Below, in pieces: positions 1 through 64,000 of a stretch of DNA of 64,000 nucleotides. The stretch lies in the NCBI RefSeq assembly GCF_011045215.1, contig NZ_CP049201.1. One strand, 5' to 3'. This DNA comes from Escherichia coli (GTDB lineage: Bacteria > Pseudomonadota > Gammaproteobacteria > Enterobacterales > Enterobacteriaceae). A program made the translations under genes and the position numbers. Within the stretch, counting starts at the first letter, position 1, and each line of letters begins with the position of its first letter. The notes beneath the pieces are model-generated. The model saw only the letters and a list, made by a program, of their open reading frames with translations, searched no databases and had not been told where the DNA came from.

Positions 1-1036
1 TTTCTTCCAGCACCCGTAACAGGCGAGTCTGCAAAGGTAGCGGCATTTCGCCAATCTCATCCAAAAACAGCGTGCCACCGTGGGCGATTTCAAACAGCCC
101 GGCACGACCTCCGCGTCGCGAGCCGGTAAACGCCCCTTCCTCATAGCCAAACAGCTCCGCTTCCAGCAGCGATTCGGCAATCGCCCCGCAGTTGACGGCA
201 ACAAATGGATGCGACTTTTTGCCCTGTCGCGCATCGTGGCGGGCAAAATATTCCCGATGAATTGCCTGGGCCGCCAGCTCTTTGCCCGTCCCCGTTTCCC
301 CCTCAATCAACACCGCTGCACTGGAGCGGGCATACAGCAAAATAGTCTGCCGTACTTGTTCCATCTGTGGTGATTGACCGAGCATATCGCCCAGCACGTA
401 ACGAGTTCTCAGGGCGTTGCGGGTGGCATCGTGAGTGTTATGGCGTAACGACATGCGCGTCATATCCAGCGCATCGCTGAACGCCTGGCGCACGGTGGCG
501 GCGGAATAGATAAAAATTCCGGTCATTCCGGCTTCTTCTGCCAGATCGGTAATCAACCCCGCGCCGACCACCGCTTCGGTGCCGTTAGCTTTTAGCTCGT
601 TAATCTGCCCGCGTGCGTCTTCTTCGGTAATGTAGCTACGTTGATCGAGGCGCAAATTAAAGGTTTTTTGAAACGCCACCAGTGCCGGAATAGTTTCCTG
701 ATAAGTGACAACGCCGATAGAAGAGGTGAGCTTTCCGGCTTTTGCCAGTGCCTGTAACACATCGTAGCCGCTCGGTTTAATCAAAATAACTGGCACTGAC
801 AGGCGGCTTTTCAGGTACGCGCCGTTAGAGCCAGCGGCGATGATGGCGTCGCAGCGTTCGTTTGCCAGTTTCTTGCGGATATAGGTCACTGCTTTTTCAA
901 AGCCAAGCTGAATAGGGGTAATGTTCGCCAGGTGATCAAACTCGAGGCTGATATCGCGAAACAGCTCGAACAGGCGCGTTACAGATACCGTCCAGATAAC
1001 CGGTTTGTCGTCATTCAGCCGTGGTGGATGTGCCAT
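1..1036 (-). CDS. prpR: Propionate catabolism sigma-54-dependent activator PrpR, N-terminal part; the 3' end of the gene lies beyond the window start
   Basis: Reverse-strand translation from the ATG at 1036-1034 gives [19 protein letters not shown]... continuing into an AAA+ sigma-54 activator core (GETGTGKE Walker A). Divergent from prpB. Confidence 0.9.
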
Positions 1037-1212
1037 AGCGCACCGCAAAGTTAAGAAACCGAATATTGGGTTTAGCCTTGTTTCATAATTGTTGCAATGA
1101 AACGCGGTGAAACATTGTCTGAAACGTTAACTGAAACGCATATTTGCGGATTAGTTCATGACTTTATCTCTAACAAATTGAAACTAAACATTTAATTTTA
1201 TTCAGTCAATTG

Positions 1213-1228
1213 TGGCACACCCCTTGCT
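1213..1228 (+). promoter_or_regulatory. Sigma-54 (-24/-12) promoter of prpBCDE
   Basis: TGGCAC-N5-TTGCT at 1213-1228, with GG and GC 12 bp apart, about 47 bp upstream of the prpB ATG. Fits the consensus TGGCAC-N5-TTGCW. Confidence 0.75.
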
Positions 1229-1274
1229 TTGTCTTTATCAACGCAAATAACAAGTTGATAACAAAGGATGGGCT

Positions 1275-2165
1275 ATGTCTCTACACTCTCCAGGTAAAGC
1301 GTTTCGCGCTGCACTGTCTAAAGAAAATCCATTGCAGATTGTTGGCACCATTAACGCCAACCATGCGCTGTTGGCGCAGCGTGCCGGATATCAGGCAATT
1401 TATCTCTCCGGCGGTGGCGTGGCGGCAGGGTCGCTGGGGCTGCCCGATCTCGGTATTTCTACTCTTGATGACGTGTTGACAGATATTCGCCGTATCACCG
1501 ACGTTTGTTCGCTGCCGCTGCTGGTGGATGCGGATATCGGTTTTGGTTCTTCTGCTTTTAACGTGGCGCGCACCGTGAAATCGATGATTAAAGCCGGTGC
1601 GGCAGGATTGCATATTGAAGATCAGGTTGGTGCGAAACGCTGCGGTCATCGTCCGAATAAAGCGATCGTCTCGAAAGAGGAGATGGTGGATCGGATCCGC
1701 GCGGCGGTGGATGCGAAAACCGATCCTGATTTTGTGATCATGGCGCGCACCGATGCGCTGGCGGTTGAAGGACTGGATGCGGCGATCGAGCGTGCGCAGG
1801 CCTATGTTGAAGCGGGTGCCGAGATGTTGTTCCCGGAGGCGATTACCGAACTCGCCATGTACCGCCAGTTTGCCGATGCGGTGCAGGTGCCAATCCTCGC
1901 CAACATTACCGAATTTGGTGCCACGCCGCTGTTTACCACCGACGAATTACGCAGCGCCCATGTCGCAATGGCGCTGTACCCGCTTTCAGCGTTCCGTGCC
2001 ATGAACCGCGCCGCTGAACATGTCTACAACGTCCTGCGTCAGGAAGGCACGCAGAAAAGTGTCATCGACACCATGCAAACCCGCAACGAGCTGTACGAAA
2101 GCATCAACTACTACCAGTACGAAGAGAAGCTCGACGACCTGTTTGCCCGTAACCAGGCGAAATAA
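1275..2165 (+). CDS. prpB: 2-methylisocitrate lyase
   Basis: 296-aa [17 protein letters not shown]..., recognised as PrpB (isocitrate lyase/PEP mutase family). Confidence 0.95.
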
Positions 2166-2196
2166 AAAACGCCCGTTGGTTGTATTTGACAACCGA

Positions 2197-2285
2197 TGCC
2201 TGATGCGCCGCTGACGCGACTTATCAGGCCTACGGGGTGTACTGAACTGTAGGTCGGATAAGACGCATGGCGTCGCATCCGACAA
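2197..2285. repeat. REP/BIME element in the prpB-prpC intergenic region
   Basis: Two inverted REP units, gcctgatgcgccgctgacgcgacttatcaggcctac and gtaggtcggataagacgcatggcgtcgcatccgac. Confidence 0.8.
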
Positions 2286-2325
2286 CAATCTCGACCCTAC
2301 AAATGATAACAATGACGAGGACAAT

Positions 2326-3495
2326 ATGAGCGACACAACAATCCTGCAAAACAGTACCCATGTCATTAAACCGAAAAAATCTGTGGCACTTTCTGGCGTT
2401 CCGGCGGGCAATACGGCGCTCTGCACCGTGGGTAAAAGCGGCAATGACCTGCATTACCGCGGCTACGATATTCTTGATCTGGCGGAACATTGCGAATTTG
2501 AAGAAGTGGCGCATCTGCTGATCCACGGCAAACTGCCGACCCGTGACGAACTCGCCGCTTACAAAACGAAACTGAAAGCCCTGCGCGGTTTACCGGCTAA
2601 CGTGCGTACCGTGCTGGAAGCCTTACCGGCGGCGTCACACCCGATGGATGTTATGCGCACCGGCGTTTCCGCGCTCGGCTGCACGCTGCCAGAAAAAGAG
2701 GGGCATACCGTCTCTGGCGCGCGGGATATTGCCGACAAACTGCTGGCATCACTTAGCTCGATTCTCCTTTATTGGTATCACTACAGCCATAACGGCGAAC
2801 GCATCCAGCCGGAAACCGATGACGACTCCATCGGCGGTCACTTCCTGCATCTGCTGCACGGCGAAAAGCCGTCGCAAAGCTGGGAAAAGGCGATGCATAT
2901 TTCGCTGGTGCTGTACGCCGAACACGAGTTTAACGCCTCCACCTTTACCAGTCGGGTGATTGCGGGCACTGGCTCTGATATGTATTCCGCGATTATTGGC
3001 GCGATTGGCGCACTGCGCGGGCCGAAACACGGCGGGGCGAATGAAGTGTCGCTGGAGATCCAGCAACGCTACGAAACGCCAGACGAAGCCGAAGCCGATA
3101 TCCGCAAGCGGGTGGAAAACAAAGAAGTGGTCATTGGTTTTGGTCATCCGGTTTATACCATCGCCGACCCGCGCCACCAGGTGATTAAACGTGTGGCGAA
3201 GCAGCTCTCGCAGGAAGGCGGCTCGCTGAAGATGTACAACATCGCCGATCGCCTGGAAACGGTGATGTGGGAAACGAAAAAGATGTTCCCCAATCTCGAC
3301 TGGTTCTCCGCTGTTTCCTACAACATGATGGGCGTTCCCACCGAGATGTTCACACCACTGTTTGTTATCGCCCGCGTCACCGGCTGGGCGGCGCACATTA
3401 TCGAACAACGTCAGGACAACAAAATTATCCGTCCTTCCGCCAATTATGTTGGACCGGAAGACCGCCAGTTTGTCGCGCTGGATAAGCGCCAGTAA
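2326..3495 (+). CDS. prpC: 2-methylcitrate synthase
   Basis: 389-aa [21 protein letters not shown]..., citrate synthase family; GAGGA Shine-Dalgarno upstream. Confidence 0.95.
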
Positions 3496-3528
3496 ACCTC
3501 TACGAATAACAATAAGGAAACGTACCCA

Positions 3529-4980
3529 ATGTCAGCTCAAATCAACAACATCCGCCCGGAATTTGATCGTGAAATCGTTGATATCGTCGATTACGTCATG
3601 AACTACGAAATCAGCTCTAAAGTGGCCTACGACACCGCACATTTCTGCCTGCTCGACACTCTCGGCTGCGGTCTGGAAGCTCTCGAATACCCGGCCTGTA
3701 AAAAACTGCTGGGGCCAGTTGTCCCCGGCACCGTCGTACCTAACGGCGTGCGCGTCCCCGGAACTCAGTTCCAGCTCGACCCCGTCCAGGCGGCATTTAA
3801 CATCGGCGCGATGATCCGCTGGCTCGATTTCAACGATACCTGGCTTGCGGCAGAGTGGGGCCATCCTTCCGACAACCTCGGCGGCATTCTGGCAACGGCG
3901 GACTGGCTTTCACGCAACGCGGTCGCCAGCGGCAAAGCGCCGTTGACCATGAAACAGGTACTGACCGGAATGATTAAAGCTCATGAAATTCAGGGCTGCA
4001 TCGCGCTGGAAAACTCCTTTAACCGCGTCGGCCTCGACCACGTTCTGTTAGTGAAAGTGGCTTCCACCGCCGTGGTCGCCGAAATGCTCGGTCTGACCCG
4101 CGAGGAAATTCTCAATGCCGTTTCGCTGGCGTGGGTGGACGGTCAGTCGCTGCGCACCTATCGCCATGCGCCGAACACCGGCACGCGTAAATCCTGGGCA
4201 GCGGGCGATGCCACTTCCCGCGCGGTACGTCTGGCACTGATGGCGAAAACGGGCGAAATGGGTTATCCGTCAGCCCTGACTGCGCCTGTGTGGGGCTTCT
4301 ACGACGTTTCCTTCAAAGGTGAATCGTTCCGCTTCCAGCGCCCGTACGGTTCTTACGTGATGGAAAATGTGCTGTTCAAAATCTCCTTCCCGGCGGAGTT
4401 CCACTCCCAGACGGCAGTTGAAGCAGCGATGACGCTCTATGAACAGATGCAGGCAGCAGGCAAAACGGCGGCGGATATCGAAAAAGTGACCATTCGCACC
4501 CACGAAGCCTGTATTCGCATCATCGACAAAAAGGGGCCGCTTAATAACCCGGCAGACCGCGACCACTGCATTCAGTACATGGTGGCGATCCCGCTGCTGT
4601 TCGGGCGCTTAACGGCGGCAGATTACGAGGACAACGTTGCGCAAGATAAACGCATCGACGCCCTGCGCGAGAAGATCAATTGCTTTGAAGATCCGGCGTT
4701 TACCGCTGACTACCACGACCCGGAAAAACGCGCCATCGCCAATGCCATTACTCTTGAGTTCACCGACGGCACGCGCTTTGAAGAAGTGGTGGTGGAGTAC
4801 CCCATTGGTCATGCTCGCCGCCGTCAGGATGGCATTCCGAAGCTGGTGGATAAATTCAAAATCAATCTCGCGCGCCAGTTCCCGACTCGCCAGCAGCAGC
4901 GCATTCTGGAGGTTTCTCTCGACAGAGCTCGCCTGGAACAGATGCCGGTCAATGAGTATCTCGACCTGTACGTCATTTAA
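3529..4980 (+). CDS. prpD: 2-methylcitrate dehydratase
   Basis: 483-aa [23 protein letters not shown]..., MmgE/PrpD family. Confidence 0.95.
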
Positions 4981-5019
4981 GCAAACAGCGGTAAGGCGTA
5001 AGTTCAACAGGAGAGCATT

Positions 5020-6906
5020 ATGTCTTTTAGCGAATTTTATCAGCGTTCGATTAACGAACCGGAGCAGTTCTGGGCCGAGCAGGCCCGGCGTATTGACTGG
5101 CAGACGCCCTTTACGCAAACGCTCGATCACAGCAATCCTCCGTTTGCTCGTTGGTTTTGTGAAGGCCGAACCAACTTGTGTCACAACGCTATCGATCGCT
5201 GGCTGGAGAAACAGCCAGAGGCGCTGGCGCTGATTGCCGTCTCTTCGGAAACAGAAGAAGAGCGCACCTTTACCTTTCGTCAGCTGCATGACGAAGTGAA
5301 CGCGGTGGCGTCAATGCTGCGCTCACTGGGCGTGCAGCGTGGCGAACGGGTGCTGGTGTATATGCCGATGATTGCCGAAGCGCATATAACCCTGCTGGCT
5401 TGCGCGCGCATTGGCGCTATTCACTCGGTGGTGTTTGGTGGATTTGCCTCTCATAGCGTGGCGGCGCGAATTGATGATGCTAAACCGGTGCTGATTGTCT
5501 CGGCTGATGCCGGAGCGCGCGGTGGCAAAATCATTCCCTATAAAAAATTGCTCGACGATGCGATAAGTCAGGCGCAGCACCAGCCGCGCCATGTTTTGCT
5601 GGTGGATCGCGGGCTGGCGAAAATGGCGCGCGTCAGCGGGCGGGATGTCGATTTCGCGTCGTTGCGCCATCAACACATCGGCGCGCGGGTACCGGTGGCG
5701 TGGCTGGAATCCAACGAAACCTCCTGCATTCTCTACACCTCCGGCACGACCGGCAAACCTAAAGGCGTGCAGCGCGACGTCGGCGGATATGCGGTGGCGC
5801 TGGCGACCTCGATGGACACCATTTTTGGCGGCAAAGCGGGCGGTGTGTTCTTTTGTGCTTCGGATATCGGCTGGGTGGTGGGGCATTCGTATATCGTCTA
5901 CGCGCCGCTGCTGGCGGGGATGGCGACTATCGTTTACGAAGGATTACCGACCTGGCCGGACTGCGGCGTGTGGTGGAAAATCGTCGAGAAATATCAGGTT
6001 AGCCGGATGTTCTCAGCGCCGACCGCCATTCGCGTGCTGAAAAAATTCCCTACCGCTGAAATTCGCAAACACGATCTCTCGTCGCTGGAAGTACTCTATC
6101 TGGCGGGGGAGCCGCTGGACGAGCCAACCGCCAGTTGGGTAAGCAATACGCTGGATGTGCCGGTTATCGACAACTACTGGCAGACCGAATCCGGCTGGCC
6201 GATTATGGCGATTGCTCGCGGTCTGGACGACAGGCCGACGCGTCTGGGAAGCCCCGGCGTGCCGATGTATGGCTATAACGTGCAGTTGCTTAATGAAGTC
6301 ACCGGCGAACCGTGTGGCGTCAACGAGAAAGGGATGCTGGTGGTGGAAGGGCCGCTGCCGCCGGGCTGTATTCAGACCATCTGGGGCGACGACGACCGCT
6401 TTGTGAAGACTTACTGGTCGCTGTTTTCCCGCCCGGTGTACGCCACCTTTGACTGGGGCATCCGTGACGCTGACGGTTATCACTTTATTCTCGGGCGCAC
6501 TGACGATGTAATTAACGTCGCCGGGCATCGGCTGGGCACGCGCGAGATTGAAGAGAGTATCTCCAGTCATCCGGGCGTTGCCGAAGTGGCGGTGGTTGGG
6601 GTGAAAGATGCGCTGAAAGGGCAGGTGGCGGTGGCGTTTGTCATTCCGAAAGAGAGCGACAGTCTGGAAGACCGCGAGGTGGCGCATTCACAAGAGAACG
6701 CGATTATGGCGCTGGTGGACAGCCAGATTGGCAACTTTGGCCGCCCGGCGCACGTCTGGTTTGTCTCGCAATTGCCAAAAACGCGATCCGGAAAAATGCT
6801 GCGCCGCACGATCCAGGCGATTTGCGAAGGACGCGATCCTGGGGATCTGACGACCATTGATGATCCTGCGTCGTTGGATCAGATCCGCCAGGCGATGGAA
6901 GAGTAA
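5020..6906 (+). CDS. prpE: Propionyl-CoA synthetase
   Basis: 628-aa ORF with an acyl-CoA synthetase AMP-binding motif (YTSGTTGKPKG). Confidence 0.95.
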   Translation: MSFSEFYQRSINEPEQFWAEQARRIDWQTPFTQTLDHSNPPFARWFCEGRTNLCHNAIDRWLEKQPEALALIAVSSETEEERTFTFRQLHDEVNAVASMLRSLGVQRGERVLVYMPMIAEAHITLLACARIGAIHSVVFGGFASHSVAARIDDAKPVLIVSADAGARGGKIIPYKKLLDDAISQAQHQPRHVLLVDRGLAKMARVSGRDVDFASLRHQHIGARVPVAWLESNETSCILYTSGTTGKPKGVQRDVGGYAVALATSMDTIFGGKAGGVFFCASDIGWVVGHSYIVYAPLLAGMATIVYEGLPTWPDCGVWWKIVEKYQVSRMFSAPTAIRVLKKFPTAEIRKHDLSSLEVLYLAGEPLDEPTASWVSNTLDVPVIDNYWQTESGWPIMAIARGLDDRPTRLGSPGVPMYGYNVQLLNEVTGEPCGVNEKGMLVVEGPLPPGCIQTIWGDDDRFVKTYWSLFSRPVYATFDWGIRDADGYHFILGRTDDVINVAGHRLGTREIEESISSHPGVAEVAVVGVKDALKGQVAVAFVIPKESDSLEDREVAHSQENAIMALVDSQIGNFGRPAHVWFVSQLPKTRSGKMLRRTIQAICEGRDPGDLTTIDDPASLDQIRQAMEE

Positions 6907-6954
6907 GGTATTGTCGGATGCGTCGCGTGGCGCATCCGACAGTTGTGCGCAGAT

Positions 6955-7840
6955 GCCTGATGCGACGCTGGCGCGTCTTATCATGCCTACAGGCCTGAAC
7001 CGTAGGTCGGATAAGGCGCTCGCACCGCATCCGACACCGTGCTCAGTGCCTGATGCGACGCAGGCGCGTCTTATCATACCTACAGGCCTGAACCGTAGGT
7101 CGGATAAGGCGCTCGCGGCGCATCCGACACCATGCGCAGATGCCTGATGCGACGCTGATGCGTCTTATCATGCCTACAGGCCTGAACCGTAGGTCGGATA
7201 AGGCGCTCGCGCCGCATCCGACACCATGCGCAGATGCCTGATGCGACGCTGATGCGTCTTATCATGCCTACAGGCCTGAACCGTAGGTCGGATAAGGCGC
7301 TCGCGCCGCATCCGACACCATGCGCCGATGCCTGATGCGACGCAGGCGCGTCTTATCATGCCTACAGGCCTGAACCGTAGGTCGGATAAGGCGCTCGCAC
7401 CGCATCCGACACCGTGCTCAGTGCCTGATGCGACGCTGATGCGTCTTATCATGCCTACAGGCCTGAACCGTAGGTCGGATAAGGCGCTCGCGCCGCATCC
7501 GACACCATGCGCAGATGCCTGATGCGACGCTGATGCGTCTTATCATGCCTACAGGCCTGAACCGTAGGTCGGATAAGGCGCTCGCGCCGCATCCGACACC
7601 ATGCGCCGATGCCTGATGCGACGCTGGCGCGTCTTATCATGCCTACAGGCCTGAACCGTAGGTCGGATAAGGCGCTCGCGCCGCATCCGACACCGTGCGC
7701 AGATGCCTGATACGACGCAGGCGCGTCTTATCATGCCTACAGGCCTGAACCGTAGGTCGGATAAGGCGCTCGCGCCGCATCCGACACCATGCGCCGATGC
7801 CTGATGCGACGCTTACCGCGTCTTATCATGCCTACCCACT
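6955..7840. repeat. Tandem array of REP/BIME units, about 9.5 copies of a ~94-bp unit
   Basis: Unit gcctgatgcgacgc...gtcttatcatgcctacaggcctgaaccgtaggtcggataaggcgctcgcgccgcatccgacacc... recurs with starts near 6955, 7049, 7143, 7237, 7331, 7425, 7519, 7613, 7707 and 7800, with a few point differences between copies. Confidence 0.9.
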
Positions 7841-7905
7841 GTTTTTACACCGATAATTTTCCCCCCACCTTTTTGCACTCATTCATATAAAAAATATATT
7901 TCCCC

Positions 7906-7921
7906 ACGAAAACGATTGCTT
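7906..7921 (+). promoter_or_regulatory. Candidate PurR operator (PUR box) upstream of codBA
   Basis: ACGAAAACGATTGCTT resembles the PUR-box consensus ANGCAAACGTTTNCNT and sits about 70 bp upstream of the codB start. Confidence 0.35.
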
Positions 7922-7987
7922 TTTATCTTCAGATGAATAGAATGCGGCGGATTTTTTGGGTTTCAAACAGCAAAAAGGGGGAATTTC

Positions 7988-9247
7988 GTGTCGCAAGATA
8001 ACAACTTTAGCCAGGGGCCAGTCCCGCAGTCGGCGCGGAAAGGGGTATTGGCATTGACGTTCGTCATGCTGGGATTAACCTTCTTTTCCGCCAGTATGTG
8101 GACCGGCGGCACTCTCGGAACCGGTCTTAGCTATCATGATTTCTTCCTCGCAGTTCTCATCGGCAACCTTCTCCTCGGTATTTACACTTCATTTCTCGGT
8201 TACATTGGCGCAAAAACCGGCCTGACCACTCATCTTCTTGCTCGCTTCTCGTTTGGTGTTAAAGGCTCATGGCTGCCTTCACTGCTGCTGGGCGGCACCC
8301 AGGTTGGCTGGTTTGGCGTCGGTGTGGCGATGTTTGCTATTCCGGTGGGCAAGGCAACCGGGCTGGATATTAATTTGCTGATTGCCGTTTCCGGTTTACT
8401 GATGACCGTCACCGTCTTCTTTGGCATTTCGGCGCTGACAGTTCTTTCGGTGATTGCGGTTCCGGCGATCGCCTGTCTTGGCGGTTATTCCGTGTGGCTG
8501 GCCGTTAACGGCATGGGCGGCCTGGACGCCTTAAAAGCGGTCGTTCCCGCACAACCATTAGATTTCAATGTCGCGCTGGCGCTGGTTGTGGGGTCATTTA
8601 TCAGTGCGGGTACGCTCACCGCCGACTTTGTCCGGTTTGGTCGCAATGCCAAACTGGCGGTGCTGGTGGCGATGGTGGCCTTTTTCCTCGGCAACTCGTT
8701 GATGTTTATTTTCGGTGCAGCGGGCGCTGCGGCACTGGGGATGGCGGATATCTCTGATGTGATGATTGCTCAGGGCCTGCTGTTGCCTGCGATTGTGGTG
8801 CTGGGGCTAAATATCTGGACCACCAACGATAACGCGCTCTATGCGTCGGGTTTAGGTTTCGCCAACATTACCGGGATGTCGAGCAAAACCCTTTCGGTAA
8901 TCAACGGTATTATCGGTACGGTCTGCGCATTATGGCTGTATAACAATTTTGTCGGCTGGTTGACCTTCCTTTCGGCAGCTATTCCTCCGGTGGGTGGCGT
9001 GATCATTGCCGACTATCTGATGAACCGTCGCCGCTATGAGCACTTTGCGACCACGCGTATGATGAGTATCAATTGGGTGGCGATTCTGGCGGTCGCCTTG
9101 GGGATTGCTGCAGGCCACTGGTTACCGGGAATTGTTCCGGTCAACGCGGTATTAGGTGGCGCGCTGAGCTATCTGATCCTTAACCCGATTTTGAATCGTA
9201 AAACGACAGCAGCAATGACGCATGTGGAGGCTAACAGTGTCGAATAA
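7988..9247 (+). CDS. codB: Cytosine permease (NCS1 family)
   Basis: 419-aa ORF starting at a [22 protein letters not shown]..., multi-pass membrane protein. Confidence 0.93.
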
Positions 9248-10520
9248 CGCTTTACAAACAATTATTAACGCCCGGTTACCAGGCGAAGAGGGGCTGTGGC
9301 AGATTCATCTGCAGGACGGAAAAATCAGCGCCATTGATGCGCAATCCGGCGTGATGCCCATAACTGAAAACAGCCTGGATGCCGAACAAGGTTTAGTTAT
9401 ACCGCCGTTTGTGGAGCCACATATTCACCTGGACACCACGCAAACCGCCGGACAACCGAACTGGAATCAGTCCGGCACGCTGTTTGAAGGCATTGAACGC
9501 TGGGCCGAGCGCAAAGCGTTATTAACCCATGACGATGTGAAACAACGCGCATGGCAAACGCTGAAATGGCAGATTGCCAACGGCATTCAGCATGTGCGTA
9601 CCCATGTCGATGTTTCGGATGCAACGCTAACTGCGCTGAAAGCAATGCTGGAAGTGAAGCAGGAAGTCGCGCCGTGGATTGATCTGCAAATCGTCGCCTT
9701 CCCTCAGGAAGGGATTTTGTCGTATCCCAACGGTGAAGCGTTGCTGGAAGAGGCGTTACGCTTAGGGGCAGATGTAGTGGGGGCGATTCCGCATTTTGAA
9801 TTTACCCGTGAATACGGCGTGGAGTCGCTGCATAAAACCTTCGCCCTGGCGCAAAAATACGACCGTCTCATCGACGTTCACTGTGATGAGATCGATGACG
9901 AGCAGTCGCGCTTTGTCGAAACCGTTGCTGCCCTGGCGCACCATGAAGGCATGGGCGCGCGAGTCACCGCCAGCCACACCACGGCAATGCACTCCTATAA
10001 CGGGGCGTATACCTCACGCCTGTTCCGCTTGCTGAAAATGTCCGGTATTAACTTTGTCGCCAATCCGCTGGTCAATATTCATCTGCAAGGACGTTTCGAT
10101 ACGTATCCAAAACGTCGCGGCATCACGCGCGTTAAAGAGATGCTGGAGTCCGGCATTAACGTCTGCTTTGGTCACGATGATGTCTTCGATCCGTGGTATC
10201 CGCTGGGAACGGCGAATATGCTGCAAGTGCTGCATATGGGGCTGCATGTGTGTCAGTTGATGGGTTACGGGCAGATTAACGATGGTCTGAATTTGATCAC
10301 CTACCACAGCGCCAGAACGTTGAATTTGCAGGATTACGGCATTGCCACCGGAAACAGCGCCAACCTGATTATCCTGCCGGCTGAAAATGGATTTGATGCG
10401 CTGCGCCGTCAGGTTCCGGTACGTTATTCGGTACGTGGCGGCAAGGTGATTGCCAGCACACAACCGGCACAAACCACCGTATATCTGGAGCAGCCGGAAG
10501 CCATCGATTACAAACGGTGA
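9237..10520 (+). CDS. codA: Cytosine deaminase
   Basis: Start placed at the GTG at 9237 ([19 protein letters not shown]...), overlapping the codB 3' end; 427 aa. The ORF track starts 15 nt upstream. Confidence 0.9.
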
Positions 10521-10557
10521 TCGGCTGGGCTGTGTGTTGACAAAGCGAGCGTAGTTT

Positions 10558-10640
10558 ATGCCGGATGCGGCGTGAACGCCTTATCCGGCCTACGTAGAGC
10601 ACCGAACTCGTAGGCCTGATAAGCGTAGCGCATCAGGCAA
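10558..10640. repeat. REP element downstream of codA
   Basis: gccggatgcggcgtgaacgccttatccggcctac ... gtaggcctgataagcgtagcgcatcaggc. Confidence 0.8.
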
Positions 10641-10652
10641 TTGTGTCAGTGG

Positions 10653-11552
10653 CTACCGTGATTCATTCCCGCCAACATCCGCGCATTCCTCCAACGCCAT
10701 GTGCAAAAATGCCTTCGCAGCGGCAGTCTGCCAGCTATTTTTCCGCCGCAACAAAACCGCCGTTCTCTCCAGTAGTGGCGGGGCAAGAGAAATAGCTTTA
10801 AGCCCGTCATGTTGTGTGGCAATCGCTGCTGGTAACAATGTGGAAAGGGAAGTGCGGCGAATCAGCTCCAGAACCGCGCTAATTGAGTTCGCCTCAATTA
10901 CCACCTGTGGATGCAGCCCCGCTTTCTCGCAGTAGTGGTCAATTTGCTCTCTGGTGGCAAATTCCGCGCTGAGCAGTACCAGTTTTTCATCATGCAAGCG
11001 ACTCAACGCCACCTGTTCATGGACTGCCAGCGGATGATGTTGCGCCACGACTAACGCTAAACTTTCTGTCAGTAAAGGAATTGCCTCCAGCTCCGGCGAA
11101 TGCACAGGCGCGAAGGCAATCCCAACGTCCAACTCGTCGCGGCAAAGCATATCCTCGATTTTCTCCTGCGACATTTCCTGTAGCTGGAGCGTGATGCCGG
11201 GATAGCGCGCATAGAAATCCGCCATTAAGGGGCCGATAAAGTAGCTCGTAAAGGTGGGGGTGACGGCGATACGCAGCGATCCTCGCGTCAGATCGGCAAC
11301 ATCATGAATCGCCCGTTTACCCGCCCCCAGTTCCTGTAACGCCCGGCTGGCGTACTGTCGCCAGACTTCTCCTGCATCAGTGAGACGAATCGTTCGCCCG
11401 CTACGGTCAAACAGCGGCACGCCTAAACTCTCCTCTAACTGGCGGATCTGCTGGGAAAGCGCAGGCTGGGAGACGTGCAACGCACTGGCGGCACGGGTGA
11501 AGCTGCCATGTTCAGCCACGGCAAGAAAATAATTGATATGTCGAGAGAGCAT
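10653..11552 (-). CDS. cynR: LysR-family transcriptional activator of the cyn operon
   Basis: Protein [40 protein letters not shown]... with an N-terminal LysR HTH; 299 aa. The start is trimmed 8 codons from the ORF-track start. Divergent from cynT. Confidence 0.9.
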
Positions 11553-11661
11553 TCGCCAACCTATAAGTAAATCCAATAGAACTCATCATAAATGAGACTT
11601 TTACCTTATGACAATCGGCGAGTAGTCTGCCTCTCATTCCAGAGACAGACAGAGGTTAACG

Positions 11662-12321
11662 GTGAAAGAGATTATTGATGGATTCCTTAAATTCCAGCGC
11701 GAGGCATTTCCGAAGCGGGAAGCCTTGTTTAAACAGCTGGCGACACAGCAAAGCCCGCGCACACTTTTTATCTCCTGCTCCGACAGCCGTCTGGTCCCTG
11801 AGCTGGTGACGCAACGTGAGCCTGGCGATCTGTTCGTTATTCGCAATGCGGGCAATATCGTCCCTTCCTACGGGCCGGAACCCGGTGGCGTTTCTGCTTC
11901 GGTGGAGTATGCCGTCGCCGCGCTTCGGGTATCTGACATTGTGATTTGCGGTCATTCCAACTGTGGCGCGATGACCGCCATTGCCAGCTGTCAGTGCATG
12001 GACCATATGCCTGCCGTCTCCCACTGGCTGCGTTATGCCGATTCAGCCCGCGTCGTTAATGAGGCGCGCCCGCATTCCGATTTACCGTCAAAAGCTGCGG
12101 CGATGGTACGTGAAAACGTCATTGCTCAGTTGGCTAATTTGCAAACTCATCCATCGGTGCGCCTGGCGCTCGAAGAGGGGCGGATCGCCCTGCACGGCTG
12201 GGTCTACGACATTGAAAGCGGCAGCATCGCAGCGTTTGACGGCGCAACCCGCCAGTTTGTGCCACTGGCCGCTAATCCTCGCGTTTGTGCCATACCGCTA
12301 CGCCAACCGACCGCAGCGTAA
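11662..12321 (+). CDS. cynT: Carbonic anhydrase (beta class)
   Basis: 219-aa [23 protein letters not shown]... Confidence 0.93.
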
Positions 12322-12333
12322 CCTTATTTTTAA

Positions 12334-12822
<489 letters not shown>

Positions 12823-12827
12823 CAGCC

Positions 12828-14009
12828 ATGCGCAACCATCAAAAGACGTTCACGATACTGCTGGTTCTGGTGCTGATTGGTCTTAATATGCGACCTCTGC
12901 TCACCTCCGTCGGGCCACTGCTACCGCAATTGCGCCAGGCAAGCGGAATGAGCTTTAGCGTGGCTGCCCGGTTGACCGCTCTGCCGGTGGTTACCATGGG
13001 CGGGCTGGCGCTGGCCGGAAGCTGGCTTCATCAGCATGTCAGCGAACGTCGCAGCGTCGCCATCAGTTTGTTACTGATTGCCGTCGGTGCATTGATGCGT
13101 GAGCTTTACCCCCAAAGTGCGCTGCTGCTTAGCAGCGCACTGCTCGGTGGGGTGGGGATCGGCATCATTCAGGCGGTGATGCCTTCGGTGATTAAACGGC
13201 GGTTTCAGCAGCGCACGCCACTGGTGATGGGGCTGTGGTCCGCGGCTCTGATGGGCGGCGGTGGGCTTGGTGCCGCCCTGACACCCTGGTTAGTTCAACA
13301 TAGCGAAACCTGGTATCAAACACTCGCCTGGTGGGCGCTGCCTGCCGTTGTTGCGCTCTTTGCCTGGTGGTGGTGAAGCGCCCGCGAGGTCGCCTCTTCC
13401 CACAAGACAACAACCACTCCGGTTCGCGTGGTTTTCACTCCTCGCGCGTGGACGCTGGGTGTTTACTTCGGTCTGATTAACGGTGGTTACGCCAGCCTGA
13501 TTGCCTGGTTACCCGCCTTCTATATTGAGATTGGTGCCAGCGCGCAGTACAGCGGTTCCTTGCTGGCATTGATGACGCTTGGGCAAGCCGCAGGAGCTTT
13601 GCTGATGCCTGCTATGGCTCGCCATCAGGATCGGCGCAAACTTTTGCTGTTGGCACTGGCGTTACAACTGGTGGGTTTCTGCGGCTTTATCTGGCTGCCG
13701 CTGCAATTGCCGGTATTGTGGGCGATGGTGTGTGGTTTAGGTCTGGGCGGCGCATTTCCGCTCTGTTTGCTGCTGGCTCTCGATCACTCTGTGCAACCGG
13801 CTATTGCTGGCAAGCTGGTGGCGTTTATGCAGGGGATCGGTTTTATCATCGCCGGGCTTGCCCCGTGGTTTTCTGGCGTGCTGCGTAGTATCAGCGGCAA
13901 TTACCTGATGGACTGGGCGTTTCATGCGCTGTGCGTCGTTGGGCTGATGATTATAACCCTGCGTTTTGCACCAGCACGTTTTCCGCAGCTGTGGGTCAAA
14001 GAGGCATAA
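12828..14009 (+). pseudogene. cynX: Cyanate transporter CynX (MFS), interrupted by an in-frame TGA at 13374-13376
   Basis: ORFs 12828-13376 and 13428-14009 are in the same frame and together reconstitute a CynX-like protein (...ALFAWWW*SAREVASSHKTTTTPVRVVFTPRAW...). Only the single stop codon breaks the reading frame. Confidence 0.6.
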
Positions 14010-14039
14010 TGCGACGCTTGTTTCTGCGCTTTGTTCACG

Positions 14040-14100
14040 CCGGATGCGGCCTACGTAGATCACTGAATTTGTAGGCCTGATAAGCGAAGCGTATCAGGCA
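14040..14100. repeat. REP element between cynX and lacA
   Basis: cggatgcggcctacgtagatcactgaatttgtaggcctgataagcgaagcgtatcaggc. Confidence 0.8.
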
Positions 14101-14111
14101 ATTTTTATAAT

Positions 14112-14723
14112 TTAAACTGACGATTCAACTTTGTAATCTCTGAAATAATATTGCTTATCCCGGTCGTTTATTTCGCGAATAACCCGACAAGGAACGCCAG
14201 CCGCCACGACGTTTGGTGGAATGTCTTTTGTGACGATACTACCCGCGCCAATAACAGAATTATCCCCGATGGTGACGCCTGGATTAATAACCACATGACT
14301 TCCGATCCAGACGTTATTGCCAATCGTTATCGGAAAAGAGTACATCTCACCGTTTTTTCTCAATTCATGGTGTACAGGGTGTCCCGTAACGGAAAGAGTA
14401 ACGTTGGGTGCAATCAGTACGTTATCACCGATTGTTACCGTGTAGTCATCGACAATGGTTAAATTGAAATTTGCATAAAAATTGCGGCCTATATGGATGT
14501 TGGAACCGTAAGAGAAATAGACGGGGGGTTCTACCCAGGCGTTTTCCCCTACCGTGGCAAACATTTCTTTAATCAGGCTTTCTCTTTTTTCAACTTCTGA
14601 TGGATGCGAGTGATTAAACTCATACATTAACGTTTTCCCACGAAGTCTTTTTTCCGGTAAGCCTTCGCACATATCGGTAAATAGCTTGCCTGCTTTTATT
14701 CTTTCTGTCATCGACATGTTCAT
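14112..14723 (-). CDS. lacA: Galactoside O-acetyltransferase
   Basis: Protein MNMSMTERIKAGKLFTDMCEGLPEKRLRG..., hexapeptide-repeat acetyltransferase, 203 aa. The start is trimmed from the ORF-track start, which runs into a REP element. Confidence 0.92.
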   Translation of the reverse strand: MNMSMTERIKAGKLFTDMCEGLPEKRLRGKTLMYEFNHSHPSEVEKRESLIKEMFATVGENAWVEPPVYFSYGSNIHIGRNFYANFNLTIVDDYTVTIGDNVLIAPNVTLSVTGHPVHHELRKNGEMYSFPITIGNNVWIGSHVVINPGVTIGDNSVIGAGSIVTKDIPPNVVAAGVPCRVIREINDRDKQYYFRDYKVESSV

Positions 14724-14737
14724 TGCGATCATTCCGT

Positions 14738-14775
14738 TATGATATGTTGGTCGGATAAGGCGCTCGCGCCGCATC
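14738..14775. repeat. REP element in the lacY-lacA intergenic region
   Basis: ggtcggataaggcgctcgcgccgcatccgaca. Confidence 0.7.
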
Positions 14776-14788
14776 CGACATTGATTGC

Positions 14789-16087
<1,299 letters not shown>

Positions 16088-16093
16088 TTATTA

Positions 16094-19206
<3,113 letters not shown>

Positions 19207-19212
19207 TCACAC

Positions 19213-19242
19213 AACATACGAGTCGGACGCATAAAGTGTAAA
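19213..19242 (-). promoter_or_regulatory. lac promoter P1 (-10 TATGTT and -35 TTTACA, 18-bp spacer)
   Basis: Plus-strand aacata at 19213-19218 is the -10 and tgtaaa at 19237-19242 is the -35. The spacer has two substitutions relative to the familiar K-12 sequence. Confidence 0.85.
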
Positions 19243-19244
19243 GC

Positions 19245-19268
19245 CTGGGGTGCCTAATGAGTGAGCTG
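19245..19268 (-). promoter_or_regulatory. CRP (CAP) binding site of the lac promoter
   Basis: taatgagtgagctgactcacatta retains the TGTGA...TCACA half-sites, with one central change from the K-12 site. Confidence 0.85.
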
Positions 19269-19290
19269 ACTCACATTAATTGCGTTGCGC

Positions 19291-20373
19291 TCACTGCCCG
19301 CTTTCCAGTCGGGAAACTTGTCGTGCCAGCTGCATTAATGAATCGGCCAACGCGCGGGGAGAGGCGGTTTGCGTCTTGGGCGCCAGGGTGGTTTTTCTTT
19401 TCACCAGAGAGACGGGCAAAAGCTGATTGCCCTTCACCGCCAGGCCCTGAGAGAGTTGCAGCAAGCGGTCCACGCTGGTTTGCCCCAGCAGGCGAAAATC
19501 CTGTTTGATGGTGGTTAACGGCGGGATATAACACGAGCTGTCTTCGGTATCGTCGTATCCCACTACCGAGATATCCGCACCAACGCGCAACCCGGACTCG
19601 GTAATGGCGCGCATTGCGCCCAGCGCCATCTGATCGTTGGCAACCAGCATCGCAGTGGGAACGATGCCCTCATTTAGCATTTGCATGGTTTGTTGAAAAC
19701 CGGACATGGCACTCCAGTCGCCCTCCCGTTCCGCTATCGGCTGAATTTGATTGCGAGTGAGATATTTATGCCAGCCCGCCAGACGCAGACGCGCCGAGAC
19801 AGAACTTAATGGGCCCGCTAACAGCGCGATTTGCTGGTGACCCAATGCGACCAGATGCTCCACGCCCAGTCGCGTACCGTCTTCATGGGAGAAAATAATA
19901 CTGTTGATGGGAGTCTGGTCAGAGACATCAAGAAATAACGCCGGAACATTAGCGCAGGCAGCTTCCACAGCAATGGCATCCTGGTCATCCAGCGGATAGT
20001 TAATGATCAGCCCACTGACGCGTTGCGCGAGAAGATTGTGCACCGCCGCTTTACAGGCTTCGACGCCGCTTCGTTCTACCATCGACACCACCACGCTGGC
20101 ACCCAGTTGATCGGCGCGAGATTTAATCGCCGCGACAATTTGCGACGGCGCGTGCAGGGCCAGACTGGAGGTGGCAACGCCAATCAGCAACGACTGTTTC
20201 CCCGCCAGTTGTTGTGCCACGCGGTTGGGAATGTAATTCAGCTCCGCCATCGCCGCTTCCACTTTTTCCCGCGTTTTCGCAGAAACGTGGCTGGCCTGAT
20301 TCACCACGCGGGAAACGGTCTGATAAGAGACACCGGCATACTCTGCGACATCGTATAGCGTTACTGGTTTCAC
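19291..20373 (-). CDS. lacI: Lactose operon repressor
   Basis: GTG start giving VKPVTLYDVAEYAGVSYQTVSRVVNQASHVSAKTREKVEAAMAELNYIPNR..., 360 aa. The ORF track begins 3 codons upstream. Confidence 0.95.
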   Translation of the reverse strand: MKPVTLYDVAEYAGVSYQTVSRVVNQASHVSAKTREKVEAAMAELNYIPNRVAQQLAGKQSLLIGVATSSLALHAPSQIVAAIKSRADQLGASVVVSMVERSGVEACKAAVHNLLAQRVSGLIINYPLDDQDAIAVEAACANVPALFLDVSDQTPINSIIFSHEDGTRLGVEHLVALGHQQIALLAGPLSSVSARLRLAGWHKYLTRNQIQPIAEREGDWSAMSGFQQTMQMLNEGIVPTAMLVANDQMALGAMRAITESGLRVGADISVVGYDDTEDSSCYIPPLTTIKQDFRLLGQTSVDRLLQLSQGLAVKGNQLLPVSLVKRKTTLAPKTQTASPRALADSLMQLARQVSRLESGQ

Positions 20374-20449
20374 ATTCACCACCCTGAATTGACTCTCTTC
20401 CGGGCGCTATCATGCCATACCGCGAAAGGTTTTGCGCCATTCGATGGTG

Positions 20450-21283
20450 TCAACGTAAATGCACGCCGCTTCGCCGTCCGGCTACCAGAATAGCCTGCGA
20501 TTCAACCCCTTCTTCGATCTGTTTTGCTACCCGTTGTAGCGCCGGAAGATGCTTTTCCGCTGCCTGTTCGATGGTCATTGCGCTCGCCATATACACCAGA
20601 TTCAGACAGCCAATCACCCGTTGTTCACTGCGCAGCGGTACGGCGATAGAGGCGATCTTCTCCTCCTGATCCCAGCCGCGGTAGTTCTGTCCGTAACCCT
20701 CTTTGCGCGCGCGCGCCAGAATGGCTTCCAGCTTTAACGGTTCTCGTGCCAGTTGATAGTCATCACCGGGGCGGGAGGCTAACATCTCGATTAATTCCTT
20801 GCGTTCTTGTTCCGGGCAAAAGGCCAGCCAGGTCAGGCCCGAGGCGGTTTTCAGAAGCGGCAAACGTCGCCCGACCATTGCCCGGTGAAAGGATAAGCGG
20901 CTGAAACGGTGGGTGGTTTCGCGTACCACCATTGCATCAACATCCAGCGTAGACACATCTGTCGGCCATACCACTTCGCGCAACAGATCGCCCAGCAGTG
21001 GGGCCGCCAGTGCAGAAATCCACTGTTCGTCACGAAATCCTTCGCTTAATTGCCGCACTTTGATGGTCAGACGAAAACTATCATCGGAGGGACTACGCCG
21101 GACATATCCCTCTTCCTGCAGCGTCTCCAGCAGTCGCCGCACAGTGGTGCGATGCAGGCCGCTGAGTTCCGCCAGCAGCCCGACGCTGGCACCGCCGTCA
21201 AGTTTATTTAACATATTTAATAACATTAGACCGCGGGTTAAGCCGCGCACGGTTTTGTATTCCGTCTGCTCATTGTTCTGCAT
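20450..21283 (-). CDS. mhpR: IclR-family activator of the mhp operon
   Basis: Protein MQNNEQTEYKTVRGLTRGLMLLNMLNKLDGG..., 277 aa. The ORF-track start is 38 codons further upstream, but that extension lacks supporting context. Confidence 0.88.
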   Translation of the reverse strand: MQNNEQTEYKTVRGLTRGLMLLNMLNKLDGGASVGLLAELSGLHRTTVRRLLETLQEEGYVRRSPSDDSFRLTIKVRQLSEGFRDEQWISALAAPLLGDLLREVVWPTDVSTLDVDAMVVRETTHRFSRLSFHRAMVGRRLPLLKTASGLTWLAFCPEQERKELIEMLASRPGDDYQLAREPLKLEAILARARKEGYGQNYRGWDQEEKIASIAVPLRSEQRVIGCLNLVYMASAMTIEQAAEKHLPALQRVAKQIEEGVESQAILVAGRRSGVHLR

Positions 21284-21316
21284 ATTAATTGACATTTCTA
21301 TAGTTAAAACAACGTT

Positions 21317-21331
21317 GTGCACCTGGTGCAC
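21317..21331 (+). promoter_or_regulatory. Candidate MhpR operator in the mhpR-mhpA divergent region
   Basis: Inverted repeat GTGCACCTGGTGCAC between the divergent mhpR and mhpA starts. Confidence 0.5.
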
Positions 21332-21473
21332 ATTCGGGCATGTTTTGATTGTAGCCGAAAACACCCTTCCTATACTGAGCGCACAATAAAAAATCATTTA
21401 CATGTTTTTAACAAAATAAGTTGCGCTGAACTGTGCGCGCAACGGCATTTTGTCCGAGTCGTGAGGTACTGAA

Positions 21474-23138
21474 ATGGCAATACAACACCCTGACATCCAG
21501 CCTGCTGTTAACCATAGCGTTCAGGTGGCGATCGCTGGTGCCGGTCCGGTCGGGCTGATGATGGCGAACTATCTCGGCCAGATGGGCATTGACGTGCTGG
21601 TGGTGGAGAAACTCGATAAGTTGATCGACTACCCGCGTGCGATTGGTATTGATGACGAGGCGCTGCGCACCATGCAGTCGGTCGGCCTGGTCGATAATGT
21701 TCTGCCGCATACAACGCCGTGGCACGCGATGCGTTTTCTCACCCCGAAGGGCCGCTGTTTTGCTGATATTCAGCCAATGACCGATGAATTTGGCTGGCCG
21801 CGCCGTAACGCCTTTATTCAGCCGCAGGTCGATGCGGTGATGCTGGAAGGGGTGTCGCGTTTTCCGAATGTGCGCTGCTTGTTTTCCCGCGAGCTGGAGG
21901 CCTTCAGTCAGCAAGATGACGAAGTGACCTTGCACCTGAAAACGGCAGAAGGGCAGCGGGAAATAGTCAAATCCCAGTGGCTGGTGGCCTGTGATGGTGG
22001 GGCAAGTTTTGTCCGTCGCACCCTGAATGTGCCGTTTGAAGGTAAAACTGCGCCAAATCAGTGGATTGTGGTAGATATCGCCAACGATCCGTTAAGTACG
22101 CCGCATATCTATTTGTGTTGCGATCCGGTGCGCCCGTATGTTTCTGCCGCGCTACCTCATGCGGTACGTCGCTTTGAATTTATGGTGATGCCAGGAGAAA
22201 CCGAAGAACAGCTGCGTGAGCCGCAAAATATGCGCAAGCTGTTAAGCAAAGTGCTGCCTAATCCGGACAATGTTGAATTGATTCGCCAGCGTGTCTACAC
22301 CCACAACGCGCGACTGGCGCAACGTTTCCGTATTGATCGCGTACTGCTGGCGGGCGATGCCGCGCACATCATGCCGGTATGGCAGGGGCAGGGCTATAAC
22401 AGTGGCATGCGCGACGCCTTTAACCTCGCATGGAAACTGGCGTTGGTTATCCAGGGGAAAGCCCGCGATGCGCTGCTCGATACCTATCAACAAGAACGTC
22501 GCGATCACGCCAAAGCGATGATTGACCTGTCCGTGACGGCGGGCAACGTGCTGGCTCCGCCGAAACGCTGGCAGGGTACGTTACGTGACGGCATTTCCTG
22601 GCTGCTGAATTATCTGCCGCCAGTAAAACGCTACTTCCTCGAAATGCGCTTCAAGCCGATGCCGCAATATTACGGCGGTGCGCTGGTACGTGAGGGCGAA
22701 GCGAAGCACTCTCCGGTCGGCAAGATGTTTATTCAGCCGAAAGTCACGCTGGAAAACGGCGACGTGACGCTACTCGATAACGCGATCGGCGCGAACTTCG
22801 CGGTAATTGGCTGGGGATGCAATCCACTGTGGGGGATGAGCGACGAGCAAATCCAGCAGTGGCGCGCGTTGGGCACACGCTTCATTCAGGTGGTGCCGGA
22901 AGTGCAAATTCATACCGCACAGGATAACCACGACGGCGTACTACGCGTGGGGGATACGCAATGTCGTCTGCGTAGCTGGTTCGCGCAACACAATGCTTCG
23001 CTGGTGGTGATGCGCCCGGATCGCTTTGTTGCCGCCACCGCCATTCCGCAAACCCTGGGCAAGACCCTGAATAAACTGGCGTCGGTGATGACGCTGACCC
23101 GCCCTGATGCCGACGTTTCTGTCGAAAAGGTAGCCTGA
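21474..23138 (+). CDS. mhpA: 3-(3-hydroxyphenyl)propionate hydroxylase (FAD monooxygenase)
   Basis: 554-aa ORF with an N-terminal FAD-binding motif ([17 protein letters not shown]). Confidence 0.93.
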
Positions 23139-23139
23139 T

Positions 23140-24084
23140 ATGCACGCTTATCTTCATTGTCTTTCCCACTCGCCGCTGGTGGGGTATGTCGACCCAGCAC
23201 AAGAGGTACTCGATGAGGTCAATGGCGTGATTGCCAGCGCCCGCGAGCGTATTGCGGCTTTCTCCCCTGAACTGGTGGTGCTGTTTGCGCCAGATCACTA
23301 CAACGGCTTTTTCTATGACGTGATGCCACCGTTCTGTTTAGGCGTTGGAGCGACGGCAATTGGTGATTTCGGCAGTGCGGCAGGAGAGCTGCCCGTGCCT
23401 GTGGAGCTGGCGGAGGCCTGTGCGCATGCCGTCATGAAGAGCGGGATCGATCTTGCCGTTTCTTATTGTATGCAGGTGGACCACGGGTTCGCCCAGCCGC
23501 TGGAGTTCCTGCTCGGTGGGCTGGATAAGGTGCCAGTTCTGCCTGTGTTCATCAACGGTGTCGCCACGCCGCTGCCCGGTTTCCAGCGTACCCGCATGTT
23601 GGGTGAAGCCATTGGACGTTTCACCAGCACTCTCAATAAACGCGTGCTGTTCCTGGGTTCCGGTGGGCTTTCCCATCAGCCGCCGGTGCCCGAACTGGCG
23701 AAAGCCGATGCCCATATGCGCGACCGCCTGTTGGGGAGCGGGAAAGATTTACCCGCCAGTGAGCGCGAATTGCGTCAGCAACGGGTGATTAGCGCCGCTG
23801 AGAAGTTTGTTGAGGATCAGAGAACTCTGCATCCGCTCAACCCGATTTGGGATAACCAGTTCATGACTTTGCTGGAGCAGGGACGCATACAGGAACTGGA
23901 TGCCGTCAGTAACGAAGAGCTTTCCGCCATTGCCGGAAAGTCGACACATGAAATCAAAACCTGGGTCGCCGCTTTTGCCGCTATTTCTGCATTTGGCAAC
24001 TGGCGTAGCGAAGGGCGTTATTACCGCCCAATCCCGGAGTGGATTGCCGGATTTGGCTCGTTAAGCGCCAGAACAGAGAACTGA
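23140..24084 (+). CDS. mhpB: 2,3-dihydroxyphenylpropionate 1,2-dioxygenase (extradiol)
   Basis: 314-aa [25 protein letters not shown]... Confidence 0.93.
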
Positions 24085-24086
24085 AT

Positions 24087-24968
24087 ATGCAGGAGAAGAT
24101 GATGAGTTATCAGCCACAAACCGAAGCCGCCACCAGCCGTTTTCTGAATGTAGAAGAAGCGGGTAAAACGCTGCGCATCCATTTTAATGACTGCGGACAA
24201 GGCGACGAAACCGTTGTCCTGCTGCATGGTTCCGGCCCGGGTGCTACTGGCTGGGCGAACTTCAGCCGCAATATCGATCCGCTGGTAGAGGCGGGCTATC
24301 GGGTGATCCTGCTGGATTGTCCGGGTTGGGGCAAGAGCGATTCGATCGTTAATAGTGGTTCGCGATCGGATCTTAATGCACGAATCCTGAAAAGCGTGGT
24401 GGATCAACTGGAAATCGCCAAAATCCACCTGCTGGGCAACTCGATGGGTGGTCATAGTTCTGTGGCGTTCACCCTTAACTGGCCGGAGCGCGTCGGCAAA
24501 CTGGTGCTGATGGGCGGCGGTACGGGCGGCATGAGTTTGTTTACGCCGATGCCAACCGAAGGTATTAAGCGACTGAATCAGCTTTATCGTCAGCCGACTA
24601 TCGAAAACCTGAAGCTGATGATGGATATCTTCGTTTTTGATACCAGCGATTTGACCGACGCCCTGTTTGAAGCGCGCCTGAATAATATGCTGTCGCGCCG
24701 CGATCACCTGGAAAATTTCGTTAAGAGCCTGGAAACTAATCCGAAACAGTTCCCGGATTTTGGCCCACGTCTGGCGGAAATCAAAGCGCAAACCCTGATT
24801 GTCTGGGGGCGCAACGACCGCTTTGTGCCGATGGATGCGGGTCTGCGTCTGCTGTCCGGCATTGCCGGTTCTGAACTGCATATCTTCCGCGACTGTGGTC
24901 ACTGGGCGCAGTGGGAACATGCCGACGCTTTCAATCAACTGGTGCTGAATTTCCTCGCACGTGCTTAA
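24087..24968 (+). CDS. mhpC: 2-hydroxy-6-ketonona-2,4-dienedioate hydrolase (alpha/beta hydrolase)
   Basis: [29 protein letters not shown]... with a GNSMGG nucleophile elbow. The start is uncertain: the ORF track begins at 24039, and alternative ATGs follow. Confidence 0.88.
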
Positions 24969-26730
<1,762 letters not shown>

Positions 26731-26734
<4 letters not shown>

Positions 26735-27744
26735 ACGGTAAAAAACTTTATATCTCGGACGTCACGTTGCGTGACGGTATGCACGCCATTCGTCATCAGT
26801 ATTCGCTGGAAAACGTTCGCCAGATTGCCAAAGCACTGGACGATGCCCGCGTGGATTCGATTGAAGTGGCCCACGGCGACGGTTTGCAGGGTTCCAGCTT
26901 TAACTATGGTTTCGGCGCACATAGCGACCTTGAATGGATTGAAGCAGCGGCGGATGTGGTGAAGCACGCCAAAATCGCGACGTTGTTGCTGCCAGGAATC
27001 GGCACTATTCACGATCTGAAAAATGCCTGGCAGGCTGGCGCGCGGGTGGTTCGTGTGGCAACGCACTGTACCGAAGCTGATGTTTCCGCCCAGCATATTC
27101 AGTATGCCCGCGAGCTCGGAATGGACACCGTTGGTTTTCTGATGATGAGCCATATGACCACGCCGGAGAATCTCGCCAAGCAGGCAAAGCTGATGGAAGG
27201 CTACGGTGCGACCTGCATTTATGTGGTGGATTCTGGCGGTGCGATGAACATGAGCGATATCCGTGACCGTTTCCGCGCCCTGAAAGCAGTGCTGAAACCA
27301 GAAACGCAAACCGGCATGCACGCTCACCATAACCTGAGTCTTGGCGTGGCGAACTCTATCGCGGCGGTGGAAGAGGGCTGCGACCGAATCGACGCCAGCC
27401 TCGCGGGAATGGGAGCGGGCGCAGGTAACGCGCCGCTGGAAGTATTTATTGCCGCCGCGGATAAACTGGGTTGGCAGCATGGGGCCGATCTCTATGCGTT
27501 AATGGATGCCGCTGACGACCTGGTGCGTCCGTTGCAGGATCGACCGGTACGAGTCGATCGCGAAACGCTGGCGCTGGGATACGCTGGTGTTTACTCCAGC
27601 TTCCTGCGTCACTGTGAAACGGCGGCGGCGCGTTATGGCTTAAGCGCGGTGGATATTCTCGTTGAGCTGGGCAAACGCCGGATGGTTGGCGGCCAGGAGG
27701 ATATGATCGTCGACGTGGCGCTGGATCTGCGCAACAACAAATAA
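26731..27744 (+). CDS. mhpE: 4-hydroxy-2-oxovalerate aldolase
   Basis: 337-aa [28 protein letters not shown]...; overlaps the mhpF stop. Confidence 0.93.
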
Positions 27745-27789
27745 TATTGACTGCCGAGAACGTGCATTTTGTATGCCCATCCCAGCACG

Positions 27790-28135
<346 letters not shown>

Positions 28136-28222
28136 CCCGTAGGCAGTCATTAAATAGTTCTGATGACGCGGCTGGCAATGTATCCGTCGCGATTCACCTG
28201 CACACGCAACGAGGTTCATCTT

Positions 28223-29434
28223 ATGTCGACTCGTACCCCTTCATCATCTTCATCCCGCCTGATGCTGACCATCGGGCTTTGTTTTTTGGTCGCTCTGATG
28301 GAAGGGCTGGATCTTCAGGCGGCTGGCATTGCGGCGGGTGGCATCGCCCAGGTTTTCGCACTCGATAAAATGCAAATGGGCTGGATATTCAGCGCCGGAA
28401 TACTCGGTTTGCTACCCGGCGCGTTGGTTGGCGGAATGCTGGCGGACCGTTATGGTCGCAAGCGCATTTTGATTGGCTCAGTTGCGCTGTTTGGTTTGTT
28501 CTCGCTGGCAACGGCGATTGCCTGGGATTTCCCCTCACTGGTCTTTGCGCGGCTGATGACCGGTGTCGGGCTGGGGGCGGCGTTGCCGAATCTTATCGCC
28601 CTGACGTCTGAAGCCGCGGGTCCACGTTTTCGTGGGACGGCAGTGAGCCTGATGTATTGCGGTGTTCCCATTGGCGCGGCGCTGGCGGCGACACTGGGTT
28701 TCGCGGGGGCAAACTTAGCATGGCAAACGGTGTTTTGGGTAGGTGGTGTGGTGCCGTTGATTCTGGTGCCGCTATTAATGCGCTGGTTGCCGGAGTCGGC
28801 GGTTTTCGCTGGCGAAAAACAGGCTGCGCCACCACTGCGTGCGTTATTTGCGCCAGAAACGGCAACCGCGACGCTGCTGCTGTGGCTGTGTTATTTCTTC
28901 ACTCTGCTGGTGGTTTACATGTTGATCAACTGGCTACCGCTGCTTTTGGTGGAGCAAGGATTCCAGCCATCGCAGGCGGCAGGGGTGATGTTTGCACTGC
29001 AAATGGGGGCGGCAAGCGGGACGTTAATGTTGGGCGCATTGATGGATAAGCTGCGTCCAGTAACCATGTCGCTACTGATTTATAGCGGCATGTTAGCTTC
29101 GCTGCTGGCGCTGGGAACGGTGTCGTCATTTAACGGTATGTTGCTGGCGGGATTTGTCGCGGGGTTGTTTGCGACAGGTGGGCAAAGCGTTTTGTATGCC
29201 CTGGCACCGTTGTTTTACAGTTCGCAGATCCGCGCAACAGGTGTGGGAACAGCCGTGGCGGTAGGGCGTCTGGGGGCTATGAGCGGTCCGTTACTGGCCG
29301 GGAAAATGCTGGCATTAGGCACTGGCACGGTCGGCGTAATGGCCGCTTCTGCACCGGGTATTCTTGTTGCTGGGTTGGCGGTGTTTATTTTGATGAGTCA
29401 GAGATCAAGAATGCAGCCGTGTGCCGATGCCTGA
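28223..29434 (+). CDS. mhpT: 3-hydroxyphenylpropionate transporter (MFS)
   Basis: Protein MSTRTPSSSSSRLMLTIGLCFLVALMEGLDLQ..., 403 aa. The ORF-track start is 20 codons upstream, inside the REP array. Confidence 0.88.
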   Translation: MSTRTPSSSSSRLMLTIGLCFLVALMEGLDLQAAGIAAGGIAQVFALDKMQMGWIFSAGILGLLPGALVGGMLADRYGRKRILIGSVALFGLFSLATAIAWDFPSLVFARLMTGVGLGAALPNLIALTSEAAGPRFRGTAVSLMYCGVPIGAALAATLGFAGANLAWQTVFWVGGVVPLILVPLLMRWLPESAVFAGEKQAAPPLRALFAPETATATLLLWLCYFFTLLVVYMLINWLPLLLVEQGFQPSQAAGVMFALQMGAASGTLMLGALMDKLRPVTMSLLIYSGMLASLLALGTVSSFNGMLLAGFVAGLFATGGQSVLYALAPLFYSSQIRATGVGTAVAVGRLGAMSGPLLAGKMLALGTGTVGVMAASAPGILVAGLAVFILMSQRSRMQPCADA

Positions 29435-29535
29435 CGCGCCTTATTAAGCAGGGGCGAAAGGGACTTGCCCCCAATACACCCACGGCGTTTACAGGTATAC
29501 TCGCTAAAAATTATTCAGCGGGTTTGGAAACAAAG

Positions 29536-30075
29536 ATGGCAAAACTTACCTTACAAGAGCAGTTGCTCAAAGCAGGATTAGTCACCAGCAAAAAAGCGGC
29601 GAAGGTCGAGAGAACGGCGAAAAAATCGCGCGTTCAGGCGCGTGAAGCTCGGGCGGCGGTAGAAGAAAATAAAAAGGCACAGCTTGAGCGTGATAAACAG
29701 CTTAGCGAACAGCAAAAACAAGCGGCGTTGGCGAAAGAATATAAAGCCCAGGTGAAGCAGCTCATTGAAATGAACCGAATCACCATTGCCAATGGCGATA
29801 TTGGTTTTAACTTCACTGACGGCAATCTGATTAAGAAGATTTTTGTCGATAAGCTCACACAGGCGCAGTTGATTAATGGTCGTCTGGCGATTGCCCGCTT
29901 GTTGGTCGATAACAATAGCGAAGGTGAATACGCCATTATTCCCGCCAGCGTTGCCGATAAAATTGCTCAGCGTGATGCCAGCAGTATTGTGTTGCACAGC
30001 GCGCTCAGTGCCGAAGAGCAGGATGAAGACGATCCGTATGCCGACTTCAAAGTGCCTGATGATTTGATGTGGTAA
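29536..30075 (+). CDS. yaiL: DUF2058-family protein YaiL
   Basis: Protein MAKLTLQEQLLKAGLVTSKKAAKVERTAKKSR..., 179 aa. The ORF-track start is 39 codons upstream. Confidence 0.8.
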   Translation: MAKLTLQEQLLKAGLVTSKKAAKVERTAKKSRVQAREARAAVEENKKAQLERDKQLSEQQKQAALAKEYKAQVKQLIEMNRITIANGDIGFNFTDGNLIKKIFVDKLTQAQLINGRLAIARLLVDNNSEGEYAIIPASVADKIAQRDASSIVLHSALSAEEQDEDDPYADFKVPDDLMW

Positions 30076-30094
30076 ACATAGATAAGTCGTGCGC

Positions 30095-30190
30095 AGATGC
30101 CTGATGCGACGCTATGCGCGTCTTATCATGCCTACGGCCTGCGGGCGAAATGTAGGCGGATAAGGCGTTCACGCCGCATCCGGCAGTCGT
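30095..30190. repeat. REP/BIME element between yaiL and frmB
   Basis: gcgcagatgcctgatgcgacgctatgcgcgtcttatcatgcctacgg ... gtaggcggataaggcgttcacgccgcatccggcag. Confidence 0.8.
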
Positions 30191-30199
30191 GCACTATTA

Positions 30200-31033
30200 T
30201 CAACGCATATTCAGTTTATTGGCGTGGTAGGCAATATGCTCGCCAATAAAACTGGAGACAAAATAATAGCTGTGGTCGTAACCCTCGTGATAACGGATTA
30301 ACGTCTTGATATTCATCTCCTGGCAGATCTTTTCAAGATTTTGAGTCCGCAGCTGTTCCGCGTAAAAATCATCACTCAACCCCTGATCAACCATGATTTC
30401 CGCAACGCGTTGACCTTGTGAAATAAGACTCACCGGGTCGTAATCCAACCAGGCCTCTTTATTTTCACCAAGATATGCAGCAAAGGCTTGCTGTCCCCAC
30501 GGCACTTGCGATGGGGAGACAATGGGCGAAAACGCCGAGACGCTGACATATTCATCTGGGTTACGTAACGCCAGCACCAGCGCGCCCAGCCCGCCCATAG
30601 AATGACCAGAGATAGACTTTTTGGCCGTTGCCGGAAAATGTTGCATCACTAAATCCGGCAGCTCGTTGCGGATATAGTCATACATTTTGTAATGTTCATT
30701 CCACGGCGCTTGCGTCGCGTTCAGGTAAAACCCGGCACCTTGCCCGAGATCGTAACGGTCGGCATCTGCGACATGACTGCCTCGCGGACTGGTGTCCGGC
30801 GCAACAATAATAATGTTGTGCTCAGCCGCGTAACGCTGCATCCCCGATTTAGTAATGAAATTCTGCTCATTGCAGGTCAGGCCCGAAAGCCAGTACAGCA
30901 CAGGTAATTTTTCACCTGCAGCTTTTGGTGGGAGATAGACGCCGACATTCATTTCACATTTCAGTGATGCGGAATAATGCCGATACACATTTTGCCAGCC
31001 GCCAAAGCTGGCATGTTTTTCAATGAGTTCCAT
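30200..31033 (-). CDS. frmB: S-formylglutathione hydrolase
   Basis: 277-aa ORF, MELIEKHASFGGWQNVYRHYSASL..., esterase D family with GHSMGG. Confidence 0.93.
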   Translation of the reverse strand: MELIEKHASFGGWQNVYRHYSASLKCEMNVGVYLPPKAAGEKLPVLYWLSGLTCNEQNFITKSGMQRYAAEHNIIIVAPDTSPRGSHVADADRYDLGQGAGFYLNATQAPWNEHYKMYDYIRNELPDLVMQHFPATAKKSISGHSMGGLGALVLALRNPDEYVSVSAFSPIVSPSQVPWGQQAFAAYLGENKEAWLDYDPVSLISQGQRVAEIMVDQGLSDDFYAEQLRTQNLEKICQEMNIKTLIRYHEGYDHSYYFVSSFIGEHIAYHANKLNMR

Positions 31034-31125
31034 CAGTCATTATCTCACGGTTAATCCCCCGGACGGCTGCCCGGGGAGAGTATTAAGAACCCCGCCTGAA
31101 CTGGACGGGGTAAACCAGCGGGAAA

Positions 31126-32265
<1,140 letters not shown>

Positions 32266-32269
32266 TCAG

Positions 32270-32545
32270 CTATTTAAGATAGGCACGAACCAGTTCAATA
32301 GTGTCGTCAACGGATTGGCTGACTTCGCGGCTGTAGCAGTCATTTCGGTCAAACGTTTCCCGGATATGGCTTTCAAGCACTTCTGCCATCAGCCCATTAG
32401 CCGCGCCCCGAACGGCAGCGATCTGTTGGAGTATGGCACGGCATTCGGCATCACCCTCCAGCGACCGTTCCAGAGCATCAATCTGCCCTCGAATACGACG
32501 AACTCGAGTAAGGACCTTTTTCTTCTCTTCCGGAGTACTGGGCAT
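32270..32545 (-). CDS. frmR: Formaldehyde-responsive repressor FrmR (CsoR/RcnR family)
   Basis: Protein [48 protein letters not shown]..., 91 aa. The ORF track starts 7 codons upstream. Confidence 0.9.
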
Positions 32546-32570
32546 TTCGCACCTCATCATCTGCATGCAA

Positions 32571-32622
32571 TATACTATAGGGGGGTATGCTATATGTCAA
32601 TGCATACCCCCCTATAGTATAT
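32571..32622 (-). promoter_or_regulatory. frmRAB promoter/operator: long G/C-tract inverted repeat
   Basis: atactataggggggtatgc ... gcatacccccctatagtat forms a near-perfect palindrome immediately upstream of frmR. Confidence 0.7.
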
Positions 32623-32704
32623 AACACTGGAGAATAATTGTTGTCCGAAGCCTAACCAGGCGAACGGTCCCTCAAGACAGATGGGGACCGTTTATGTGCT
32701 ATTT

Positions 32705-33751
32705 TTATGCCGCATCCGCTAAAACAAACATCCCGTAAGGATGGATTTCGAGGTAATAGTGCTCACCAATATCGGGCTGTAAACGGGTGGCGTTTACTTG
32801 TAATAAAATCTCCTGTCCATGCCACTCTACGGTCACTTCGTACTGCGGCCCCATGTAGGCGACATGGCGAATAACACAACGCTGACTCTCTTCGCCGTGA
32901 TTGCTTAAGGTGATGGCTTCCGGGCGAACGCCGACGGTGCCGCTACCTTGCGCCGGGAAATGCGCCGCGCGCGGCAGGCGATAACCGTAGATATCGACAT
33001 ACTCTTCGCTAAAGTTCGCCGGGAACAGGTTGGCGTCGCCCATAAAACTTGCCATAAATCGGGAGGCTGGCTGACGATAGAGATCCTGCGGTGAGCCAAT
33101 CTGCATGATGTGACCTTTATTCATCACCAGCACAGTGTCGGACACCGCGAAAGCTTCACTTTGATCGTGAGTGACGTAGAGCGACGTGATATTAAACTGC
33201 TTTTGCAGCTCGCGGATCTTATCGCGCATACTGCGGCGCAGGTTGGCATCGAGGTTACTTAACGGCTCATCAAACAGCAGCACCTTTGGCTTGAGGATCA
33301 ACGCGCGGGCCAGTGCCACACGCTGTTGCTGACCACCGGAAATCTGATCGACATAGCGGTCCTCGAAGCCTTCCAGATCCACCATTGCCAGCGCCTCCTT
33401 CACCCGCTGTTTCACTTCGCTACGCGACACGCCAAGCATCTTCAGCCCGTAGCCAACGTTTTCACCCAGCGACATATGCGGGAACAGAGCGTATGACTGA
33501 AACACCATGCAGATATCGCGCTGTTGAATGGAACGATGCGTGACATCTTCGCCATCAATAAAAATTTGCCCTTCGCTCGGTTTTTCCAGCCCGGCAACCA
33601 GACGCAAAATGGTGGTTTTGCCACAGCCGGAAGGACCGAGCAGCGTCACCATTTGCCCTTGTGGAATGGTGAGATTGATATTGTCGATAACCGTATTACT
33701 GCCGAATCGTTTAGTGACGTTGCGCAGTTCAACAAAATTTTTCTGACTCAT
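32705..33751 (-). CDS. afuC: ABC transporter ATP-binding subunit, AfuC/FbpC-type, with a C-terminal TOBE-like domain
   Basis: Walker [13 protein letters not shown] signature [15 protein letters not shown], Walker [12 protein letters not shown]. Start chosen at the second ATG ([12 protein letters not shown]...), which has a GGAG Shine-Dalgarno sequence; the ORF-track ATG at 33763 overlaps the afuB stop as TAATG. Confidence 0.85.
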
Positions 33752-33762
33752 AGTGCGCTCCA

Positions 33763-35841
33763 TTACGCCTGGTTTTTGGCTTTAGAACGGGAGATACGAG
33801 CTTCTCCGATCAGCCAGTCAAAGAGGAAAATAATCGCCAGCATCACCACGATCAGAATCGAACCATAGGCGATGGCTACGCCATATTCGCCGTCTTCAAC
33901 GCGGTTAAGAATGTAGGCGGTTGCCACGCGGGTGTCCGGCGTGACGAGAAAGACGATGGCGCTGACCGTCGTGATGGCCCGCACAAAGCTGTAGATCAGG
34001 GCCGAGAGAATGGCCGGACGCAGCAGCGGCAGTAAAATGTGGGTTATGGTTCGCAAGGAACCCGCGCGCAGGCTGAGTGAGGCTTCATCCAGCGATTTGT
34101 CGATCTGCCCCAGACCCGCAATCCCGGCGCGAATACCCACCGGAACGTTACGCATCACCATCGAGATAATCACAATTGCCGCCGTTCCGGTGAGATAAAC
34201 CGGAGCGCTGTTAAAGGCAAGAATATACGAAACGCCCGCCACCGTACCCGGTACGGCAAAGCACAGCATGGTGGTGAACTCGATGGTCTTTTTGCCTTTG
34301 AATTGTTGACGCACCACCACCCAGGCGATGAGCAGGCCAAAGATAGCGGTAATGGGAGCGGCAATCCCGGCGTAGAGCAGGGTATCCAGCAGTGAAGGCC
34401 ACGCGCCGTCGCTCATTCCCTGACCAAATAGCTTGATAAAGTTATCCAGCGTCAGGGTGTAGTCCACGCCCCAGTTCACCGTGAAGCTGCCGTAGAAAAT
34501 GCTGCCGTAGAGCAGGGCGTTAAAGGCAATCCATATCGCAAGTATGGCGACCACGCTCCACACCAGGGTGACCGGTAGCGGCTGGACGTCGCCACGGTAG
34601 GATTTGCCGGAAACCGTGACGTAAGAGCGTTTACCAATCCACATATACTGGATGCAGAACACCAGCAGCGAGAACAGCAGCAGGAAAGCGCCAAGGGTGC
34701 TGGCGGCCTGATAATCCAGCTGCGAGCCGGTAATATAGAAGTAAATTTGCGTCGCCAGTACGTCGAAGTTACCGCCAAGTACCAGCGGGTTACTGAAATC
34801 AGCCAGTGACTGTACCACGACGATTAAAAAGGCATTGGCGAGTGCGGGCTTTAGCAACGGCACAAACACGCCGTTAAAGGTTTGCCAGCGGCTGGCGCGC
34901 AGGGTGTAGGAGGCCTCTTCCAGCGAGGGATGAATGGTTTTAATGGCCCCGTCGAGGATCATAAATGCCATTGGCGTGAATGCCAGAACCTGTGCCAGCC
35001 AGATCCCGGTAAAACCGTACAGCCAGTTGGTGTTGGTCAGCCCAAACCACTCCACCATAAATTCCGTAACATAGCCGGAGCGCCCCATCATGAGCGTCAC
35101 GCCTAAGCCGACCACAAACGGTGGCGTAACGATGGGCAAAATGGAAAAGATGCGACCAATAATGGCGCTGCGTTTAGCGATGCGCGTGGTATAAATCGCC
35201 AGCACCAGGCCGAAGAAAGTACAGCCTATCCCCACCGCTATCGACAAGACGATAGAGTTGACGATCACCTGAACAATATGTGCCTGCGAGAGCACGGTCA
35301 TAAACGCCAGCGGGGCGAACTCTCCCGCGTCGTTGGTGAACATCGGGATAAAAATGGCGATGCTCGGCCAGACGATAAAAATGCCAATCAGCGCCACAAT
35401 CGCAATCAGTGAGCCGATCACGAAGCGGTCGCCGCCCAGCCATTCGAGGCGGGTTAAGGCCAGCGTCATAATCGCGCCTAGTTCAACAAACAGCACGATG
35501 GCGGCGTAGCCTAAACCGCGTCCAGCCACGGTGGCGCTGATGACGATAAACGCCATACAGAGCAATGCCCAGCTGGCATCAAAATAATGACGACTACGCT
35601 GTTCGCGTGTGACCTCACGAAACGGGCGAACCAGCAACAGACTCGGTAACAAATACCACAGCCAGCTGATATTAAAATGCGACCAGCCATAAGCCTCGAG
35701 GATCTCATCACTCGTGGACTCCAGCAGGCCATAATCGAGGCTCCAGCTCGGCAACAGTATAAATGCCAGCCAGCCCAGCAAAACCCAAAGGAAAATCGCA
35801 TCCCGCTTTTTCACGGGATGGAGTGCAAGTGTCTGTGACAT
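33763..35841 (-). CDS. afuB: ABC transporter permease, fused two-domain FbpB/AfuB type
   Basis: About 692 aa and highly hydrophobic, with duplicated permease halves. Start taken at the ATG giving [14 protein letters not shown]...; the ORF-track start at 35892 is a TTG. Confidence 0.8.
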
Positions 35842-35909
35842 AGCAGTTCCGGTATGGTTGGCCGGGGCAGGCGTTTGTGCTGCACCCGGCAAATACGCCT
35901 AATGCGGGT

Positions 35910-36941
35910 TTATTTACCCATCTTCACTTCGCTGACCCATTTATTAATCAATGCCTTACGAACATCCGTGGAACCATATTTATCCATGTCGTAGTTGATT
36001 AATTTCAGGTCGTCGAGCTTCAGCGAATTTGGCGACGTTTCGGCGGTGGTATTGGTCAGGATCTGATAAGACTTCCCTTTCTTCCACGCCAGTTCCTGAG
36101 CTTCTTTTGATAATACCCAGTCCACAAACAGTTTGGCGTTGTCGAGGTTGCGCGCGCCTTTCAGAATGCTGACGCCGCCAATTTCGTAGCCCGTACCTTC
36201 ACACGGGGAAATCAACTCCAGCGGCGCGCCCTGTTCTTTTTCCAGCGAGTAGTCATGCAGGAAGCCAATACCAATCGCCGTTTCGCCACGGGCGGCGTTA
36301 CGTGCCGGGGCTATGCCTGATTTGGTGTACTGAGAGACGTTGGCGTTCAGTTGTTTTAGATAATCAAAGGCCTGATCTTCCCCCCACAGCTGCGCAAAAG
36401 TAGCCAGGGCGGTGTAGGCAGTACCGGAACTTTGCGGATCGGCAATTTGAATTTCGCCTTTATATTCCGGTTTGGTGAGATCTTTCCAGCACTTCGGCAC
36501 CGGCAGGTTTTTCTCTTTCAGACGATCGGTGTTTACGCCAAAACCGAGGATCCCCACATAAACGGCAGAGGACAGATTCCCTTTCACTTTTGCCGGATCG
36601 CGGAATTTCTCCATGATCTGCTCAAGGTTAGGGGATTTATACGCCTGTAGCAGGCCCATCTCGCCAGCCTGCGATTGCGGGTCTAAAGTGCCGCCGTACC
36701 AGACGTCAGCCTGGGGGTTTTTCTTTTCAGCATCGACTTTTGCCAGGGTGCTTCCGGAACCGTTGCGGATAAACGAGGTTTTTACATCATATTTCTCGCC
36801 AAACGCTTTGGTTTCGGCCTCACACATTTCATTGGTGGCGCTGCAATAGACCACCAGCCGGCCTTTTGCCTGCGCGGCACCCGTTAAAGTCGCCAGCGCA
36901 ACGGCAGAAGCAATCAGAGTAGAGGTAAAGGTCATTTTCAT
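35910..36941 (-). CDS. afuA: Periplasmic substrate-binding protein, AfuA-type (sugar-phosphate/ferric-binding fold family)
   Basis: Start at the ATG at 36941-36939, preceded by AAGGA, giving MKMTFTSTLIASAVALATLTGAAQA-KGR... with a clear signal peptide; 343 aa. The ORF track extends 109 codons upstream with no support. Confidence 0.85.
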   Translation of the reverse strand: MKMTFTSTLIASAVALATLTGAAQAKGRLVVYCSATNEMCEAETKAFGEKYDVKTSFIRNGSGSTLAKVDAEKKNPQADVWYGGTLDPQSQAGEMGLLQAYKSPNLEQIMEKFRDPAKVKGNLSSAVYVGILGFGVNTDRLKEKNLPVPKCWKDLTKPEYKGEIQIADPQSSGTAYTALATFAQLWGEDQAFDYLKQLNANVSQYTKSGIAPARNAARGETAIGIGFLHDYSLEKEQGAPLELISPCEGTGYEIGGVSILKGARNLDNAKLFVDWVLSKEAQELAWKKGKSYQILTNTTAETSPNSLKLDDLKLINYDMDKYGSTDVRKALINKWVSEVKMGK

Positions 36942-38242
36942 TGTTTTATCCTTCGAGCGTGAGTGGTGGTGATGCCCGCCATCAGTAACGGCATCAGCAG
37001 TAAACCCATAAGTACTGCGGCGACCGAGAGTAAACTGAACATTCCCGGCCAGCCGTAGCGTTCGATGACCAGCGACAGCGGCCAGCCTGCCAGCGCCGCG
37101 CCAAGGTAAGCGAACAGGCCGAGAAATCCGGTGATTGAACCCGCCGCAGCTTTGTGCCCACACTCCACCGCCGCAAGTCCAATCAGCATTTGTGGGCCAA
37201 AGACGAAAAAGCCCACGGTAAAAAAGCACACTGCCAGCAGAGCGTAGTGATGAACCGGTGCCAGCCACAGTGCGGCGACTGACACCATCAACCCCAACGT
37301 GAACAGCAAAATCATTGGCGCTCGTTGCCCGCTAAACAGCAAATCCGATCCCCATCCGGCAAATAACGCGCCGAGTAAGCCGCCCACTTCAAACAGCATT
37401 ACCGTGGCGTTGGCGCTGAGCAGGTTGACACCGTGGCTTTCCGTCAGCCAGATATTGCCCCAGTCGTTAAGCGCAATCCGGATCACATAAACCAGTACAT
37501 AAGAGACGCCCAGTAGCCAGATCAGCGGATTTTGCAGCATGGTGGTGCGCAACATTTGCCACAGCCCCATCGGCGGACTTTGTTGTTCCTGACGTAACTC
37601 CAGCGGATCGTGACGCCAGTGACCAACTGTCGGTAATCCCTCTTCCTGGGGCGTGCCTTTGAGTTGTAGCGTTAACCAGATCCCTAATGCCATGCTGATT
37701 ATCCCCGGTGTCAGCATCGCGGCCTGCCAGCCCCACCAGTGGGCGGCAAAGGCGCTAATCAGCGGAATAATCGCTCCGCCAATGTTGATCGACATATTCC
37801 AGCAGCCCCACCAGAAACCGCGCTCATTGCGTGAGTACCAGTGGGTCAGCAAGCGGGCACACGGTGGCCATCCCCAGCCCTGAAAAAAACCGTTCAGTGT
37901 CCAGACCACAAGCAGAAGCGTAAGTGATTCGCCAAAGGCAAACACCACGTTCAATAACCCGGTGGCGAACAAGCCGACGCCCATAAAACCGCGTTGTCCG
38001 TGGCTGTCATGCCACAGTCCGGCGGTAAATTTCGACAATCCGTAGCTGAGATAAAACAGCGAACCCAGCAGGCCAATGTCGCCTTTATCCAGTCCGAGGT
38101 CGGTTTGTAGCGCCGGAAGGACGTAATTCACGCTTTTTCGCGTCAGATAAAATGCGGCGTAGCCAATAATCATGCACATCAGCAATCGCGGACGTAATGT
38201 CCGGTAGCATTGATTAATTTCTCTCGCTGAACGCGCGTGCAT
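36938..38242 (-). CDS. MFS organophosphate:phosphate antiporter-family protein, UhpC-like (probable sugar-phosphate sensor)
   Basis: About 434 aa with UhpC/UhpT-like sequence (...YAAFYLTRKSVNYVLPALQTDLGL...). Its TGA stop overlaps the afuA ATG (ATGA). Start probably at the second ATG (GGAGA Shine-Dalgarno); 38254 is the alternative. Confidence 0.8.
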   Translation of the reverse strand: MHARSAREINQCYRTLRPRLLMCMIIGYAAFYLTRKSVNYVLPALQTDLGLDKGDIGLLGSLFYLSYGLSKFTAGLWHDSHGQRGFMGVGLFATGLLNVVFAFGESLTLLLVVWTLNGFFQGWGWPPCARLLTHWYSRNERGFWWGCWNMSINIGGAIIPLISAFAAHWWGWQAAMLTPGIISMALGIWLTLQLKGTPQEEGLPTVGHWRHDPLELRQEQQSPPMGLWQMLRTTMLQNPLIWLLGVSYVLVYVIRIALNDWGNIWLTESHGVNLLSANATVMLFEVGGLLGALFAGWGSDLLFSGQRAPMILLFTLGLMVSVAALWLAPVHHYALLAVCFFTVGFFVFGPQMLIGLAAVECGHKAAAGSITGFLGLFAYLGAALAGWPLSLVIERYGWPGMFSLLSVAAVLMGLLLMPLLMAGITTTHARRIKQ

Positions 38243-38326
38243 GGTTGTCTCCATGTTGCTGACTATATGAAAATGAAAGTGAAAGGGGATGAGAGAAAAT
38301 CCGGGATACCTAAGACTTTTTCCTGG

Positions 38327-39868
38327 TTATCCGGCGATTTGTTGCAAAAATGTGGGCAAGTTAACAATTACCCGCGTGCCGTGCTGTTTTTCGAGCGTTA
38401 AGTCGCCGCCCAGGGCGCTGACGCGCTCACGCATCCCCTGAATGCCAAATCCGGCCATTTTCCCGCTGGCGATCCCCACACCGTTGTCGCTGACTTCCAG
38501 ATGCAATACCTCTCCCTGCTGGCGCAGGATAATCGTCACTTCGCTGGCTTCGGCGTGTTTACAGATGTTATTGAGCAACTCCTGCAATAACCGATACAAG
38601 GTAAAGCGCACCGTTTCGTTTTCTGGTGTGGAGTTCAGTTGATAGGCAAACTGGCAATGAATGCCGCGTTCACTAAAGGCAAATTCATTAATCAGATGCA
38701 ACAACGCTTCGCGAAATGTCAGTTCATCAAGCGCGGGAGGCCGCAACTGGCGTAGCAATTGGCGGGTGGAGAGATGAATGCGGCGGGCGAGCTCATTGAT
38801 TTGGCTGGCTGCGGATTGAATTTGCGCCGGATCACGCGCCCGCTTCACCAGTTGCGACTGGATCTGAATGGCGGTGATGTTCTGACCGATTTCGTCGTGC
38901 AGCTCTCGCGCCAGGTTTTTTCGCGTGTCCTCCTCGGTGTGGATCAGCTTTTCCGCCAATGCCCGCCGCGCTGCCAGCTCGGCCTCCAGCCGTTGTCGGT
39001 AATGGTGCAGGTTTAGCGCCAGATGTTGCTGGCGACTGATGGCAATGCCCAGGCCAATTCCCAGCAAGGCCTGGGTCGCGAGGAAAATCTCCAGCTCCAC
39101 CAGGTTACTAAAGCCCACGCCAATCTGGCGGGCGATGGTGATCATCATGCTGCCCAAAAGCCCGGAGAGTACGCCACCTTGCCAGCCAAATTTCCACGCC
39201 ATCACCACATTGGGCAAAAAGACCACGATCAACAGCAGACGTTCAATTTCAGGTGACAGCACCATCTGAGTGCCGATACCAATAATAAAAAACAGGCTAC
39301 ACCAGATGATTAAAGAGGTACGCAAGGGGGGATTATGCGTATCGAGTCCCAGGAGCTGGTAGCGATGCTGCTGGCGCAGAAACTCAAAGATAAGATAGAC
39401 AAACGGCGTCAGTAATACGCCGCCGGTAAATGAGGTCAAACCCGGCAGCATTATTGGGCCCGACATAAAAGGGGAGAGCAGGGCGGTATTCAACAATGAA
39501 GCTGCCGTGACAGTGGCTAACAGCAACGTCAGACGCTGCCAGTAAAGTGGAAAACGGTGCCAGAAGTTTTGCGCAAGGAGGACAGGAAACAGGCTAATAA
39601 CCGGCGTTGCCAGCATGAGATAACCGTTCAATAGCTGTTCACTATGGAGCCAGAACATCATCAGCAAAGGGGGGAGCACCAACGCAGGCCAGTAGCGGCG
39701 AGAGAGCAAAATAACAAGGGCGAGATAAACTCCCTGAGGGAGAAACAACACTGCCTGTTGACCGTTATTGGTCAGATAAAAGCTGAGCGTCCACAGCATC
39801 AGCCAGCCGGTTCCCCAGGCCAGCACAATAAACAGCGAAATCACCCAATGACGAAGATTGCGCGACAT
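38327..39868 (-). CDS. Membrane sensor histidine kinase, UhpB-like (MASE1 N-terminal domain, HisKA_3, HATPase)
   Basis: 513 aa with about 8 N-terminal transmembrane helices, an H-box RELHDEIGQNITAIQ, and ATPase motifs DNGVGI...GFGIQGMRERV. Confidence 0.85.
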   Translation of the reverse strand: MSRNLRHWVISLFIVLAWGTGWLMLWTLSFYLTNNGQQAVLFLPQGVYLALVILLSRRYWPALVLPPLLMMFWLHSEQLLNGYLMLATPVISLFPVLLAQNFWHRFPLYWQRLTLLLATVTAASLLNTALLSPFMSGPIMLPGLTSFTGGVLLTPFVYLIFEFLRQQHRYQLLGLDTHNPPLRTSLIIWCSLFFIIGIGTQMVLSPEIERLLLIVVFLPNVVMAWKFGWQGGVLSGLLGSMMITIARQIGVGFSNLVELEIFLATQALLGIGLGIAISRQQHLALNLHHYRQRLEAELAARRALAEKLIHTEEDTRKNLARELHDEIGQNITAIQIQSQLVKRARDPAQIQSAASQINELARRIHLSTRQLLRQLRPPALDELTFREALLHLINEFAFSERGIHCQFAYQLNSTPENETVRFTLYRLLQELLNNICKHAEASEVTIILRQQGEVLHLEVSDNGVGIASGKMAGFGIQGMRERVSALGGDLTLEKQHGTRVIVNLPTFLQQIAG

Positions 39869-40497
39869 TAATGCCCCGCCAGCAGATGGTGGTCGAGCGC
39901 AAAATGTACCAGTTCAATGGTGCTATGGCAGTTCAGTTTTCCCAGCACATTGGCGCGATGCACATGTACCGTTTTATGACTGAGTTCGAGTTTAAAGGCG
40001 ATCTCTTTAACGCTGTCTCCTTTGACCAGTAAATCAAACACTTCACGTTCTCGTGGGGTGAGAATTTCTAGCGCCTGGGCGGGTTGCCCGCCGCCGCGTA
40101 AAGCCCGAATCGCATCGGCACAGAGATAATGCCCGCCCAGCCCGACCGAGCGCACCGCCTGTACTAACTCTTCCGGCCCACAGCGTTTGGTTAAATACCC
40201 GCTGGCACCAGCATCCAGCGCGCTTTGCACAAAGGTTGGCGCGTCATAAATGCTAAGAATAATGGCGCGAAATTGCGGTTTTTGTGCACGCAGGCGCTTA
40301 AGCAAACTGAGGCCGTTTTCGTCCGGCATGGCAATATCAATGACGGCAACATTGACGTCATCACGGATTAATGCCGACCATGCCTGCGCGGCACTACTGT
40401 ACTGACCAATGACCTCCAGATCGTCTTCCAGAGAGAGTAATTGTGCGAAGCCAGAGCGCACCACCACATGGTCATCCACCAGCACTACCCGAATCAT
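39868..40497 (-). CDS. Response regulator, UhpA-like (NarL/LuxR family)
   Basis: 209 aa, MIRVVLVDDHVVVRSGFAQLL... receiver domain plus a C-terminal LuxR HTH (TPREREVFDLLVKGDSVKEIAFKLELSHKTVHVHRANVLGKL). Its TAA stop overlaps the kinase ATG (TAATG). Confidence 0.85.
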   Translation of the reverse strand: MIRVVLVDDHVVVRSGFAQLLSLEDDLEVIGQYSSAAQAWSALIRDDVNVAVIDIAMPDENGLSLLKRLRAQKPQFRAIILSIYDAPTFVQSALDAGASGYLTKRCGPEELVQAVRSVGLGGHYLCADAIRALRGGGQPAQALEILTPREREVFDLLVKGDSVKEIAFKLELSHKTVHVHRANVLGKLNCHSTIELVHFALDHHLLAGH

Positions 40498-40799
40498 ACT
40501 TTTCTTCTCTTATTATCTAATTCTCCTATCATGCATCACGGCGCGGCGCTGGCAATCAACCAGCGACAGATATGGAATGGATGTAACAAAATGGCAATAA
40601 TTTGCCGGAGCGCACACATCTTATCTGGCTTGTGAACCGGCGGGATACGTTCGCCAAAACCGCAAAATGCGCAAACTCGCTAACCATTGCCGATTTTTTT
40701 CTAAAAACGCTTTGTTCTTAACAAGACCTTTTAATTCCTTTATCAAACTGACCCGCAACGAAATACTGCTCCCATAACAAGACAGGGGAGCAGACAATC

Positions 40800-41762
40800 A
40801 TGGCAATTTCATCGCGTAACACTCTTCTTGCCGCACTGGCATTCATCGCTTTTCAGGCGCAGGCGGTGAACGTCACCGTGGCGTATCAAACCTCAGCCGA
40901 ACCGGCGAAAGTGGCTCAGGCTGATAACACCTTTGCCAAAGAGAGCGGGGCGAACGTGGACTGGCGCAAGTTTGACAGCGGAGCCAGCATCGTGCGGGCG
41001 CTGGCTTCAGGCGATGTGCAAATCGGCAACCTCGGTTCCAGCCCGTTAGCGGTTGCAGCCAGCCAACAGGTGCCGATTGAAGTCTTCTTGCTGGCGTCAA
41101 AACTGGGTAACTCCGAAGCGCTGGTGGTAAAGAAAACTATCAGCAAACCCGAGGATCTGATTGGCAAACGCATCGCAGTGCCGTTTATCTCCACCACCCA
41201 CTACAGCCTGCTGGCGGCGCTGAAACACTGGGGCATTAAACCCGGGCAAGTGGAGATTGTGAACCTGCAGCCGCCCGCGATTATCGCTGCCTGGCAGCGG
41301 GGAGATATTGATGGTGCTTATGTCTGGGCACCGGCGGTTAACGCCCTGGAAAAAGACGGCAAGGTGTTGACCGATTCTGAACAGGTCGGGCAGTGGGGCG
41401 CGCCAACGCTGGACGTTTGGGTGGTGCGCAAAGATTTTGCCGAGAAACATCCTGAGGTCGTGAAAGCGTTCGCTAAAAGCGCCATCGATGCTCAGCAACC
41501 GTACATTGCTAACCCAGACGTGTGGCTGAAACAGCCGGAAAACATCAGCAAACTGGCGCGTTTAAGCGGCGTGCCTGAAGGTGACGTTCCGGGGCTGGTG
41601 AAGGGGAATACCTATCTGACGCCGCAGCAACAAACGGCAGAACTGACCGGACCGGTGAACAAAGCGATCATCGACACCGCGCAGTTTTTGAAAGAGCAGG
41701 GCAAGGTCCCGGCTGTAGCGAATGATTACAGCCAGTACGTTACCTCGCGCTTCGTGCAATAA
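40800..41762 (+). CDS. tauA: Taurine ABC transporter periplasmic binding protein
   Basis: 320-aa ORF with a signal peptide, MAISSRNTLLAALAFIAFQAQA... Confidence 0.93.
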   Translation: MAISSRNTLLAALAFIAFQAQAVNVTVAYQTSAEPAKVAQADNTFAKESGANVDWRKFDSGASIVRALASGDVQIGNLGSSPLAVAASQQVPIEVFLLASKLGNSEALVVKKTISKPEDLIGKRIAVPFISTTHYSLLAALKHWGIKPGQVEIVNLQPPAIIAAWQRGDIDGAYVWAPAVNALEKDGKVLTDSEQVGQWGAPTLDVWVVRKDFAEKHPEVVKAFAKSAIDAQQPYIANPDVWLKQPENISKLARLSGVPEGDVPGLVKGNTYLTPQQQTAELTGPVNKAIIDTAQFLKEQGKVPAVANDYSQYVTSRFVQ

Positions 41763-41774
41763 AAGGAGGCGCAG

Positions 41775-42542
41775 ATGCTGCAAATCTCTCATCTTTACGC
41801 CGATTATGGCGGCAAACCGGTACTGGAAGATATCAACCTGACGCTGGAAAGCGGCGAGCTACTGGTGGTGCTGGGGCCGTCCGGCTGCGGTAAAACCACC
41901 CTGCTGAATTTGATTGCCGGTTTTGTGCCTTATCAGCATGGCAGCATTCAACTGGCGGGTAAGCGTATTGAGGGGCCGGGAGCAGAGCGTGGCGTAGTTT
42001 TTCAGAATGAAGGGCTACTACCGTGGCGCAATGTACAGGACAACGTGGCGTTCGGCCTGCAATTGGCAGGTATAGAGAAAATGCAGCGACTGGAAATCGC
42101 GCACCAGATGCTGAAAAAAGTGGGGCTGGAAGGCGCAGAAAAACGCTACATCTGGCAGCTTTCCGGTGGTCAACGTCAGCGGGTGGGGATTGCCCGCGCG
42201 CTGGCGGCGAATCCCCAGCTGTTATTACTCGACGAACCGTTTGGTGCGCTGGACGCCTTCACCCGCGACCAGATGCAAACCCTGCTGCTGAAACTCTGGC
42301 AGGAGACGGGCAAGCAGGTGCTGTTGATTACCCACGATATAGAAGAAGCGGTGTTTATGGCGACTGAACTGGTTCTGCTTTCATCCGGCCCTGGACGTGT
42401 GCTGGAGCGGCTGCCGCTCAACTTTGCTCGCCGCTTTGTTGCGGGAGAGTCGAGCCGCAGCATCAAGTCCGATCCACAATTCATCGCCATGCGCGAATAT
42501 GTTTTAAGCCGCGTATTTGAGCAACGGGAGGCGTTCTCATGA
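41775..42542 (+). CDS. tauB: Taurine ABC transporter ATP-binding protein
   Basis: 255-aa ORF with Walker [10 protein letters not shown] and signature [15 protein letters not shown]. Confidence 0.93.
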
Positions 42543-43366
42543 GTGTGCTCATTAATGAAAAACTGCATTCGCGGCGGCTGAAATGGCGCTGGCCGCTCTC
42601 GCGTCAGGTGACCTTAAGCATTGGCACGTTAGCGGTTTTACTCACTGTATGGTGGACGGTGGCGGCGCTGCAACTGATTAGCCCGCTGTTTTTACCGCCG
42701 CCGCAACAAGTACTGGCAAAACTGCTCACCATTGCCGGACCGCAGGGATTTATGGACGCCACGCTGTGGCAGCATCTGGCAGCCAGCCTGACGCGCATTG
42801 TGCTGGCGCTACTCGCGGCGGTGTTGATCGGCATTCCGGTCGGGATCGCCATGGGGCTAAGCCCGACGGTGCGCGGCATTCTGGATCCGGTAATCGAACT
42901 TTATCGTCCGGTGCCGCCGCTGGCTTATTTACCACTGATGGTGATCTGGTTTGGTATTGGCGAAACCTCGAAGATCTTACTGATCTATTTAGCGATTTTT
43001 GCGCCGGTGGCGATGTCGGCGCTGGCAGGGGTGAAAAGCGCGCAGCAGGTTCGCATTCGTGCCGCCCAGTCGCTGGGTGCCAGCCGTGCGCAGGTGCTGT
43101 GGTTTGTCATTTTGCCCGGCGCGCTGCCGGAAATCCTCACCGGATTACGTATTGGTCTGGGTGTGGGCTGGTCTACGCTGGTGGCGGCGGAGCTGATTGC
43201 CGCGACGCGCGGTTTAGGATTTATGGTTCAGTCAGCGGGTGAATTTCTCGCGACTGACGTGGTGCTGGCGGGGATCGCGGTGATTGCGATTATCGCCTTT
43301 CTTTTAGAACTGGGTCTGCGCGCGTTACAGCGCCGCCTGACGCCCTGGCATGGAGAAGTACAATGA
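42539..43366 (+). CDS. tauC: Taurine ABC transporter permease
   Basis: 275-aa membrane ORF; overlaps the tauB stop. Confidence 0.93.
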
Positions 43367-44214
43367 GTGAACGTTTGAGTATTACCCCGCTGGGGCCGTA
43401 TATTGGCGCACAAATTTCGGGTGCCGACCTGACGCGCCCGTTAAGCGATAATCAGTTTGAACAACTTTACCATGCTGTACTGCGCCATCAGGTGGTGTTT
43501 CTGCGCGATCAAGCCATTACGCCGCAGCAGCAACGCGCGCTGGCCCAGCGTTTTGGTGAACTGCATATTCACCCTGTTTACCCTCATGCCGAAGGGGTTG
43601 ACGAGATCATCGTGCTGGATACCCATAACGATAATCCGCCAGATAACGACAACTGGCATACCGATGTGACATTTATTGAAACGCCACCCGCAGGGGCGAT
43701 TCTGGCGGCGAAAGAGTTACCCTCGACCGGCGGTGATACGCTCTGGACCAGCAGTATTGCGGCCTATGAGGCGCTCTCTGTTCCCTTCCGCCAGCTGCTA
43801 AGCGGGCTGCGTGCGGAGCATGATTTTCGTAAATCGTTCCCGGAATACAAATACCGCAAAACCGAGGAGGAACATCAACGCTGGCGCGAGGCGGTCGCGA
43901 AAAATCCGCCGTTGCTACATCCGGTGGTGCGAACGCATCCGGTGAGCGGTAAACAGGCGCTGTTTGTGAATGAAGGCTTTACTACGCGAATTGTTGATGT
44001 CAGCGAGAAAGAGAGCGAAGCCTTGTTAGGCTTTTTATTCGCCCATATCACTAAACCGGAGTTTCAGGTGCGCTGGCGCTGGCAACCGAATGATATTGCG
44101 ATTTGGGATAACCGTGTGACTCAGCACTATGCCAATGCCGATTACCTGCCACAGCGGCGGATTATGCATCGGGCGACGATTCTTGGGGATAAACCGTTTT
44201 ATCGGGCGGGGTAA
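43363..44214 (+). CDS. tauD: Taurine dioxygenase (alpha-ketoglutarate dependent)
   Basis: 283-aa [35 protein letters not shown]... Confidence 0.95.
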
Positions 44215-44224
44215 TACGAGAGTG

Positions 44225-44290
44225 GACGGTCCCCTCGCCCCTTGGGGAGAGGGTTAGGGTGAGGGGGCGTTCACCGTGCTTTCAACAGGT
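44225..44290. repeat. GC-rich palindromic intergenic repeat (box C-like)
   Basis: gacggtcccctcgccccttggggagagggttagggtgagggggcgttcacc lies between the convergent tauD and hemB; it contains the palindrome ccccttgggg and G-tract repeats. Confidence 0.4.
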
Positions 44291-44319
44291 TAACTCCCCC
44301 TTTCTGAAAGGAAACAAAA

Positions 44320-45294
44320 TTAACGCAGAATCTTCTTCTCAGCCAGATCCAGCGCAAAGTAGCTGAAAATCAGATCCGCACCTGCACGCTTAATCGAACC
44401 TAAGCTTTCGAGCACCACTTTCTCTTCATCTATAGCACCCGCCAGCGCGGCGAACTTAATCATCGCGTACTCACCGCTCACCTGATACGCGCCAATCGGC
44501 AATTCAGTACGTTCACGCAGCTCACGCACGATGTCGAGGTACGCTCCAGCAGGTTTAACCATCAGGCAGTCTGCGCCCTGGGCTTCATCCAGCAGTGACT
44601 CACGAATCGCCTCACGACGGTTCATTGGGTTCATCTGATAGCTTTTGCGGTCGCCTTTTAATGCGCTTCCGGCAGCTTCACGGAACGGACCATAAAAGGA
44701 GGAGGCGAACTTGGTCGAATACGACATAATCGCCGTATCTTTAAAGCCAGCAGCGTCCAGCGCCTGGCGAATCGCCTGTACCTGGCCATCCATCGCGGCG
44801 GAAGGGGCGATGAAGTCTGCACCTGCAGCAGCTGCAACCACGGCTTGCTTGCCTAAATTTTCCAGAGTCGCGTCGTTGTCGACGCCATGCTCGCACAGCA
44901 CACCGCAGTGACCGTGAGAAGTGTATTCACAGAAGCAGGTGTCTGACATGACAATCATTTCTGGCACTGTCTGCTTGCAGATGCGCGACATACGCGCCAC
45001 CAGTCCATCTTCCCGCCAGGCATCGCTGCCGGTTTCATCGGTATGGTGAGAGATGCCGAAAGTCATCACGGAACGAATACCGGCGTTGGCGATGCGTTCA
45101 ATTTCGCGTGCCAGATGTTTCTCTGGAATGCGCATCACGCCAGGCATGGCTTCAACGGCTTTGTAGTCGTCAATTTCTTCTTCAACAAAGATCGGCAACA
45201 CCAGGTCGTTAAGGCTAAGTGTTGTCTCTTCAAACATAGCGCGCAGCGCAGGAGATTTGCGCAGGCGACGAGGGCGTTGGATTAAGTCTGTCAT
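44320..45294 (-). CDS. hemB: Porphobilinogen synthase (delta-aminolevulinate dehydratase)
   Basis: Protein [39 protein letters not shown]..., 324 aa. The ORF-track start is 11 codons upstream. Confidence 0.93.
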
Positions 45295-45819
45295 GGTCTG
45301 CCTGATGTTTGTGGAATTAAGGTGCACAGTATACCTGAAGCGGGGCAGGAGTGTTTTACGAAAGTTGTCACGATGTTGACAAGAAGAGAATGAAAGAGAG
45401 ACCAGGGCATCTTTGTAATAGAAATAGCAATAACTTCATATTCACTGAAAATATTTTTTAATTTTTATTTATAGGTGCTGGTTATTATTTTTGCTAATTT
45501 GGTTGAACTGTCAAAAATTGAATTACTTAAAGTTCATTGTTTATTGATACATTATTTGTCTGATTTGTTGTTTTGGTATTTTTAGGATCTATAATTCAAA
45601 ATTAATGATTTCATTAACGTGTTGAAATGCAGTGTTTTTGTCAACTTATTCTTTGTGCGTATAGATATTTTTATATATGTCCGCAATCGGACTTAGGGGA
45701 AAGAATAATTGAACCATTCCTCTATAACGCCGCATAATCGTAAACGCGAAACATAAGATGTTTTCTATGCATTGATAATTGATGGATCAACTTATTACGT
45801 CCCTGAGGAGGGATGACAA

Positions 45820-48819
<3,000 letters not shown>

Positions 48820-48820
48820 A

Positions 48821-49509
<689 letters not shown>

Positions 49510-50667
49510 TCAGGATGCGGGGATAACCAACGGTTTATTCCCGCTTAGCTCGGTCACCAGATCATTGATGCCATCGCTCATATTTTTAAAGCGCGTCAAC
49601 GGCGAACGAGTGACCACCACAAATGCGCCAATATTCTTCTGCGGGATCATCGCCATATAGGTAATGAAACCGCCACCACCGCCTGTCTTCTGAATAATCC
49701 CCGGACGACCCTCTTTCGGGGCCATATATACCCAGCCTAAACCAAGCGCATCCGCTTTGCCGGGGACATCCATGCCAATCACTTTCGTAAACTGCGCGCG
49801 CTGATAAATCAACGTCTGCATGCGATCTGCCTGGTTACTGCGCTGATAAAAATCAGATGACAAATACTGCTGCATCCAGCGCATCATATCGCCAGGCGTG
49901 GAATAGACGCCGCCGCTGCCAATTGCCGCCAGCGTGTTATTGCACGGACTGGCTCCGCGCTCAGCAACCATTAAACGGCGGCACTGATCCGGTGAGGGGG
50001 TGTAGGTGGTGTCTTTCATCCCCAATGGACGGGTAATCTGCTCTTCAAACAACTGGGTATAAGGCTTGCCGGACGCATTCGCCAGTGCATCTGCCAGCAG
50101 GTCGAACGCAAGGTTAGAGTACGCCGCCTGACTGCCTGGCGCGGCTTTCAGCTTCGCCGTAGAAAGGTATTTCCAGCGTTGCTCGCGCGTTGGCCAGACA
50201 AACACCGGACGATGTGCCGCGCCACCGGGCTGTTCACGGGGCAGGGCGCTGGTATGGGTTGCCAGATTGACCAGCGTAATGGGCGTCCCATTGTAGGTTG
50301 GCACGCGTGCGCCTGGCGGAGCATATTTACTTAGCGGATCGTTTAACTTCACGGTCCCCTGGTCGAGCAATTTCACCAGCATCTCACTGGTCATTAGCTT
50401 GGTGAGGGAAGCAATACGCACGACCGAATCCAGCTGCGGGCGAACGTTATTACCAGGTCGCGTTTCGCCATAACTGCGAAAGACGCGCTGGTTACCGTCG
50501 ATAACAACCAGCGCCATCCCCGTGGCACCGCTGCCGTAAAAAATATGATCGGCATAACGATCGACAATATCAGAGGCAAACTCCGGTTCAGTGATCGGCT
50601 GCGCCGCATGGACGGAGGTCAATGACGCCGCACACAGCACGGCAGAAAAAAGCAGACTACGTTTCAA
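49510..50667 (-). CDS. ampH: Penicillin-binding protein AmpH (class C beta-lactamase-like, D-alanyl-D-alanine carboxypeptidase/endopeptidase)
   Basis: 385-aa ORF, MKRSLLFSAVLCAASLTSVHA..., with an SxxK motif (IASLTK). Confidence 0.92.
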   Translation of the reverse strand: MKRSLLFSAVLCAASLTSVHAAQPITEPEFASDIVDRYADHIFYGSGATGMALVVIDGNQRVFRSYGETRPGNNVRPQLDSVVRIASLTKLMTSEMLVKLLDQGTVKLNDPLSKYAPPGARVPTYNGTPITLVNLATHTSALPREQPGGAAHRPVFVWPTREQRWKYLSTAKLKAAPGSQAAYSNLAFDLLADALANASGKPYTQLFEEQITRPLGMKDTTYTPSPDQCRRLMVAERGASPCNNTLAAIGSGGVYSTPGDMMRWMQQYLSSDFYQRSNQADRMQTLIYQRAQFTKVIGMDVPGKADALGLGWVYMAPKEGRPGIIQKTGGGGGFITYMAMIPQKNIGAFVVVTRSPLTRFKNMSDGINDLVTELSGNKPLVIPAS

Positions 50668-51018
50668 CGGTGGTGTCCATAAATTGAATGAAGGTAACTG
50701 AGCGTATTTATACTACTCATTGATGGATTGCAAAGGGCGAATTAGTGCAATAATAGTGTTAAAAACGTAACGGCGCGTAAACACGATCTTTTTCCTGCTC
50801 ACCAATGCCTGCATTTGTGATCCTGCGCGTGTTAATCCGCTTATGTAAACAATCTTTGGTTTGTGAAATCCGTCGAAACAATTCTTATGGCCAGGCTGGC
50901 GAACTAAGCGCCTTGCTATGGGTCACAATGGGCGGTTTCATTTGGCTGACGCTTTGTAGCGGTCATGCGGTTAATACACAGCAGTTGTTAAAACGATAAG
51001 AAGTTAGCAGGAGTGCAT

Positions 51019-52239
51019 ATGTTTAAGTCTTTTTTCCCAAAGCCGGGAACGTTTTTTCTCTCGGCCTTTGTTTGGGCATTGATTGCCGTTATCTTCTGGC
51101 AAGCCGGTGGGGGGGACTGGGTGGCGCGTATCACCGGCGCTTCCGGGCAGATCCCGATTAGCGCCGCGCGTTTCTGGTCGTTGGATTTCCTGATTTTTTA
51201 CGCTTACTACATTGTTTGCGTAGGACTTTTTGCATTGTTCTGGTTTATCTACAGCCCGCACCGTTGGCAATACTGGTCAATACTCGGTACTGCACTGATC
51301 ATCTTCGTCACCTGGTTTTTGGTGGAAGTCGGGGTTGCCGTCAACGCCTGGTATGCACCGTTCTATGATCTGATTCAAACCGCGCTAAGTTCGCCGCATA
51401 AAGTCACTATCGAACAATTTTACCGCGAAGTGGGCGTCTTTCTGGGGATTGCGCTGATCGCGGTAGTGATCAGTGTGCTGAATAACTTCTTTGTCAGTCA
51501 CTACGTGTTCCGCTGGCGTACGGCGATGAACGAATATTACATGGCGAACTGGCAACAACTGCGTCATATCGAAGGCGCCGCACAGCGTGTGCAGGAAGAC
51601 ACCATGCGTTTTGCTTCAACGCTGGAGAATATGGGCGTCAGTTTTATCAACGCCATCATGACGTTGATCGCCTTCCTGCCGGTGCTGGTAACGCTCTCCG
51701 CGCATGTGCCGGAGCTGCCGATTATCGGGCACATTCCGTATGGTCTGGTGATTGCCGCTATCGTCTGGTCGCTGATGGGGACCGGATTGCTGGCAGTGGT
51801 AGGGATCAAACTGCCGGGGCTGGAGTTTAAAAACCAGCGAGTAGAGGCTGCCTACCGTAAAGAGCTGGTTTATGGTGAAGACGATGCCACGCGCGCGACG
51901 CCGCCAACGGTACGCGAGCTGTTTAGCGCCGTACGGAAAAACTATTTCCGCCTCTATTTTCACTATATGTATTTCAACATCGCTCGCATTCTCTATTTGC
52001 AGGTCGATAACGTTTTCGGTTTGTTCTTGCTGTTTCCGTCAATTGTTGCCGGTACGATTACGCTCGGCCTGATGACGCAGATTACCAACGTTTTTGGTCA
52101 GGTTCGCGGTGCTTTCCAGTACCTGATTAACTCATGGACCACACTGGTTGAGTTGATGTCTATCTACAAACGTCTGCGCAGCTTTGAACATGAGCTGGAT
52201 GGTGACAAAATTCAGGAAGTAACCCATACCTTGAGCTAA
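51019..52239 (+). CDS. sbmA: Peptide antibiotic/microcin transporter SbmA
   Basis: Protein [34 protein letters not shown]..., 406 aa. The ORF track starts 2 codons upstream. Confidence 0.92.
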
Positions 52240-52251
52240 AAAGGAGAAGTA

Positions 52252-53346
52252 ATGTCGCGCGTCAATCCTCTATCTTCGCTGTCATTGTTGGCGGTTCTGG
52301 TTTTAGCGGGGTGCAGTAGTCAGGCTCCGCAACCGTTGAAAAAGGGCGAAAAAGCGATAGATGTGGCGAGCGTCGTGCGGCAGAAGATGCCTGCGAACGT
52401 GAAAGACCGTGATGCCTGGGCAAAAGATCTCGCCACCACCTTTGAAAGTCAGGGGCTGGCACCGACGCTGGAAAACGTCTGCTCGGTGCTGGCGGTGGCG
52501 CAGCAGGAGTCAAATTATCAGGCAGATCCGGCCGTTCCGGGCTTAAGCAAAATCGCCTGGCAAGAGATTGACCGTCGTGCTGAACGGATGCACATTCCTC
52601 CTTTTCTGGTTCATACCGCGCTAAAAATCAAATCGCCAAACGGCAAAAGTTATAGCGAACGGTTAGATTCGGTGCGTACAGAAAAGCAATTGAGCGCGAT
52701 TTTTGACGATCTGATCAGCATGGTGCCAATGGGGCAGACGCTGTTTGGTTCGCTTAATCCGGTGCGCACCGGTGGGCCGATGCAGGTCAGCATTGCTTTT
52801 GCCGAACAGCATACCAAAGGGTATCCGTGGAAAATGGACGGTACAGTCCGTCAGGAAGTCTTTAGTCGCCGCGGCGGGTTGTGGTTTGGTACTTACCATT
52901 TACTGAATTATCCCGCCAGTTATAGCGCACCGATATACCGTTTTGCTGATTTTAACGCTGGCTGGTACGCCAGCCGTAATGCCGCGTTTCAGAACGCGGT
53001 CAGTAAGGCCAGCGGCGTGAAGCTGGCACTGGACGGTGATTTAATTCGTTACGACAGTAAAGAACCCGGGAAAACCGAACTGGCAACGCGCAAACTGGCG
53101 GCAAAACTGGGGATGAGCGACAGCGAAATTCGTCGTCAGCTAGAGAAAGGTGACAGCTTCTCTTTTGAGGAGACGGCGCTGTACAAGAAAGTTTATCAAC
53201 TTGCCGAAGCGAAAACGGGTAAATCACTCCCCCGCGAAATGTTGCCTGGCATTCAACTGGAAAGCCCGAAAATCACCCGCAACCTGACTACGGCCTGGTT
53301 TGCGAAGCGCGTAGACGAACGGCGGGCGCGTTGTATGAAACAGTGA
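52252..53346 (+). CDS. yaiW: Surface-exposed lipoprotein YaiW
   Basis: 364-aa ORF with a lipoprotein signal and lipobox (LLAVLVLAGCSS); the start is 13 nt after the sbmA stop. Confidence 0.88.
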   Translation: MSRVNPLSSLSLLAVLVLAGCSSQAPQPLKKGEKAIDVASVVRQKMPANVKDRDAWAKDLATTFESQGLAPTLENVCSVLAVAQQESNYQADPAVPGLSKIAWQEIDRRAERMHIPPFLVHTALKIKSPNGKSYSERLDSVRTEKQLSAIFDDLISMVPMGQTLFGSLNPVRTGGPMQVSIAFAEQHTKGYPWKMDGTVRQEVFSRRGGLWFGTYHLLNYPASYSAPIYRFADFNAGWYASRNAAFQNAVSKASGVKLALDGDLIRYDSKEPGKTELATRKLAAKLGMSDSEIRRQLEKGDSFSFEETALYKKVYQLAEAKTGKSLPREMLPGIQLESPKITRNLTTAWFAKRVDERRARCMKQ

Positions 53347-53404
53347 TCAAACAGGAATGTCATGCCAGATAAGGCGTTTTAGGCCGTATCTGGCAACGTA
53401 AATC

Positions 53405-53713
53405 TTACTGGCGGCGATGTCGCCAGTGCAGCCATAGCGCCACCACTGCAAAAATGAGGCAGCCTACTAAAAACGGGATCAGCCCGAAAATGGTGCCGAC
53501 ACCTAAACCAATTTCCACCCGTGGGCGACCTGTTTCCTGGACCTGCATTAAACGCTCATAGACGCCGGGCGCATGCACTAACAGGTTCAGCAATTGCGCC
53601 CCAGCCCAAAAGCAAAACAGCACAAACAACGCATAGGCAATGTTGCCAGGCGTTGAAGAGGCATTGCGATATTTTCCGCTAAACAGCGATTTTGACAGGG
53701 TGAAATCAGCCAT
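53405..53713 (-). CDS. yaiY: Inner membrane protein YaiY (DUF2755)
   Basis: 102-aa hydrophobic [23 protein letters not shown]... Confidence 0.85.
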
Positions 53714-53972
53714 AAAAACCTCCGGAAGTCATCTGCTTCTCTTCTGGTGTGATACCAGCGGCTTATGGCAAGTCTGACAGGTCATTTAGATTGTCAATAT
53801 CAGAATCATGGTAAATTGATGTTGGGAATATTCCCGAAGCGTGAATCTTCGCTGCGAGTCACAAAATAGCAACTTTAAGTTAAATTTATTAACAATTGCG
53901 AAAATGTTGTCTACACCACAGACGGTTGTTGCAGAATATGCAAGGATGTTGTTTTTCGTTAACGGAGCAGCC

Positions 53973-54185
53973 ATGAATCTGCCTGTAAAAATCCGCCGTG
54001 ACTGGCACTACTATGCGTTCGCCATTGGTCTTATATTCATTCTTAATGGCGTGGTGGGGTTACTGGGATTTGAAGCAAAAGGTTGGCAGACCTATGCCGT
54101 CGGTCTGGTGACGTGGGTGATTAGTTTCTGGCTGGCGGGGTTGATTATTCGTCGTCGCGATGAAGAAACTGAAAACGCCCAATAA
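53973..54185 (+). CDS. yaiZ: Small membrane protein YaiZ (DUF2754)
   Basis: Protein MNLPVKIRRDWHYYAFAIGLIFILNGVVGLLGF..., 70 aa, with a GGAG Shine-Dalgarno sequence. The ORF-track start is 44 codons upstream. Confidence 0.8.
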   Translation: MNLPVKIRRDWHYYAFAIGLIFILNGVVGLLGFEAKGWQTYAVGLVTWVISFWLAGLIIRRRDEETENAQ

Positions 54186-54208
54186 GAATATTATCGGGCG
54201 TTAAAATA

Positions 54209-55303
54209 TTACATTGTGGTTTTCAATGCGTTATCCGCAGCGTGACGCTCCAGCGCCAGCTCAATCAAACGTGTGATCAGATCGGTGTAACCCAGACCGC
54301 TGGCTTGCCACAGCTTCGGATACATACTGATGTTGGTGAAGCCAGGCAGTGTGTTGATCTCGTTGATCACCACTTCGTTCTCTGGGGTTAAAAACACGTC
54401 TACACGCGCCATGCCTGCGCATCCCAACGTCTGATAAGCCTGAACGGCAATCGCCCGGATCTTATCGTTGATTTCTGGCGCAATGGCTGCCGGAACTACC
54501 ACTTTCGCGCCATCTTCGTCAATGTACTTGGTGTCGTAGGCATAGAAATCGCTGTTGAGTACGATCTCGCCACAGGTGCTGGCTTGCGGATTGTCGTTGC
54601 CCAGAACTGCGCATTCGATCTCACGACCTTTGATCCCTTGCTCAACGATCACTTTATGATCGAACTCGAACGCCAGATCGACGGCAATTGCGTACTGTTC
54701 TTCACTGGTTACTTTGCTGACACCAACAGAAGAGCCCTGATTAGCCGGTTTTACAAACAGTGGTAACCCCAGTTTAGACTCCACTTCGGCAAAACTGATG
54801 TTGTGACGATTAGCGCGCGTCAGGGTAATAAATGGCGCAATGTTCAGCCCGGCATCGCGTAGCAGACGTTTGGTGACATCTTTATCCATACAGGCTGCTG
54901 AAGCCAGAACATCAGAACCTACAAACGGTAAATTGGCGACCCGCAGCATTCCCTGCAAGGAACCATCTTCGCCCAGCGTACCGTGGACAATCGGGAAAAT
55001 GACATCCACCGTCGGCAACGGCTGACCGTTTTGCGCGTCGATAAGCTGATGCTCATGTTTACCTGGCACTTGCGCAAGGCTGGTCGCCGAAGGGCGCAAC
55101 GCAATATGGGCAGGATCGTCTGCATTTAGCAGATAATTGCTGGCATCGCTGACGTGCCATTGCCCTTGTTTATCAATGCCCAGCAGCACAACGTCGAAGC
55201 GACTTTTATCAATGGCATCGACAATGTTTTTTGCCGATTGCAGAGACACTTCATGTTCCGCTGATTTACCACCAAAAACGATTCCTACCCGCAGTTTTTC
55301 CAT
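54209..55303 (-). CDS. ddlA: D-alanine--D-alanine ligase A
   Basis: 364-aa [31 protein letters not shown]... Confidence 0.95.
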
Positions 55304-55765
55304 CTTAAAAACCTATCCCGTCTAACACAAAGTGCATACATTACCACGACAAAACGGGGGATTCGCGGCCTTCTGAAAGATTGTTGCAATCTTCTGCTGA
55401 CAAAGCGTGCAACGTACTGGTGAAGAAAGTGCGTTATCTCAAAGATGTGCGCAAGATCACAAAAATGATGAACGGGAAGCTAATTTATTCCTGGCTTAAA
55501 TGGCCATGCGGTGAGTTTTTTTCTCTTAATTATAAGTTAACGAAGAGAATATATTTCATAACTTTTATTTATAATAAAGGTTGATAATTAAAAGCCTATA
55601 TTTTGTGTGGGTAATTATTTAAATAAGAGAAACGTTTCGCTGGTAATCAAACAAAAAATATTTGCGCAAAGTATTTCCTTTGTCATAAAAATAATACTTC
55701 CAGACACTATGAAGTTGTGAAACATAATGTTAACTTCTCCATACTTTGGATAAGGAAATACAGAC

Positions 55766-56026
55766 ATGAAAAATCTCATTGCTGAGTTGTTATTTAAGCT
55801 TGCCCAAAAAGAAGAAGAGTCGAAAGAACTGTGTGCGCAGGTAGAAGCTTTGGAGATTATCGTCACTGCAATGCTTCGCAATATGGCGCAAAATGACCAA
55901 CAACGGTTGATTGATCAGGTAGAGGGGGCGCTGTACGAGGTAAAGCCCGATGCCAGCATTCCTGACGACGATACGGAGCTGCTGCGCGATTACGTAAAGA
56001 AGTTATTGAAGCATCCTCGTCAGTAA
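55766..56026 (+). CDS. iraP: Anti-adaptor protein IraP (RpoS stabiliser under phosphate starvation)
   Basis: 86-aa [34 protein letters not shown]... Confidence 0.9.
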
Positions 56027-56046
56027 AAAGTTAATCTTTTCAACAG

Positions 56047-56064
56047 CTGTCATAAAGTTGTCAC
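56047..56064 (+). promoter_or_regulatory. Pho box (PhoB binding site) of the phoA promoter
   Basis: CTGTCATAAAGTTGTCAC, two 7-bp direct repeats 11 bp apart, placed where a -35 would be; a TATAGT -10 follows at 56075-56080. Confidence 0.85.
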
Positions 56065-56126
56065 GGCCGAGACTTATAGTCGCTTTGTTTTTATTTTTTA
56101 ATGTATTTGTACATGGAGAAAATAAA

Positions 56127-57542
56127 GTGAAACAAAGCACTATTGCACTGGCACTCTTACCGTTACTGTTTACCCCTGTGACAAAAGCCCGGACACCAGA
56201 AATGCCTGTTCTGGAAAACCGGGCTGCTCAGGGCGATATTACTGCACCCGGCGGTGCTCGCCGCTTAACGGCTGATCAGACCGCCGCTCTGCGTGATTCT
56301 CTTAGCGATAAACCTGCAAAAAATATTATTTTGCTGATTGGCGATGGGATGGGGGATTCGGAAATTACTGCCGCACGTAATTATGCCGAAGGTGCGGGCG
56401 GCTTTTTTAAAGGTATCGATGCCTTACCGCTGACCGGGCAATACACTCACTATGCGCTGAATAAAAAAACCGGCAAACCGGACTACGTCACCGACTCGGC
56501 TGCATCAGCAACCGCCTGGTCAACCGGTGTCAAAACCTATAACGGCGCGCTGGGCGTCGATATTCACGAAAAAGATCACCCAACGATTCTGGAAATGGCA
56601 AAAGCCGCAGGTCTGGCGACCGGTAACGTTTCTACCGCAGAGTTGCAGGATGCCACGCCCGCTGCGCTGGTGGCACATGTGACCTCGCGCAAATGCTACG
56701 GTCCGAGCGCGACCAGTGAAAAATGTCCGGGTAACGCTCTGGAAAAAGGCGGAAAAGGATCGATTACCGAACAGCTGCTTAACGCTCGTGCCGACGTTAC
56801 GCTTGGCGGCGGCGCAAAAACCTTTGCTGAAACGGCAACCGCTGGTGAATGGCAGGGAAAAACGCTGCGTGAACAGGCACAGGCGCGTGGTTATCAGTTG
56901 GTGAGCGATGCTGCCTCACTGAATTCGGTGACGGAAGCGAATCAGCAAAAACCCCTGCTTGGCCTGTTTGCTGACGGCAATATGCCAGTGCGCTGGCTAG
57001 GACCGAAAGCAACATACCATGGCAATATCGATAAGCCCGCAGTCACCTGTACGCCTAATCCGCAACGTAATGACAGTGTACCAACCCTGGCGCAGATGAC
57101 CGACAAAGCCATTGAATTGTTGAGTAAAAATGAGAAAGGCTTTTTCCTGCAAGTTGAAGGTGCGTCAATCGATAAACAGGATCATGCTGCGAATCCTTGT
57201 GGGCAAATTGGCGAGACGGTCGATCTCGATGAAGCCGTACAACGGGCGCTGGAATTCGCTAAAAAGGAGGGTAACACGCTGGTCATAGTCACCGCTGATC
57301 ACGCCCACGCCAGCCAGATTGTTGCGCCGGATACCAAAGCTCCGGGCCTCACCCAGGCGCTAAATACCAAAGATGGCGCAGTGATGGTGATGAGTTACGG
57401 GAACTCCGAAGAGGATTCACAAGAACATACAGGCAGTCAGTTGCGTATTGCGGCGTATGGCCCGCATGCCGCCAATGTTGTTGGACTGACCGACCAGACC
57501 GATCTCTTCTACACCATGAAAGCCGCCCTGGGGCTGAAATAA
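56127..57542 (+). CDS. phoA: Alkaline phosphatase
   Basis: GTG start at 56127 with GGAGA upstream; [21 protein letters not shown] signal peptide; 471 aa. The ORF track extends 23 codons upstream. Confidence 0.93.
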
Positions 57543-57549
57543 AACCGCG

Positions 57550-57586
57550 CCCGGCAGTGAATTTTCGCTGCCGGGTGGTTTTTTTG
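57550..57586 (+). terminator. Rho-independent terminator downstream of phoA
   Basis: Stem cccggcag / ctgccggg around a 10-nt loop, followed by tggttttttt. Confidence 0.8.
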
Positions 57587-57660
57587 CTGTTAGCAACCAG
57601 ACTTAATGGCAGATCACAGGCGCATACGCTCATGGTTAAAACATGAAGAGGGATGGTGCT

Positions 57661-57981
57661 ATGAAAATTACATTACTGGTTACCTTGCTTTTCGGTCTGG
57701 TTTTTTTAACCACCGTCGGCGCTGCCGAGAGAACCTTAACCCCACAACAACAGCGTATGACCTCCTGTAATCAGCAGGCGACGGCGCAGGCGTTGAAAGG
57801 GGATGCTCGTAAGACCTACATGAGTGATTGCCTGAAGAACAGCAAGTCTGCGCCTGGTGAAAAAAGTTTGACGCCACAGCAGCAAAAGATGCGCGAATGT
57901 AATAATCAAGCAACGCAACAATCTCTGAAAGGTGATGATCGTAATAAGTTTATGAGCGCCTGCCTCAAGAAAGCCGCCTGA
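57661..57981 (+). CDS. psiF: Phosphate starvation-inducible protein PsiF
   Basis: Protein MKITLLVTLLFGLVFLTTVGA... with two LTPQQQ(R/K)M..C repeats; 106 aa. The ORF track starts 6 codons upstream. Confidence 0.88.
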   Translation: MKITLLVTLLFGLVFLTTVGAAERTLTPQQQRMTSCNQQATAQALKGDARKTYMSDCLKNSKSAPGEKSLTPQQQKMRECNNQATQQSLKGDDRNKFMSACLKKAA

Positions 57982-58082
57982 CACCTGATAGTGCTAACGG
58001 GTGAGCTACGAAAATGGCTCACCCGAAATTTCATACTTCTGCCTTTAGCCCCGTCTCTATAATTTGGGAAAATTGTTTCTGA

Positions 58083-59198
58083 ATGTTCCCAAAAATAATG
58101 AATGATGAAAACTTTTTCAAAAAAGCGGCGGCGCACGGGGAGGAACCTCCTTTAACTCCTCAAAACGAACATCAGCGGTCCGGGCTGCGCTTCGCCCGTC
58201 GCGTCAGACTACCCCGCGCGGTTGGTCTGGCTGGCATGTTCTTACCGATTGCTTCAACGCTGGTTTCGCACCCGCCGCCGGGCTGGTGGTGGCTGGTGTT
58301 GGTCGGCTGGGCGTTCGTCTGGCCGCATTTAGCCTGGCAGATAGCGAGCAGGGCCGTCGATCCGCTTAGCCGGGAAATTTACAACTTAAAAACCGATGCA
58401 GTATTAGCGGGAATGTGGGTAGGCGTAATGGGCGTAAACGTGCTGCCTTCCACCGCGATGTTGATGATTATGTGTCTGAATTTGATGGGGGCAGGCGGCC
58501 CCCGTCTGTTTGTCGCGGGTCTGGTGTTGATGGTGGTTTCCTGCCTTGTCACCCTCGAGCTGACGGGCATCACCGTGTCGTTCAATAGTGCGCCGCTGGA
58601 ATGGTGGCTCTCCCTTCCCATTATTGTCATTTATCCTCTGCTGTTTGGCTGGGTCAGCTACCAGACGGCGACTAAACTGGCGGAACATAAACGCAGGTTG
58701 CAGGTCATGAGTACCCGCGACGGCATGACGGGCGTGTATAACCGACGTCATTGGGAAACTATGTTACGCAATGAATTTGATAACTGTCGGCGGCATAATC
58801 GCGATGCAACGTTACTGATTATCGATATCGACCATTTCAAGAGCATCAACGATACCTGGGGCCATGATGTGGGCGATGAAGCGATTGTGGCGCTTACCCG
58901 ACAGTTACAAATTACCCTGCGCGGTAGCGATGTGATTGGTCGGTTTGGCGGCGATGAGTTTGCAGTAATCATGTCCGGTACGCCAGCTGAGAGCGCCATT
59001 ACCGCCATGTTACGGGTGCATGAAGGGCTAAATACATTACGTTTGCCGAATACGCCACAGGTAACTTTACGGATTAGTGTGGGGGTTGCGCCGCTGAACC
59101 CACAAATGAGTCACTATCGTGATTGGTTGAAATCGGCAGATTTGGCGCTTTACAAAGCAAAGAAAGCCGGACGTAACCGCACCGAAGTGGCGGCCTGA
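58083..59198 (+). CDS. dgcC: Diguanylate cyclase DgcC (AdrA; MASE2 domain plus GGDEF)
   Basis: 371-aa ORF with an N-terminal membrane domain and a C-terminal GGDEF domain (RFGGDEF). Confidence 0.92.
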   Translation: MFPKIMNDENFFKKAAAHGEEPPLTPQNEHQRSGLRFARRVRLPRAVGLAGMFLPIASTLVSHPPPGWWWLVLVGWAFVWPHLAWQIASRAVDPLSREIYNLKTDAVLAGMWVGVMGVNVLPSTAMLMIMCLNLMGAGGPRLFVAGLVLMVVSCLVTLELTGITVSFNSAPLEWWLSLPIIVIYPLLFGWVSYQTATKLAEHKRRLQVMSTRDGMTGVYNRRHWETMLRNEFDNCRRHNRDATLLIIDIDHFKSINDTWGHDVGDEAIVALTRQLQITLRGSDVIGRFGGDEFAVIMSGTPAESAITAMLRVHEGLNTLRLPNTPQVTLRISVGVAPLNPQMSHYRDWLKSADLALYKAKKAGRNRTEVAA

Positions 59199-59214
59199 CG
59201 TCCGGCGAAAGTCA

Positions 59215-60024
59215 TCAGGATTTGCTGAGTTTTTCTGATTTTTCCATACACTTCGTCATCGCTTCGATCACTGCAGCACGGAAGCCTTTCTCTTCCAGTA
59301 CGCGTACCGCTTCAATGGTGGTGCCTCCCGGTGAGCAGACCATATCTTTCAGTGCCCCCGGATGTTCTCCCGTTTCCAGCACCATTTTTGCGGAACCCAT
59401 TACCGCCTGAGCGGCAAATTTATACGCCTGGGCACGTGGCATCCCGCCCAGCACGGCGGCGTCGGCCATCGCTTCGATAAACATAAATACGTAGGCTGGC
59501 GAAGAACCGCTCACACCGACCACCGGGTGGATCATCGGCTCAGCAATTACTTCCGCTTCGCCAAAGCAGCGGAAAATATTCAGCACATCAGCGGTATCTT
59601 CTGGGGTTACCAGCGCGTTTGGCGTTACGGAGGTCATCCCGGCATTAACCAGCGCGGGAGTGTTCGGCATGGCGCGGATAATTTTCCGGTCATGGCCCAG
59701 CGCGCGGGCAAGCTGGTCGAGCGTGACACCTGCAGCAATAGAAACGACCAGAGAGTCTTTATTCAGGCTGGAGGTGATTTCGCTAAGCACTTTAATCATG
59801 ATGCCAGGTTTAACGGCAGCAAAAATGATGTCGGCGATTTGCGCCACTTCTTGCGCCGATTCTGCGGCGTTGATGCCGAACTGGTCATGCAGGGCGGCGA
59901 CTTTATCCGGGGAGGGGGTGTATACCCAGATTTGCCCTGGAAGCACCTGACCGCTGGCAATCAGACCGCCGAGAATGGCTTTTCCCATATTGCCGCAGCC
60001 AATAAAACCGATTTTCTTTTCCAT
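59215..60024 (-). CDS. proC: Pyrroline-5-carboxylate reductase
   Basis: Protein [27 protein letters not shown]..., 269 aa. The ORF track extends 36 codons upstream. Confidence 0.93.
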
Positions 60025-60143
60025 TGCCTCACTCCTGCCGTGAAATTCATTGTTTTGATAATCGCTGGCAGAAGCATAAACAGAACTATGCCGGAAGGCA
60101 AAAGCGCGACACAATAGAGGATTACCCAACAAAGGATGACTTT

Positions 60144-60602
60144 ATGACAATTTGGGTGGATGCCGACGCGTGTCCCAATGTAATTAAAGAGATTTTGTAT
60201 CGCGCGGCGGAACGTATGCAGATGCCGCTGGTACTGGTAGCAAACCAGAGTTTACGCGTGCCGCCATCGCGATTTATTCGTACGCTGCGCGTCGCGGCAG
60301 GTTTCGACGTTGCCGATAACGAAATTGTCCGGCAGTGTGAAGCGGGCGATTTGGTGATCACCGCAGATATACCTTTGGCTGCTGAAGCCATCGAGAAAGG
60401 CGCTGCGGCGCTTAATCCGCGCGGCGAACGTTACACGCCAGCGACCATTCGTGAGCGCCTGACGATGCGCGATTTTATGGATACCTTACGTGCCAGTGGG
60501 ATCCAGACCGGCGGACCAGATAGCCTTTCACAACGTGACCGCCAGGCCTTTGCCGCGGAGCTGGAGAAGTGGTGGCTGGAAGTGCAACGTAGTCGTGGCT
60601 AA
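60144..60602 (+). CDS. yaiI: UPF0178 protein YaiI (DUF188)
   Basis: Protein [34 protein letters not shown]..., 152 aa. The ORF track extends 40 codons upstream into proC. Confidence 0.85.
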
Positions 60603-60603
60603 A

Positions 60604-60621
60604 TGTAATTTATTATTTACA
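60604..60621 (+). promoter_or_regulatory. TyrR box 1 upstream of aroL
   Basis: TGTAAT-N6-TTTACA matches the TyrR box consensus TGTAAA-N6-TTTACA. Confidence 0.7.
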
Positions 60622-60679
60622 CTTCATTCTTGAATATTTATTGGTATAGTAAGGGATGTATTGAGATTTTCACTTTAAG

Positions 60680-60697
60680 TGGAATTTTTTCTTTACA
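60680..60697 (+). promoter_or_regulatory. TyrR box 2 upstream of aroL
   Basis: TGGAAT-N6-TTTACA. Confidence 0.6.
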
Positions 60698-60706
60698 ATC
60701 GAAATT

Positions 60707-60725
60707 GTACTAGTTTGATGGTATG
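60707..60725 (+). promoter_or_regulatory. Candidate TrpR operator upstream of aroL
   Basis: GTACTAGTTTGATGGTATG contains the TrpR half-site core ACTAGT. Confidence 0.55.
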
Positions 60726-60784
60726 ATCGCTATTCTCATGACACCGGCTTTCGCCGCATTGCGACCTATTGGGGAAAACCCACG

Positions 60785-61309
60785 ATGACACAACCTCTTT
60801 TTCTGATCGGGCCTCGGGGCTGTGGTAAAACAACGGTCGGAATGGCCCTTGCCGATTCGCTTAACCGTCGGTTTGTCGATACCGATCAGTGGTTGCAATC
60901 ACAGCTCAATATGACGGTCGCGGAGATCGTCGAAAGGGAAGAGTGGGCGGGATTTCGCGCCAGAGAAACGGCGGCGCTGGAAGCGGTAACTGCGCCATCC
61001 ACCGTTATCGCCACGGGGGGCGGCATTATTCTGACGGAATTTAATCGTCGCTTCATGCAAAATAACGGAATCGTGGTTTATTTGTGTGCGCCAGTTTCAG
61101 TCCTGGTTAACCGACTGCAAGCTGCACCGGAAGAAGATTTACGGCCAACCTTAACGGGAAAACCTCTGAGCGAAGAAGTTCAGGAAGTGCTGGAAGAGCG
61201 CGATGCGCTATATCGCGAAGTTGCGCATATTATCATCGACGCAACAAACGAACCCAGCCAGGTGATTTCTGAAATTCGTAGCGCCCTGGCACAGACGATC
61301 AATTGTTGA
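60785..61309 (+). CDS. aroL: Shikimate kinase II
   Basis: 174-aa [29 protein letters not shown]..., with a P-loop. Confidence 0.95.
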
Positions 61310-61349
61310 TTTTAGAGCGCCTATACTTAACGTTCATCCCGTGAAATAA

Positions 61350-61550
<201 letters not shown>

Positions 61551-61807
61551 CCGCATCAGACTGCTCGGAAGGGAGTCTGAGTGCCACTACAAGGGATCTG
61601 CGTCACATTTTTCATAATTCATGTTTTTCTAATAATTAGAATATTAAACAATAACAATCCATTACTGGAATCATTTGGAATCTTTACATTATGTCGTGCA
61701 CGTCTGCTGCTACGCTTTTTGTCATTTGTAGCACAAGTAAGTGTCAGCAGTGGTGCTTCACACTTGCCCGGTAATTAACGACGAAAGAAAAGTAAGGTGG
61801 AAGAACA

Positions 61808-62485
61808 ATGAGTGCGTCGTTGGCGATCCTGACCATCGGCATTGTACCTATGCAGGAAGTTTTGCCGCTCCTGACGGAATACATTGACGAAGATAATATT
61901 TCCCATCATAGCCTGCTGGGGAAGTTAAGTCGTGAAGAAGTGATGGCGGAGTACGCGCCAGAAGCAGGCGAAGACACCATTCTCACATTATTAAATGACA
62001 ACCATCTGGCCCATGTTTCGCGTCGCAAAGTAGAGCGTGACCTGCAAGGTGTGGTTGAAGTGCTCGATAATCAGGGCTACGACGTCATTTTATTAATGAG
62101 TACAGCAAACATTAGTAGTATGACTGCGCGTAATACGATCTTTCTTGAGCCGTCGCGAATATTGCCTCCACTGGTTTCCTCTATTGTTGAAGATCATCAG
62201 GTGGGGGTTATCGTTCCGGTTGAGGAGATGCTGCCCGTTCAGGCGCAAAAATGGCAAATTTTGCAGAAATCGCCGGTATTTTCATTGGGTAACCCCATTC
62301 ATGATTCAGAACAAAAAATCATTGACGCCGGGAAAGAATTACTGGCAAAAGGGGCTGATGTCATCATGCTGGATTGTTTAGGATTTCACCAACGTCATCG
62401 CGATTTACTGCAAAAACAGCTCGATGTTCCTGTCTTGCTGTCTAACGTATTGATTGCACGGCTAGCTGCGGAATTACTGGTGTAA
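61808..62485 (+). CDS. aroM: AroM protein (function unknown, co-transcribed with aroL)
   Basis: 225-aa [29 protein letters not shown]..., with AAGGTGGAAG Shine-Dalgarno. Confidence 0.9.
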
Positions 62486-62556
62486 TTTTGCGTGACAGCC
62501 AGCGCCTCTGGCCCCTATAGTGAAGTAGATGTTCAACTACCAGACAGGGCCAGTTT

Positions 62557-62841
62557 ATGCTTCAAAGTAATGAGTACTTTTCCGGCAAAGTGAAATCGAT
62601 CGGCTTTTCCAGCAGCAGCACTGGTCGCGCCAGCGTGGGTGTTATGGTTGAAGGCGAATACACCTTCAGCACCGCTGAGCCGGAAGAGATGACGGTAATC
62701 AGTGGCGCGCTGAATGTGTTACTGCCTGACGCGACCGACTGGCAAGTGTATGAAGCCGGTTCGGTGTTTAATGTTCCCGGTCACAGTGAGTTTCATCTGC
62801 AAGTTGCCGAACCCACCTCTTATCTGTGCCGCTATCTGTAA
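62557..62841 (+). CDS. ppnP: Pyrimidine/purine nucleoside phosphorylase PpnP (YaiE)
   Basis: 94-aa [33 protein letters not shown]... Confidence 0.9.
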
Positions 62842-62847
62842 TTCCTC

Positions 62848-62876
62848 GCCTTCCCCTTGAACGGGAGGGCATTTTT
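62848..62876 (+). terminator. Probable rho-independent terminator after ppnP
   Basis: Imperfect 8-bp stem, gccttccc / gggagggc, around loop cttgaac, followed by attttt. Confidence 0.6.
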
Positions 62877-62984
62877 CTGAAATATCCTCTCTTTAACCCA
62901 TAATAATATTTCCTTTGCTGCGATTTTTTCAATTTCCGATATATTCATAATTCATCAAGGTTGATATAAATATCATTGAAGATT

Positions 62985-64000
62985 ATGAATAGAATTAATA
63001 TATTGGTCATCTGTATGGTCGTATTTTTTATGACTGGCAATGCATGTGCCACAGAGTGGATCAGTAGCGAGGAGCTTATCACCTCTGACTTTCATCTTAT
63101 GACGGCAGATGAGCGCAACGTGGTTAAAGCGGCAACCGACGATAGTATGGAAGCTGCTTATATGCTAAAAGATAATATCCGCTGGTATTATCATAATGGT
63201 GACCTATCATTACCCGCTAACTTCAGCAATAAAAATAAACTGGTGGTAAACGGTAATTTAACGATTTCCGGCGATTATGATGATTATCTGTCAGGTAATG
63301 GTCATCTGATTGTATTAGGTAATGTTATTGTCGATAACTTTATTAATCATGATTTCGCGTATGTCAAAGGACAGATGACAGCGAAAGGTTTAGTTTATGC
63401 TGATTACAATGATCATAACTTTGAAGTGATGAAGGGAATTAGTGCGCGAGGCATTATTGTTTCCGATAAAGCAACGCAATTTGAAGTCATTAAAGCTGAA
63501 TTTTATATCAATGAAGATGGAAGTGGTGAAGGATATAACTGGGATGAGAATATTCAAAAAGCCTATTCACTGGTGACTGCCGATCTTTATGATCACACTG
63601 AAATCGAAACCGATAACATTTCCAATGCGTATCCTGACTATGATAGCGTCGCAGACAACATCGTTCAGGGTTTACCGCTTTTTCGAGATAAAGCCGTTCC
63701 TGAAATTAATGAGAAATTAAAATGGATTGAAACGGGGAAACTCGATAATTTCCCAGCGAATAAAATAAAGCATCAAGATCCACTGGTGGCACGTTTTCTG
63801 ACTCATACAGAGAGTTTATCACCCGCCGTTATGCTGCAACTGTTACAGCACCCCGATGACCAGACGCGTGAATCGATGGCGCAGTCCTGGCCCGCTCAAC
63901 AGATGCATTTGCTTACCGATGAATTAATTAAAGATGAGGCTGTTGCCAGAGGGCTGGTTAAAAACAGTAATATTTCCGCCGATGTGAATAAAAAATTAAT
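62985..64000 (+). CDS. Hypothetical secreted protein, 5' part; the ORF is still open at the window end
   Basis: ATG at 62985, then MNRINILVICMVVFFMTGNACATEWISSEEL... with a signal-peptide-like N-terminus. The frame was checked by hand line by line to 64000 and contains no stop (at least 338 codons). I do not recognise the sequence. Confidence 0.5.
   Translation, partial: MNRINILVICMVVFFMTGNACATEWISSEELITSDFHLMTADERNVVKAATDDSMEAAYMLKDNIRWYYHNGDLSLPANFSNKNKLVVNGNLTISGDYDDYLSGNGHLIVLGNVIVDNFINHDFAYVKGQMTAKGLVYADYNDHNFEVMKGISARGIIVSDKATQFEVIKAEFYINEDGSGEGYNWDENIQKAYSLVTADLYDHTEIETDNISNAYPDYDSVADNIVQGLPLFRDKAVPEINEKLKWIETGKLDNFPANKIKHQDPLVARFLTHTESLSPAVMLQLLQHPDDQTRESMAQSWPAQQMHLLTDELIKDEAVARGLVKNSNISADVNKKL

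Follow-up and report, generated by a model that had tools for sequence, protein, structure and literature searches.

The convergent genes tauD and hemB of Escherichia coli are separated by a short gap which carries a GC-rich palindromic segment, and the locus hence raises the question of what this segment is and whether it ends the two transcripts running towards each other. The gap was analysed as part of a stretch of 64,000 nucleotides (the window), for which a first-pass annotation had described, at positions 44225-44290, a palindrome resembling the box C-like dispersed intergenic repeats of E. coli, with a possible role as a bidirectional terminator or as a structural element. Both palindrome strings given there were found to be correct, as were their coordinates. 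Judged from its sequence, the palindrome between tauD and hemB is a copy of the known E. coli BoxC (PIT, TMECO) repeat, and the family as well as this exact locus have already been catalogued in the literature.

Position and architecture of the element

The stop codons of tauD (plus strand) and hemB (minus strand), at 44214 and 44320 respectively, enclose a gap of 105 nt within which the element resides, its position thus being fully intergenic. At 44232-44266 the window reads CCCTCGCCC-CTTG-GGGAGAGGG-TTA-GGGTGAGGG(G), with CCCCTTGGGG located at 44238-44247 and GGGTGAGGGG at 44257-44266, and 17 nt separate the tauD stop codon from this repeat core. The TMECO motif was defined as CCCTCNCCC-N3-6-GGGNGAGGG-N3-GGGNGAGGG by Holder et al. 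(PMC4666352), and for this pattern exactly one match was identified in the window (44232-44265), while 100 dinucleotide-preserving shuffles yielded none. Neither a second match to the pattern nor, with up to three mismatches tolerated, a second copy of the G-rich 22-mer is present in the 64-kb window. Searching positions 43000-45800 with the Rfam covariance models returned chance-level matches alone, with E-values of 3 or higher and scores far under the gathering scores.

The individual parts of the element are compiled in Table 1. Its pyrimidine block (C-arm) is classed as a 'mismatch' (mm) variant because of the G at position 6, and purine block 2 is at the same time an alternative partner of the C-arm via G.T or G.U wobble pairing. 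The conserved family unit was found to cover approximately 44224-44276 and lies fully within the segment annotated before (44225-44290). Two short open reading frames that overlap the element (44129-44257 and 44259-44366) were taken as spurious.

Table 1. Features of the tauD-hemB locus in window coordinates
Feature	Position	Strand	Description	Source
tauD	43363..44214	+	taurine dioxygenase, last gene of tauABCD	ORF listing; RefSeq annotation of orthologous loci
Rho termination region	44067	-	hemB-sense; approximate, putative position	coordinate transfer relative to the tauD stop; Adams et al. 2021
5' flank of family unit	44224..44231	+	conserved, GGACGGTC	anchored listing of type-A K-12 copies and window
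Pyrimidine block (C-arm)	44232..44240	+	CCCTCGCCC	pattern match; triad check; Holder Table 1 no. 5
Loop 1	44241..44244	+	CTTG; K-12 has CCTTG, one C more	alignment with K-12
Potential G-quadruplex motif	44244..44267	+	four G-runs, 3-nt loops	same G-rich stretch
Purine block 1	44245..44253	+	GGGAGAGGG; Watson-Crick partner of the C-arm, 8/9 pairs	
Loop 2	44254..44256	+	TTA, defining 'type A'	
Purine block 2	44257..44266	+	GGGTGAGGG(G); candidate third strand, 8/9 allowed triads	
3' flank	44266..44276	+	GGCGTTCACCG; weak likeness to the usual family flank GAACAGGCCnGCAC	anchored listing
hemB	44320..45294	-	porphobilinogen synthase, 975 nt; mechanical ORF extends to 45327	RefSeq annotation

Assignment to the BoxC/PIT/TMECO family

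BoxC, the PIT (potential intrastrand triplex) element and TMECO are treated as one motif by Holder et al. 2015 (PMC4666352), with reference to BoxC reports from the 1990s and to those of Hoyne/Maher from 2000-2002. The MG1655 genome was reported to hold 23 copies (Table 1, PMC4666352), whereby copy no. 5, located at 388,664-388,699 and classed as 'type A mm', is placed between tauD (17 nt off) and hemB in Table S2 of the same work. BoxC was likewise among the known E. coli families retrieved in an independent survey, which reported a unit of 56 bp and 32 copies. Alignment with K-12 identified the window element as the orthologue of copy no. 5, the spacing of 17 nt being equal and loop 1 being shorter by one C; as a consequence, the window core comprises 35 nt, unlike the published 36 nt. 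With the published copies it shares the exact family pattern, the TTA loop of type A, the 'mm' G in the C-arm, the 5' flank and the intergenic location.

For a comparison beyond the core, 14 further K-12 loci were retrieved and all copies were anchored on the core. The type-A copies were found to have approximately 16-18 nt in common upstream (roughly GYGCAC..GGACGGTC) and approximately 14 nt downstream (GAACAGGCCnGCAC), and in every type-A K-12 copy, as well as in the window, the 5' flank ends in GTC, mostly as [GC]GGTC or CAGTC. Because these flanks are common to the copies, the repeated unit is concluded to measure about 55-70 bp rather than 35. In the window copy the upstream GGACGGTC is present and the downstream flank is loosely similar to GAACAGGCCnGCAC, the fuller upstream flank being found in an allele of the gap that is longer by 52 nt. 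At five K-12 loci inverted pairs occur, in which the type-A downstream flank extends as a spacer of 16-59 nt, measuring about 26-27 nt in three pairs, up to a type-B core in inverted orientation; unlike these pairs of type A and type B, the window element is a solo copy. Copies of the family are seen in either orientation and with all arrangements of the adjoining genes, and at least 6 of 18 K-12 loci lie between convergent genes, namely tauD/hemB, aaeR/tldD, frlR/yhfS, zntA/tusA, yjdP/phnP and fimH/gntP.

With REP/BIME (PU) elements the repeat has in common that it is dispersed, GC-rich, hairpin-forming and extragenic, and frequently found where genes have their 3' ends. However, there is no sequence similarity to them, REPs being two-armed palindromes without a third block, and the repeat families derived from the arrays of the window (6931-7835 and 27778-28129) do not include the element. 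Of these two large REP/BIME tandem arrays, the first has about nine units repeating every 93-94 nt and the second three units repeating every 101 nt, and further solo REPs were noticed at about 2193, 10576, 14037, 14746 and 30090-30192.

Dispersal in E. coli and in distant bacteria

A blastn search with the 105-nt gap against 5,426 complete E. coli genomes returned 80,770 places, nearly all of them chromosomal and distributed over 5,408 genomes, with a median of 16 and a maximum of 29 places per genome among the 5,408. The further copies that the first-pass annotation had proposed to search for thus exist, and its assignment to a box C-like dispersed repeat is borne out by the TMECO match, by the published copy no. 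5 and by this dispersal over many genomes. Phages are essentially free of the motif (3 of 50,697 records), and where plasmid records contain it, most of these records represent chromids, or chromosomes labelled wrongly, of Klebsiella, Rhizobium, Sinorhizobium and Azospirillum.

A pattern scan of GTDB genomes, in which the matches listed span five organisms and include no enterobacterial locus, also showed the core outside E. coli. Among the matches listed, the exact TMECO pattern was found in more than 140 copies in Mitsuaria chitosanitabida (Burkholderiales) and furthermore in a Methylomirabilota MAG, a Ca. Contendobacter MAG, which has both E. coli loop types (TTA and CCG), and an unclassified MAG. 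Common to these bacteria and E. coli are the blocks CCCTC[T/G]CCC...GGGAGAGGG...GGG[T/A]GAGGG, and the alternation of T and G in the C-arm affects the identical position in E. coli, Mitsuaria and Contendobacter. The matches outside E. coli share the three blocks alone with the E. coli copies, the flanks being lineage-specific. Outside E. coli, TMECO matches were also often seen as inverted pairs 30-230 nt apart.

Structural properties

When the three blocks were checked against the triad rules, eight of nine purine-motif triads (C-G*G, T-A*T) were found to be allowed, and the one mismatched triad (G x A * A) equals the published 'mm' state. Folded as RNA, the core reaches -25.7 kcal/mol on the plus strand (z = -2.3) and -19 kcal/mol on the minus strand (z = -1.4), and with DNA parameters -10.8 and -9.5 kcal/mol; in the RNA fold of the plus strand the C-arm prefers the third block as its partner, via G.U wobble. 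The z-scores for folding of the whole gap (-1.1 and -1.4) are unremarkable, as shuffles of such a GC-rich sequence also fold well.

By CD and NMR, Holder et al. (PMC4666352) found oligonucleotides of this type to form a stable intrastrand triplex with a Tm of about 70-82 °C and not a G-quadruplex, and DMS footprinting in vivo gave no sign of the triplex. The structural element suggested earlier is compatible with these in-vitro data on similar oligonucleotides, although the in-vivo footprint was negative. The element resembles H-DNA and other purine-motif triplex tracts in its pyrimidine-purine-purine block order and in the kind and number (8/9) of its triads; however, its predicted triplex is intrastrand and would need single-stranded DNA, unlike H-DNA, which is extruded from a mirror repeat.

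The G-rich strand, with its four G-runs and 3-nt loops, is also a G-quadruplex motif in its own right, a likeness to G-quadruplex-forming tracts that gains some weight from the fact that 44244-44267 is the sole canonical motif of this kind on either strand of the 64-kb window. It could accordingly be proposed that the element acts through a G-quadruplex formed by this strand, either as DNA or as part of the tau transcript. This proposal has next to no probability, as NMR of the full oligonucleotides gave 18 imino signals, which fit a triplex and not a G-quadruplex (PMC4666352), the hairpin is still preferred when folding is carried out with the G-quadruplex option on, and the adjoining C-arm competes for the same guanines.

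Transcript 3' ends and the terminator question

The idea of a bidirectional intrinsic terminator assumes that transcription of tauABCD as well as of hemB is halted at the GC hairpin. As in intrinsic terminators, a GC-rich stem-loop follows the stop codons, and the hairpin predicted for either strand is strong (-25.7 / -19 kcal/mol) and located in a gap between convergent genes. However, it differs from such terminators in that a U/T-run 3' of the hairpin is absent on either strand, the downstream sequence being GCGUUCACCG on the plus strand and GACCGUCCAC on the minus strand, and a consensus promoter and terminator scan identified no site within the tauD-hemB gap. Earlier functional tests, as summarised by Holder et al. 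(PMC4666352), found neither promoter nor terminator activity for PIT elements. Likewise, the curated Term-seq data of Adams et al. 2021 (PMC7815308), obtained in LB at OD 0.4, in LB at OD 2.0 and in M63, list no 3' end at MG1655 388,400-388,899, and neither hemB nor tauD is named in any row. RNA 3' ends, whose absence the first-pass annotation had named, together with a lack of further copies, as refuting its reading, are thus lacking at the site in these three conditions. In these media tauABCD, which is expressed only under sulphate starvation, is off. In the SMRT-Cappable-seq tables hemB and tauD are unmentioned.

For hemB, a different end point was reported. A Rho-dependent termination region was placed at MG1655 388,499 on the minus strand, i.e., antisense to tauD and on the hemB-sense strand (Adams et al. 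2021, PMC7815308, supplementary file 2), where the reads upstream and downstream amount to 86/33 when untreated and to 146/213 with bicyclomycin (Rho score 3.8, p = 2e-9); as Rho regions were mapped with 800-nt windows, this position is approximate (PMC7815308). Transferred to the window, it would lie inside the tauD antisense, about 165-200 nt beyond the element as hemB is transcribed. As there is no 3' end at the element and a Rho region beyond it, hemB transcription is concluded to pass through the element and to be ended by Rho further on. An intrinsic terminator for hemB is thus largely refuted, and a terminator working on both transcripts is regarded as highly improbable, so that the corresponding suggestion of the first-pass annotation finds no support. 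On the minus strand a weak terminator-like hairpin (AAGCCTAACAAGGCTT, then CGCTCTCTTT) was noticed at 44018-44033, within the tauD antisense and approximately 35-50 nt beyond the transferred Rho coordinate.

Allelic variation and instability

Among E. coli genomes the gap was found to exist in three alleles. About 3,598 genomes carry a BoxC allele of 105-106 nt, and 239 carry a BoxC allele longer by 52 nt, which possesses the full family 5' flank and, before this flank, a partial duplicate, GGACGGTCaCCTCG. Roughly a third of the genomes, including uropathogenic strains such as 83972, have an unrelated 39-nt allele with a perfect 10-bp hairpin, ATGCCGGGTT/AACCCGGCAT (z = -3.4 and -4.0); in this allele the replacement comprises the entire gap, and the final codons of tauD are different too. 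The exact 105-nt gap of the window has an identical counterpart in one of the 5,426 genomes (PapM-32-1), the only one to share its C-run length variant. Its form may be the product of a deletion between the two near-repeats GGAC(G/A)GTC(A/C)C(C/T)TCG of the longer BoxC allele.

Variation was also observed at the BoxC copy between aaeR and tldD, where strains UPEC129 and S7 are short of exactly 6 or 12 nt of the G-blocks and no longer match the family pattern. These losses would fit slippage of the hexamer GGGNNA, and such slippage would explain why pattern counts differ widely between strains. The variation seen at tauD-hemB and aaeR-tldD agrees with the local variability around BoxC elements, which was reported to be higher than around control gaps (Holder et al., PMC4666352). 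A clean empty site was not found at tauD-hemB, where the other allele replaces the entire gap, nor at zntA-tusA or aaeR-tldD, which are occupied in essentially all genomes and show small internal deletions only. As to MITE-like features, no target-site duplication is evident in the anchored flanks, and inverted pairs of types A and B occur at other loci.

Functional interpretation

Considering the identity of the sequence, its dispersal and allelic variation, the lack of terminator features and the data on 3' ends and Rho from the literature, the element, a copy of the BoxC/PIT/TMECO family, probably represents a structure-prone and slippage-prone repeat which is tolerated between two gene 3' ends, is crossed by hemB transcription and has no dedicated terminator role. 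When single-stranded, it would fold back into a GC hairpin or, in vitro, into an intrastrand purine-motif triplex. Residing in a 3'-3' gap, it would interrupt no promoter and would be transcribed within the hemB 3' UTR and presumably, when the operon is on, within the tauABCD 3' UTR; transcription from hemB would cross it, with Rho ending the transcript further downstream. Its main demonstrable effect is exerted at the DNA level in the form of the polymorphic gap, which is ascribed to the proneness of repeated G-blocks and C-runs to slippage and recombination, whereby slippage is the mechanism that we infer. A lack of selected function is probable, which is an argument from absence. For the window the importance of the element is small, as both element and locus have been catalogued before, and as the sequence itself and data from the literature contradict the terminator role. 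The tauD-hemB gap nevertheless offers a convenient natural test bed, since three E. coli alleles adjoin an essential and constitutively expressed gene.

Two roles in the metabolism of the transcripts have to be weighed against mere tolerance. The hemB transcript reads the element as the C-rich strand CCCCCUCACCCUAACCCUCUCCCC, which could work as a Rho-loading (rut) module from which Rho proceeds to terminate inside the tauD antisense. No other 30-nt stretch downstream of hemB is as C-rich and G-poor as the complement of the element, which contains 18 C, 3 G and 14 YC dimers and lies about 170-200 nt upstream of the published Rho region with its Rho score of 3.8 (PMC7815308). However, the tract is partly sequestered in the hairpin, strains with the 39-nt allele lack the tract and still keep hemB, the Rho position is no sharper than the 800-nt mapping windows, and family copies are found in both orientations and in all gene arrangements. 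The composition of the sequence means that the element could contribute to Rho loading on hemB, and a rut module proper is considered quite unlikely. Alternatively, as proposed for REP elements, the hairpin might protect 3' ends, in that exonuclease trimming after Rho termination stops at the hairpin and the hemB or tau mRNA is stabilised. This would be in line with a hairpin that is stable on both strands, and the siting of at least 6 of the 18 K-12 loci between convergent genes could reflect such a 3'-end role rather than mere tolerance; moreover, the 39-nt allele has a different but equally placed perfect hairpin, which hints that a hairpin is wanted at the gap. Such trimming would however be expected to leave Term-seq peaks where the hairpin has its base, and none are listed (PMC7815308), so that protection of this kind is held to be very unlikely.

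A further reading concerns the core itself. An identical core in very distant bacteria with differing flanks appears hard to square with pure neutrality, and the three blocks may, beyond mere structure-proneness, constitute a recognition or processing site for a conserved machinery such as a structure-specific recombinase, a transposase or a DNA-binding protein; this candidate reading is put forward as an unlikely one. If it were true, the element would have been actively placed in, or would have replaced, a hairpin-bearing 3' gap at tauD-hemB, and might double as a Rho-loading tract for hemB. Over and above the tolerated-repeat reading preferred for this locus, the wider question is that of the origin and spread of BoxC/PIT and of the strong conservation of its core across distant bacteria.

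Related loci and neighbouring observations

In relatives of TauD with 92-93% identity, a convergent acyltransferase gene is located downstream in place of hemB and BoxC blocks are absent. Records named Raoultella planticola (TauD identity 92%) have a tauD-acyltransferase gap of 111-116 nt, likewise without BoxC blocks. In the E. coli window itself, an intact open reading frame of 992 aa at 45820-48798 on the plus strand occupies the place where K-12 has an autotransporter (beta-barrel domain) pseudogene after hemB. In strain OkiPb01697 the annotation gives truncated pseudogenes for the 3' end of tauD and for the greater part of hemB, separated by approximately 835 unannotated bases, which is odd for an essential haem gene, and the tauD breakpoint lies approximately 68 nt before the stop codon, away from the BoxC element.

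Follow-up and report, generated by a model that had tools for sequence, protein, structure and literature searches.

Intact ykiA of Escherichia coli, a remnant gene in K-12, and its predicted exported head-and-solenoid product

What is the long open reading frame that follows ppnP on this Escherichia coli chromosome, and what might its product do? The window (the whole stretch of 64,000 nucleotides that was analysed) contains the genes adrA, proC, yaiI, aroL, yaiA, aroM and ppnP upstream of a frame on the plus strand (62985-64000) that starts with an ATG at 62985, whose translation begins MNRINILVICMVVFFMTGNACATEW, and that continues for 338 codons with no stop up to the window end. At the base frequencies found locally (A 0.32, C 0.18, G 0.22, T 0.29), 6.9% of codons should be stops, and a run of 338 codons without one has a chance probability of ~3.5e-11. 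Translation confirmed what an earlier note on this DNA had claimed, namely that the frame is free of stops for at least 338 codons. The gene is AT-rich, with a GC content of 0.36-0.44 against ~0.51 in its flanks. Since ppnP has its own terminator-like hairpin (a stem of 8 bp with 6 G-C pairs at 62848-62870, followed by ATTTTTCTGA), the frame appears to be a separate transcription unit. The features of the region are the following, the frame being named for the gene to which it is assigned below.

62842..62984, plus strand: intergenic region between ppnP and ykiA, with the gene's own putative promoter, placed by homology to the K-12 ykiA promoter region
62848..62878, plus strand: terminator-like hairpin and T-run of ppnP (pattern scan)
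62985..64000, plus strand: codons 1-338 of intact ykiA (759 codons in close relatives), the window end preceding the stop
62985..63053, plus strand: predicted Sec-type signal peptide, residues 1-23, with predicted cleavage between ACA and TEW (sequence features)
63186..63512, plus strand: predicted beta-helix head, residues 68-176 (AF2 strands, pLDDT 90-98)
63513..63701, plus strand: predicted linker, made of short helices and packed against the head, with the invariant (L/I)FR motif (R234) at its end
63702..64000, plus strand: predicted start of an alpha-solenoid, residues 240-338 of 240-759 (AF2 helix pairs)

The same frame is found complete elsewhere in the species. A megablast search across complete E. 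coli genomes, a check that the earlier note had called for, found the full-length gene in the slot between ppnP and rdgC in 443 of 5,426, including O157:H7 (EDL933 among them), O55:H7, O145:H28, PapM-32-1 and scattered others. In these carriers the frame runs to 759 codons under the RefSeq name 'DUF2773 domain-containing protein', and the gene order is ppnP, the 759-codon gene, SF0329 and rdgC, the last on the opposite strand; the 759-codon gene overlaps the 151-codon gene of an 'SF0329 family protein' by 4 nt (ATGA). Over the 338 residues encoded in the window there are 2 differences from the 759-aa PapM-32-1 protein (99.4% protein identity) and 4 from the O157 allele, whereas genomes that do not carry the gene share with the window only the first 134-142 nt after ppnP. 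Judged by this sequence agreement, the frame is the 5' 45% of an intact 759-codon ykiA. An early stop was sought in the closest relatives and is absent from them, their frame being open to codon 759; homology searches likewise did not make the frame a part of another known gene. Past codon 338 the window copy is presumably intact, like those of relatives with 99.8% identity. Hundreds of genomes already carry an annotation of the gene, which is thus not a new finding: it is present in RefSeq and UniProt, with an AlphaFold DB model and a named DUF family. A mobile-element origin was considered and rejected, because there were no phage matches and the 'plasmid' matches were mislabelled chromosomes carrying ydbD.

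Most of the species has lost this gene, which is deleted or disrupted in ~92% of complete E. coli genomes. According to the earlier note, K-12 keeps only a short remnant between yaiE and rdgC, and this is what we found: in K-12-like genomes (~83%) the slot holds a 113-codon C-terminal remnant of ykiA, annotated as a pseudogene ('DUF2773 domain-containing protein, incomplete, missing N-terminus'), together with the 27-aa YkiD. The K-12 remnant (b0392) is the same gene at the same locus. It matches the final 113 codons of the intact gene, with 97-98% nucleotide identity, and is collinear with full-gene positions 8074-8443 at 98% identity. It retains the upstream promoter region common to the intact locus and lacks the start codon and codons 1 to ~646, which encode the signal peptide, the head and the greater part of the solenoid; the window carries the 5' part that K-12 ykiA is missing. 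When compared base by base with the full locus, one deletion spans 1,939 bp, starts 2 nt before the ATG and has a 5-nt filler, and a second, flanked by imperfect 10-bp repeats within the SF0329 gene, removes 362 bp and keeps the frame. YkiD consists of the first 11 and the last 16 residues of the SF0329 protein (MTQRPWSKLQR joined to KTHNIAALKIIARRSE); it is an in-frame deletion relic of SF0329 and did not evolve as a small protein. A third state of the locus (L008) has the first junction in common, has lost the rest of the remnant and has kept SF0329. Further inactivations of the big gene came about by IS1 insertions and by an internal stop.

The direction of this change can be read from other species. 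Because intact homologues occupy the same syntenic site in E. whittamii, in Escherichia sp. E1V33 and in another enterobacterium, the intact form is the ancestral one; the deletion junctions and these homologues agree with the suggestion in the earlier note that the frame is the ancestral form of a gene that has decayed in K-12. A profile search of genome contigs built on a narrow alignment gave matches in two Escherichia species only. In the other enterobacterium the syntenic copy is 28% identical, although ppnP, rdgC and SF0329 are there 79-88% identical.

Substitution patterns bear on whether the surviving copies still matter to the cell. In comparisons within E. coli at informative divergences, the big gene has a dN/dS of 0.18-0.28, that is, 3-10 times the ratio of the flanking genes (0-0.10), and its dS equals that of the flanks. 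Between E. coli and E. whittamii dN is 0.158 and dS 1.27, giving a ratio of 0.125, with a flank dS of 0.26-0.67. The alleles are older than the DNA on either side of them, which suggests deep allelic divergence or allele exchange at the locus. A sliding-window analysis against E. whittamii placed the lowest dN in the beta-helix head, and since the highest dN/dS in any of its 60-codon windows was 0.30, it gave no sign of diversifying or positive selection. We conclude that ykiA is a real coding gene under purifying yet relaxed selection that has been inactivated repeatedly.

The N-terminus of the predicted protein has the layout of a signal peptide, with a basic n-region (MNR), a hydrophobic core (INILVICMVVFFM) and an A-x-A site (TGNACA followed by TEW), in agreement with the earlier note, which had called the frame a signal-peptide ORF. 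Of 32 full-length relatives, 22 begin with a hydrophobic stretch, and at least 24 do so once two under-called starts are corrected; in most of the full-length relatives a conserved (A/T)EW comes after the signal peptide. Export is not universal in the family, as a signal peptide is missing from some members, among them the syntenic P0130. The AF2 model makes residues 3-16 a detached helix of low confidence. From these sequence features we strongly infer that YkiA is exported by the Sec pathway. A reading as a lipoprotein was rejected, because Cys21 is preceded by G-N-A, which is no lipobox ([LVI][ASTVI][GAS]C), and because the E. whittamii-type allele lacks that Cys. The predicted mature protein has 84 kDa, a pI of 5.0 and no cysteine.

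The AF2 model of the full-length protein, built on an alignment of 32 sequences, has a mean pLDDT of 90.7 and a pTM of 0.78. It bears out, by the structure prediction that the earlier note had recommended, the helical Leu/Gln-rich repeats that the note saw at the end of the window, since it places a beta-helix at residues 68-176 and an alpha-solenoid made of helix pairs at residues 240-759. An architecture of a head and a solenoid is therefore strongly indicated by the model. The head (~110 residues) is the most conserved part of the family: in the alignment of relatives G72, G90, G106, V110 and G112 are invariant, and H70, D73, Y98, D100, Y141, N142, D143 and D161 are nearly so. R234 of the (L/I)FR motif is invariant across the 32 relatives, the model has a single beta-bridge at residue 233, and short relatives end just past this motif.

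The family to which this protein belongs is recognisable only at its far end. DUF2773 (Pfam PF10971) was matched at residues 679-759 of the full-length orthologue (E 4.6e-44); because this region lies past the window end, its presence in the window copy is presumed from genomes that are 99.8% identical. Residues 1-678 had no significant match in Pfam, NCBIfam, PADLOC, PHROGs or PDB sequences, and a profile of the head domain found only chance matches among PDB sequences. The earlier statement that the protein matches no family that can be named thus holds for the part in the window, as far as Pfam and NCBIfam go, but not for the full protein, which belongs with DUF2773 and YdbD. An exhaustive HMMER search gave 174 relatives, of which ~40 lineages are full-length (735-820 aa, 25-35% identity); the named taxonomic range of the distant ones comes from a few AFDB titles (Halopseudomonas, Tahibacter). 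In many relatives only the N-terminal ~180 residues are shared; these are either joined to LRV, TPR or BspA-type LRR repeats or present in duplicate. In Foldseek searches of the whole model, full-length relatives in AFDB reached TM 0.66-0.82, and the PDB returned only HEAT/ARM solenoids at TM <= 0.36. Against repeat models, the E. coli protein matched HEAT at E 8.5 only and had no significant LRV match; Pfam LRV and LRV_2 were matched by 4 of 32 relatives at E<=0.001 and by 10-11 of 32 at E<=0.1, and HEAT_2 was also matched by relatives. A search for conserved neighbours of the big-gene relatives in five distant contexts found none, and a search of the protein for an enzyme, toxin or defence signature (Pfam, NCBIfam, PADLOC at E<=1, PHROGs) found none either.

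Evidence on regulation comes from the remnant in K-12, where the ykiA promoter, in the intergenic region between ppnP and ykiA, is activated by the BglJ-RcsB heteromer (PMC3950696). This was established by lacZ fusion, 5'-RACE and mutagenesis of the binding site, and the same regulon includes chiA and several other targets that are envelope or secreted proteins (PMC3950696). Full and K-12-like loci agree at 97% over the first 142 nt past the ppnP stop, and the AT-richness of the gene is also in line with such control. If the behaviour of the remnant's promoter is carried over to the intact gene, the latter would be silent in ordinary growth and inducible by BglJ-RcsB. A BglJ-RcsB target would then have been hidden from work on K-12, because the intact gene survives in O157:H7, O55:H7 and O145:H28: the promoter activated in K-12 belongs to a 759-codon gene for a predicted exported protein that is extant in these lineages.

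Taken together, one explanation of these observations, to which we give a probability of about 0.6, is that intact ykiA encodes an exported head-solenoid protein with a dispensable binding or scaffolding role in the envelope under the control of BglJ-RcsB. The gene's own promoter would drive transcription in the presence of the BglJ-RcsB activator. The product of the gene would be a Sec-exported, cysteine-free acidic protein of ~84 kDa, in which a small bactofilin-like beta-helix head (~60-235) is followed by a long alpha-solenoid of the LRV/HEAT type that ends in the 81 residues of DUF2773. It would act alone in the cell envelope, by non-enzymatic binding or scaffolding: the solenoid would bind a partner, and the conserved head would be a structural or oligomerising module. 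Its role would be accessory, and E. coli could dispense with it. That the role is one of scaffolding or binding we infer from the modelled fold and from the lack of catalytic signatures; the conserved polar residues of the head and linker (H70, D73, D100, N142, D143, D161, R234) could nevertheless form an active or metal-binding site.

These polar residues are the starting point of an alternative that we consider unlikely, in which the head would be an enzyme of the periplasm that works on an envelope polymer, for example as a carbohydrate-active lyase, hydrolase or epimerase, with the solenoid as its substrate-binding arm. Predicted export, nearly invariant His, Asp, Asn and Tyr on a beta-helix, an invariant Arg, and the slow evolution of a module that recurs fused to LRV, TPR and BspA-type LRR would all fit such an enzyme. 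Yet a helix of only ~110 residues and 3-4 turns falls far short of the size of catalytic parallel beta-helices, glycines and turn residues, such as are expected of a structural repeat, occupy many of the conserved positions, no Pfam, NCBIfam or PDB profile matched the head, and no polysaccharide genes lie near. The protein might instead leave the cell or be exposed on its surface, for example as a type II secretion substrate co-regulated with the chitinase ChiA, and exposure to host, phage or competitors would then explain both its variability and its retention in O157:H7, O55:H7 and O145:H28. The signal peptide, the regulon shared with chiA (PMC3950696), the enrichment of carriers in EHEC lineages and the deep allelic divergence (dS 1.27 against 0.26-0.67 in the flanks; 28% identity of the syntenic copy in a sister genus) are in line with this idea. 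It too seems improbable to us, since no window above a dN/dS of 0.3 speaks for diversifying selection and the lineage pattern is accounted for equally well by a single ancient deletion that most of the species inherited or acquired as it spread. A role in resistance to methylglyoxal or other electrophiles, as annotated for the paralogue YdbD, is less probable still. Two papers describe YdbD as induced by methylglyoxal or as possibly detoxifying it (PMC2731931; PMC13313352), and AFDB fragments of YdbD bear the detoxification name, but the annotation is hedged wherever it is cited, YkiA and YdbD are only 29% identical, YdbD lacks the YDDY and YND motifs of the head, and mature YkiA is cysteine-free, with no fold related to glyoxalases or reductases.

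At the other extreme, the frame might be a decaying leftover without function even where it is open, as might be suggested by its having been lost or disrupted in ~92% of E. coli, independently in at least four ways (deletions of two kinds, IS1 insertions, an internal stop), and by a dN/dS 3-10 times that of the flanking genes. We find this hard to believe of a 759-codon frame that has stayed open through synonymous saturation (dS 1.27) at a dN/dS of 0.125, that is found with a conserved architecture in ~40 full-length lineages, and whose 759 open codons would arise by chance with a probability of ~3e-24. Hardly more credible is the idea that the big protein and the product of the overlapping SF0329 gene are a toxin and its immunity protein (an effector and its antidote). 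The 4-nt overlap (ATGA) looks translationally coupled, the pairing is seen again in another enterobacterium, and SF0329 homologues elsewhere lie amid small genes of the immunity-island type (SUKH-3, DUF2314, WGR/DUF4240, Macro), others adjoining TerB, BrxC or helicase genes. However, undeleted SF0329 is present in 920 complete E. coli genomes and the big gene in 443-446, which leaves ~475 genomes with undeleted SF0329 and without the big gene, and conversely E. whittamii and Escherichia sp. E1V33 keep the big gene and have SF0329 cut to ~20 codons. It is this independent loss of each gene that makes such a pair unlikely. Furthermore, SF0329 never adjoins the distant relatives of the big gene, there being no linkage outside Enterobacteriaceae, and the big protein has no toxin domain, PADLOC or PHROG match, or secretion-system marker. 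The 542 homologues of SF0329 are 56-68% identical across phyla and the big protein is hypervariable, a pattern contrary to that expected of partners that co-evolve. The AF2 model of the SF0329 protein is confident and had no fold match, and no link of SF0329 to phage, plasmid or PADLOC models (E<=1) was found.

The preferred reading of YkiA as an envelope scaffold or binding protein has a bolder variant that we regard as very improbable, in which the head would oligomerise and serve as a bactofilin-like output module, with the variable repeat arm (LRV here, TPR or LRR in relatives) as a sensor of ligands. Were it true, proteins of the YkiA/YdbD type would form a hitherto overlooked class that surveys or scaffolds the envelope, assembling in the periplasm once the solenoid binds a foreign protein, a damaged envelope component or a part of a phage, and the allelic divergence at the locus would reflect a long-term balancing of recognition specificities. 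Whatever the role, the value of these results as a discovery is small, the DUF family being named and the K-12 remnant already flagged as a pseudogene, and their value for curation is modest.

How does YkiA compare with known proteins? Its head resembles the small beta-helices of bactofilins (PF04519) and of the C-terminal domain of MinC, which are of ~100 residues with a repeating G-x-hydrophobic pattern, and PGAP names YdbD 'bactofilin' or 'polymer-forming cytoskeletal protein'. Bactofilins are cytoplasmic, whereas YkiA carries an export signal. The Bactofilin model did not match YkiA at E<=10 or any of the 32 relatives at E<=0.1, and YdbD matched it marginally (E 0.05). Three family members had weak matches to MinC models (E 0.01-0.05, 13-15 bits against an NCBIfam cut-off of 273), and when the head profile was aligned to E. 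coli MinC with hhalign, the probability was 1.5%. With no match of YkiA to the one model and so low a probability for MinC, 'bactofilin' is unsupported as a family label. The C-terminal ~500 residues are built of two-helix repeats like those of LRV/HEAT solenoids (A. vinelandii LRV, 1LRV; the PP2A A subunit), a likeness that is generic to the fold, because TM values do not exceed 0.36; the known HEAT/LRV proteins are cytoplasmic, and none has a head of the YkiA type.

The closest known protein is the full-length paralogue YdbD (b1407, 768 aa), which has a signal peptide, head, solenoid and DUF2773 (E 2.3e-45) as in YkiA. In BLASTP the K-12 YdbD is 29% identical to YkiA over 747 aa (E 6e-86); the AFDB model of O157:H7 YdbD (a 770-aa 'DUF2773 domain-containing bactofilin') has a TM of 0.73 to the model of YkiA in Foldseek. 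The locus differs, since ydbD lies just upstream of ynbABCD and is intact in K-12. It is also accessory, being present in 3,833 of 5,426 genomes and often IS-interrupted. YdbD has been described as methylglyoxal-induced, with ydbD up 3.9-fold on sigmaE overexpression (PMC2731931), a rise that links this paralogue to the envelope, PMC13313352 cites for it the methylglyoxal susceptibility screen of Kim et al. 2007, AFDB fragments of it are named 'protein involved in detoxification of methylglyoxal', and ydbD was very weakly expressed yet scored as fitness-relevant, along with ynbB (bioRxiv 038851). The methylglyoxal and sigmaE observations belong to YdbD and not to YkiA. YdbD has lost the consensus motifs of the head (YDDY has become ISTF, and YND is not conserved) and YkiA retains both, which makes YkiA the better representative of the DUF2773/YdbD family.

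The 27-aa YkiD of K-12, whose expression as a 'small protein' has been reported (PMC6001520), is a gene relic of SF0329, the 151-codon gene directly downstream of intact ykiA, and did not evolve as a small protein, because an in-frame deletion fused the two ends of that gene. When the K-12-like locus (L003) is compared with the full-length locus (L001), YkiD consists of 11 residues from the N-terminus and 16 from the C-terminus of the SF0329 protein (151 aa), joined by a 362-bp deletion between imperfect 10-bp repeats. The region lies beyond the window end:

L003 5478-5561, YkiD in the K-12-like locus
L001 8412-8867, SF0329 in the full-length locus

Synonymous divergence was compared between E. 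coli (L001) and E. whittamii (L020) over the following region:

about 61808-64000 in the window and beyond, aroM to mak

It is maximal at the ykiA locus, where ykiA has a dS of 1.27, against 0.67 for aroM and ppnP on one flank and 0.26-0.33 for rdgC and mak on the other. Within E. coli, aroM dS reaches up to 0.18, with neighbouring genes almost identical. This peak and the raised aroM values suggest that the region around the ppnP-rdgC slot carries old alleles or has undergone repeated recombination.

Export signals were also examined among the relatives of YkiA, including the syntenic homologue of another enterobacterium:

L015 532-2799 (Logan SRR31227373 contig), ykiA homologue

Its protein has only 28% identity with that of E. 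coli and starts at the conserved Trp motif itself, preceded by stop codons, and inspection of the start region and upstream sequence revealed no signal peptide. It represents a cytoplasmic variant, or else export has been lost in this copy. For the relatives P0005 and P0128, the automated gene calls begin too late (L009 6001-8241 and L010 6001-8283), and upstream in-frame ATGs provide typical signal peptides, MLKLNILTGCIIMIGLNSFAQSAQW and MAKVGWFIPLLLTGVFIMASFSAAATPW.

Apparent plasmid matches in PLSDB (NZ_OL790696.1, NZ_CP141089.1 and NZ_CP134663.1) were rejected, being chromosomal ydbD, the K-12 paralogue, on chromosome-sized E. coli replicons of 4.8-4.9 Mb.

In K-12, ynbABCD lies directly downstream of ydbD (L016, NC_000913.3 1475144-1482201), and its promoter is a further target of BglJ-RcsB (PMC3950696), the activator of the K-12 ykiA promoter. 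Both ydbD and ynbB have a fitness-relevant score although expressed at <1 ppm (bioRxiv 038851). This adjacency and these scores tie both DUF2773 paralogues to the same silent envelope regulon, ydbD through its BglJ-RcsB-targeted neighbour.
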